Of a stretch of 39,975 nt of DNA, positions 1-39,975 are shown in pieces. The notes under the pieces are model-generated. The model did not search any database. It was not told the origin of the DNA and saw only the letters and a list, made by a program, of their open reading frames with translations. This DNA is from Gemmatimonadales bacterium. GTDB lineage: Bacteria > Gemmatimonadota > Gemmatimonadetes > Gemmatimonadales > GWC2-71-9. A program made the position numbers and the translations under genes. Position 1 is the first letter of the stretch, and each line of letters opens with the position of its first letter. The stretch covers positions 1 to 39,975 of the forward strand of contig JBFJHJ010000030.1 in assembly GCA_041613315.1 (NCBI GenBank), written 5' to 3'.

Positions 1-597
1 CACATCCCCGGTATTGTCGAGCCCATTGGCCTTGCCCTCGTACGCGGTATCCGCCTTCGACACGGAGCGCCAGTCCAGCACCACGCCGTTCACGATCAAG
101 CTGTCGTTGGATATCTCCCGATAGTAGGAGTGGATCGAGTAGGGCGGCGCGGCTTGGGTACCGTACAGCCGGCGCGCGATCGAGTCGCGCGGCAGGTTCG
201 CGGTGTCGAGCGGAGGGGTGTTCGCGTACATCACGAGGAACACGGGCACGGTCAGCGTACCGCGGAGTACCCCGCCCGCACTGACGTTCGCGCGCTGTGG
301 CGCGGCGGCCGCGCGGCCCGCGCCCGCGGCCCGCTGGCGTACCCGCGAGGCCGACACGGCCTGGCCGCGCTGCACCCAGCCGTTCTCGGTGGAGAACTGA
401 AACGCGTTCGGCTTCTGGCGGAGCGTTCGGTAGTAGCCGGCGGGCGGCGTCGCACCGCCGCGCAGGCGGCCCAGCGCTTCGACGTCGGTCTGGGCCGACA
501 ACGCGGGCGGGGACAGCACGGCAGCCCAGGCCGCGAGGACGGCGACCCGGCGTGCGCGGAGCGCAAGGACTTGGCGCGGCTGCAGATCACGTCTCAT
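1..597 (-). CDS. Secreted M6-family (immune inhibitor A-like) metalloprotease domain protein, N-terminal part; runs off the window start
   Basis: Read manually (not in the ORF track). ATG at 597 gives MRRDLQPRQVLALRARRVAVLAAWAAVLSPPALSAQ (signal peptide), then ...VPVFLVMYAN...YSIHSYYREISNDSLIVNGVVLDW...Y. This resembles the region preceding the catalytic motif in M6 domains. The frame is open to position 1, so the HExxH motif is not visible. Confidence 0.6.
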   Translation of the reverse strand, partial: MRRDLQPRQVLALRARRVAVLAAWAAVLSPPALSAQTDVEALGRLRGGATPPAGYYRTLRQKPNAFQFSTENGWVQRGQAVSASRVRQRAAGAGRAAAAPQRANVSAGGVLRGTLTVPVFLVMYANTPPLDTANLPRDSIARRLYGTQAAPPYSIHSYYREISNDSLIVNGVVLDWRSVSKADTAYEGKANGLDNTGDV

Positions 598-677
598 GAC
601 TGATCCGAACCTAAGCGGGACGCCCGTCGGCGGCGGTGTGCTGTGTCACGGGGCACGGTGCGCAGGCGTCCGCCGGC

Positions 678-1385
678 TCAGAATCGGATCTCGTGGACGA
701 TGAGGGCGCTCGCGGTGCCAAGCGCGGCACCCGCGACCACGTCGGAGGGGAAGTGCTTGGCGGCCGCGACGCGCAGCATGGCCACGCCGGCGGCGGACGA
801 CAGCGCGGCAATGCGGAGCGGCAGGCTCCGGTCCCGGCCGTCGAGCCAGTAGCTGACACCGATGGCGAATGCAGCCGCGGCGTGGCCCGAGGGGAACGAC
901 CGGCGGCTCTCGAGATGGCCGACCGCACCAAGGGCATCGTCGGTATAGAGGACGGGACGGTTGCGGGCCGTGAGCGCTTTGGTCAGTTCGGCCGCGGCGA
1001 TCGCCCACGACGCGGCCTCGATCGTCGCGGCGGTGCGCCGGACGCCGGCGCGCTCCAGCCCCCGGGACCACACGGTGGCGCCGGCGAGCGCCGCGAGCGT
1101 TACGGTGCTCACGATCGATAGGTCGTTGTGCACGGGTCGGATCGCCCAGCGGTCGAACGCTGGGACGCCGCCCGGATCGCAGGGGGCACAGGAAGGGGGA
1201 CCGTCGTGGATGTGGAGGATGCGAGGTGCGGCATACGCGAGCCCGCTGCCGGCGACCGATGCCACCGTGCCATAGCCGACGGGGGTCGAGTCGGCGCGTT
1301 CCTGGGCAGCGGCGGGAGCGACTAAGCCGCACCAGAACAGCAAGATAGCCCAAGCTGGCCCGGCCTTGTGTCGGGGCCTGGTCAG
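678..1385 (-). CDS. PAP2-family (type 2 phosphatidic acid/lipid phosphate) phosphatase with signal peptide
   Basis: All three PAP2 motifs: KALTARNRP, SFPSGH, LRVAAAKHFPSD. Start uncertain (CTG 1385 or TTG 1343); the ORF-track start at 1499 overlaps spt. Confidence 0.85.
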   Translation of the reverse strand: MTRPRHKAGPAWAILLFWCGLVAPAAAQERADSTPVGYGTVASVAGSGLAYAAPRILHIHDGPPSCAPCDPGGVPAFDRWAIRPVHNDLSIVSTVTLAALAGATVWSRGLERAGVRRTAATIEAASWAIAAAELTKALTARNRPVLYTDDALGAVGHLESRRSFPSGHAAAAFAIGVSYWLDGRDRSLPLRIAALSSAAGVAMLRVAAAKHFPSDVVAGAALGTASALIVHEIRF

Positions 1386-1386
1386 C

Positions 1387-1402
1387 GGTACTATCGTAGA
1401 CT
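1387..1402. promoter_or_regulatory. Possible bidirectional -10 core between the divergent PAP2 and spt genes
   Basis: Short AT-richer core GTACTATCGTAGACT with TACTAT/TAGACT on + and TACGAT on -. No clear -35 element. Confidence 0.25.
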
Positions 1403-1458
1403 CCAAAGCGCCGGGGGCGCCGGCGCCGGGACGTTCACTTCTTGCCCGCTGAGGACTC

Positions 1459-2661
1459 GTGGACACGCAGACTCTCCAGCAAGTCGCCCTGTTTGCCAAG
1501 TGTAAGAACTATACCAAAGCCCGCGAAGTCCAGGCGGCCGGTTTGTATCCGTACTTCAAGCCGATCTCGAAGTCCGAAGACACGGTCGTCGTCATCGAGG
1601 GCAGAGAGCGGATCATGATGGGGTCCAACAACTACTTGGGCCTCACCCATCATCCCAAGGTACTCGAGGCGGCGAAGAACGCGTTGGAGCGCTACGGGTC
1701 TGGCTGCACGGGGAGCCGGTTTCTGAACGGCACGCTCGACCTTCACGAACTGCTCGAGGCGCGCCTCGCCGAGTTCTTCGGCAAGGAGTCCGCGCTCGTG
1801 TTCTCCACGGGTTACCAGGCCAACCTCGGCCTCATTTCCTGCCTCGTGGGTCGCGGCGACATCGTACTCATCGACAAGCTCGACCACGCGTCCATCGTTG
1901 ACGGGGCGAAGATGGCGTTCGGGGAGACGGTGCGCTTCGGGCACGGCAACCTGGAGCAGTTAGAACGCCTGCTGCACAAGCACCAGCAGCGCGGGCAACT
2001 GATCGTCGTGGACGGCGTGTACTCCATGGAGGGCGACATCGCCGATGTCCCCCGCATCCTCAAGCTCGCTCAGCGCTATGGGGCGGCCTTCGCCGTCGAC
2101 GACGCGCACTCGGTCGGCGTCCTCGGCCCTCGCGGCGACGGCACCGCCGCGCACTTTGGCCTGGTGGACGAGGTGGACATCATCGTGGGCACGTTCTCCA
2201 AGTCGCTGGCGTCCATCGGCGGGTTTGTCGCAGCCTCCGAGGGGGTGATTCACTTCCTCAAGCACAACAGTCGGCCCCTGATGTTCACGGCCGCGCTCCC
2301 GCCCGCCAACACCGCCGGCGTGATCGCGGCCCTCGACGTGTTGCAGCAGGAGCCCGAGCGCCGCGCGCGCCTGTGGGCGAACACGCGCCGCTTCCAGGAA
2401 GGCTGCCGGAGCCTCGGGTTCGACATCGGACCGACCGAAACGCCGATCATTCCGGTCCTGATCGGCACCCTGGAAAAGACCTTCATGTTCTGGCGTCGGC
2501 TGTTCGAAGGCGGCGTGTTCACGAATCCGGTCGTGCCCCCAGCCGTGCCGCCCGACCAATGCCGGCTGCGGACGTCGCTCATCGCCACCCACACCCCCGA
2601 CCAGATCGATCACGCCCTGGAGACGCTGGGCCGGCTCGGCAAGGAGATGGGGGTCATTTGA
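1459..2661 (+). CDS. spt: Serine palmitoyltransferase-like PLP-dependent alpha-oxoamine synthase
   Basis: [30 protein letters not shown] and PLP-lysine motif [13 protein letters not shown]-terminus GLYPYF is typical of bacterial Spt. SD GAGGA precedes the GTG. Followed by a bCerS-like gene. Confidence 0.85.
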
Positions 2662-3854
2662 CGCCGGAGGTGGTCGTGCGGCCGGTCACGACGGCCGCCG
2701 ACCTCGAACGGTTCATCGCCTTTCCGTACGCACTCCACCGGGGGGACCCGCTCTGGGTCCCCCAGTTGCGTATGAACGTCCGCACGCTCCTGTCACGCGA
2801 CAAGAACCCGTTCTTCACGCACGCCGACGCGGCGTACTTCCTGGCGCTCAGGCGGACCGGCGGACCGGCGCATCGTGGCGCCGTGTCCGAACGCCCGACC
2901 ACCTTACCTACCTCTCGCCGGGGTGGGGAGGTGTGGGAGACGGTGGGGCGGATCGCCGCGATCCACAACCGCGCCCACAACGCGTTCCACGAGGACACGG
3001 TCGGCTTCTTCGGCTGCTTCGAGTGCGTGGACGACCGGTCGGTAGCGGAGGCGCTGTTCGCCGCCGCGGCACAGTGGCTGAAGGAGCGCGGCCTCACGGT
3101 GATGCGGGGGCCGGCCTCGCTCTCCACCAATGACGAGTGCGGCCTCCTGGTGGAGGGCTTCGACACGCCACCGACCGTCCTCAATCCGCACAACCCCCGA
3201 TACTACGTCTCCCTCGCGGAGCGCACCGGCTTCACGAAGGCGATGGACCTCTATCAGTACCAGACGGTGAGCCCGCAGATTCCCGAGCGACTCCTCAAGG
3301 GCGCCCGTCGCATCGCGGAGCGCAAGAAGCTGACGCTCCGGCGCATCGACATGAAGCACTTCGCCGACGAGGTGGACCGGATCAAGTACATCTACAACGC
3401 GGCGTGGGAGCGCAACTGGGGCTTCGTGCCCATGTCCGACGCCGAGATCGACCACCTGGCCAAGCAGTTGAAGCCGGTGGTCGTGCCGGACCTCATCGTC
3501 TTTGTCGAACGGGAAGGCGAGCCGATCGGGTTCGCGGCGGCGCTGCCCGATCTCAACGTCGCGCTCAAGCGCAATCCGTCCGGCCGGCTGTTTCCGGGCA
3601 TCCTCAAGATCCTGTGGGCGGCCAGGAGCGTCACGCGCATCCGCATCTTGCTCTTGGGGCTCCTCAAGGACTACCGGCGCACCGGGGCCGACGCGCTCAT
3701 GTACCAGTGGATCTGGGAGAAGGGCTACGCCCTGGGGTACCGGTGGGCCGAGGCGGGCTGGATCCTCGAGAACAACATCGCGATGAAGAACGGCATCGAG
3801 GGTATCGGGTTCCAGCACTACAAGACACTGAGGATGTACGACCGCGCCCTGTGA
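2658..3854 (+). CDS. GNAT-fold acyltransferase, bacterial ceramide synthase (bCerS)-like
   Basis: TTG start overlaps the spt stop. Motifs FP..L..GDP.WVP.L...NPFF, GRIAAI, GFFG.FE, GP...[20 protein letters not shown] and GWILENN, plus position directly after spt. Confidence 0.8.
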
Positions 3855-4846
3855 GGGTCTTCATCACCGGCGGCACCGGCTTCGTCGGCTCCCATCTCGT
3901 TGAGACATTGCGCGCCCGGGGCGACGAGGTCGTCTGTCTCGTCCGCGACCCCGCCAAATGCGCCCGCGTGTTCCCCGATCGTCCTCCGTTGAGCGTCGTC
4001 GGCACCCTGGCCGACGACGCCGCGCTGCGGGAGGGCCTCCGGGGCGCCGACATCGTGTTTCATCTCGCCGGTATCATCGCCGCGCGCAGCCGGGCCGAGT
4101 ACTTCACCGTCAACGCCGACGCGACGCGACACCTGGCCGCGCTCGCGGCCCGGGAGGCGCCCGCCACGCGATTCGTCTATGTGAGCAGCCTGGCGGCGGC
4201 GGGGCCGGTGACCCGCGGTCGCGTCCGCACGGAAGCCGAGCCACATGCTCCGGTGAGCGACTACGGGCGCAGCAAGCTCGCCGGTGAAGATGCCGTCCGG
4301 GAGAGCGGCGTTCCATGGACGATCGTGCGGCCGCCCACCGTCTACGGACCGCGTGACACCGAACTGGCGCGCGTGTTCAGCCTCGCCCGGTGGGGCGTGC
4401 TTCCGGTGTTCGGCGCTCCCCATCAGGAGCTGTCCGTGATCCACGCGCGGGATCTCGCCGCCGCTCTGGTGGCCGCCGCGGGCCCGCGCACCAGGGACCG
4501 CGTCTACTTCGCCACGCATCCCTCGATACTCACGGCACGTGAGCTGGTCGAGGCGATTTACCGCGCCGTCGCGCGCGCGCGTGGACGGGACGCCTCGAAG
4601 CGACCGGCGGTCGTGCCACTGCCCGCGTGGTTCACGCGGGCGGCGCTTGCCGTCACGGGGGCGGCCGCCCGACTGGCCGGGCGCTCGACGGTGCTCTCCT
4701 CCGACAAGGGAAACGAATTCCTGGCCGAGGCCTGGACGTGCTCGCCGGAGGCGCTCGGCCGGGACACGGGATGGACGGCCGGCATCGACCACCAGTCGGG
4801 ACTCGACGAAACGGCCCGCTGGTACCGCGAGCACGGCATTCTGTGA
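3851..4846 (+). CDS. NAD(P)-dependent epimerase/dehydratase (extended SDR); candidate ceramide/3-ketosphinganine reductase
   Basis: GTGA overlap. VFITGGTGFVG Rossmann motif, YVSS, catalytic YGRSK, RPPTVYGP. Confidence 0.85.
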   Translation: MRVFITGGTGFVGSHLVETLRARGDEVVCLVRDPAKCARVFPDRPPLSVVGTLADDAALREGLRGADIVFHLAGIIAARSRAEYFTVNADATRHLAALAAREAPATRFVYVSSLAAAGPVTRGRVRTEAEPHAPVSDYGRSKLAGEDAVRESGVPWTIVRPPTVYGPRDTELARVFSLARWGVLPVFGAPHQELSVIHARDLAAALVAAAGPRTRDRVYFATHPSILTARELVEAIYRAVARARGRDASKRPAVVPLPAWFTRAALAVTGAAARLAGRSTVLSSDKGNEFLAEAWTCSPEALGRDTGWTAGIDHQSGLDETARWYREHGIL

Positions 4847-5733
4847 GAGCGGTGGACAAGCTGATCGCCGGATACGTCGTATTCGTCACGGCGGTGATCG
4901 TCCTGCGCGGCGGGCTCGCCACGCCGGCGAACTGGTGGCTGCTGGGGATGCACGGCCTGATCGGGCTGCTCCTCTATCTGTTCACGCGGCTCGGGCCGGA
5001 CGCCCGTGCGGGCCGGTTCCTTCACGACGTATACCCGCTGATCCTCCTCGTGCCGCTCTACGGCGAGATCGGGGTGCTCAGCGTTCAGCTCGGCGTCGAC
5101 AGCACGTTCGCCCGAGACGCCATCGTGCAGCGCTGGGAGGCCACGCTCTTCGGCGGCCAGGTCTCCCACGACTGGATCCGCCGGGCGCCATCGGTATTCT
5201 GGTCCGGATTGTTGCATCTGGCGTACTTCGCCTACTACCCGATCGTGACGCTGGGCCCAATCCTTCTCATCGTGCGGGGTCGGCGCAGCGCGGCGCGTCG
5301 AGTGCTGCTGGCGACGATGCTGGCGTTCGTGATGTGCTACGTGATCTTCGTGCTCTTTCCAGTCGCGGGCCCGAACTACGCCTTCCCGCACCCCACCGGC
5401 GCCGTGCGCGACGTGTGGAGCGCCCGCCTGGTGTACGCGGTCCTGGCAGGAGGCTCGTCGTTCGGGGCCGCCTTTCCGTCGTCGCACGTGGCGGCGACGC
5501 TCGCCTCCGTGGGAGCGCTGGCCCGTGAGTGGCGCGGCCTCGCGGCGGGCTTCGCACTCCCGGCGCTCCTCCTCACGCTGGGCACCGTGTACTGCCAGAT
5601 GCATTACGCCGTGGACGCGCTGAGCGGTGTCGCGGTGGGCGCGCTCTCGGTGTGGGCGGGTACGAAGCTGGCGGCGTCGGAACATCCCGCGGAGGAGCGG
5701 CGGCACGATCCGTCGCCGCCCCACGCCGCGTGA
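4843..5733 (+). CDS. Multi-TM PAP2_3 / Aur1-like (inositol-phosphorylceramide synthase-like) protein
   Basis: GTGA overlap; roughly 6-8 hydrophobic segments. FPVAGP, GAAFPSSHV and TVYCQMHYAVD resemble the Aur1 catalytic motifs; the KxxxxxxRP motif is absent. Confidence 0.7.
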   Translation: MRAVDKLIAGYVVFVTAVIVLRGGLATPANWWLLGMHGLIGLLLYLFTRLGPDARAGRFLHDVYPLILLVPLYGEIGVLSVQLGVDSTFARDAIVQRWEATLFGGQVSHDWIRRAPSVFWSGLLHLAYFAYYPIVTLGPILLIVRGRRSAARRVLLATMLAFVMCYVIFVLFPVAGPNYAFPHPTGAVRDVWSARLVYAVLAGGSSFGAAFPSSHVAATLASVGALAREWRGLAAGFALPALLLTLGTVYCQMHYAVDALSGVAVGALSVWAGTKLAASEHPAEERRHDPSPPHAA

Positions 5734-5735
5734 GG

Positions 5736-6863
5736 TCACTCGTGATGATGTTCCGCCGTAGCCGCGGGCGCGCCGCCCGACGCAATCTCGGCGTACGTGC
5801 CTCGCACCTGTTGCAGGTAGTGCTGGCGGTCAAGCGCGTAGAGGGGGTCCGCCGCGTTCGCCCAGGGCCACATCCGAGCCGTGGACGGCATGAAGACACC
5901 ACCCACGACGCCCATCCCCCCTGCCACCAAGGTGTCGCCCGTCGGGTTCTCGTACGTCACGCTCACCCGGTACGTGTGCTCGGGAACGATCTTGACGCCG
6001 AGCGTCCGGTACAGCCGGCCCAACGTCACGCCGACGAGTCGACCCTCCGCGTCCTCGATCGGGTAGCCGGTCCACAGCACCTCGCCCGTCGTGACATTCT
6101 CGAACGTGATGTTCTCGGCGTACTCATGTAGGTGCCCACCGATGGCCATGACCCGCCCGGGCATCGACGGGCTGGCCTCGTAGGAGCGAGTGGAGCGCCC
6201 GGGCGGCAGATCGAAGGACTTGTCGCCCGCCGGGAAGGCCACGTCGAGTTGGAACGGGAACACCGAGAGGAGCGGCCAGGGCCGCCCAGCCTCCACATAG
6301 TGGAGATCGACGTGCACCGTGACACCCGTGTATGAGCTGGACGTCGGATTGTGCAGCATCGCGGACACCACCATCCGCGTCCCCGCCGGGACCGGATACC
6401 CGAGCAGGAGCCAGGGCATGGACTGCGATCCGGTCTCCTTGCCTACCGCGAGCATCCGCTGAGAAATCGGGAGGAAGAGCTCTCGCCGGTCGGGATTGAT
6501 CAGGTTCAAGTGGTGGATCAGTGCGCGGGGCAGCTGGCGCCCCTCGCTGTCCACCACCTCGTAGCTGAAGCCCGTCAGGTACCCGCTCGCCGGCACCGTG
6601 ACCGTCGTGATGGGCGGGAAGATCGCCCCGCCGTGCACGGCGTGCGGGTCGTGGGAGTGGGAGGCCGCCGCTTCCCCCGGGCCGGCCAAGATGTCCATCG
6701 GTCCAATTACCACGCGATGCACGCCGCGGGCCGGGTCGTTCTCGAGGCGTACCGTCGGCGTCTGACTCGCCGCCGCCGTCGTGAGCGCGGCGATCATGAC
6801 TCCGAGCGCGACCGTGGCGCGGGCGATTGCACGCATCGTCATTCCGTTTGTAGTGGTACTCAC
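5736..6863 (-). CDS. Secreted hypothetical protein with PHM/DBM-like (copper type II monooxygenase) ligand pattern
   Basis: GTG at 6863 overlaps the upstream stop, with SD GGAGG. Signal peptide ...AAAS. Motifs IHHLNL, MLHNP, GGHLH, YENPTG...GGMG; His-rich N- and C-termini. Confidence 0.6.
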   Translation of the reverse strand: MSTTTNGMTMRAIARATVALGVMIAALTTAAASQTPTVRLENDPARGVHRVVIGPMDILAGPGEAAASHSHDPHAVHGGAIFPPITTVTVPASGYLTGFSYEVVDSEGRQLPRALIHHLNLINPDRRELFLPISQRMLAVGKETGSQSMPWLLLGYPVPAGTRMVVSAMLHNPTSSSYTGVTVHVDLHYVEAGRPWPLLSVFPFQLDVAFPAGDKSFDLPPGRSTRSYEASPSMPGRVMAIGGHLHEYAENITFENVTTGEVLWTGYPIEDAEGRLVGVTLGRLYRTLGVKIVPEHTYRVSVTYENPTGDTLVAGGMGVVGGVFMPSTARMWPWANAADPLYALDRQHYLQQVRGTYAEIASGGAPAATAEHHHE

Positions 6864-7579
6864 GTTGTCATCCCTCCAGAGATTCCGCCGGGCGCGAGCG
6901 TCGCTAGGCGCGCCGGCCGCCGCTGCCGCCACGCCCTCACACGCCAGATCACCAAGGCGATGGCTACCGATGCCGCCGCGATGCTTGCGAGCACGCCGGT
7001 GGAGACTTTCCACCAGACGCCGAGCGCCGCGAAGAACCACAAGCGGGGGAAGCGACCCAGCAGCGTGGCCAACAGGTGCCGCCGCACGTCGTACCCGGCG
7101 AGCGGCGATATGAACCGGACGGCCCAATACGGCAAGATGGACCAGCTACAGAGCCAGACCGTGAAGAAAGGCGCGCGATTGAACCACGACAGCACCCGCT
7201 TGACCACGCCGCCCTGCCGAACGTGCTGGAGCGCATCGAATCCCAGCACGCGGCGATAGAGGTGGTAGTTCAAGTACTCGACGTACAGAGTGCCCGCGGT
7301 GCCCACCACGGCCACGAGCAGCGGCGCGTAGGCCCGGCCGAACAGCATGAGAATGGGTTCGTAGGTCGACGGGAGAAGGGGGGCGATCGGGCCGTTGACC
7401 CACATCGTCACCAGGGCGAACCCGACCATCCCGCCGGCGCTCGGCACAAGCACGGTGAGCGGGATCGCGAGCAGCGCCAGTACGCCCGACCCCCGCAGGA
7501 CGCCATCCCAGGTCTCGTTGCCGTAGCGCCGCCGGAACCACACGTCGACGAGGCGGCGAGCCATCCCCTCAACCGTCAT
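6860..7579 (-). CDS. DedA/VTT (SNARE-associated-like) family membrane protein
   Basis: Hydrophobic helices with P.LP..YE and G..G...NY.L.R segments, and a C-terminal LLATLLGRFPR motif typical of DedA/TVP38/YqaA proteins. Confidence 0.65.
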   Translation of the reverse strand: MTVEGMARRLVDVWFRRRYGNETWDGVLRGSGVLALLAIPLTVLVPSAGGMVGFALVTMWVNGPIAPLLPSTYEPILMLFGRAYAPLLVAVVGTAGTLYVEYLNYHLYRRVLGFDALQHVRQGGVVKRVLSWFNRAPFFTVWLCSWSILPYWAVRFISPLAGYDVRRHLLATLLGRFPRLWFFAALGVWWKVSTGVLASIAAASVAIALVIWRVRAWRQRRPARLATLAPGGISGGMTT

Positions 7580-7596
7580 GTCGGTCCAACCAACAA

Positions 7597-7633
7597 CGGG
7601 GAGTCGCACCCGTCAACCCGGCGCGACTCCCCG
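7597..7633 (-). terminator. Intrinsic terminator/attenuator hairpin between the cupredoxin and DedA genes
   Basis: Perfect 11-bp stem CGGGGAGTCGC (7597-7607) / GCGACTCCCCG (7623-7633), followed on the - strand by TTGTTGGTT. Confidence 0.65.
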
Positions 7634-7657
7634 AGCGTTCCCGCCCCGAAACACACG

Positions 7658-8146
7658 CTACGGCTGAATAGTCAGCGTTGCCTTCATGCCCAACGCCAGA
7701 TGAGGCGTGCAGTAATACTTGTATGTCCCCGCCGGCGCTCCGTCGAACATCATTTCGTACATCTGCTGAGGCTGCGTCAGGAGCCGCCCACTGAGAGCGG
7801 CCAGCTTCTGGGCATCGCCCGCGAACTTGCCCTGCAGATAACTCCGGGCGGCCTGTGGCACGCTGTCGGGCCAGAACGCCACGTTGTGTGGGAAGCCGCT
7901 CACGTTGAGCCACCGGACCGTGTCGCCCGGCTTGATCGTGAGCGCGGCCGGCCGATAGACGTACGCACCGGCGTCGGTGAGAAGCATCTCGACCGAGTGC
8001 ACCGTGCCGGTGCCCGCCGCCGCCGGCTGTGCCGCGGCCGCCGCCGCCGGCTGCTGTGCGTCACTGGCCGGACTCCGCTCCGCCGCCTGCTCCCCACCAC
8101 CGCACGCGATCGCGAACACCGCCAGCGCCGCCATGGACTTACGCAT
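7658..8146 (-). CDS. Plastocyanin/azurin-family blue copper lipoprotein (cupredoxin)
   Basis: Lipobox AIAC, Ala/Gln/Pro linker, GDTVRW, PHNV and YCTPHLALGM (type-1 Cu ligands His, Cys, His, Met). SD GGAGG at 8156-8160. Confidence 0.93.
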   Translation of the reverse strand: MRKSMAALAVFAIACGGGEQAAERSPASDAQQPAAAAAAQPAAAGTGTVHSVEMLLTDAGAYVYRPAALTIKPGDTVRWLNVSGFPHNVAFWPDSVPQAARSYLQGKFAGDAQKLAALSGRLLTQPQQMYEMMFDGAPAGTYKYYCTPHLALGMKATLTIQP

Positions 8147-8235
8147 GAACATCATCCTCCTCGCTTGATTTCCGCGTCGGCGCCGTACGCCGGCCCGACG
8201 ACAATTCTGCCGGTCACGCCGGCCGGACAATTGGC

Positions 8236-8253
8236 TTGTGAAACTGTTCACAA
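8236..8253. promoter_or_regulatory. Rex operator (NADH/NAD+ redox-sensing repressor site)
   Basis: TTGTGAA-ACTG-TTCACAA exactly matches the Rex consensus TTGTGAANNNNTTCACAA, an AT-rich palindrome in GC-rich DNA, between two divergent genes. Confidence 0.8.
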
Positions 8254-8338
8254 ATGTAAACGGCTGCCACGGTGATGGAAGGGGGCCGCCGACGAGCGCC
8301 TTGCTTTTTCGCGAGAATCAAAGAACTTCAGGGCGCTT

Positions 8339-9115
8339 ATGCCGACCCCTCCCGCCTGTCGTAGCCTCGGGCGGCAGTGTCGCGAACTCGCGCTGACGCT
8401 CCGCATCGCCGACCTCGCCGACGACGGCCCGACTCTCCAAGATGCCGCGACGACGTGGCTGCTCGGACACACCCGGCGGATCACATTCGGTCGACCGTAC
8501 CGCAAGGACGCCGAGCTCCTCGTCGACGCGACCGTGCACGTGCCCTGCAAGTATCTGGCGGTGGACCACGCGGGCAATGGGCGCCCCGGTGCCAGCTGTG
8601 TCGCCCACGGCTTCTCGGGCTCCCTTCCCACGGACACTCAGCCGGAGACTCCCGAGCCGGTTCGGCGGGGGAACGGAACCTACCGCGTCGCCTTCAAGGG
8701 GAAGGGCCGGTGGTTGGACCTGCCGCTCACCCGCGCGGCCCGGCGTGCGCTCCCGGTCTTGGCCGGCGACAACCCCTGCGCCGGAGCCCCCTGCCGGACC
8801 GCCGACAATTCGGGTGGCGCGGCGTGCTGCCGAGATCTCACGCTCGAGGCCGTCGTGCCTGCGTCCGACGGAGCGCTCGAAACGCTCCTCCGCGCGCGGA
8901 AGTCGCCATATCTCTGCAAAGTCACGCGTACCGATGAGACCACGGTGGAGTGTGAGGTGATCTCCGCCTGCGCCTACTTGGAGACCGATGGGGTCAGCTG
9001 CGGGCTGCACGACCGTTTGCTCCCCAACAATCAGCTCGCTAAACCTTCGATCTGCCGAGAGTGGCCTGACCTGGACGACGACGAGCTCGCGCACCCGGGG
9101 TGCGTCTTTGCGTGA
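8339..9115 (+). CDS. Cysteine-cluster protein, YkgJ/CxxCxxCC-like (putative Fe-S or Zn binding)
   Basis: CAGAPC...AACC, CAYL....SCGLH....KPSICREWP, plus an N-terminal degenerate copy (PCKYL...SCVAH). Confidence 0.6.
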   Translation: MPTPPACRSLGRQCRELALTLRIADLADDGPTLQDAATTWLLGHTRRITFGRPYRKDAELLVDATVHVPCKYLAVDHAGNGRPGASCVAHGFSGSLPTDTQPETPEPVRRGNGTYRVAFKGKGRWLDLPLTRAARRALPVLAGDNPCAGAPCRTADNSGGAACCRDLTLEAVVPASDGALETLLRARKSPYLCKVTRTDETTVECEVISACAYLETDGVSCGLHDRLLPNNQLAKPSICREWPDLDDDELAHPGCVFA

Positions 9116-9120
9116 AACAT

Positions 9121-9238
9121 TATCCGTGCTCCGTCGTCCGCAGGCGGCTGCACTCGCAGACGGTCAGCCAAGCCCGGAAGGGCGGATTCCGGCGCCGGTG
9201 CCGTCCCACGGATAGCGGACAACGGAAAACGGAGAACG
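9121..9238. repeat. Intergenic element with inverted arms of 7-bp tandem units
   Basis: Left arm TATCCGT GCTCCGT CGTCCGC (9121-9141); right arm ACGGATA GCGGACA ACGGAAA ACGGAGA (9208-9235). Confidence 0.6.
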
Positions 9239-9255
9239 TTCGTTCAGGAGCGCCC

Positions 9256-10416
9256 ATGCCCCGCCCTCCCCACGCCCCCGAGATCGCCCCCGACGAACTC
9301 GTCCGTGCCGTCGAGCGCGGCGACGCGCTCCAAGTGCTGGACGTGCGTGCGCCGGCCCGCGTGGCCGCCGGCCGGATCGATCTCGTACCGCCCGCGCGGT
9401 TCCACAACATCGTCGGCTCGCGCCTCCTCACGCTGCGCTCGCCCGACGGCATCGAGCTCGACCGGTCGGTCCCGGTGGCGGTCGTCTGTGGTCACGGCAA
9501 CAGCAGCCGCCAGGCCACTCTCCACCTCAACCAACTCGGCTATACCGCACGCTCGCTCCGAGGCGGGATGGCGGCGTGGATGCTGCTCACCACCCCCCGG
9601 GAGTTGCCACCGGGGCCGGCCCTCGACCGGCTTGTGCAGCTGGACCGTGTGGGCACGGGGGCACTGGGGTATGTGCTGGTGAGCGACGGCGAGGCGTTCA
9701 TCATCGATCCGCCCCGGCGGCCGGACACCTTCGTCGAGGCCGCGCAGGCGGCGGGTGCGCGGGTGGTCGGCGTAGCCGACACCCACTGCCATGCCGACTA
9801 CATCAGCGGTGGTCCGGCGCTCGCACAGCGACTGGCCGTGCCCTACTACCTGCACCCGGCCGACGCGGTCTATCCGTACGACGGCACCCCGGGCACCGTC
9901 CAGTTCCAGCCCGTCGAGCACGGCGAGGCGCTCCGCGTGGGACGCGCGGAGCTGCAGGTCGTCCACACCCCTGGACACACGGCGGGGAGTGTCACCTTCG
10001 TGCTGGACGCTCAGGCAGCCTTCACCGGGGACTTCGTGTTCGTGCAGTCGGTGGGCCGACCCGATCTGGCGGGCAAGACGGAAGAGTGGCTCGAGGACCT
10101 GTGGCGGAGCCTCGAGACGGCCCGGCGAGCGTGGTCGGCGGATCTCATGGTCTGGCCGGCCCACTACGGCTCGGAGGGCGAGCGTCGCCCGGACCGTTCG
10201 GTGGGTGGGCGGTTCGGCGATCTGCCCGCCGGGAACGAGCCGCTCGCGATCGGCGACTTCCCCCGCTTTCGTGCCTGGGTGCTGGCCCGGGCCGGCAGCT
10301 TTCCGGATGCCTACCGCACGATCAAAGCCATCAACATCGGCCTCGAAGCCGCCGACGATCTCCGGGCCGAGGAGCTGGAGGTGGGTCGCAACGAGTGTGC
10401 CCTGGGCGGCGCCTGA
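9256..10416 (+). CDS. Rhodanese + metallo-beta-lactamase-fold fusion (YrkH-like sulfurtransferase/persulfide dioxygenase)
   Basis: SD AGGAG. Rhodanese LDVR...VVCGHGNSS...SLRGGM.AW; MBL DTHCHADY, HTPGHT, FTGD.VF...GRPD, PAH; C-terminal NECA. Confidence 0.8.
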   Translation: MPRPPHAPEIAPDELVRAVERGDALQVLDVRAPARVAAGRIDLVPPARFHNIVGSRLLTLRSPDGIELDRSVPVAVVCGHGNSSRQATLHLNQLGYTARSLRGGMAAWMLLTTPRELPPGPALDRLVQLDRVGTGALGYVLVSDGEAFIIDPPRRPDTFVEAAQAAGARVVGVADTHCHADYISGGPALAQRLAVPYYLHPADAVYPYDGTPGTVQFQPVEHGEALRVGRAELQVVHTPGHTAGSVTFVLDAQAAFTGDFVFVQSVGRPDLAGKTEEWLEDLWRSLETARRAWSADLMVWPAHYGSEGERRPDRSVGGRFGDLPAGNEPLAIGDFPRFRAWVLARAGSFPDAYRTIKAINIGLEAADDLRAEELEVGRNECALGGA

Positions 10417-10425
10417 GCGCCGCCG

Positions 10426-11559
10426 TCACCGGCCGCGACGGATCTCCTCGCGGATCCGCTCGAAGACGTCGGCGTCCAGGGCGTACACGCGCTCGAAGGC
10501 GCTCACCGTGAAGCTCTCGGTCGCCCCCACGGCGCTCAGGAACGCCCGCCGGTACTTCGCCGCGAGCGTCGGCGCGTAGAAATCGAGCAACAGGGCGCCG
10601 CACCGCACGGCCGCCCGCCGACGCATGTCGTCGAAGGCCCACCGCCCTCCGAATCGGGCCGTGTCGGCCGCCAGCCCTCGCACCGCCTCATCCACGATCG
10701 GGAAGCACAGTTCCTTGAGGAGCGCAAACGCGCTGGGTTCCGGCGCCTCGGTGAACACCGGCATCATCACGGCGGCCCGGTTCTGGGCCGTCCCGACCGC
10801 CAGGGGGTCGTCGGCGACGATCCGGCCCTCCGGCCCGAGTCCCGGCGACGGCATCACGGTCCCCGCGATGAGCCGCCGCGCCGTGAGGTACCGTGTGAGG
10901 GGCGGCACGATCACGGAATCCCAGACCGCCTGGATGGCCTCGTATCGCGGGGCCTCACGGGCGTGCAGACTGTCCCAGTAGACCCGATAAAACAATTCCC
11001 ATTCGCGCCGCGTGGCCTCGACCAGCGCCTTGAGGGTGCGCCGGCTGCCGCCTTTCTGCACGTCGAAGGCGATCCGCCGCACGCCCTGCGCCACACCGGG
11101 ACCGACGAGCTTCCGGTCGTCGTACTTGCGCTCCGCCACCGCCAGCAGCGCATTGAGCATGCCTTCGGGCTCGGCGCGGGGCATGAAGAGCGGTGCGAAG
11201 TGCAGCACGCCTAGGGCCTCGTCGTCGAGGAACGCCTGCCGGAGCTCAGGCGCCAGGGAGTCCAGCGCGGTGGGATAGATCCCCAGCTCGCGCTTGACCT
11301 CACGAATCCGCTGAGCGTAGTCGGCGCTGTAGAGGCCGAGCGGCCCCGGTTGGTCCGCCCCGATCACCGCGAGCGCGTGAAACCAGAGATCGGCGTGGGC
11401 GGCGGGACGGAAGCGCCAGGCCAGCTCGCCGGTTCGCGGGGCGGGCTGGCCCTGGGCCGCCAGCGCCTTCGTGGCGCCCGTCGAGACGGCACAGAGGAAG
11501 ACCAGGCCCACGCCCCACCGGACACCCGGCCTGGCACTCGAGGGGCTCACGACGCGCAT
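10426..11559 (-). CDS. Hypothetical exported protein
   Basis: Long ORF with a signal-like N-terminus (...LVFLCAVSTGATKALAAQ) and protein-like composition; no family recognised. Start uncertain. Confidence 0.6.
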   Translation of the reverse strand: MRVVSPSSARPGVRWGVGLVFLCAVSTGATKALAAQGQPAPRTGELAWRFRPAAHADLWFHALAVIGADQPGPLGLYSADYAQRIREVKRELGIYPTALDSLAPELRQAFLDDEALGVLHFAPLFMPRAEPEGMLNALLAVAERKYDDRKLVGPGVAQGVRRIAFDVQKGGSRRTLKALVEATRREWELFYRVYWDSLHAREAPRYEAIQAVWDSVIVPPLTRYLTARRLIAGTVMPSPGLGPEGRIVADDPLAVGTAQNRAAVMMPVFTEAPEPSAFALLKELCFPIVDEAVRGLAADTARFGGRWAFDDMRRRAAVRCGALLLDFYAPTLAAKYRRAFLSAVGATESFTVSAFERVYALDADVFERIREEIRRGR

Positions 11560-11652
11560 GGGGAACCACCTTTCGCTGCGTTCCCGCAAGGTAGCCACCG
11601 GTGCCGGCCCCGCAACAACTCCCCGCGCTGTCCGGTCGGCGCTCACGCCATG

Positions 11653-11681
11653 TGTGCACATTCCGCCCGCTCCGTCGTCAT
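11653..11681 (+). promoter_or_regulatory. Candidate ECF sigma promoter upstream of the VIT-vWA/ECF/anti-sigma operon
   Basis: TGTGCACA-N15-CGTCAT about 30 nt before the start codon; resembles ECF promoters with a CGTC -10 element. Confidence 0.35.
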
Positions 11682-11711
11682 AGGGGGTGACTAACAGCGT
11701 CGGAGGGACCC

Positions 11712-13928
11712 ATGCGAGGCATGATCGTCGTGACCGCGGCCACCTTGTGGGCCGCCCCGCTGGCCGCCCAGGGGTGGGTTGAGCCCCCGGACGGGCGGCA
11801 CCCGGGGTTCGGCGTCGTCAAAGAACGCACCGCCGTGACCGTCCGAGTGGTCGGACGCGTCGCGCAGGTCGAGGTCGAGGAGTGGTTCCGGAACCGTGGC
11901 CGCGGGCTCGGCGAGGGGGACTATCTCTACCCGCTGCCGGGGGAAGCCGTCTTCAGCAACTTCTCCCTCTTCCAGGGAGATCAGGAGCTCACCGGCGAGA
12001 CGATGGATGCCGCGCGGGCGCGGGCGATCTACGAAGAGATCGTCCGTCGGAAACGCGACCCCGCCCTGATCGAACTGGCCGGGCACGGTCTCGTCCGCGC
12101 CCGCATCTTTCCGATCAACCCGGGCGAGACTCGGAAGATCACCCTGCGGTACACGCAGGTGCTCGAGCGCGCGGGCGACGCGCTCCAGTTCCGCTACGCG
12201 GCCGGTGCGCGCCACCACGCCGCCGCACCACGGGGCGAGGGTGCTCGCGGCCCCGGATCGGTCGCCGAGCCAGCGCCGCTCACGTTCGTGCTCACGGCGG
12301 ACGCGGATATCGTGGGCCAGCCGTTCTCGCCCACCCACCCTGTCCGCGTCACACGTGAGCGCGGCCGCGTCATGGTGCGACCCGAGGCGGACGGGCCCGG
12401 CCTCCGCGGGGACTTCACCCTGTTCCTGCCGCTCACGCGCGGGCTGGTGGGGCTCACCGTCGCGACGCACAAGCCGTCGGCTGAGGACGGCTACTTCATG
12501 CTCACGTTGAGTCCGCGCGCCCTGGAAGGCGCGACTCTGCCCCGCGACGTGACGGTCGTGCTCGACGTCTCAGGCTCGATGTCCGGGACCAAGCTCGCGC
12601 AGGCCAAAGCGGCGCTCGAGCAGCTGCTCGGCTCGTTCGGTCGGACGGATCGCTTCCGCCTCGTGGCGTTCAGCAACGACGTCCGGGCCGCGCGGGACGA
12701 CTGGACCCCGGCGTCGCCGGCCGCCATCCGGGAGGCGCAGCGCTGGGTGCAGCGCCTCACCGCGGGCGGCGGCACCAACATCGCCGGCGCCTTGGACGAA
12801 GCGTTCCGACTGACCTCGCCGGAGGGCCGGCTCCCGATCGTGGTCTTCGTGACCGATGGCCTGCCGTCCGTCGGCGAGCGCGACCCCGAGCGGATCGCCG
12901 CGCAGGCCGAGGGGTCCCGCGGACGAGCCCGGGTGTTCGCGTTTGGCGTGGGCCACGACGTGAACACGTACCTGCTCGACCGCCTGTCGGTGGCCGGACG
13001 CGGGAGCACGGCATACGTGCAGCCGGGGGACGACGTGGAGCGGGCGCTGGGGACCCTCGCCGCCAAGATCCAACACCCCGTGTTGAGCGATCTGGCGATC
13101 GGCGGGGCGCCGGCGGCGCTGACGGAGATCTATCCGTCGACCCTGCCCGATCTGTTCGCCGGCGAGGAACTGATCGTGTTCGGCCGCTACCGCACGCGCC
13201 GCGATCGCACGGGCGAGGTGACGGTGACCGGTCTCCGCAACGGCCGCACCGAGCGGTTTGCGGCCACCGCCCGCTTCCCCACCCATACACTCGCCAATGA
13301 CTTCATTCCCCGGCTCTGGGCCGCACGGAAGATCGGGGAGCTCTCGCGCACGGCACGGCTCGAGGGGGCGAGCCCCGAGTTGGTTCGGGAAATTCGCGAG
13401 ACGGCGTTCCGTTACGGGATCCTGACCGAATACACGTCATATCTCGTGCAGGAAGCGCCGGGCCTCGCCGGTCGCTCGGGCGGGGTGCGACTCGATGAGG
13501 CCATCGTAGCGGGCACGCCGGCGCCCGCGTCGGCGGTGGGCCGTGAGGCGGTGGCCGCCGCGGAGCGGGCCCGCATGCAGCGGGAAGCGAAGACATCGGC
13601 GGATCTCCAGATCCTGGAGGACGATTTCCGGAAGCAGGGCTACGCTCCCCAGACGCGCCAGGTCGCCGGCCGACTCTTTTCGGAGCAGGCGGGCGTCTGG
13701 ACCGATCTCGCCCACGCGGACTCGCTCCGTGTCGTGGATATCGCGCCGTACAGCGACGCGTACTTCGCCCTGCTCGCCGCAGCTCCGGAGCTCGCGCCAT
13801 ACGTCCAGGCGTTCGAGCAGGTGATGGTGGCGGGACGTCGGGCGAGTGTCCGGTTCGTGGACGGCGGCCTGACATCACTGTCCCCCGAGCGGCTGACGCG
13901 GCTGGTCGCCGAGTTCCGACGGGGCTAA
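11712..13928 (+). CDS. Secreted VIT (vault inter-alpha-trypsin) + von Willebrand factor A domain protein
   Basis: SD GGAGG; signal peptide. VIT ...F.N....EG.Y.YPLP...; vWA MIDAS DVSGSM, GGTNI, TDG; RLWA..KI; YGILTEYTSY. Confidence 0.9.
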   Translation: MRGMIVVTAATLWAAPLAAQGWVEPPDGRHPGFGVVKERTAVTVRVVGRVAQVEVEEWFRNRGRGLGEGDYLYPLPGEAVFSNFSLFQGDQELTGETMDAARARAIYEEIVRRKRDPALIELAGHGLVRARIFPINPGETRKITLRYTQVLERAGDALQFRYAAGARHHAAAPRGEGARGPGSVAEPAPLTFVLTADADIVGQPFSPTHPVRVTRERGRVMVRPEADGPGLRGDFTLFLPLTRGLVGLTVATHKPSAEDGYFMLTLSPRALEGATLPRDVTVVLDVSGSMSGTKLAQAKAALEQLLGSFGRTDRFRLVAFSNDVRAARDDWTPASPAAIREAQRWVQRLTAGGGTNIAGALDEAFRLTSPEGRLPIVVFVTDGLPSVGERDPERIAAQAEGSRGRARVFAFGVGHDVNTYLLDRLSVAGRGSTAYVQPGDDVERALGTLAAKIQHPVLSDLAIGGAPAALTEIYPSTLPDLFAGEELIVFGRYRTRRDRTGEVTVTGLRNGRTERFAATARFPTHTLANDFIPRLWAARKIGELSRTARLEGASPELVREIRETAFRYGILTEYTSYLVQEAPGLAGRSGGVRLDEAIVAGTPAPASAVGREAVAAAERARMQREAKTSADLQILEDDFRKQGYAPQTRQVAGRLFSEQAGVWTDLAHADSLRVVDIAPYSDAYFALLAAAPELAPYVQAFEQVMVAGRRASVRFVDGGLTSLSPERLTRLVAEFRRG

Positions 13929-13938
13929 ACTCGATGCC

Positions 13939-14442
13939 GTGAGCGTCGACTGGGCAGCGGTGTACCGAGCTACGTTCGAGGACCTGGTCCGCTTCCTCCA
14001 CCGGAAGGTGTGGGATGCGGACCGGGCCCACGACCTCGCACAGGAGGCGTTCGTGCGGGCGCTGGATCACAACCCCGAGAACCCGCGCGCGTTTCTCTAT
14101 ACGGTGGCGGGAAACCTGGCCCGTGACGAGGCGCGGGCGGCGGTGCGCCGCCGGCGTCACCTCGAGCTGATCAAGAGTGAGGCGGCGGGGCGGACGGCCC
14201 CGGACCCGGCGGAGCAGCTGGAGGAGCAGCACCGCCGAGAGATGGTGAAGGCCGCGCTCGCGCAGCTGACCGAGCGGGATCGAGACGTCCTACTCCTGTG
14301 GGATGCGGGACTGCGCTACGAAGAGATCGCGAGCCAGACGGGCCTCGCGCCGAAGGCGATCGGGACGACCCTGGCGCGCGCCCGGCGGCGTCTCGTCGAG
14401 GCGTATGACGCGCTGGAGGAGCGACATGTCGCACGTGGATGA
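13939..14442 (+). CDS. ECF RNA polymerase sigma-70 factor
   Basis: Region 2 DRAHDLAQEAF...FLYTVA.NLARD; region 4 L..L..RDR.V..L....LRYEEIA..TG....IGTTLARAR. Confidence 0.95.
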   Translation: MSVDWAAVYRATFEDLVRFLHRKVWDADRAHDLAQEAFVRALDHNPENPRAFLYTVAGNLARDEARAAVRRRRHLELIKSEAAGRTAPDPAEQLEEQHRREMVKAALAQLTERDRDVLLLWDAGLRYEEIASQTGLAPKAIGTTLARARRRLVEAYDALEERHVARG

Positions 14443-15559
14443 AGGCACGCTGCATGCCTACCTGGATGCCGGGGCTCCCGACGCGGGCGCGGACGGGGCG
14501 TGGCAGGACGTAGCGGCGCATCTCGCCGAGTGCGTCGAGTGCCGCGCGCGTCTGGAAGAGGCCGGGGCCGTGCGAGCGCGCGCGGCGGCCATTCTGGACA
14601 CCGCGGGGCCGGCGGAGATTCGGATGCCGCCGTTCGACGAGATTCGGGACCGGGCCAGGGGCGGCCCGTCACGGCGCGGCGGGCCGGCGCGCTATCGGGC
14701 CCTCGCGTGGGCGGCCACGGTGGTGCTCGCGGCCGGTGTGGGGTGGTACGCCGGCTTCATGGCCCGGGCGGAGGCGCCTGGCGCCGAGTCGGCGATCGCG
14801 GCACGCCGGGACGTGGCGGCGGCGCCCTCGCCGGCGGCAGACCTCCCCGCTCCTCGGCCCGCCGGGGAGGAGGCGCGCACCGGATTCGCGCGGGCCCAGC
14901 GGCGGGACGAACCGGGCCGCGCCGGTCAGCGGGAAGCCGACGCCGCCACCGGTGCGCGCCCGCCGGCCGACCAAGCGCCGGCGACACCGGCGCCCGCGGC
15001 GCGCCCGAGCCTGGCGCAGGCGGCAGAGCGCAAGGCCGCCGCCGAACACCCCGACACCGTTCAGCGGGACTCCGTCCGGCGGTTCCCGGCGGAGGGCGCG
15101 ATCCACCTCGAGGAGGTCGTCGTGTCGGGACTCGCGGCCGATGCCGACTCCATCACTGGGGCCGATGCCGGAGGACGCCCGGCATGGCGTCCCGTGAACG
15201 CCGATGCGGCGCAGCGATTCCTGGGCGCTCCGGTCCGGACGGTCGCCGATCTGCCCGCACTCAGCTACGAGGTGGCCGTCGTCGAGGGGGCACCCGCCGT
15301 ACGCGTCGTACAGCAGATCGGACCGGGCACGCTCCTCGAGTTGATCCACCGCCGTGAGGTCGCGATGGCGGACGAAGCACGCGCCGCCGCGGTGCCTCAG
15401 CCCCCAGCGGCGCGGGGGCGAGCGCTTGCCGGCGACGCAGCCGTGGCGCCCGACACGGTCCCCATCGCGTGGATCGTGGTCGACGGCGTCCGTATCCGCG
15501 CCCGCGCCACCGTGGCACCTGATTCTCTGCGGGCGCTGCTGGCGAAGGTGCGGGAGTAG
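14426..15559 (+). CDS. Zinc-binding (ZAS/zf-HC2) transmembrane anti-sigma factor
   Basis: L.AYLD...HLAECVEC (HxxxCxxC), one TM helix (LAWAATVVLAAGVGWY), Ala/Pro-rich extracytoplasmic region; overlaps the ECF gene. Confidence 0.88.
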   Translation: MSHVDEGTLHAYLDAGAPDAGADGAWQDVAAHLAECVECRARLEEAGAVRARAAAILDTAGPAEIRMPPFDEIRDRARGGPSRRGGPARYRALAWAATVVLAAGVGWYAGFMARAEAPGAESAIAARRDVAAAPSPAADLPAPRPAGEEARTGFARAQRRDEPGRAGQREADAATGARPPADQAPATPAPAARPSLAQAAERKAAAEHPDTVQRDSVRRFPAEGAIHLEEVVVSGLAADADSITGADAGGRPAWRPVNADAAQRFLGAPVRTVADLPALSYEVAVVEGAPAVRVVQQIGPGTLLELIHRREVAMADEARAAAVPQPPAARGRALAGDAAVAPDTVPIAWIVVDGVRIRARATVAPDSLRALLAKVRE

Positions 15560-15563
15560 AGGC

Positions 15564-15581
15564 AGGCGCTCGCGAGCGCCT
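15564..15581. terminator. Perfect palindrome between convergent genes (possible bidirectional terminator)
   Basis: AGGCGCTCGCGAGCGCCT lies between the anti-sigma stop (15559) and the xdhC stop (15581); no U-tract. Confidence 0.35.
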
Positions 15582-16600
15582 CAGGCGCTCCGGCGGTGGC
15601 GGATGAGCTGCGCGACGACGGCGACCGCGATCTCGGCGGGCGTGTCCGCCCCAATCGCCTCACCGATCGGCGCGCGCACCCGTTCCAAGGCTTCGACGGG
15701 CACCCCGTCTCGCTCCAGCGCTTTCCAGATCACCAGGCGCTTCCGCGCGCTGCCGAGCATTCCCACATAGCCCGCGCGCGAGGGCGCGACCCGGCCCACG
15801 ATCGCCGCGTCGTAGCTGTGCCCGCGGGTGGTCGCCAGGACGTAATCGTCTTCGTCCAGCTGGAGCCGATCCAGCACGGTGCGGAAATCCTCGACCAGGA
15901 TCTCGTCGGCGCCGGGGCAGCGCTCGGGATTCGCGAACTCGGGCCGGTCGTCCACTACCACGACGGAAAAGCCCGCATGTGCGGCGAGGTGCGCGATCTC
16001 CGCGCCGACATGGCCGGCCCCGAAGATGATGAGCCGCGGGACCCGGGTAATGGGCTCGACCAGCGCGCCGCACTCCTCGTCCACGAACGGCACGCCTCGC
16101 GACGGGTGCCCGCCCACGGCCCCCCGGGTGAGCTCCGGGCCGACCGCGAGGGCCACGCCGCTCACCGACACGGTTTTCCGCGGTCCGCCACGCCAATCGG
16201 CGGCTGTGATCACCGTCGCCGCCTGGCGGCGCTCGATGGCCGTCGCCACCGCACCGTAGAGGCGCACCATTTCCGGAGCGGACACGAGCGGCTCGACGAA
16301 CAGGTCCACCGTACCGCCGCACGACAGGCCGATGTCGCCTGCCACGTCGGCATTCAGCGAGTGGCGCACGAGGGTCGGCCGCCCGGCCCGTGCCGCGTGC
16401 AGCCCCTGCTCGGTCACCTCCGCTTCGACACATCCGCCGCCGACCGTGCCCCAACGCCGGCCGTCGGCCGTCACCAACATCTTGGCGTCCCGGGCCATGG
16501 GAAGGGAGCCCCGGTGACGCGAGACCGTCGCCAACGCGGCGACCGCTCCCGCCGCAGCCACCTCCGCGGCGGCGCGCCAGAGACCGGCTCGCTCCTTCAC
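15581..16600 (-). CDS. xdhC: XdhC/CoxI-family molybdenum cofactor insertion chaperone
   Basis: GS.P...AKM, GTVGGGCVE, GLSCGG.V, FGAGHV, DDRPEF, TRGH..D, YVGMLGS, APIG..IGA.TP.EIA. Confidence 0.9.
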   Translation of the reverse strand: MKERAGLWRAAAEVAAAGAVAALATVSRHRGSLPMARDAKMLVTADGRRWGTVGGGCVEAEVTEQGLHAARAGRPTLVRHSLNADVAGDIGLSCGGTVDLFVEPLVSAPEMVRLYGAVATAIERRQAATVITAADWRGGPRKTVSVSGVALAVGPELTRGAVGGHPSRGVPFVDEECGALVEPITRVPRLIIFGAGHVGAEIAHLAAHAGFSVVVVDDRPEFANPERCPGADEILVEDFRTVLDRLQLDEDDYVLATTRGHSYDAAIVGRVAPSRAGYVGMLGSARKRLVIWKALERDGVPVEALERVRAPIGEAIGADTPAEIAVAVVAQLIRHRRSA

Positions 16601-16950
16601 GACGCCGCCAGCTCCTCGAGCCGCGACGCGGCGCGGCGCAGATGGGGAATCACGATCGAGCCACCTACCACCAGGGCGACCGCGAACGTCTCGTACAGCT
16701 CCGACGTGGTCGCCCCCTCCTCACGGCACCGGACCAGGTGGTAGGTGATGCAGTCGTCGCACCGGAGCACCATCGAGGCGACCAGCCCCAGGAGCTCCTT
16801 CGTCTTGGCGTCCAGGGCGCCGGCCTCGTACGTCCGGGCGTCCAACGCGAAGAACCGGTTGATCGTGAGGTTGCCCGCGGCGTGGATTGCCTGGTTCATC
16901 TTCTCGCGGAAGTGGGCGAATTCCTCGAGGGCGTGGGGTGCGTCCGACAT
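16597..16950 (-). CDS. Carboxymuconolactone decarboxylase / AhpD-like protein
   Basis: GALD.KTKEL.GL..S..LRCDDCI.YH (CxxC) and VVGGSIV.PH. Confidence 0.9.
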   Translation of the reverse strand: MSDAPHALEEFAHFREKMNQAIHAAGNLTINRFFALDARTYEAGALDAKTKELLGLVASMVLRCDDCITYHLVRCREEGATTSELYETFAVALVVGGSIVIPHLRRAASRLEELAAS

Positions 16951-16990
16951 GTGGACTCCGGTCCGTCATTGGAGGAAATCTACCACGGGA

Positions 16991-17046
16991 TGACGGCACA
17001 ACGGCATGACGGCATGGCGGTGCCCCACCGTGCCGTCATGCCGTCC
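16991..17046. repeat. 8-bp tandem units forming a strong hairpin downstream of actF
   Basis: TGACGGCA CAACGGCA TGACGGCA; perfect 14-bp stem 17001-17014 / 17031-17044 plus an inner CGGTG/CACCG stem. Confidence 0.65.
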
Positions 17047-17113
17047 ATCGCTCACGCCGCGCTGTCCGGATACCGCGAACGCCTGGGGGGGCAGTCGCGG
17101 GCTCGCCCGGCGC

Positions 17114-18373
17114 TCAGTGGTGTCCGGCTGCCGCCTCCCACTTCGCCACGAGCCGCGGACTCACCATCGGGAAGGCGCGCGCGAAGAGGCCATAGGTCAG
17201 CAGGAACAGCCCCACGAAGCCCGCCGTGATCCCCCACTCCGGGAGGCCGAACGCGGGCCCGTGTTCCGTGAGTGAGGGCTGCACCAACAGGTAGCGTTCG
17301 AGCCAGACGCCGGCGACGCTGATGCTCACGAACAGCACAAACGTCGCTGGCGTGACCTTCGCCTTGACCCAGATCAGGCCCCAGAAGGGAATGAGGAAGA
17401 CCATGAGGCCCACGAGGATCGCGATGGGTCGCCACTCGCCCCAGAGCCGCAGGAAGACGAACGACGTCTCTTCCCGCAAGTTCCCGTACCAGATCACGAG
17501 GAGCTGGCTGTACATCAAGTATGCCCAGAAGATCGAGAAGCCGAACACGAGCTTGCCCAGGTCGTGGAACTGCTGCCGCCCGATGAGCTGTTTCATGCCC
17601 AGCCGGCCGCGCCAGTAGACCATCATCAGCCCCAGCATCGTGAGACCCGTCAGGAACGCCCCCATGAAGAAGAACGCCCCGAACAGGTTGCTGAGCCAAT
17701 ACGGGGCGAGCGACATGATGAGGTCGAACGCGAGGATCGAGAACAGGTACGCGTAGGCCAGGATCAGGACCGGGGCGAGGCGGCTCAAGCGCCGCTCCAG
17801 CCGCTCGACTTGCTCCGGTGCTCCGGTGTAGTCACCCGCGATCCGCTCGTACAGGCGGCGACGCCATCCGGTGACGTGATCCTTGAGTTCCGCCACGTCG
17901 GGCTTCAGATCGTGATACACGAACGCGAGGGAGAGGCCGAACAGGACGAGGAGCGCCGCCAAGTCGCGCCAAAACACCCACGAGACGGTCAGCCAGTTGC
18001 CTCGCGCGGGCGTGGGGTGCTCGATCCACGGGAAGAGGTGATGCTTACCGAGGAAGAGTACGAGGAAGCACACCAATGCCACCGGCAGGAAGCCGGCCGC
18101 GGCTTCCGCGAAGCGGATGATCGAGCCGGCCCAGACGCCTTTGGTGACTTTCTGGATCGCCGCGAAGATGATGGCACCCTGCGCGGCGCCCGTGAAGAAC
18201 AGGAAGTTGATGTGGAACATCCGCCACGCGCGACCGGGGTCGTCGCCCAGCGCCAACGTGGCGAACAGGCCGAGCCCCGCGATGGCGAGCACGGCGCCGG
18301 CCAACAGGAAACCCGACGCCGGCGCGGCGGTGCCGCGAACGAAGATGTCCCGGTGCAGGGAGGTAGCGCTCAT
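17114..18373 (-). CDS. actF: Alternative complex III membrane subunit ActF
   Basis: About 10 TM helices, NrfD-paralogous; DLIMSL.P.W.S...G, HDLGKL.FGF.IFWAY..YSQ...IWYGN..EET; last gene of the act operon. Confidence 0.85.
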   Translation of the reverse strand: MSATSLHRDIFVRGTAAPASGFLLAGAVLAIAGLGLFATLALGDDPGRAWRMFHINFLFFTGAAQGAIIFAAIQKVTKGVWAGSIIRFAEAAAGFLPVALVCFLVLFLGKHHLFPWIEHPTPARGNWLTVSWVFWRDLAALLVLFGLSLAFVYHDLKPDVAELKDHVTGWRRRLYERIAGDYTGAPEQVERLERRLSRLAPVLILAYAYLFSILAFDLIMSLAPYWLSNLFGAFFFMGAFLTGLTMLGLMMVYWRGRLGMKQLIGRQQFHDLGKLVFGFSIFWAYLMYSQLLVIWYGNLREETSFVFLRLWGEWRPIAILVGLMVFLIPFWGLIWVKAKVTPATFVLFVSISVAGVWLERYLLVQPSLTEHGPAFGLPEWGITAGFVGLFLLTYGLFARAFPMVSPRLVAKWEAAAGHH

Positions 18374-18912
18374 TGGGCCGCTCCCTGGAGCACGCGGACG
18401 TAGTTGACGATGTGCCAGCGGTCCTCAGGGCTCAGCTTGCTGCCGTACTCCGGCATGAGGCCGAAGCCGCGCGTCGCGACGGCGTACAGCCAGCCGTCGG
18501 TGGCGCTGCGGACCGTGGGGATGGTGAGATCGCGGATCCCGATCACCTTGTCGGCGACCGGCCCGTCCCCCTGCCCGCCGTCGCCGTGGCACACGCGGCA
18601 ATGGATCTCGTAGCGGTCCTGGCCGCGCTCCAGCGAGGCGGCGGTCCGCGACATCGGGTTGCGGAGCCGCCCCAGCTCGGCCCGGCTCTGCGGGGTCGGG
18701 TTGGGGAACAGCTCGACGCCCGTGATCGGCACGGTTCCCTCGACGGGCATGCGCGGCATCTTGTACGGCTGGATGGCGAGCCCGCGGTGCATCACTGAGA
18801 ACCACGGCACGGCCGCGATCAGGTCGTCGGGGCTGGGGAAGCGGTGCCATTGGTCGCGCGTGCAGCCGACCACCACACCGACCAGCGCCACGAACGCCAG
18901 ACTACGTCTCAA
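18370..18912 (-). CDS. actE: Alternative complex III monoheme cytochrome c lipoprotein ActE
   Basis: Lipobox VVGC; single CRVCH; G.G.MP...RW.IVNYVR.LQ. Confidence 0.85.
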   Translation of the reverse strand: MRRSLAFVALVGVVVGCTRDQWHRFPSPDDLIAAVPWFSVMHRGLAIQPYKMPRMPVEGTVPITGVELFPNPTPQSRAELGRLRNPMSRTAASLERGQDRYEIHCRVCHGDGGQGDGPVADKVIGIRDLTIPTVRSATDGWLYAVATRGFGLMPEYGSKLSPEDRWHIVNYVRVLQGAAQ

Positions 18913-19408
18913 CGCGCACCTCCTCGGCCCCTGCGGACCGGAGGATCTCCTGCACCGCCGGTCGCCGCTCCACCGGGCAGGGGACGAAGATGCCGATCAT
19001 GTCATCGGTGAACCGGGGGTCGTAGCCGGCCGGTCGGGCGTTTCGCCAGGCGTGGAACAGGAGGCCCGCGATCGTCGCGGCGGCACCGAACAGCACGGTC
19101 AGCTCGAAGGCGATGACGACGTAGGGGATGACGGACCCGAGGGGCTTTCCCCCCACCACGATCGGCCAGTCATAGGACATCCACAGCGTCATGGCGAATC
19201 CGGTCACGCAGCCCGTGAGGCCGCCCACCAGCGTCCACAGTCGCACGGGGCTCACCCGGTGGCCCACCGCCGCGTTCACCTCGTGGTTGGGCGCCGGGGT
19301 GTACACGGTGAAGTCTTTGTAGCCCAGGTCCTTGAGGCCACGAATGGCCCGCGTCGCCGCGTCCACGTGCCGGTACGCCGCGAGAAGTCCCCCGGGGGGC
19401 TTGCTCAT
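18902..19408 (-). CDS. actD: Alternative complex III subunit ActD (DUF3341)
   Basis: ATG overlaps the actC stop; YTP.P, WPIVVGGKP, FELTVLF, YDPRFTDD. Confidence 0.85.
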   Translation of the reverse strand: MSKPPGGLLAAYRHVDAATRAIRGLKDLGYKDFTVYTPAPNHEVNAAVGHRVSPVRLWTLVGGLTGCVTGFAMTLWMSYDWPIVVGGKPLGSVIPYVVIAFELTVLFGAAATIAGLLFHAWRNARPAGYDPRFTDDMIGIFVPCPVERRPAVQEILRSAGAEEVRVET

Positions 19409-20757
19409 GTGTGGGCCCTCCCCTTGCGCGGCATCGGGATGATCTCCTTCACCTCGCTGATGGACACGGTCGGGAAGTTCTTGGCGAACAGCAAGAACCA
19501 CGTGAAGAACCACGCGAAACTCCCGCACAGGATCGCCCACTCGACCCAGCTCGGGGTGTAGTGCCCGAAGGCGTACGGTTCGTACTCGTGGGACAGCGAG
19601 ACGACGATGATCACGAACCGTTCGAACCACATGCCGAGGTTGACGAACAAGGAGAGGACGAACATCGCGGGGATGCTCCGCCGCACCTTCCGGAAGATGA
19701 GGAACAGCGGGAGGAACGCGTTACAGATGATCATCGTCCAGGTGGCCCACCAGTAATCGCCGAACGCCCGGTTCCAGAACGCGGCGCGCTCGAACTGGTT
19801 GCCGCTGTACCAGGCGAGGAAGTACTCCGTGGCGTAGGCGTACCCGACGATGAACCCCGTGAGCATCAGGAGCTTCGCCAGGTTGTCGAAGTGATCGCCG
19901 GTGATGTACCGCTCCATGCGGAACACTTTCCGGAGCGGCACCAGCAGCGTCACCACCAAGGCCACGCCGGAGTAGATGGCGCCCGCGACGAAATACGGTG
20001 CGAAGATGGTCGCGTGCCACCCCGGGACGATGGACACGGCGAAGTCCCAGGACACAACGCTGTGCACCGACAGGACGAGCGGCGTGGCGAGTGCGGCGAG
20101 GTAGAGGTACGCCTTCAGGTAGTGCCGCCACTGCTGGTCGGTCCCTCGCCACCCGAGCGCGGTGATCCGGTAGAGCTTCTTGCGCCAGCCGGTGGCCACG
20201 TCCCGCACCGCGGCGATGTCGGGAATGAGCCCCACGATCAGGAACAGGGTGCTCACCGTGAGGTACGTGGACACCGCGAAGACGTCGAAGACCAGCGGCG
20301 ATTTGAAGTTGATCCACAGCTGCCGCTGGTTCGGATACGGAAACAACCAGTAGGCGTACCAGATCCGGCCGATGTGAATGAGGGGGAAGAGCCCCGCGGT
20401 CAATACCGCGAACACCGTCATCGCCTCGGCGGTCCGATAGACCGCGGTGCGCCACGCCGACCGGAAGAGGTAGAGGATCGCCGAGATCAGCGTACCGGAG
20501 TGGGCGATACCGACCCAGAACACGAAGTTCGTGATGTACACGCCCCACATGACCGGCGGCGTATAGCCGGCCACGCCCAACCCGAAGCGGATCTGGTACA
20601 GCAGCGCCCCCACGCCGATGGCCAGGACGGTGAGGACGAACCCGAGCAGGATGTAGTAGCCGCGGGACGGATTGCCGAGGGTCGCGGCGACGTCGCGGGT
20701 GATCTCCGCGTACGTCGGTGGGGTCACGGGCGTCCGGGGCTGCGCGAGCGTCGCCAT
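19405..20757 (-). CDS. actC: Alternative complex III quinol-binding subunit ActC (NrfD/PsrC family)
   Basis: WGVYITNFVFWVGIAHSGTLISAIL, R.AEAMT.FA, HIGR.W, PLVLSVHSVVSWDFA, GWHATIF.PYFVAGAI.SG, GMWFERFVI. Confidence 0.93.
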   Translation of the reverse strand: MATLAQPRTPVTPPTYAEITRDVAATLGNPSRGYYILLGFVLTVLAIGVGALLYQIRFGLGVAGYTPPVMWGVYITNFVFWVGIAHSGTLISAILYLFRSAWRTAVYRTAEAMTVFAVLTAGLFPLIHIGRIWYAYWLFPYPNQRQLWINFKSPLVFDVFAVSTYLTVSTLFLIVGLIPDIAAVRDVATGWRKKLYRITALGWRGTDQQWRHYLKAYLYLAALATPLVLSVHSVVSWDFAVSIVPGWHATIFAPYFVAGAIYSGVALVVTLLVPLRKVFRMERYITGDHFDNLAKLLMLTGFIVGYAYATEYFLAWYSGNQFERAAFWNRAFGDYWWATWTMIICNAFLPLFLIFRKVRRSIPAMFVLSLFVNLGMWFERFVIIVVSLSHEYEPYAFGHYTPSWVEWAILCGSFAWFFTWFLLFAKNFPTVSISEVKEIIPMPRKGRAHT

Positions 20758-20765
20758 CGGCCGGG

Positions 20766-23700
20766 CTATGCCTCCCTCGTGTTGCGCACCTTCTGCAAGT
20801 ACGTGATCGCGGGGCGCGTGTTGAGTTCCTCCAGCACGCGGTAGCCCCGGCGGTCGGCCGCCAAGTCATGGACGCGCGAGGTCGGATCGTTGAGATCGCC
20901 GAACACGATCGCGTCCGACGGACACGTCTGCTGGCAGGCCGTCACGACGTCTCCGTCGCGGAGGGGCCGGTCGGCGAGCCGAGCCTCGTGCTGGACGCCC
21001 CGGATCCGCTGCACGCAGAACGTGCATTTCTCCATGACGCCCTTGGCACGCACCGTCACGTCCGGGTTGAGCAACCAATGGAGCGGCTCGGGCCAGGCGA
21101 AGGTCGGATCCTGCGGCGCCTGGTAGTCGAACCAGTTGAAGTACCGCACCTTGTACGGGCAGTTGTTGGAGCAGTAGCGTGTGCCGACGCAGCGGTTGTA
21201 GACCTGGGCGTTGAGCCCGTCGGGCGTGTGGTACGCCGCAAACACCGGACAGACGGGTTCGCACGGTGCGTTGCCGCAGTGCTGACACAGCATCGGGATC
21301 ACGCGTGTCTCGAGGGGCTCGCCGTGCTCGCCACCCTCGAAGTAGCGCTCGATCCGCAGCCACGACATCTCGCGCCCGTGCCGCACCAGCGCAGGGCCCA
21401 CGGTGGGGATGTTGTTCTCGGCGTAGCAGGCCGTGACGCACGCGCTGCAACCCGTGCACCGGGAGAGATCGATCGCCATCGCCCAGCGCGGATGCTCTCC
21501 GGCGTAGTTCCCGCGCCGCGCTTCCGCGTATTGCGCCTCCTGCCACTCGTCGAGGATGTGCTCGATGCGCTCGGGCACGGGCGCCGCGTGCGCGGCGTGT
21601 TCCTCGTGCGCGGCCTCCGGCGTCTCGGATCCCACCAGCGCGCCGAGCGTCGTGGCACGCGCGATCCCGCGTCCCATCTGGCGGTTCCGCCCCTCCGTCT
21701 TGGCCAACCGCTCGTGACGGCCCGTGTTCCGGATCGTGACCGCGGCGTAGTGGGCCACGCCGCCAAAGGCCATTGGCTCCGCCGATAGGAGGTGGTACAC
21801 GTTCGCCCCGCGCCCCTGCGCGTACCGGCCAAACGCCGTATGGCCCTGCCCCGTCGGCATCGCGACCACGTCTTCGCGGAGACCGGGATAGAGATACGCG
21901 GGCGCCGTGACGGTCCCCGCTGCGGACGTCACTTCCACGAAGTCGCCTTCGGCGATCCCGAGGCGGCGCGCGGTCGCCGGATGGATCTCGACCCAGGTGC
22001 TCCAGGTGACTTTGGTCACCGGGTCGGGCAGCTCCTGGAGCCACGGGCGGTTGGCCCCGCGCCCATCGTGCAGCACCGGTGACGGGTAGGCGATCAGCGT
22101 GAACGGTTCGTCCGGGGCGGCCCAGATCGTCGCCTCTCCGATCGCGCCCGCCGCGCCGATGCCCAAGCGGACGGGACGCGGCGGGGACTCGGTCACGATC
22201 CCGCCGCGCTGCAGCGCCTCCGCCCAGAACACGTCGAACGGTTGCGAATTGCGCAGGCGGCGCTGGAGGGCCTGCCACGACTGCTGCAGGTACTCCTTGT
22301 AGCTGCCGGCGGTGAACCGCGCGCCCACGCGGCCACCCATCCGCCGGGCCATGGCGAGCAGGATGTCGCCGGTCTGCCGCGTGTCGAACACCGGCTGCAT
22401 CACGGGCTGCTGGAGGGCCGTCACGTTCGCCCGTGGCTCCGCGTCGTTCCACTGCTCCAGGGGATCGTGATCCGGCAGGATGAGATGGGCCGCCATCGCC
22501 GTCTCATCCAGGAACCGCGCGAAGCTGACCGTGAAGCCGACCCGGCCCATCGCGTCCGTGAACCCGAGTCCGGCGGGCGAGGCGTAGGCCGGGTTGGCCC
22601 CATGCACCAGGAGCACGCCCACCCGCCCCTCGCGCATCGCGCGCGTCAGGTCCGCGAGATCGCCGTAGCCGCCGCCGAACGCCACGGTCGGCTCGGGACC
22701 GAAGCGCACCGTGCGACCGACGTTGCCCGCCACGTAGTTGAGCACGTTCACCGCGGCGGCGGTGACGTGCGCCTGCGGGTGCTGGGCGCCGATGCCGCCG
22801 GCGACCGCGAGGCTCGGTCCGGCCGCGAACTCGCGCGCCAATCGCTCGATCGTCTCGACCGCAACGCCGGTGCGTGCCGCCGCCCCCTGGGGCGTGTGGG
22901 CGGCCAGGAGGGCGCGGAGGCGAAGCGCATCAGGCGGCACCGCCGCGCCGCGGTCGCGCATGATGATGTGAGCGAGGGCCAGCGCCAGGAGCGCCTCGCT
23001 CCCGGGGACGGGTGCGATCCACTCGTCCGCACTCATCGCCGTCATGCTCATCCGGGGCTCGATGTGGACGTAGCGTCCCATCCGGCCCTCGGCGAAGCCG
23101 TGGCCCGCACTGAAGCCGCGGGCGTGCTCCACCGGGCTCACCCAGGTCTCGAGGAAATCGGTTCCAAAGGAGAGGACGTACGTCGCGGCGGCGAAATCGT
23201 AAGTCGGGAGGGCGCTGACGTTGAACACGTCCCGGTTCGCGCGGCGCAGCGCTTCGTACGCGAAGGGCTCGTGCACGACGCGCCGATTGGAGCGGAGCCC
23301 GTTCAGCCACTCGTCCACCAGTCGGTCGAACGTGCCCGTCTCGTGGCCGGTGACGAACCAGATCTGGTCGCCCGACGCGGCGGCGAGCCGCTCGGCGAGC
23401 CGGGCGATCGCCTCATCCCACGTGATCGGCTCGAACCGGCCGTCCGCCGTCCGGGCCATCGGCCCGCGCACGCGGTCGGGATTGTACAGGCCCTGGAGCG
23501 ACGCCTGCCCACGCGCGCACAGCCGGCCCCGATTCACGGGGCTTTCGGGATTGCCCTCCACCTTGACGGCACGGCCTTCCCGCACGCGGACGTGCAGCCC
23601 GCAGCCGGCTGGGCACTCCCGGCACGTCGTCGCATAGTAGGTCGCCACCCCGGGCACCTGATGCTCGGGAGGGACGAGGTACGGAATCAGTTTCTCGACT

Positions 23701-23792
23701 TGGTCGGTGGAGCAGCCAGCGAGCGCCGCTGTGCCGCCCCCGGTCACCCCAAGCACCTCGAGAAATCGCCTGCGGTCCATTCCACGACTCAT
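20766..23792 (-). CDS. actB: Alternative complex III subunit ActB (Tat-exported molybdopterin-oxidoreductase-like domain fused to a 4Fe-4S polyferredoxin domain)
   Basis: DRRRFL Tat motif and LAGC lipobox; KVEGNP.SP, WLQELPDP.TK.TW; C-terminal CTGCSAC..AC, CQHC..APC..VC, CVGTRYC.NNCPY, KCTFC...C...C. Confidence 0.92.
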   Translation of the reverse strand: MSRGMDRRRFLEVLGVTGGGTAALAGCSTDQVEKLIPYLVPPEHQVPGVATYYATTCRECPAGCGLHVRVREGRAVKVEGNPESPVNRGRLCARGQASLQGLYNPDRVRGPMARTADGRFEPITWDEAIARLAERLAAASGDQIWFVTGHETGTFDRLVDEWLNGLRSNRRVVHEPFAYEALRRANRDVFNVSALPTYDFAAATYVLSFGTDFLETWVSPVEHARGFSAGHGFAEGRMGRYVHIEPRMSMTAMSADEWIAPVPGSEALLALALAHIIMRDRGAAVPPDALRLRALLAAHTPQGAAARTGVAVETIERLAREFAAGPSLAVAGGIGAQHPQAHVTAAAVNVLNYVAGNVGRTVRFGPEPTVAFGGGYGDLADLTRAMREGRVGVLLVHGANPAYASPAGLGFTDAMGRVGFTVSFARFLDETAMAAHLILPDHDPLEQWNDAEPRANVTALQQPVMQPVFDTRQTGDILLAMARRMGGRVGARFTAGSYKEYLQQSWQALQRRLRNSQPFDVFWAEALQRGGIVTESPPRPVRLGIGAAGAIGEATIWAAPDEPFTLIAYPSPVLHDGRGANRPWLQELPDPVTKVTWSTWVEIHPATARRLGIAEGDFVEVTSAAGTVTAPAYLYPGLREDVVAMPTGQGHTAFGRYAQGRGANVYHLLSAEPMAFGGVAHYAAVTIRNTGRHERLAKTEGRNRQMGRGIARATTLGALVGSETPEAAHEEHAAHAAPVPERIEHILDEWQEAQYAEARRGNYAGEHPRWAMAIDLSRCTGCSACVTACYAENNIPTVGPALVRHGREMSWLRIERYFEGGEHGEPLETRVIPMLCQHCGNAPCEPVCPVFAAYHTPDGLNAQVYNRCVGTRYCSNNCPYKVRYFNWFDYQAPQDPTFAWPEPLHWLLNPDVTVRAKGVMEKCTFCVQRIRGVQHEARLADRPLRDGDVVTACQQTCPSDAIVFGDLNDPTSRVHDLAADRRGYRVLEELNTRPAITYLQKVRNTREA

Positions 23793-23850
23793 GTCGGCCG
23801 TCCGCACTTCGTGCGCCCGAGCGTATGCCAGCGAGCGTGCATCGGCGGGG

Positions 23851-24429
23851 CTAGTAGTGACACACCGTGCATTCGGTAGTGACGTCTTCCTCGTGATGGC
23901 AGTCCAGGCACCATCCCATCTTGAGCGATGCGTACTGATACACCTGCGGCATCCGCTCAATCGGGCCGTGGCAATCCTGGCATGTCAGGTCCGCCGCCAC
24001 GTGCAGGTTGTGCGGGAATTGGACGAACGGCGGGAGCCGGTGGATCTCGATCCACTCGATGGGGCGACCTTCGTTGTACGCCGCCCGCACCTTCTCCACC
24101 TCGGGATTGCCGGCGCCCGCCACCAGATGACAGCCCATGCAGGTGGACAACGTGGGCATCCCCGGGCTGCGGCTGACCTCGGCGGCGAAGTGACAGTACC
24201 GGCAGTCCATCTCGTACTGACCCGCGTGGATGTCGTGGCGGTAGAAGACCGGCTGCTTCGGACCCGGAAGCCGTGCCGTATCTACATCCACTGGCGCGAC
24301 GTAGGCCGAGCGCGCGGCCGTGGTGTCCTGTTGGGCGCGCAGTCCGGCACTCGGTGCGCCGTAGCGCAGGGCCACGAGCGCGGCGCCCACCCCGAGCACG
24401 CCGGCGGCCAGCAGCACGCGCTTCGTCAT
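23851..24429 (-). CDS. actA: Alternative complex III pentaheme cytochrome c ActA
   Basis: N-terminal TM anchor; five CxxCH motifs (CRYCH, CMGCH, CQDCH, CLDCH, CTVCH); QP..Y.H..HAG and MGWCLDCH. Confidence 0.9.
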   Translation of the reverse strand: MTKRVLLAAGVLGVGAALVALRYGAPSAGLRAQQDTTAARSAYVAPVDVDTARLPGPKQPVFYRHDIHAGQYEMDCRYCHFAAEVSRSPGMPTLSTCMGCHLVAGAGNPEVEKVRAAYNEGRPIEWIEIHRLPPFVQFPHNLHVAADLTCQDCHGPIERMPQVYQYASLKMGWCLDCHHEEDVTTECTVCHY

Positions 24430-24576
24430 GTCACACCCGTCCCAAGCATGTAGCGGCTCCGTTCGGCGGACCCCCGTCGTCGACTGCGAGGCGCTGCACT
24501 GCGATTGTGAGAGCTTACGGCTCGTGAATCGGTCGCCGAAGAGATGCCGGCGGCTAGCCGGCGCGCAACCGCACGT

Positions 24577-24604
24577 AAAATACTCGCTGACGCGTGGCGC
24601 ACAA
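24577..24604 (-). promoter_or_regulatory. Possible sigma70-type promoter of the act operon
   Basis: On the - strand, TTGTGC-N16-TATTTT in the only sizeable gap upstream of actA. Confidence 0.25.
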
Positions 24605-24613
24605 CCACCGATC

Positions 24614-25777
24614 CTAGCGCTCCGCCTGCCAACACAGCGTCGCCCGATCCGCTACCACCAGAGCCGGACGCGCGGTGGGGACCGCCATGGTCCCGTCCGA
24701 GGCCATGGTCAACGCGACGAGATCCGTGCCGGGTGCAAACCAGCGATCGCTGGGCTCGAGATCGGACGGATAGACGAACCCGCCGTGCCCCGCGAGGGCC
24801 AACATCGCCTGCGCTCCGAGCCCCGTTTCGGGCATCGTGCCGGCCCACAGCTCCGCCCCGACGCCTGCCGCCCGTGCGTAGATCCGGCACGCTTCCTCGA
24901 GGCCACCGACACGCTGGATCTTGAGGTTCCATAGGCGAGGGCCCGCCAGGGCGAGCACCTGACGCGCGACGTCATCGGACGTGAGGCTCTCATCGAGGCA
25001 CACCGGCGTGCCGAGCCGGCGCCCCAGCACCGCGAGGTCGGCCAGCGCGTCCTCGGGGAACGGCTGCTCGAGGTAGAGCAACCCCAGGCCGTCCAGCCGC
25101 TCGAGGTCGCCCGCGTGCCGCTCGGGGTGGTACGCGCCGTTCGCATCGGCGGTCAGCGGGACGGACCAGCCACCGGCGGCGATCGCCTCCCGAGCCGCCC
25201 GGATCGGCTCCACGTCCCACCCCGGCCGCACCTTGAGCTTGACGCGATGGTAGCCGCGCGCACACGCCGTCCGGACCTGCGCGACCAGTCGATCCAGGTC
25301 CCCGCCTTCCGGGATGCCCAGTGCGACACCGCAGGCGATGCGGGCCCGCCGCTCGCCCCACGGCCCGGAAACGCCCAACTCGGCGAGCCGGCGGGTCACC
25401 AGCTCCGCCAGCGCTACGCCTTCGCGCGCCGCCCACAGATCCCACCACGCCGTTTCCACACCGGCCCGCGCCATGCGATTGCCACGGATACCGTCGCTCA
25501 GCACCTCGGTGAGTTCGGCCGGGCCGGCGATCGGGCGCCCCAGCACCCGCGGCAACAGCCAATCGATGAGGCAGGCGCGCGCCGATGCGCGCGTTTCCGC
25601 GGAGTAAAACGGCGCCTCGAACGGCGCCGATTCGCCATAGCCGATGTGGCCAGCGCTGTCGCTCAGCTCGACGATGAGTGAGCGCCGCTCCCGCATGGTG
25701 CCACCGCTCAATGCAAACGGCTCCACCAGCGGAAGACACACGTCGAAGAGCCGGGCCCGACTCACGACGACCGGCAT
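24614..25777 (-). CDS. Enolase-superfamily o-succinylbenzoate synthase / N-acylamino acid racemase-like enzyme
   Basis: GYGE....P.YS.ET, RGNRMA, catalytic KLKV, metal ligands DAN/EQP/DES, NLK..RVGG, G.M.ETG, PSD. No men genes in the window. Confidence 0.85.
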   Translation of the reverse strand: MPVVVSRARLFDVCLPLVEPFALSGGTMRERRSLIVELSDSAGHIGYGESAPFEAPFYSAETRASARACLIDWLLPRVLGRPIAGPAELTEVLSDGIRGNRMARAGVETAWWDLWAAREGVALAELVTRRLAELGVSGPWGERRARIACGVALGIPEGGDLDRLVAQVRTACARGYHRVKLKVRPGWDVEPIRAAREAIAAGGWSVPLTADANGAYHPERHAGDLERLDGLGLLYLEQPFPEDALADLAVLGRRLGTPVCLDESLTSDDVARQVLALAGPRLWNLKIQRVGGLEEACRIYARAAGVGAELWAGTMPETGLGAQAMLALAGHGGFVYPSDLEPSDRWFAPGTDLVALTMASDGTMAVPTARPALVVADRATLCWQAER

Positions 25778-26982
25778 CACGCTCTCAGAACGTCGAGAAA
25801 GCACACCCGCCCGTCCCGACGGTCGAGCCGACCGGCCTCGTGCAGATGCTGAAGCCACACTGCGAGCCCCTTGGTGGGGTGCAGCAGAAGGGTGTGGAGT
25901 GCCCGGGCCGACCGCGTGCCGCCGCTCGCCGTGTACTCTCGGAGCGGCAGCTGAAAGAACGTGTGCACTTGACCGCTCGTGCAGCCTCGCAGGGCGTACT
26001 CCAGCATCATGCGGCCGGAGCCGATGTTGCCGGTGCCGCAGAGCGGCGGCCGTGCGCCGCCCACGGCCGCGGGCAGCCGGTCCAGCACGCGGAGGTTACG
26101 GTCGCTCAGCTCCCACCCGCCGAAGGCGATGCCCGCCGTCGCATCGAACAGGCGGTTGAACGCGACCAGAAAGGCCGGAGGTGGGCTCGCCCCCGCGAGG
26201 GTACGAACCATGTCCACCTGGAAGTCGTCGTCGAACAGCGCGTTCATCACCTTGACTCCCAGGCGCGTGCGTCCCGGTGCCGCCGCTTCCACCAGTCGCG
26301 GGACACCCTGCAGCCACGCCCGAATCGCGCCGCGGTCGGCCGCCCGCGGATCGGCGGCGAGCGTGGGACTCAGGTCCTTCTCGAGCACCATGGGGCCGCC
26401 GCAGCCGACCCGGTCCCACACCTCGAGCAACGCGCGGGTCGTGTGCTCGTATTCCTCGACGCGCACCGGCTCGTCCGGGTTCGCCGGCAGGTGGTACTTG
26501 ACCGACGGCACGACCGGCATGTCGGTCGCCCGCGCCGCCGCCACGGCCTCACCGAAGAACGTCAGGTAGTCGGAGAGCGAGCCTGACCAGCCCCGCCCTT
26601 TCCACGTGACGGTCCAGCCACTCCGACCGTCCGGCGCGATGCGCTGCTCGACGCGCATGCGCCGCTCGGGCACCGTCCACGCGTTCATCGCGCGCTCGCC
26701 CGACGGCGCCTCCGCGATCACGGTCTTGAGGACGACGAACGCGACACCCGCCGCGGCGTCGGCTTCGATCTGCCGCACGTTGAGGGAGAGTTGGCCGGAG
26801 CCTTTGCCGAACGGATGCGGGAGATCGATGCCGGCGTACCGCGCCGAGAGGTCGATCCCCAGCTCCTCGCGGACGAGGGCGGCGAGGCCGGACGGCGGGG
26901 CGCGCCGGGTGCGCTCGCGCAGCGCGTCCAGCCGCCGCCGCCACGCCGCGGCAACCTCGGGACGGGGGGGAAGCTGGATCAC
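25777..26982 (-). CDS. Dihydroorotate/dihydropyrimidine-dehydrogenase-like FMN TIM-barrel protein (divergent)
   Basis: IDLS.RYAGI.LPHPFGKGSG, VVLKT, FN, GG.ELS, GTGNI.SG and G....QVHT follow the DHOD/PreA pattern; GTGA overlap. Confidence 0.6.
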   Translation of the reverse strand: MIQLPPRPEVAAAWRRRLDALRERTRRAPPSGLAALVREELGIDLSARYAGIDLPHPFGKGSGQLSLNVRQIEADAAAGVAFVVLKTVIAEAPSGERAMNAWTVPERRMRVEQRIAPDGRSGWTVTWKGRGWSGSLSDYLTFFGEAVAAARATDMPVVPSVKYHLPANPDEPVRVEEYEHTTRALLEVWDRVGCGGPMVLEKDLSPTLAADPRAADRGAIRAWLQGVPRLVEAAAPGRTRLGVKVMNALFDDDFQVDMVRTLAGASPPPAFLVAFNRLFDATAGIAFGGWELSDRNLRVLDRLPAAVGGARPPLCGTGNIGSGRMMLEYALRGCTSGQVHTFFQLPLREYTASGGTRSARALHTLLLHPTKGLAVWLQHLHEAGRLDRRDGRVCFLDVLRA

Positions 26983-27968
26983 CCCGCGCGGAGCACGCGG
27001 ACGGCGTGGATTACCCGTTCCCGCTCGCCGTTCGGCAACGCCGGTGCAAAGCGATCGGTCGCGCCGCCCGCGAGGACCCCGTCGGCCTCGACCGCCCACC
27101 ACATCCGCTGGACGTAGCCCTCCATCGGCTCAACGAACGTCGCGGCGGCGAAGGCGTCGAGCGCGCGGGCGTGTCGGACGAACTGGGTGGCGTCGCCGTC
27201 GAACCAGGCCGCCAGGAGCGCGGCGCAACGATCTGTGCACGCCGCCGCGATGCCGACGAGCGCCGCGCGGGCGCCCAACATGAGGGAGTAGCCGAGGAAA
27301 CGGTCTTCGCCGGTCACGAGGAGCGCACCGCCGCGCTGCACGACCGGGACGACGTCCTGGAACCGCATCACGCTGTCGAGCGTGGCGATCTTGACCCCGA
27401 CCACACCCTCGAGCGCGAGCAGTCGTTCGAGCACAGCCGGAGGATACGGCAAACCGCCCGCGGCCGCATACAAATCGAAGGCCAGCACCGGGAGGCCGAC
27501 GCCGGCGACTGCGGTGTGGACCGCGACGACCCGATCCGCAACACCGGGGAGGTCGGCCAGCGCTGACGGCGGATGAAGCAAGACCGCGCTCGCCCCACCA
27601 CGCCGGGCCGCCTCGGCCAGCGCTACGGCCGCGGCGATGACTCGGTCCGTGCGCGCTCGCGGCTCGGCCGACAACGGGACGCCCCGCGGGACGCCGACGC
27701 CGCACACGACGGGCAGCGCGGCGGCTCCCGACCGCCACGCCGCCAGCACCTGGTCCCGCTCCTCGTCGCTCAGGAGGAGGCCCCGGCCGGTATGGGCCCA
27801 CACCGCCACGGCGCCCACGGGTTGGCGGGCCATCCACGCCACGTATGCGGCCTGGGCGGCCGCGTCGATCACGCCGCCGGGGGTAAACGGGACGGGCACC
27901 GCGGGAACGACCCGGTGGGTGATGGCCCGAAGGAATGCCGCTGATCTCGACGGGGCGTCCGCCGTCAT
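26979..27968 (-). CDS. DapA/NanA-family class I aldolase-like protein
   Basis: PAVPVPF...G.ID, AHTGRG (in place of GTTGE), Schiff-base GVKIA, TGED, GA..ALVG. Confidence 0.8.
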   Translation of the reverse strand: MTADAPSRSAAFLRAITHRVVPAVPVPFTPGGVIDAAAQAAYVAWMARQPVGAVAVWAHTGRGLLLSDEERDQVLAAWRSGAAALPVVCGVGVPRGVPLSAEPRARTDRVIAAAVALAEAARRGGASAVLLHPPSALADLPGVADRVVAVHTAVAGVGLPVLAFDLYAAAGGLPYPPAVLERLLALEGVVGVKIATLDSVMRFQDVVPVVQRGGALLVTGEDRFLGYSLMLGARAALVGIAAACTDRCAALLAAWFDGDATQFVRHARALDAFAAATFVEPMEGYVQRMWWAVEADGVLAGGATDRFAPALPNGERERVIHAVRVLRAG

Positions 27969-27975
27969 CTGTTCT

Positions 27976-28074
27976 TGTCCGTTATCCGTTGCCCGACGGT
28001 GGGTCGGGCGTGAGCGTCTGGGGTCACCCGCCCCACTCTGGACCGGACGCACAACGGATGACGGAGCACGCACA
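27976..28074. repeat. Second intergenic element with inverted arms of 7-bp tandem units
   Basis: Left arm TGTCCGT TATCCGT TGCCCGA (27976-27996); right arm ACGCACA ACGGATG ACGGAGC ACGCACA (28047-28074). Confidence 0.6.
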
Positions 28075-28079
28075 ACCGG

Positions 28080-28859
28080 TCACGCATGGCGCCACTGTTC
28101 GAGGTTCCCGCCCAGAATGGCGTCGCGCACCGCATCGACGTCGTTGAGCAGGTCCAGCTTCGCAAAGGCCGCGTCCGGAATCCGCAGGGGCATTCCGGTC
28201 CCGAGTGTGAACCGCTCCACCCCGACGGAGTCCAGCAGCAGCGCCAGCTGGTCCTCGGGCGGTCCCCACAGCCACGAGATGTCCCACAGGATGCGGGCGG
28301 CCTCATCGGGCGTGAGCCCGAAGTGGACCTCCTCGATGAACGCGCGATCGGCGTGGACCACGAGGAGGCGCACGTCGGGATCGCTCCGGACCAGCGCGCG
28401 GACCGCCGCCGCGGGGAACTCACCAGCGGTATCCGGCGGATGGCGCTGCCGGACGTCCTCGAAGCGTACGGTCAGCACGACAGCGAGCCGGAGGGCGGCG
28501 GCGGCGGCCACGGCGACGCGCATCTCGCCGCCCGCGGGCGCGAGACCGTGGAACTGCGGGTAGAGCCGGATGGCGGGTGCCTCGACGGCCACGGCCCGGT
28601 TCACGTCGTCTTCCCAGCGGGGGAGGCCCGAATGGATGGTCGGAACGGGCACGAGGCGGTCGGCGTAAGGCGCCAGCAGGCGCGCCAACTCCGCGTTGCC
28701 GGGGGCGGGATCTCGATAGGCGAAGGACGGTAAATGGCCGACCCACGCGCGCGCGATCTCCAGCCGGTCCATCTGGGTCACGAGCCATGCGGGATCGTGC
28801 CGCTCGAGGTGGCGGTAGGGATACGCGCCGACGAACGCCGCGACGTCAGTGGTCGACAT
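28080..28859 (-). CDS. Amidohydrolase-fold protein lacking the canonical metal ligands
   Basis: TDVAAFVG (in place of DxHxH), N..L, IRLYPQFH, L.VH, GVERF.LGTGMP; same layout as the upstream amidohydrolase. Confidence 0.7.
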   Translation of the reverse strand: MSTTDVAAFVGAYPYRHLERHDPAWLVTQMDRLEIARAWVGHLPSFAYRDPAPGNAELARLLAPYADRLVPVPTIHSGLPRWEDDVNRAVAVEAPAIRLYPQFHGLAPAGGEMRVAVAAAAALRLAVVLTVRFEDVRQRHPPDTAGEFPAAAVRALVRSDPDVRLLVVHADRAFIEEVHFGLTPDEAARILWDISWLWGPPEDQLALLLDSVGVERFTLGTGMPLRIPDAAFAKLDLLNDVDAVRDAILGGNLEQWRHA

Positions 28860-29652
28860 GGAACGCGTGCGGCGGGAAGATGGCGCGCGCGTTGCCGTAG
28901 CGCACCTTCTCCACCTCGGCTTCGGGCAGCCCGCTGGCCTCGAGGTAGCGCAGCTTGGCCCAACCGGTGTCGAGCGTGAGGTCGGCGCCCCACAGCAACC
29001 GACCCGCCCCCAGCTGGCGGAGCGCTTCATCCATCATGTCCGGATCGACACCGCTCCCGGAGAGATCCACCCAGATGTTCGATACGTCGCGCACCGCGCG
29101 CAACGTGTGCGCCCAATCGCCACCGCCCCCCAAGTGCGCGAGGATGAACCGCGTCTGGGGATGTCGTTCGGCGAGCGTGGCGAGCTCCGCACCATCCGAC
29201 GCTTCCTGGCCGGGCCAATCCCGCCCCCGGCGCTGCCAGACATGGTGGAGGATCGGCACACCGCGCTCCGCGGCGAAAGCGGCGATGGGATCCAAGAGCG
29301 GGTGGTTCGCGCGGCGGCTCGCGGCCAGCTTGATGCCGACCATGCCGTCGTCGAGACGCCGGGTGAGCTCGGCGAGGGCGTGCTCGGGATAGTTGGGGTT
29401 TACCAGGCAATAGCCGACGATGCGGCCGTGTTCCGCCCGCTGCAGCTCCAGCATGGCCCCGTTCGCATGCTCGACGTCTTCACGCGACGGGAAGTAGATC
29501 GGGGACCGCGCGCCCCACGTCCCCAGGATCGAGGCCACATGCACCGCAATCCCCATTTGCGCCCCGGCCGCGAGCCGCCGCGCGTTGAGGTCGCGCCAGT
29601 TCGACCAGGGCGAGCGCTCCGTGTAGAAATGCGCGTGGATGTCGATCAGCAT
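28846..29652 (-). CDS. Amidohydrolase_2-family metal-dependent hydrolase
   Basis: IDIHAH, GIKL, PILHH, FILAHLGGGGDW, RLLWGAD. Confidence 0.88.
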   Translation of the reverse strand: MLIDIHAHFYTERSPWSNWRDLNARRLAAGAQMGIAVHVASILGTWGARSPIYFPSREDVEHANGAMLELQRAEHGRIVGYCLVNPNYPEHALAELTRRLDDGMVGIKLAASRRANHPLLDPIAAFAAERGVPILHHVWQRRGRDWPGQEASDGAELATLAERHPQTRFILAHLGGGGDWAHTLRAVRDVSNIWVDLSGSGVDPDMMDEALRQLGAGRLLWGADLTLDTGWAKLRYLEASGLPEAEVEKVRYGNARAIFPPHAFHVDH

Positions 29653-30797
29653 CGGCCGGCGACCTCCGAGAGGGCGTCGTCGAGGCGCGCGAGGGCGAGA
29701 CGGATCTCCGCATCCCCGTGCGCCAGGGAGACAAAGTTGTACGCGGTGCGTTTGAACAGGAGCCCCCGCGCCGCCGCCGCCTGGGCCACCCGCGCCGACG
29801 CGTCGTCGCTCGCGAAGGCGAGGTAGCACATCTGCGGCAGGCCGCGCACGCCTCGGACGAGCGCCGGATAGCGCCGCGCCAGCCGCTCGAGCCCCCCGGC
29901 CAGCGCCGTACCCGTCCGCTCGAGGTGCGCCACGACGTCGTCGTGGTCAAACACCTCCAGCACGGCATGCGCGGCCGCCAGGCTCACGAACTCCGTGGCG
30001 AGGGTCGAGGAGATCCAGGTTCGGGTGCAGGCGTCCATCACGTCGCGCGCCCCTCCGAGCGCGGCGATCGGGAAGCCGTTCCCCAGCGCCTTGCCCACCA
30101 CGATGAGATCCGGCACGATGCCCGTGCGCTCCGCGATTCCCCCGCGGGCCACCCGGAACGCGGTCTTGATCTCGTCGAAGACGAGCACCGCCCCGACCGC
30201 GCTGGCCGCCTCCCGTGCGCGCCGGAGCCAGGACTCGCTGGGCGCCTCGTCCACGACAGGCTCGATCACGATCGCCGCGGGGGATTCGCTCGCGACCGCG
30301 GCAGTGAGCGCCGCCGGGTCGTTGAAGGGCACCACCGTGCGAAGGGCGCGCACGGCCGCCGGCACGCCGGGACCATCCTGGCACCAGTCGAGCCACCCCT
30401 GGTAGCCGCACGTCACCACGCGGTCGCGTCCGGTGTACACGCGCGCCGCGCGCACGGCGGCCGCCACGCCTTCCGCGCCGGTCTTGAAGAAGCGTACCGA
30501 CTCGACGCCGGGGAGCACGGCGCCGAGCCGCTCCGCCACGCGCGCCTCGAGGACAGGCGGCAGCGTCCCCACCCCACCATCACGCACGGCGCCCAGCGCC
30601 GCGGCCACGACAGCCGGGTGAGCGTAGCCGAGGGCGACCGCCCCCAAGGCCATGCCGAGGTCGAGGTACTCCCGGCCCTCGTCGTCCCACAAGCAGTAAC
30701 CGTGCGCGCGGACCATGCGCGCGGGCCCAACCCCCGCGGTTCCGAACAGGGCCTCGGGGCGCTTGCTACCGGTCGAGGTGAACCCCGGAACGGTCAC
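29646..30797 (-). CDS. Class III PLP aminotransferase (glutamate-1-semialdehyde aminomutase-like)
   Basis: G..LWD..G.EYLD, LGYAHP, RFFKTG.E, GYQGW, FDEIKTAFR, PLP-lysine GKALGNGFP. Confidence 0.9.
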   Translation of the reverse strand: MTVPGFTSTGSKRPEALFGTAGVGPARMVRAHGYCLWDDEGREYLDLGMALGAVALGYAHPAVVAAALGAVRDGGVGTLPPVLEARVAERLGAVLPGVESVRFFKTGAEGVAAAVRAARVYTGRDRVVTCGYQGWLDWCQDGPGVPAAVRALRTVVPFNDPAALTAAVASESPAAIVIEPVVDEAPSESWLRRAREAASAVGAVLVFDEIKTAFRVARGGIAERTGIVPDLIVVGKALGNGFPIAALGGARDVMDACTRTWISSTLATEFVSLAAAHAVLEVFDHDDVVAHLERTGTALAGGLERLARRYPALVRGVRGLPQMCYLAFASDDASARVAQAAAARGLLFKRTAYNFVSLAHGDAEIRLALARLDDALSEVAGRC

Positions 30798-31519
30798 CGA
30801 GCGCCTTTGCGGTCGAGGTAATGGAGGACTTCGAGGCTCATCGCTCGAAACAGTTTCGCCTCGCGTGCGTCCAGCGACGTGCGATGCGCCGCATCGCGGA
30901 CGGTCCGCATGATGCGGGCCGGGTTGCGCGTCTTGAAGAATTCGATCGCGTCGAGCGCCGTCTCGGCATCGCGAAACAGCAACTCGAGTTGTTCGTGGGT
31001 CGCCGCTTCCGCCCGGTGGCGCGGGGACTTGAACGGCCGCTCACCGCGTGCCACGAAGAGCTCGTACGCGAGGACCGTGAAGGCCTGGGCGAGATTCAGC
31101 GCCGCGTACTCGGGGCTGGTTGGGATCGTCACGACCTCGTGGCACCGGTCCAGCTCCTCGTTCGTGAGCCCACGATCCTCCTGCCCCAGCACGACCGCCG
31201 CGCGCCCGGCCTCCGCCCCACGGAGGACTGCCGCCACGGCGTCACGCGGGCGCAGCATGCTGCGTTTGGCGGCGCGCTGACGCGCGGTCATACCCGCGAC
31301 GTACGTCCGGTCGGCAAGGGCCTCGTCGAGCGTCTCGAACAGCTTCACCCGCTTCAAGAGATCGCCTGACTGGTGCGCGATCCCTTCGATCCGACGGGGA
31401 TCGTACTCCGCCGGCTGAACCAGGTACAGATCGCGAAGCGCGAAATTCTTCATCGCCCGAACCACGCCGGCAATGTTGACGAGGTCCTGCGGCCGGTGCA
31501 GCACGACCACCAGGTTCAC
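30794..31519 (-). CDS. trmJ: SPOUT RNA methyltransferase, TrmJ/LasT type
   Basis: VVL.RP...NI..V.RAMKNF, G.EDRGLTNEEL..C, IPT...Y.ALNLAQA...YE. Confidence 0.85.
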   Translation of the reverse strand: MNLVVVLHRPQDLVNIAGVVRAMKNFALRDLYLVQPAEYDPRRIEGIAHQSGDLLKRVKLFETLDEALADRTYVAGMTARQRAAKRSMLRPRDAVAAVLRGAEAGRAAVVLGQEDRGLTNEELDRCHEVVTIPTSPEYAALNLAQAFTVLAYELFVARGERPFKSPRHRAEAATHEQLELLFRDAETALDAIEFFKTRNPARIMRTVRDAAHRTSLDAREAKLFRAMSLEVLHYLDRKGAR

Positions 31520-34173
31520 GCAACCTCCACGTGGACGCCGTCCCTTGGGGACTCGCGGTCGCCGCGCAGATAGACCCACCCCGGCCGACCGCCCAAGACG
31601 AGCTGGCCCGCCCGTCGCTGACGGTCGGGATACATCTCGTTGATCACCAGGGCCACGGGCACACGGTCCCCACGTTGCCACGCGCGGCCCGTTTCCACGC
31701 ACACGACGACGGCGTACCCGCGTTCGGTGCGGCGCCAGGTGCCGGTCACCCGCGACGGATCCGCCGCCGTCCCCCGCACGCCGCGCACCCGCACGCCCTC
31801 ACCGCCCGGATCCGGCACGACGACATAACCGCCCCAGACGTCGCTCCCTTCGTAGACCTGGAGCCCATCGGCGTGGATGTCGTCCGCCTCGTTGTCGAGG
31901 ACCGGGCCCGGCAGGCGCGGCCCACACGGGTCCGACTTCTCCACATCGGCGAGAAAGCACAGTCGGGTGCCGATCACAGCCACCGCGACCCGGGCACGAA
32001 ACGGGCCTGCCGCTCCATAGCGCTGCTCGGACTGCCGATAGTGCCGGCCGTCCAACACGTAGACCGCCTCGGAAGGGACTCGCCGGTGCCAGTCCTGGGG
32101 CGTCGGCGCACCGGCCAGACGTGCGCCCCGGATGGTCGGCGGCTGCGGGTCCGCCTGCAGGCGCCGCGCGGGCGCCGGACGGCCCCCGCTCAAGGCGATC
32201 GTTTGACCCGCCGCGGTGGTCACGTGCCACCGGTCGACCCCGCCCCACACAACATCGTGTCCGCCGTCGGCGAGCCGCACGGTGATGGTCTCCTCCGATT
32301 CCTCCGTCACCTCCGCCACCGTTCCGATGGGTGCGTACACCTGCGTCCAGCGGCCGGGTCCAAGGGCGCGCCGCACGGTGAAGCCGAGCGGCGATCCGTC
32401 CGCTAACCAGGGATCGGGCGGCCCGGGCGCGCTGGCGACGAGCCATCGCTCACCCGCGCGCGGCATCGTCACCAGCTCGAGCGGTGGGTCGCCGGCGTTG
32501 AGCGCCAGCCGGCGGGGGCCGCAATCGAGCTCGGTGACGGCTTCGACCGCATCGGCGTCGATCGCGTCGTCGCGCGCCCTCTCGAGGCGTCGTCCCTCGA
32601 ACGCCGCGACCCCACCCAGGGGATGGAGCGGGAGGTCGATCGGCACATCCGGCGGCACGCGAACGTCCACCACGTCGAGCACGTACCGCGGTCCCACCAC
32701 CACTGTCCGCACGCTCTCGGTGCCGGCGCCGAAGAGGTCCGTGGCGGTGGCGCGGCACCACGACCAGCCGGGGGTCACGTCGAACGCCGCACACCAGCCA
32801 TGCCGCTCGAGTTGGCCCACGTCTGCCCGTCCGGGCGCATTGTGGGCCAGTGTGGAGCGGTACCAGTGAAGCGACGGCGTGACGTACGAGCCGGTCCCGA
32901 AGTCTAGCAGGACGGAACCGCTCCAATACACGCTGAGATGCAAGAGATCGGGATGGCCGTGCCCCCCCGGTCGCCCACCGCACTCCACCGAGATATAGCG
33001 CTCCGCGTCCGGACGCAGCACGGCGATCCCCGCGGCGGGGAGCAGGCAAGACGAGCCGCGCCAGGCATCGCGCGGTGCCGGCGGTCGCTCGGGCCGCATC
33101 CAGAGCAACGCTTTCCAGCCCAGCCGGTGTCGCTCGAGTCGCGCCGGTGAGATGTTGTCTTCCTGCTCGGCGATCGCTGCAATCCCTTCATCACTGACGG
33201 GCGGCAGGTCGGCATCGTACAGCTCGCTGAGCAGGCCCGCCACACGCGCGTCGCCGGTCCGCGCGAAGCCAAGCTCCCACAGCTCGGCAAACCGCGGTTG
33301 GCGGACGCTCACGCCGAAGGGCGCATCGCCGCGCGCCGGCAGCGTCAAGTCCGGCAACAACGTCTCGAGCGGCGCTATGAACATGGCCGTGAGCGGGACA
33401 CCGGTCTCGGGCACGGCATAGAGCTCCAGCCCGGCAGCGCGGAGCAACTCGGCGGCGAACACGAACCCCCGCAGTGCGAAGAAGTGATAATTCTCGCCCT
33501 CGAACCACAGTCCGTCGGCGGTCACCCCGTGCCGCAGCAGCGCGCGCAGCCCGTGTGGCCCCTCGAGGCCGAGGTTCACGAGCGCCTCGTCCGCCAGCCA
33601 CGTCCCGGCGGCGATCAACGCGGCGTCGTTCCACACCTGCCGGTTCGACGCCCCTTCGTCGAACGACGCGACCAAGGCCGCCGACTCCACCACGACGGGC
33701 TCGAGCGTCGCACGCACGGCGGGCACTGCTCCCTCGGTGATCGCGGCGGCGGTGACCAGCTGGGCGAGCCAGAGAGACTCGAGATAGGTGGAGAAGAAGA
33801 GCCGGCTGGGGCCGAGGACGTTGTCACGGTTGGGGACGGTGGGATAGAGCGCCGCGTACGCCGTGAGGACATCGGCTGCGCGCGCCGACAGGCGGGTGTC
33901 GCCCTCCAGTGCCCCAAGGAGCGCCAGGTGGATCGCCCGCTCGGAGAGCCACAGGTGGTAGTGGCGGATCCACGACCGGTGGTGTAGCTCGCCACTCACC
34001 ACGCGCCCGCACCGGATGCAGCGGTGCTCGTGTGGGTGCAGCGGGTCGAATGCCAAGCGCGAACCGTCCGCGGGGCAGACGCCGCCGTCGCGTGACAGCA
34101 GCGCCTTCTCGTTCGGAAGGTAGAGGGGACGCTCGATCAGCGGGTCCAGCAAGCCGCGCAGGCGTCGCGCCAA
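31516..34173 (-). CDS. Heparinase II/III-like polysaccharide lyase with C-terminal sugar-binding-like (DOMON/CBM9-like) domain
   Basis: Helical N-domain (SNRQVW, GLWFEGENYH), heparinase II/III HGHPD...D.G...Y....W..ST.AHN motif, C-terminal DNE..D...DGLQ.Y. May start at CTG 34239. Confidence 0.75.
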   Translation of the reverse strand: MARRLRGLLDPLIERPLYLPNEKALLSRDGGVCPADGSRLAFDPLHPHEHRCIRCGRVVSGELHHRSWIRHYHLWLSERAIHLALLGALEGDTRLSARAADVLTAYAALYPTVPNRDNVLGPSRLFFSTYLESLWLAQLVTAAAITEGAVPAVRATLEPVVVESAALVASFDEGASNRQVWNDAALIAAGTWLADEALVNLGLEGPHGLRALLRHGVTADGLWFEGENYHFFALRGFVFAAELLRAAGLELYAVPETGVPLTAMFIAPLETLLPDLTLPARGDAPFGVSVRQPRFAELWELGFARTGDARVAGLLSELYDADLPPVSDEGIAAIAEQEDNISPARLERHRLGWKALLWMRPERPPAPRDAWRGSSCLLPAAGIAVLRPDAERYISVECGGRPGGHGHPDLLHLSVYWSGSVLLDFGTGSYVTPSLHWYRSTLAHNAPGRADVGQLERHGWCAAFDVTPGWSWCRATATDLFGAGTESVRTVVVGPRYVLDVVDVRVPPDVPIDLPLHPLGGVAAFEGRRLERARDDAIDADAVEAVTELDCGPRRLALNAGDPPLELVTMPRAGERWLVASAPGPPDPWLADGSPLGFTVRRALGPGRWTQVYAPIGTVAEVTEESEETITVRLADGGHDVVWGGVDRWHVTTAAGQTIALSGGRPAPARRLQADPQPPTIRGARLAGAPTPQDWHRRVPSEAVYVLDGRHYRQSEQRYGAAGPFRARVAVAVIGTRLCFLADVEKSDPCGPRLPGPVLDNEADDIHADGLQVYEGSDVWGGYVVVPDPGGEGVRVRGVRGTAADPSRVTGTWRRTERGYAVVVCVETGRAWQRGDRVPVALVINEMYPDRQRRAGQLVLGGRPGWVYLRGDRESPRDGVHVEVA

Positions 34174-34225
34174 CGCGGACAGATCGTTCGACCCCTCGAC
34201 GGCGGCGCGGCGCGCCGCGACCGTC

Positions 34226-35242
34226 TCACGGGAGATCAGGGAGTTCCTCCCGCACCGTGATCCCGGCGAAGTCGAAGGCCGCCGGGAGTTGCTCGCCGCC
34301 CGCCGCGCGGACGGCGTCCACGATCGCCTTGCACCGACGCGGGGGTCCCACGATGATCAGGCAACCGCCGGCCCCAGCTCCCGTCGCCTTCAGCCCCCAT
34401 GCCCCGGCGTCCCGCGCCGCTCGCTCGATGCGGCCGATCTTGGGCGTCGAGATGGTCGCATCGAGCCGCTGCTGGGCTTCCCAGTTCGCATCGACGAGCG
34501 TCGCGAGCGTGCGCCAATCGGCGGCCTCGAGCGCATCGGCGACCGGCCGCGCGAGATCCCGCATCGACCGCAGCGCCTCCGACACGCTGGGCTCGCCCCG
34601 GGCGAACGCGTCCCACACACGCTGATGGGTGTCGGGGGAGAAGTGCGACTCGCCGGTATAGGCCAGCACCACGTGCTGCGCGAGGTCGCCGGCGACCTCG
34701 GGCGAGACGTCCAGCGCCCGTACGCCGACGCCGTCGGTGCCGAACGTGAACTCGTGGAAGCCGCCCAGGGCGGCCGCGTACTGGTCCTGCCGGCCCCCCG
34801 CCAGCTTGAGCTCCCCGGTCTCGAGCTGAAATCCGAGTTCCGCAAGTTCCTCGCGGTCGTAGGCCTCGCCCCGCAACCGCGCGAGCCCGGCGAGCAGCGC
34901 GACGTCGAGCGCCCCCGACCCGCCGAGGCCGGACCCGCTTGGGGCATCGGCGCGCGACAGGATCTCGATCCCGCCCGTCACCGGCAGCATGTTGAGCGCG
35001 GCTTTGTGGAGATCCAGCGCGCCATCGTACACGATCGCGCCGGCGCTCTGGATGGTCACATGCTCACGCCGGTCCTCGGCGTGCAGGCGGATCGTCCCCC
35101 CGCCGGTCAGGAAGTCCACGTGCACGGCGAGCCCGATCGCGGCGTTCACCACGACGCCGCCCTGCCGTTCCGCGAACTCGGGCACGTCGCTCCAGCCGCC
35201 CGCGAAGTCGATCCGCAGGGGCGCGCGTGTATGCACACTCAT
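34226..35242 (-). CDS. GHMP-family sugar kinase (HddA/fucokinase-like)
   Basis: RAPLRIDFAGGWSD, P.GSGLGGSG, GGRQDQY, GAGAGG. Confidence 0.9.
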   Translation of the reverse strand: MSVHTRAPLRIDFAGGWSDVPEFAERQGGVVVNAAIGLAVHVDFLTGGGTIRLHAEDRREHVTIQSAGAIVYDGALDLHKAALNMLPVTGGIEILSRADAPSGSGLGGSGALDVALLAGLARLRGEAYDREELAELGFQLETGELKLAGGRQDQYAAALGGFHEFTFGTDGVGVRALDVSPEVAGDLAQHVVLAYTGESHFSPDTHQRVWDAFARGEPSVSEALRSMRDLARPVADALEAADWRTLATLVDANWEAQQRLDATISTPKIGRIERAARDAGAWGLKATGAGAGGCLIIVGPPRRCKAIVDAVRAAGGEQLPAAFDFAGITVREELPDLP

Positions 35243-36786
35243 CAGCGAGCTCCCTCGATGCGCCACCGCGCGATGTCGGCGAGCTCACCCCGGAGATCTG
35301 GCGCCGCCCCCACGACTCGGCGGTTGGCGCCATGGAGCCCGCGGGCGTGGTAGAGCCACGTCACGGGATGATCCCGCGCGAGGATCCGCTGTACCGCCCG
35401 CCAGGCCGCCTCGAGCGCGCCGGCGTCCGTCGCCTGCCGCACCGCAGCGAGTCCCGCGTCCAGCTCCCGGTTCCGGTACCCGGGGTAGGCCAGCGGCCCG
35501 GGCTGCTCGCCGTCGAACATGGCCGCGACGTGCCCCAGCGCAAGATCGCCCGGCACCCCGATGACGAGCGCGTCGAAGTCCCGGCGCGCGCTTTGCGCCA
35601 CATCGAGGAATGTGCCGAGCTCGAGCGCTCGGATGGTCACCCGCACGCCGACGGCGCGGAGCTGCGCCTGGAGCATCTGCTCCAGCGGCAGGTCGCCGCT
35701 GCCGACTGTCAGGAGCTCGAACGCGAGCCGCCGCCCACCGTTGCGCCGGACGCCGTCCGGTCCGGGGTGCCACCCGGCCGCTTCGAGGGCACGCATCGCC
35801 TCCGCCGGATCGAACGGCAGTCCCGGCACGCGCTCGTGCCACGGGTGCTCGGGCGGGACCGGTCCATGGGCGACCACCCCAAACCGGTAGAGGTAGGCCT
35901 CGACGATGAGCTGACGGTCGATCGCCGTCGTGAGCGCGCGGCGCACCACTGCGTCGTCGAAGGGCGGGCGTCGCAGGTTCCAGACCACGGCGTACGCGAA
36001 CAAGATCGGATAGTCGATCACCCGGAGGCGGGGATCGCGCCGCACGAAGTCGGCGTGTGCGGGGCTGATGCCGGCAAAATCCAACTCCCCCGAGGTCAGC
36101 GCCGCGAGCTTCGTCGCCGGCTCATCCACGACGGCCACGACGAACCGCTCCACCGCGGGGACGCCGAGCGCGGATGGGAAGTCGTCGGCACGCTGGAACA
36201 CCCATCGTTGGTTCGCACGATGCTCGCGGTACCGGAACGGGCCATTGCCCACCGGATGGGCGTTGAACGGCGCCGCGCGGATCCCCGCTGGGGGAACGTC
36301 GGCGAAGCCGTGCGCCGGGAGGATGGGAAGGTCGGTCAGCACGTCGGGAAAGGTAGGCTGCGCCCGGTCGTACCGCACGACGACGGTGAGTGAATCGGCC
36401 ACCGTCACCTCGCGCACCGCGGCCAGGTCCCGGGCGCGCGGATACGCCACGGCGGGGTCCCGCGCCATCTCCAGGGTCCACGCCACATCGCGGGCGCGGG
36501 TCGGGACTCCGTCGTGCCACCGCACGTCGGATCGGAGCCGGAAGGTGAGCACGGTGCGGTCGCGGCTCCAGCTCCAGTCGGCGAGCCGCGGCATCGGCCG
36601 AAACGCCGAGTCGTACGCCGCGAGCGTCAGGAACAGCACGTGCTTCTGCACCGCTTTGGCGAGCGGATGGACCGTGATCAAGGGATTGACCGATTGGAGG
36701 TCCGCGCCGGACGCGTAGAGCACGGTCCCTGGTCGCCGAGCCGCCGGGTCGCCGGCACAGGCGGCGAGTAAGACGGCCCACGCCAC
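35242..36786 (-). CDS. Family 5 (peptide/nickel) ABC transporter substrate-binding lipoprotein
   Basis: Lipobox LAAC; TF.LR..V.WHDG.P....DV..T, PVGNGPF, VRRAL..AIDR. Start uncertain (GTG 36786 or ATG 36879). Confidence 0.9.
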   Translation of the reverse strand: MAWAVLLAACAGDPAARRPGTVLYASGADLQSVNPLITVHPLAKAVQKHVLFLTLAAYDSAFRPMPRLADWSWSRDRTVLTFRLRSDVRWHDGVPTRARDVAWTLEMARDPAVAYPRARDLAAVREVTVADSLTVVVRYDRAQPTFPDVLTDLPILPAHGFADVPPAGIRAAPFNAHPVGNGPFRYREHRANQRWVFQRADDFPSALGVPAVERFVVAVVDEPATKLAALTSGELDFAGISPAHADFVRRDPRLRVIDYPILFAYAVVWNLRRPPFDDAVVRRALTTAIDRQLIVEAYLYRFGVVAHGPVPPEHPWHERVPGLPFDPAEAMRALEAAGWHPGPDGVRRNGGRRLAFELLTVGSGDLPLEQMLQAQLRAVGVRVTIRALELGTFLDVAQSARRDFDALVIGVPGDLALGHVAAMFDGEQPGPLAYPGYRNRELDAGLAAVRQATDAGALEAAWRAVQRILARDHPVTWLYHARGLHGANRRVVGAAPDLRGELADIARWRIEGAR

Positions 36787-36865
36787 GCACCGCCCGGCGA
36801 TCGCCGCGGGCCGCCAGGCGGCCCACGCTCTTGACGCGCCGGAAAACGGGGAGCGACTGTAGCGG

Positions 36866-37858
36866 ATGCTCGCCGCCATCGGCCGCCGCATGGCCCTCGG
36901 GCTGGGTGTCGTGTTCGTCGTGGTCACGATCACGTTCATCCTGGTCAACCTCGCGCCCGGCGACCCGGCGCGGTTGTGGGTTGGCCCGGCTGCGGGGCAA
37001 GCGGAGCTGGACGCCGCGCGGCGCGCCTTGGGGCTCGACCGACCGCTGGCGGTCCGCTACCTCGCCTGGCTGTGGGACTTCGCGCGGGGAGATTGGGGAA
37101 CGAGCCTGGCCGCACAGCGGCCCGTAGCTCACGTCGTTCGCGACGCGCTTCCCCACACGCTCGTCCTCTCCGCCGCGTCACTGCTCGTAACATATCTCGC
37201 GGGCGTCGTGATCGGCGTCGTACAAGCACTGCGCCACCGCAGCCCCCTCGACACCGGACTCACCGTAACCTCGCTGGCCGTGTACGGTATGCCGGCCTAC
37301 TGGCTGGCGATCATGCTGGTGCTGGTCTTCGCCTACGGCGCCGTCCGGCTCGACTGGCCGATGTGGCTCCGGCTCCCGGCCATGGGCGTCGCCTCCCTGG
37401 ACGCCGATTTTCTCGGCCCCTGGGACCGGCTGGCCGATCGCGTTCGGCACCTCGTGCTGCCCCTCGCGACGCTGGGGGCCATCGGCGCGGCGGGCGCAGC
37501 CCGGTACGTCCGTGGCGCCGTGCTCGACATCAAGCCCCTGCCGTTCGTGCGGGCGGCGCGGGCGCGGGGGCTCGCCCCTCGCACCGTGACCGTCCGCTAC
37601 CTCCTCCGCAACGCGCTCTTGCCGGTGATCACGCTCCTCGGGTTGTCGCTTCCCGCGTTGTTTTCCGGCACCGTGTTCGTGGAGGTGATCTTCGCCTGGC
37701 CGGGGATGGGGCGCGTCATGGTCGCCGCGGTCGCCGCCCGCGACGCCCCCGTGGTGATGGCCACGACCGCGATCTTTGCGATCCTGGTCGTCGCGGGTAA
37801 CCTCCTGGCCGATCTCCTCTACGGTGCCGCCGACCCCCGGCTCCGGAGCGACGAATGA
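36866..37858 (+). CDS. ABC transporter permease (OppB/DppB-type)
   Basis: PGDPA, GLDRPL..RY..W, GDWGTS, HLVLP, EAA-like FVRAARARGL, EVIF.WPGMG, NLLADLLY...DPR. Confidence 0.93.
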   Translation: MLAAIGRRMALGLGVVFVVVTITFILVNLAPGDPARLWVGPAAGQAELDAARRALGLDRPLAVRYLAWLWDFARGDWGTSLAAQRPVAHVVRDALPHTLVLSAASLLVTYLAGVVIGVVQALRHRSPLDTGLTVTSLAVYGMPAYWLAIMLVLVFAYGAVRLDWPMWLRLPAMGVASLDADFLGPWDRLADRVRHLVLPLATLGAIGAAGAARYVRGAVLDIKPLPFVRAARARGLAPRTVTVRYLLRNALLPVITLLGLSLPALFSGTVFVEVIFAWPGMGRVMVAAVAARDAPVVMATTAIFAILVVAGNLLADLLYGAADPRLRSDE

Positions 37859-38733
37859 CCTTCCTCGCGGCGCTGATCCGGGATCGGCGCGCGGCCAGCG
37901 GCCTCGCGATCCTCGCCCTGCTCACCGTCCTGGGGATGCTCGCGCCGCTCCTTGCCCCAACCGATCCGGTGGCGCAACCCGACGTGCTGCGGACCCGCTT
38001 CCTCGCCCCGCTCACGACGGGCCTCGACGGGACGATGCACTGGCTGGGCACCGATCAGTTCGGACGCGACCTCTTCTCCCGGCTGGTCTTCGGCGCGCGC
38101 ATCTCGCTGGCGGTCGGGTTCCTCTCGGTCACGGTAGCCGTCGGGCTGGGTACGGCGGTGGGCGTGATCGCGGCCCTCGCCGGGGGGGCCGTGGAGCGCA
38201 CCCTGATGGCGGTGACCGATGCGGCGCTCGCCCTCCCCCGCCTCGTGCTGCTGCTGGCACTGGTGACGCTGTGGACACCGAGTCTCGTGCTCATCGTCCT
38301 GGTGCTCGGGCTGACCGGGTGGATGGGCGTGGCGCGCCTAACCCGCGCCGAGGTCAAGGGGGTCTTGGCCCGGCCGTTCATTGAGGCGGCGCGGGCGGCG
38401 GGCGTGAACGCCTGGGCCCTCGCGTGGCGCCACTTGCTGCCCAATGCCGTGACGCCGATCGTAATCGCGGCGGCCCTTGGCGTGGGCAACGCGATCATGC
38501 TGGAGGCCGGCTTGTCGTTTCTCGGCTTCGGCGTGCCGGCGCCGGCACCGTCCTGGGGCAACATGATCGCGGCAGGGCGCGACGCGCTGGTGAACGCGCC
38601 GTGGATCGCAACGTTTCCCGGCCTCGCCGTGGTACTCGCCGTCGTCAGCTGCAACCTGATCGGCGACGGCGCGCGGGACGCCCTGGATCCCGCGGCCCCG
38701 CGTCCGCTTTCGCCGCGGCCACCCGCCTCGTAA
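37855..38733 (+). CDS. ABC transporter permease (OppC/DppC-type)
   Basis: HWLGTDQFGRD.FSR...GARISL, FIEAARA.G, HLLPN, EAGLSFLG.G....PSWG.MI, GD..RDALDP. Confidence 0.93.
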   Translation: MTFLAALIRDRRAASGLAILALLTVLGMLAPLLAPTDPVAQPDVLRTRFLAPLTTGLDGTMHWLGTDQFGRDLFSRLVFGARISLAVGFLSVTVAVGLGTAVGVIAALAGGAVERTLMAVTDAALALPRLVLLLALVTLWTPSLVLIVLVLGLTGWMGVARLTRAEVKGVLARPFIEAARAAGVNAWALAWRHLLPNAVTPIVIAAALGVGNAIMLEAGLSFLGFGVPAPAPSWGNMIAAGRDALVNAPWIATFPGLAVVLAVVSCNLIGDGARDALDPAAPRPLSPRPPAS

Positions 38734-38761
38734 ACTGAGGTCACGACCTCGGGAGGGGATC

Positions 38762-39166
38762 ATGAAGACGCGACTGACCGCCCCCATCGCGCTCGGCGCC
38801 ATCGCGGTGCTGTTGGCCGCCGGATGCGGCGACGAGAGCACGGGCCCCAGCGTGGACTTGACCGGCACGTACGACTTGGAGTCGGTGACGTTCCCCGGGC
38901 AGCAACCGCTGACCCCGCCGACCGCCGTGGGTACCCTCGTGCTCACGCAGACCACCTACGACGTAAACATCACAATCGCGACCAACCCGCCGCAGCAGGT
39001 GAGCGACCAGGGCGAGTACTCCACCTCGGGCAACACGTGGAGCCAGACATCGTCGGTGAACGGTTCCCAGGCCGTCGGGAACTACACCCTGTCGGGCACC
39101 CGGCTCACGGTCAACACCACGCTGCAAGGGCTCCCTATCGTCTCGGTCTGGCTCCGTAGGGGCTGA
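38762..39166 (+). CDS. Small beta-rich lipoprotein (lipocalin-like)
   Basis: SD GGAGG; lipobox LAAGC; LTGTY.L N-terminal motif; Thr/Ser-rich beta strands. Confidence 0.65.
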   Translation: MKTRLTAPIALGAIAVLLAAGCGDESTGPSVDLTGTYDLESVTFPGQQPLTPPTAVGTLVLTQTTYDVNITIATNPPQQVSDQGEYSTSGNTWSQTSSVNGSQAVGNYTLSGTRLTVNTTLQGLPIVSVWLRRG

Positions 39167-39168
39167 GC

Positions 39169-39975
39169 GTGACGCGCGTGCGTCGGTGCCCGCGACATCT
39201 CGCTGCCGCGATGCTCGCGCTGAGCGCGGCGCCGCTGGGGGCCCAGTCCCGCGTCGGTGCCATCGCCGGCGAGGTTCGTGGCGAGGGGGACGGGCGCCCC
39301 CTCGCAGAGGCGACGGTCCTGCTGCTCGGCACCTTCCTGCAGACCAGCACCAACCTGCGCGGTCAGTACCGTTTCGCCGAGCTGGAGCCCGGCCGGTACG
39401 CCGTACGGGTGGTGGCGACCGGGTTCGAGAGCGCCGTCCAACGGGACGTGCCCGTCGCGGCCGGGGAGACCAGCCGGCTGGACTTCGGGCTCCGTGCGGT
39501 GGCGTTCGAGCTGCCGGGCGTCGTGGTGACGGCCAGCCGGTCCGCGGCCCGGCCCGGCGATACCCCCGCGAGCGTCGCCGTGCTGAGCGACTCGGCGATC
39601 CAGCGGCGCAGCGTGGTGACGGTCGAGGACGCTCTGCCGTTCGTGCCCGGCGTCATCATCAACAGCGGCCAGCTCGACATTCGGGGCGCGACGGGACTCG
39701 CGCGCGGCGTCGGCAGCCGCGTGCTGATGCTCCTGGACGGCCATCGAGTGCTAGCCGGCGCCGACGGGAGCATCAACTACGACCTGCTCCCCGTGCTCGA
39801 CATCGACCGCGTCGAGGTCGTCAAGGGACCACTGTCCACGCTGTACGGGAGCAACGCGTTGGGCGGCGTGGTCAACCTGATCACAAAGTCCATTCCCGAG
39901 CGGCCCGAAACGGCGATCAAGACCCACCTCGGCATCTACGATCCGCCGACGCTGTTCCGCTTCACGGACGAGACG
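39169..39975 (+). CDS. TonB-dependent receptor, N-terminal part (carboxypeptidase-regulatory-like domain + plug); runs off the window end
   Basis: Read manually: signal peptide, GAIAGEV...PLAEATV...T..RG.YRF..L.PGRY, TonB box LPGVVVTASR, plug IRG...RVL.L.DG, IDRVEVVKGP.STLYGSNALGGVVNLITK. Confidence 0.92.
   Translation, partial: MTRVRRCPRHLAAAMLALSAAPLGAQSRVGAIAGEVRGEGDGRPLAEATVLLLGTFLQTSTNLRGQYRFAELEPGRYAVRVVATGFESAVQRDVPVAAGETSRLDFGLRAVAFELPGVVVTASRSAARPGDTPASVAVLSDSAIQRRSVVTVEDALPFVPGVIINSGQLDIRGATGLARGVGSRVLMLLDGHRVLAGADGSINYDLLPVLDIDRVEVVKGPLSTLYGSNALGGVVNLITKSIPERPETAIKTHLGIYDPPTLFRFTDET

Follow-up and report, generated by a model that had tools for sequence, protein, structure and literature searches.

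Four overlapping genes (ORF1-ORF4) in a window of 39,975 nucleotides, the whole stretch of DNA analysed (contig JBFJHJ010000030.1 of Gemmatimonadales bacterium assembly GCA_041613315.1), raise the question of whether a ceramide and its phospho-head group are made by one unit, and from which lipid the head group would be taken. In B. thetaiotaomicron vesicles, ethanolamine phosphoceramide is one of the two sphingolipids of highest abundance (PMC8791184). In P. gingivalis no dihydroceramide is more abundant than PE-DHC, with a pathway described as not elucidated (PMC9045371, 2022). In the literature covered, with most subscription journals outside it, no report was found of an ORF1-ORF4 operon, of sphingolipid synthesis in Gemmatimonadota or of a gene for the CPE synthase of Bacteroides; the same literature yielded no characterisation of the ORF4 clade and no function assigned to the related Bacteroidales PAP2 family protein. 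The locus is probably one operon making a phospho-dihydroceramide via ORF1-ORF4, with the head group taken from a glycerophospholipid.

Organisation of the locus

The 4-nt start/stop overlaps described in an earlier note on this DNA are present in the sequence as TTGA, GTGA and GTGA junctions (Table 1). GC3 of ORF1-ORF4 is 0.85-0.92, which is of coding type, and ORF1-ORF4 are probably a single operon. As the earlier note had also stated, the genes flanking ORF1-ORF4 include neither an ACP nor an acyl-ACP synthetase. This is expected because ORF1 is predicted to belong to the Bacteroidetes subgroup of Spt, the substrate of which is acyl-CoA (PMC11324152, PMC9386255). The host had been guessed to be a member of the Gemmatimonadota, in agreement with the labels of the best 80 of 588 ORF4-related loci (78 Gemmatimonadota, 1 Bacillota, 1 unlabelled).

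Table 1. Features of the locus, with positions numbered from the first letter of the window
Feature	Position	Strand	Remarks
ORF1, predicted Spt of the Bacteroidetes-type subgroup	1459..2661	+	GTG start, 400 aa
ORF2, bCerS/YghO-type N-acyltransferase (predicted ceramide synthase)	2658..3854	+	TTG start, 398 aa
ORF3, CerR/epi-type extended SDR reductase	3851..4846	+	GTG start, 331 aa
ORF4, membrane enzyme, predicted Aur1 fold (PAP2_3)	4843..5733	+	GTG start, 296 aa
TTGA start/stop overlap, ORF1/ORF2	2658..2661	+	sequence
GTGA start/stop overlap, ORF2/ORF3	3851..3854	+	sequence
GTGA start/stop overlap, ORF3/ORF4	4843..4846	+	sequence
Divergent canonical PAP2 lipid phosphatase	678..1373	-	PF01569; start codon not fixed

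The divergent PAP2 neighbour has all three phosphatase motifs (K-x6-RP, PSGH and R-x5-H-x3-D). Upstream homologs of this gene occur in 15 of the best 80 of 588 loci and also at L222, L223, L227 and L229; it is an accessory neighbour outside the conserved core. The genes around the operon are mostly unrelated and variable.

Conservation of the gene order

For synteny, GTDB genomes were searched, and the best 80 of 588 loci related to ORF4 were analysed. Counterparts of ORF1-3 were found in the same order in 64 of the 66 loci with at least 3.5 kb of upstream sequence, so the arrangement is not due to chance; all three other genes were still visible in 4 of the remaining 14 loci, which have less than 3.5 kb upstream. 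ORFs in the flanks were called heuristically, and some copies of ORF3 missed there were recovered by the synteny search. Gene order was also kept at three loci from other families of the class (L211, L212 and L213) and was rearranged at a fourth (L210). No relative was found on viral contigs.

Co-occurrence was tallied by hand in 151 Gemmatimonadota genomes, in which kin are not independent: the Spt clade and the ORF4 family occurred together in 81, Spt alone in 9, ORF4 alone in 3 and neither in 58. Phosphosphingolipids are predicted in these 81 of the 151 sampled genomes, a prediction relevant to where soil and sediment sphingolipids come from. Variants, which weigh against the operon reading, included split operons with ORF4 elsewhere (two genomes), clusters from which bCerS was absent (three genomes) and solitary ORF4-family genes (three genomes). 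Alternative modifying enzymes occupied the fourth slot of other spt-bcerS-reductase operons, namely an LTA-synthase/sulfatase-family protein in Rubrobacter, a condensation domain in Streptomyces and a GT4 glycosyltransferase in genome G115.

Predicted fold and catalytic residues of ORF4

ORF4 matched Pfam PF14378 and has ∼8 predicted membrane helices. The PSxH and HxxxD motifs that the earlier note had given for fungal Aur1 were located in ORF4 as PSSH(215) and H254-Y-x-x-D258, together with PVAGP and MHY. A phmmer search of ORF4 against the PDB returned nothing useful. The predicted model had a pLDDT of 92, and its best fold matches were the Aur1 structures 9vj4 and 9ivc, aligned over residues 1-282 (Z 17.4, rmsd 4.3, 262 residues aligned). 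The triad H215/H254/D258, invariant in 22/22 aligned homologs, aligns with H255/H294/D298 of Aur1, which are essential (PMC13133130), and is predicted from loop charge to face the periplasm at the inner membrane. Homology, fold, catalytic residues and synteny give good support to Aur1-type transfer of a phospho-head group, as the earlier note had proposed.

In the proposed pathway ORF1 would join serine to acyl-CoA, ORF2 would add the N-acyl chain, ORF3 would reduce the 3-keto group and ORF4 would transfer the phospho-head group of a glycerophospholipid to the C1 hydroxyl of the ceramide. Head-group transfer needs this hydroxyl, and 1-deoxy bases are without one. If ORF4 works as Aur1 does, D258 would activate H254, which would take the phospho-head group with release of diacylglycerol, and H215 would then activate the ceramide hydroxyl.

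The earlier description 'IPC-synthase-like' held at the level of the fold and failed at the level of the family. Membership of the BT_1522 family (NF052609) was rejected, with a score of 8.8 bits against a cut-off of 480 and differing motifs. PxAPP/PSLH/HH-Y is present in each of the 120 BT_1522-type proteins, with PSLH and HHY also found in yeast Aur1, whereas 240 close Gemmatimonadota and Bacteroidales homologs of ORF4 have PVxGP (240/240) and PSSH (239/240). NF052609 gave no match in genome G000, and the B. thetaiotaomicron control passed. The ORF4 clade was separate from BT_1522 in a quick tree built without yeast Aur1. As ORF4 fails the model and is without the family motifs, the head group cannot be called inositol.

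The Bacteroidales ortholog

The Bacteroidales ortholog of ORF4 is the 320-333 aa 'phosphatase PAP2 family protein' of Bacteroides, Phocaeicola and Prevotella, for example WP_237923849.1, which lies behind the NAD(P)-dependent oxidoreductase WP_022274854.1. The ortholog nests inside the ORF4 family in the quick tree. The ORF4 clade was also considered as a candidate for Bacteroides LpxF; the Phocaeicola ortholog gave only weak NCBIfam matches, none named LpxF. The ORF3 ortholog is immediately followed by this gene in B. finegoldii (the pair sits between rnr and dusB), P. massiliensis and Prevotella F0039, and likewise in 73 of 76 gut metagenome loci, which are redundant close kin of 61-99% identity. 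The linkage to the reductase is present in two phyla; spt and bcerS were found beside the Bacteroidales ortholog in 0/80 loci. The B. thetaiotaomicron pair may lie near BT_3074/BT_3075. The model of the Bacteroidales ortholog matched Aur1 with Z 18.1 (287 residues aligned), SMSr with 11.8 and LpxE with 11.3.

Bacteroides make ethanolamine phosphoceramide, and BLAST found no synthase for it (Sartorio 2022, PMC8791184); because no gene has been found, the ORF4 clade is a candidate for this enzyme. Deletion of BT_1522 left PE-DHC unchanged (PMC9246714). We tentatively suggest that ORF4 could represent the missing bacterial ceramide-phosphoethanolamine synthase family, with the gut Bacteroidales reductase-PAP2 pair as CerR and PE-dihydroceramide synthase. 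If so, the Gemmatimonadota operon would be a Rosetta stone for the gut pair, and the same enzyme could account both for the IPC that remains in BT1522 mutants and for the PI-DHC that P. vulgatus makes. Several orders within the Gemmatimonadota, a phylum abundant in soil and sediment, would then be phosphosphingolipid producers. The operon points to one deletable gene in a tractable commensal, so the PE-ceramide synthase question is directly testable. ORF4 and the Bacteroidales ortholog are only 25-27% identical, and their donors may therefore differ.

Possible head-group donor and activity of ORF4

PE is the leading candidate for the donor of ORF4, though with less than even probability, ahead of PI, which is unlikely; PG or PC is somewhat less likely again. 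The Bacteroidales linkage and lipids described above count circumstantially for PE, as does Psd, found in 40/40 relatives. Psd was not found in the locus's own genome (82.9% complete), where a PIP-synthase-like gene adjoins MIPS, and this combination favours PI.

The corresponding alternative, doubtful on balance, is that ORF4 is an inositol phosphoceramide synthase supplied with PI by a separate PIP synthase-MIPS pair. Aur1 is the best fold match of ORF4, the PIP-synthase-like gene (NF045883, 152 bits against a cut-off of 170) overlaps MIPS, and among 41 genomes MIPS occurs in 38 and a strong PIPS-like match in 39. Searches of G000 and G170 yielded no gene of the BT_1522 type. PI-DHC is made by B. 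vulgatus, which has no homologs of BT_1522 (PMC9246714), and P. vulgatus proteins fall within a cluster of the ORF4-type Bacteroidales family; traces of IPC persist in the BT1522 mutant (PMC8791184). Against an inositol donor stand, besides the family score and motifs given above, the presence of both types in Prevotella F0039, where only the BT_1522 type lies within the inositol operon, the occurrence of MIPS in 7 of 8 genomes of family f2, in which the operon is mostly missing, and the failure to find a PgpA-type PIP phosphatase in 5/5 genomes tested. ORF4 and the PIPS-MIPS pair are on different contigs.

ORF1-3 might instead make dihydroceramide with ORF4 as a lipid phosphatase beside them, acting on ceramide-1-phosphate, lipid A or carrier-lipid phosphate. 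ORF4 is in the PAP2 superfamily, its family is annotated in sources as membrane-associated phospholipid phosphatase, and its own genome carries lpxC. LpxE is the second fold match, only 1.1 Z units from Aur1 (Z 16.3, rmsd 2.7, 161 residues aligned), and leads the profile search with E 0.033 ahead of Aur1 with 0.21, neither being significant. The LpxE match is confined to residues 90-276, however, and extra N-terminal helices are common to ORF4 and Aur1 and not LpxE; for the Bacteroidales ortholog, Aur1 leads by over 6 Z units. Canonical PAP2 phosphatases (C1 K-x6-RP, C2 PSGH, C3 R-x5-H-x3-D) need the C1 motif. ORF4 is without C1 and the C3 arginine, both present in the adjoining canonical PAP2 protein, and K-x6-RP was found in 0/390 ORF4-clade proteins. 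No recurrent kinase gene was found in the flanks, with families judged from sequences that were scanned in part. A phosphatase is accordingly improbable, and transfer of a phospho-head group by ORF4 remains the preferred reading.

Predicted ceramide core

The top PDB matches of ORF1 were the SPTs 8guh and 3a2b (451 bits), ahead of Kbl (281), BioF (≤223) and ALAS (198). The best NCBIfam model was SerpalmtaseCFB with 541 bits, below its cut-off of 640, followed by BetaP (422, cut-off 500) and AlphaP (351, cut-off 670), so that none was passed; these models are lineage-specific, and other Gemmatimonadota Spts also score below the cut-offs. Spt can accept alanine, and the Spt-like clades extend beyond those tested (PMC11334938). 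The phylogeny that the earlier note had proposed as a check was run as a quick tree, in which ORF1 fell among the Spts and away from Kbl and BioF with moderate support (SH-aLRT 89), and the genome's second synthase grouped with E. coli Kbl. Alignment located H143, D215-x-H217 and GTFSK248S in ORF1, which we take to be PLP-binding residues, with K248 as the PLP lysine. A sphingolipid-like lipid from another amino acid (e.g. with a 1-deoxy backbone), or another alpha-oxoamine synthase as ORF1, would suit the use of alanine, the breadth of the Spt-like clades and the scores below curated cut-offs, but is very improbable given a solved SPT as best match by 170 bits over Kbl, the separate Kbl-type synthase and the C1 hydroxyl that the head-group enzyme requires. 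ORF1 is thus read as a predicted Spt.

ORF2 had no match in Pfam or NCBIfam, and several of its homologs are annotated as GNAT family. Its comparison with bCerS, also proposed earlier, was made through E. coli BL21 YghO as a proxy for the Caulobacter enzyme; YghO is listed as an ortholog of CC_1154 (PMC9386255). The two proteins are full-length orthologs (33% identity, E 1e-65) and reciprocal best hits, and ORF2 is the sole YghO match in its own genome. ORF3 matched PF01370 and has a TGGTGFVG motif and Y138-x3-K142. It is 29% identical (E 1e-33) to the epimerase of the BL21 spt cluster (ECD_02852) and is a reciprocal best hit both of this protein and of the Bacteroidales reductase preceding the ORF4 ortholog. 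Caulobacter CerR reduces 3-keto-ceramide and is periplasmic (PMC11087976); the N-terminus of ORF3 opens directly on the Rossmann motif, with no signal peptide evident. The ceramide core claimed earlier (Spt with bCerS-like and CerR-like proteins) is well supported by homology and synteny.

Comparison with known systems

The ceramide genes of Caulobacter crescentus and E. coli BL21 are spt (CC_1162/ECD_02854), bCerS/aca (CC_1154/yghO ECD_02850) and CerR/epi (CC_1164/ECD_02852). With BL21 as the Caulobacter proxy, ORF1, ORF2 and ORF3 are 41%, 33% and 29% identical to their counterparts. Unlike in those organisms, the three genes overlap as a single unit that has no AcpR or AasR, the Spt belongs to the Bacteroidetes-type subgroup and the unit includes a putative head-group enzyme.

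S. cerevisiae Aur1 is matched over nearly the whole ORF4 chain, and the predicted ORF4 topology, with 8 helices, termini inside and the triad outside, is also that of Aur1 (PMC12122681). The two proteins are, however, only 16-18% identical, PSLH is replaced by PSSH, the position of Aur1 H293 is M, F, A or Y, and the operon has no Kei1-like partner gene. Human SMSr, LpxE and PgpB have the catalytic fold in common with ORF4 (Z 10-16) and cover only part of it; SMSr, the human ceramide phosphoethanolamine synthase, is of a distinct family (9-13% identity).

Aur1-like enzymes are already known in bacteria from BT_1522, the B. thetaiotaomicron phosphoinositol dihydroceramide synthase (PMC9246714, PMC8791184). 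ORF4 is likewise a bacterial PAP2_3/Aur1-type protein with an H-H-D triad, but the homology is distant (24% identity to a Prevotella member, E 2e-7; hhalign 57%), and BT_1522 is in an inositol operon whereas ORF4 is in a ceramide operon. The Bacteroidales ortholog is a full-length homolog (hhalign 99.4%) with PVxGP/PSSH and the Aur1 fold in common with ORF4, and differs in a ∼25-residue insertion in the catalytic loop. Since both the ceramide core and bacterial Aur1-like enzymes were known, the operon is not a new kind of system.

Operon layout and host

The four predicted genes, encoding a serine palmitoyltransferase (Spt, ORF1), a bCerS/YghO-type protein (ORF2), a CerR/epi-type reductase (ORF3) and an Aur1-fold PAP2_3 enzyme (ORF4), are a real, conserved gene set and most likely form a phosphosphingolipid operon, in which the ceramide core is an already known pathway. 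Consecutive genes share 4-nt start/stop overlaps (TTGA, GTGA and GTGA for ORF1/2, ORF2/3 and ORF3/4), as an earlier note had read from the window; its guess of a Gemmatimonadota host also held, the operon relatives belonging to this phylum and mostly to the Gemmatimonadales. An unrelated convergent gene has its stop 2 bases past that of ORF4.

Three conserved downstream neighbours have no evident lipid link. A VTT/DedA-domain gene lies ∼1.1 kb downstream of the operon and was present nearby in 10 of 81 loci. Members of the DedA family are capable of flipping lipids. A sphingolipid flippase had yet to be identified according to the excerpted text of PMC11087976. Of the best 80 ORF4-related loci, 15 had a canonical PAP2 phosphatase gene pointing away from spt, an arrangement seen in two families. 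As PgpA was not found in the 5 genomes tested, this phosphatase could dephosphorylate PIP, PGP or ceramide-1-phosphate. A type I phosphodiesterase/nucleotide pyrophosphatase gene (family 30) was located closely 3' of the operon in locus L229 and four other loci, and could hydrolyse a phospho-head group; ORF4 of L229 (genome G142) is in pieces.

Coordinates of the operon, its neighbours and compared genes
Feature	Location	Position	Strand	Remark
PAP2 phosphatase	window	678-1373	-	canonical; divergent, upstream of ORF1
ORF1	window	1459-2661	+	
ORF2	window	2658-3854	+	
ORF3	window	3851-4846	+	
ORF4	window	4843-5733	+	
Downstream neighbour	window	5736-7127	-	no Pfam match
VTT/DedA-domain membrane protein	window	6860-7609	-	Pfam match weak, below cut-off
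Plastocyanin/azurin-type copper protein	window	7658-8251	-	
Cysteine-rich protein	window	8339-9115	+	no Pfam match
MIPS gene	own genome (G000:C16, L029)	7426-8757	-	overlaps PIP-synthase-like gene
PIP-synthase-like gene	own genome (G000:C16, L029)	8750-9448	-	overlaps MIPS gene
Phosphodiesterase/pyrophosphatase	L229	1012-2478		
Operon, Rubrobacter radiotolerans plasmid	L118	5698-11290		
Operon, Streptomyces sp. NBC_01001 plasmid	L119	5763-10289		

Assignment of the ceramide genes

The best solved matches of ORF1 in a PDB sequence search were the SPTs 8guh and 3a2b (451 bits), followed by Kbl (281) and BioF (≤223). Both SPT structures are of Sphingobacterium enzymes. The top NCBIfam model was the Bacteroidetes-type Spt at 541 bits, below its cut-off of 640. 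The phylogeny that the earlier note had proposed was run as a quick tree of 24 sequences and agreed with its reading: ORF1 grouped with the E. coli BL21 Spt and a cut-off-passing Prevotella Spt (support 89), and the second alpha-oxoamine synthase of the genome joined E. coli Kbl (support 99). Bacteroidetes-type Spts are described as using acyl-CoA, with AcpR/AasR accompanying the alpha/beta/gamma-proteobacterial type (excerpts of PMC11324152, PMC9386255), which would explain why ACP genes are missing from the operon.

ORF2 and ORF3 were compared with the E. coli BL21 spt cluster, yghO/ECD_02850 and ECD_02852 being given as the orthologs of Caulobacter CC_1154 and CC_1164, both needed for dihydroceramide (PMC9386255, in part). 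With YghO as proxy for bCerS, the predicted homology of ORF2 was recovered across its length (33% identity, E 1e-65). ORF3 matched the spt-cluster epimerase at 29% identity (E 1e-33). Searched with the two BL21 proteins, the window's genome returned ORF2 and ORF3 as top matches, and the reverse search of BL21 with ORF3 returned the same epimerase gene. Spt and bCerS are described as cytoplasmic and CerR as periplasmic (excerpt of PMC11087976). An alternative reductase, BT_0972, has been reported (excerpt of PMC9278070), so whether reduction or acylation comes first is still under debate. Outside the operon, genomes G008, G003, G026, G038, G040, G013 and others have a second bCerS paralog that is divergent in sequence (30-39% identity); in G030, G032 and G034 it was the sole bCerS found.

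Fold and predicted active site of ORF4

ORF4 was assigned to PAP2_3 by Pfam, and its predicted model (pLDDT 92) had yeast Aur1 as best Foldseek match (9vj4, E 1.3e-4; 9ivc, E 8.4e-4). In VIA-align Aur1 was again best (Z 17.4, rmsd 4.3, 262 residues, range 1-282), with LpxE a close second (Z 16.3, rmsd 2.7) covering only 161 residues. Residues H215, H254 and D258 were invariant in 22/22 aligned homologs and 96-97% conserved among 127 distant representatives. This triad aligns with the PSLH and HHYFVD segments of Aur1, as the Aur1-like reading of the earlier note anticipated; Aur1 H255, H294 and D298 are reported as essential (excerpt of PMC13133130). Lys/Arg density was high in loops 2, 4 and 6 (0.18-0.32), low in loops 3, 5 and 7 (0-0.07) and ambiguous in loop 1 (0.15), a distribution predicting that the triad lies on the non-cytoplasmic side, like that of Aur1 (PMC12122681, in part). 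The phosphatase C1 motif was missing from all 390 ORF4-clade proteins surveyed and is present in the divergent PAP2 neighbour.

Conservation and the fourth position

Among the best 80 of 588 GTDB loci, chosen by ORF4 similarity, spt, bcerS and the reductase gene occurred in the same order in 64 of the 66 whose upstream sequence was long enough, the exceptions being L040 (Spt elsewhere in its genome) and L062. Across the phylum, an even draw of 150 genomes plus the window's own (n = 151; 15 candidates scored per genome, tallied by hand) gave the Spt clade in 90 and the ORF4 family in 84: 81 with both, 9 with Spt only, 3 with ORF4 only and 58 with neither, two ORF4 matches being weak and kin not independent. 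Spt was present in 73/74 and ORF4 in 67/74 genomes of the host's family, each in 4/31 of family f2, and neither in the 16 genomes of families f9-f12. Three further families of the class also have the operon, in one case in a rearranged form. Relatives also carried split operons, clusters lacking bCerS, lone ORF4-family genes and paralogs. One cluster (L221, G096:C9) combines a divergent Spt-like synthase (40%), an ORF4-family gene and a bCerS paralog with genes for a putative UDP-GlcNAc 2-epimerase and a putative MBOAT acyltransferase. The metagenomic protein P0257 (638 aa) joins an ORF4-family domain to a C-terminal domain of ∼350 residues without Pfam match.

In other spt-bcerS-reductase operons the fourth gene differed: an LTA-synthase/sulfatase-family gene in Rubrobacter radiotolerans and a condensation-domain gene in Streptomyces sp. 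NBC_01001 (both Gram-positive), and a GT4 glycosyltransferase in genome G115. This suggests, from gene content, that the fourth position may be a variable ceramide-decorating slot.

Head-group donors

Psd was found in 40/40 relatives and was not found in the window's own genome, which is 82.9% complete. PIP-synthase-like and MIPS genes were present in nearly all 41 Gemmatimonadales genomes tested (MIPS in 38/41, including 7/8 of a family mostly without the operon), a pair that predicts phosphatidylinositol lipids across the order. Judged from these genes, PE and PI both look available, and availability would not discriminate between them as donor.

A predicted reductase-transferase pair in Bacteroidales

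A search of plasmid-labelled records matched a Phocaeicola massiliensis contig encoding a 325-aa protein homologous to ORF4 over its full length (hhalign 99.4%, 26% identity), whose predicted model matched Aur1 at Z 18.1, the next entry scoring 11.8. The ORF4-type gene of Bacteroides finegoldii is preceded by an overlapping NAD(P)-dependent oxidoreductase gene, the product of which aligned with ORF3 over the whole length (26%, E 6e-32); searched against the window's genome, both proteins returned ORF3 and ORF4 first. The same pair was present in P. massiliensis (over two records) and Prevotella F0039. On the 1.77-Mb Prevotella record its reductase was the sole ORF3 match and the next gene the top ORF4-profile match. 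Among 80 metagenome loci, all redundant close kin, the reductase was upstream in 73 of the 76 having at least 300 bases upstream, and spt or bcerS was beside the ORF4-type gene in none of the 80. The pair is thus kept across two phyla apart from the first two genes, as would be expected if its enzymes catalysed two late reactions of a single pathway, perhaps both at the periplasmic face.

Ethanolamine phosphoceramide is a Bacteroides lipid whose synthase was not revealed by BLAST, and a BT1522 mutant retains traces of IPC (excerpt of PMC8791184). Loss of BT_1522 did not alter PE-DHC, and B. vulgatus, which lacks BT_1522 homologs, produces PI-DHC (excerpt of PMC9246714); P. vulgatus proteins are members of the Bacteroidales ORF4-type family. 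No PE-dihydroceramide synthase gene is named in the excerpts of the reviews PMC13510253 and PMC11765627 or of PMC9045371. With the linkage of the pair, these observations make the ORF4 clade a direct, though tentative, candidate for the PE-dihydroceramide synthase family, perhaps with relaxed donor use.

Comparison with the BT_1522 family

Among bacteria, BT_1522 is the IPC synthase already described (PMC9246714, PMC8791184, in part). ORF4 was rejected as a member of its family, scoring 8.8 bits against the NCBIfam cut-off of 480; the earlier label 'IPC-synthase-like' stood for the Aur1 fold, and the motifs of ORF4 differ from those of the BT_1522 family. A BT_1522-type gene of Prevotella F0039 scored 394 bits and, from its translated neighbours, lies in a PgpA-GtrA-PIPS-IPCS operon. 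A quick tree built from 42 sequences nested the Bacteroidales ORF4 type within ORF4-family sequences and set the BT_1522 type on a branch of length 4.3 that carries a long-branch warning. Both types occur together in Prevotella F0039. What is new is an Aur1-fold clade, apparently without prior characterisation, tied to CerR in two phyla. The BT_1522 type (the Prevotella gene and 120 relatives) has PxAPP/PSLH/HH throughout, whereas the ORF4 clade has PVxGP/PSSH, with M, A, F or Y preceding the second histidine.
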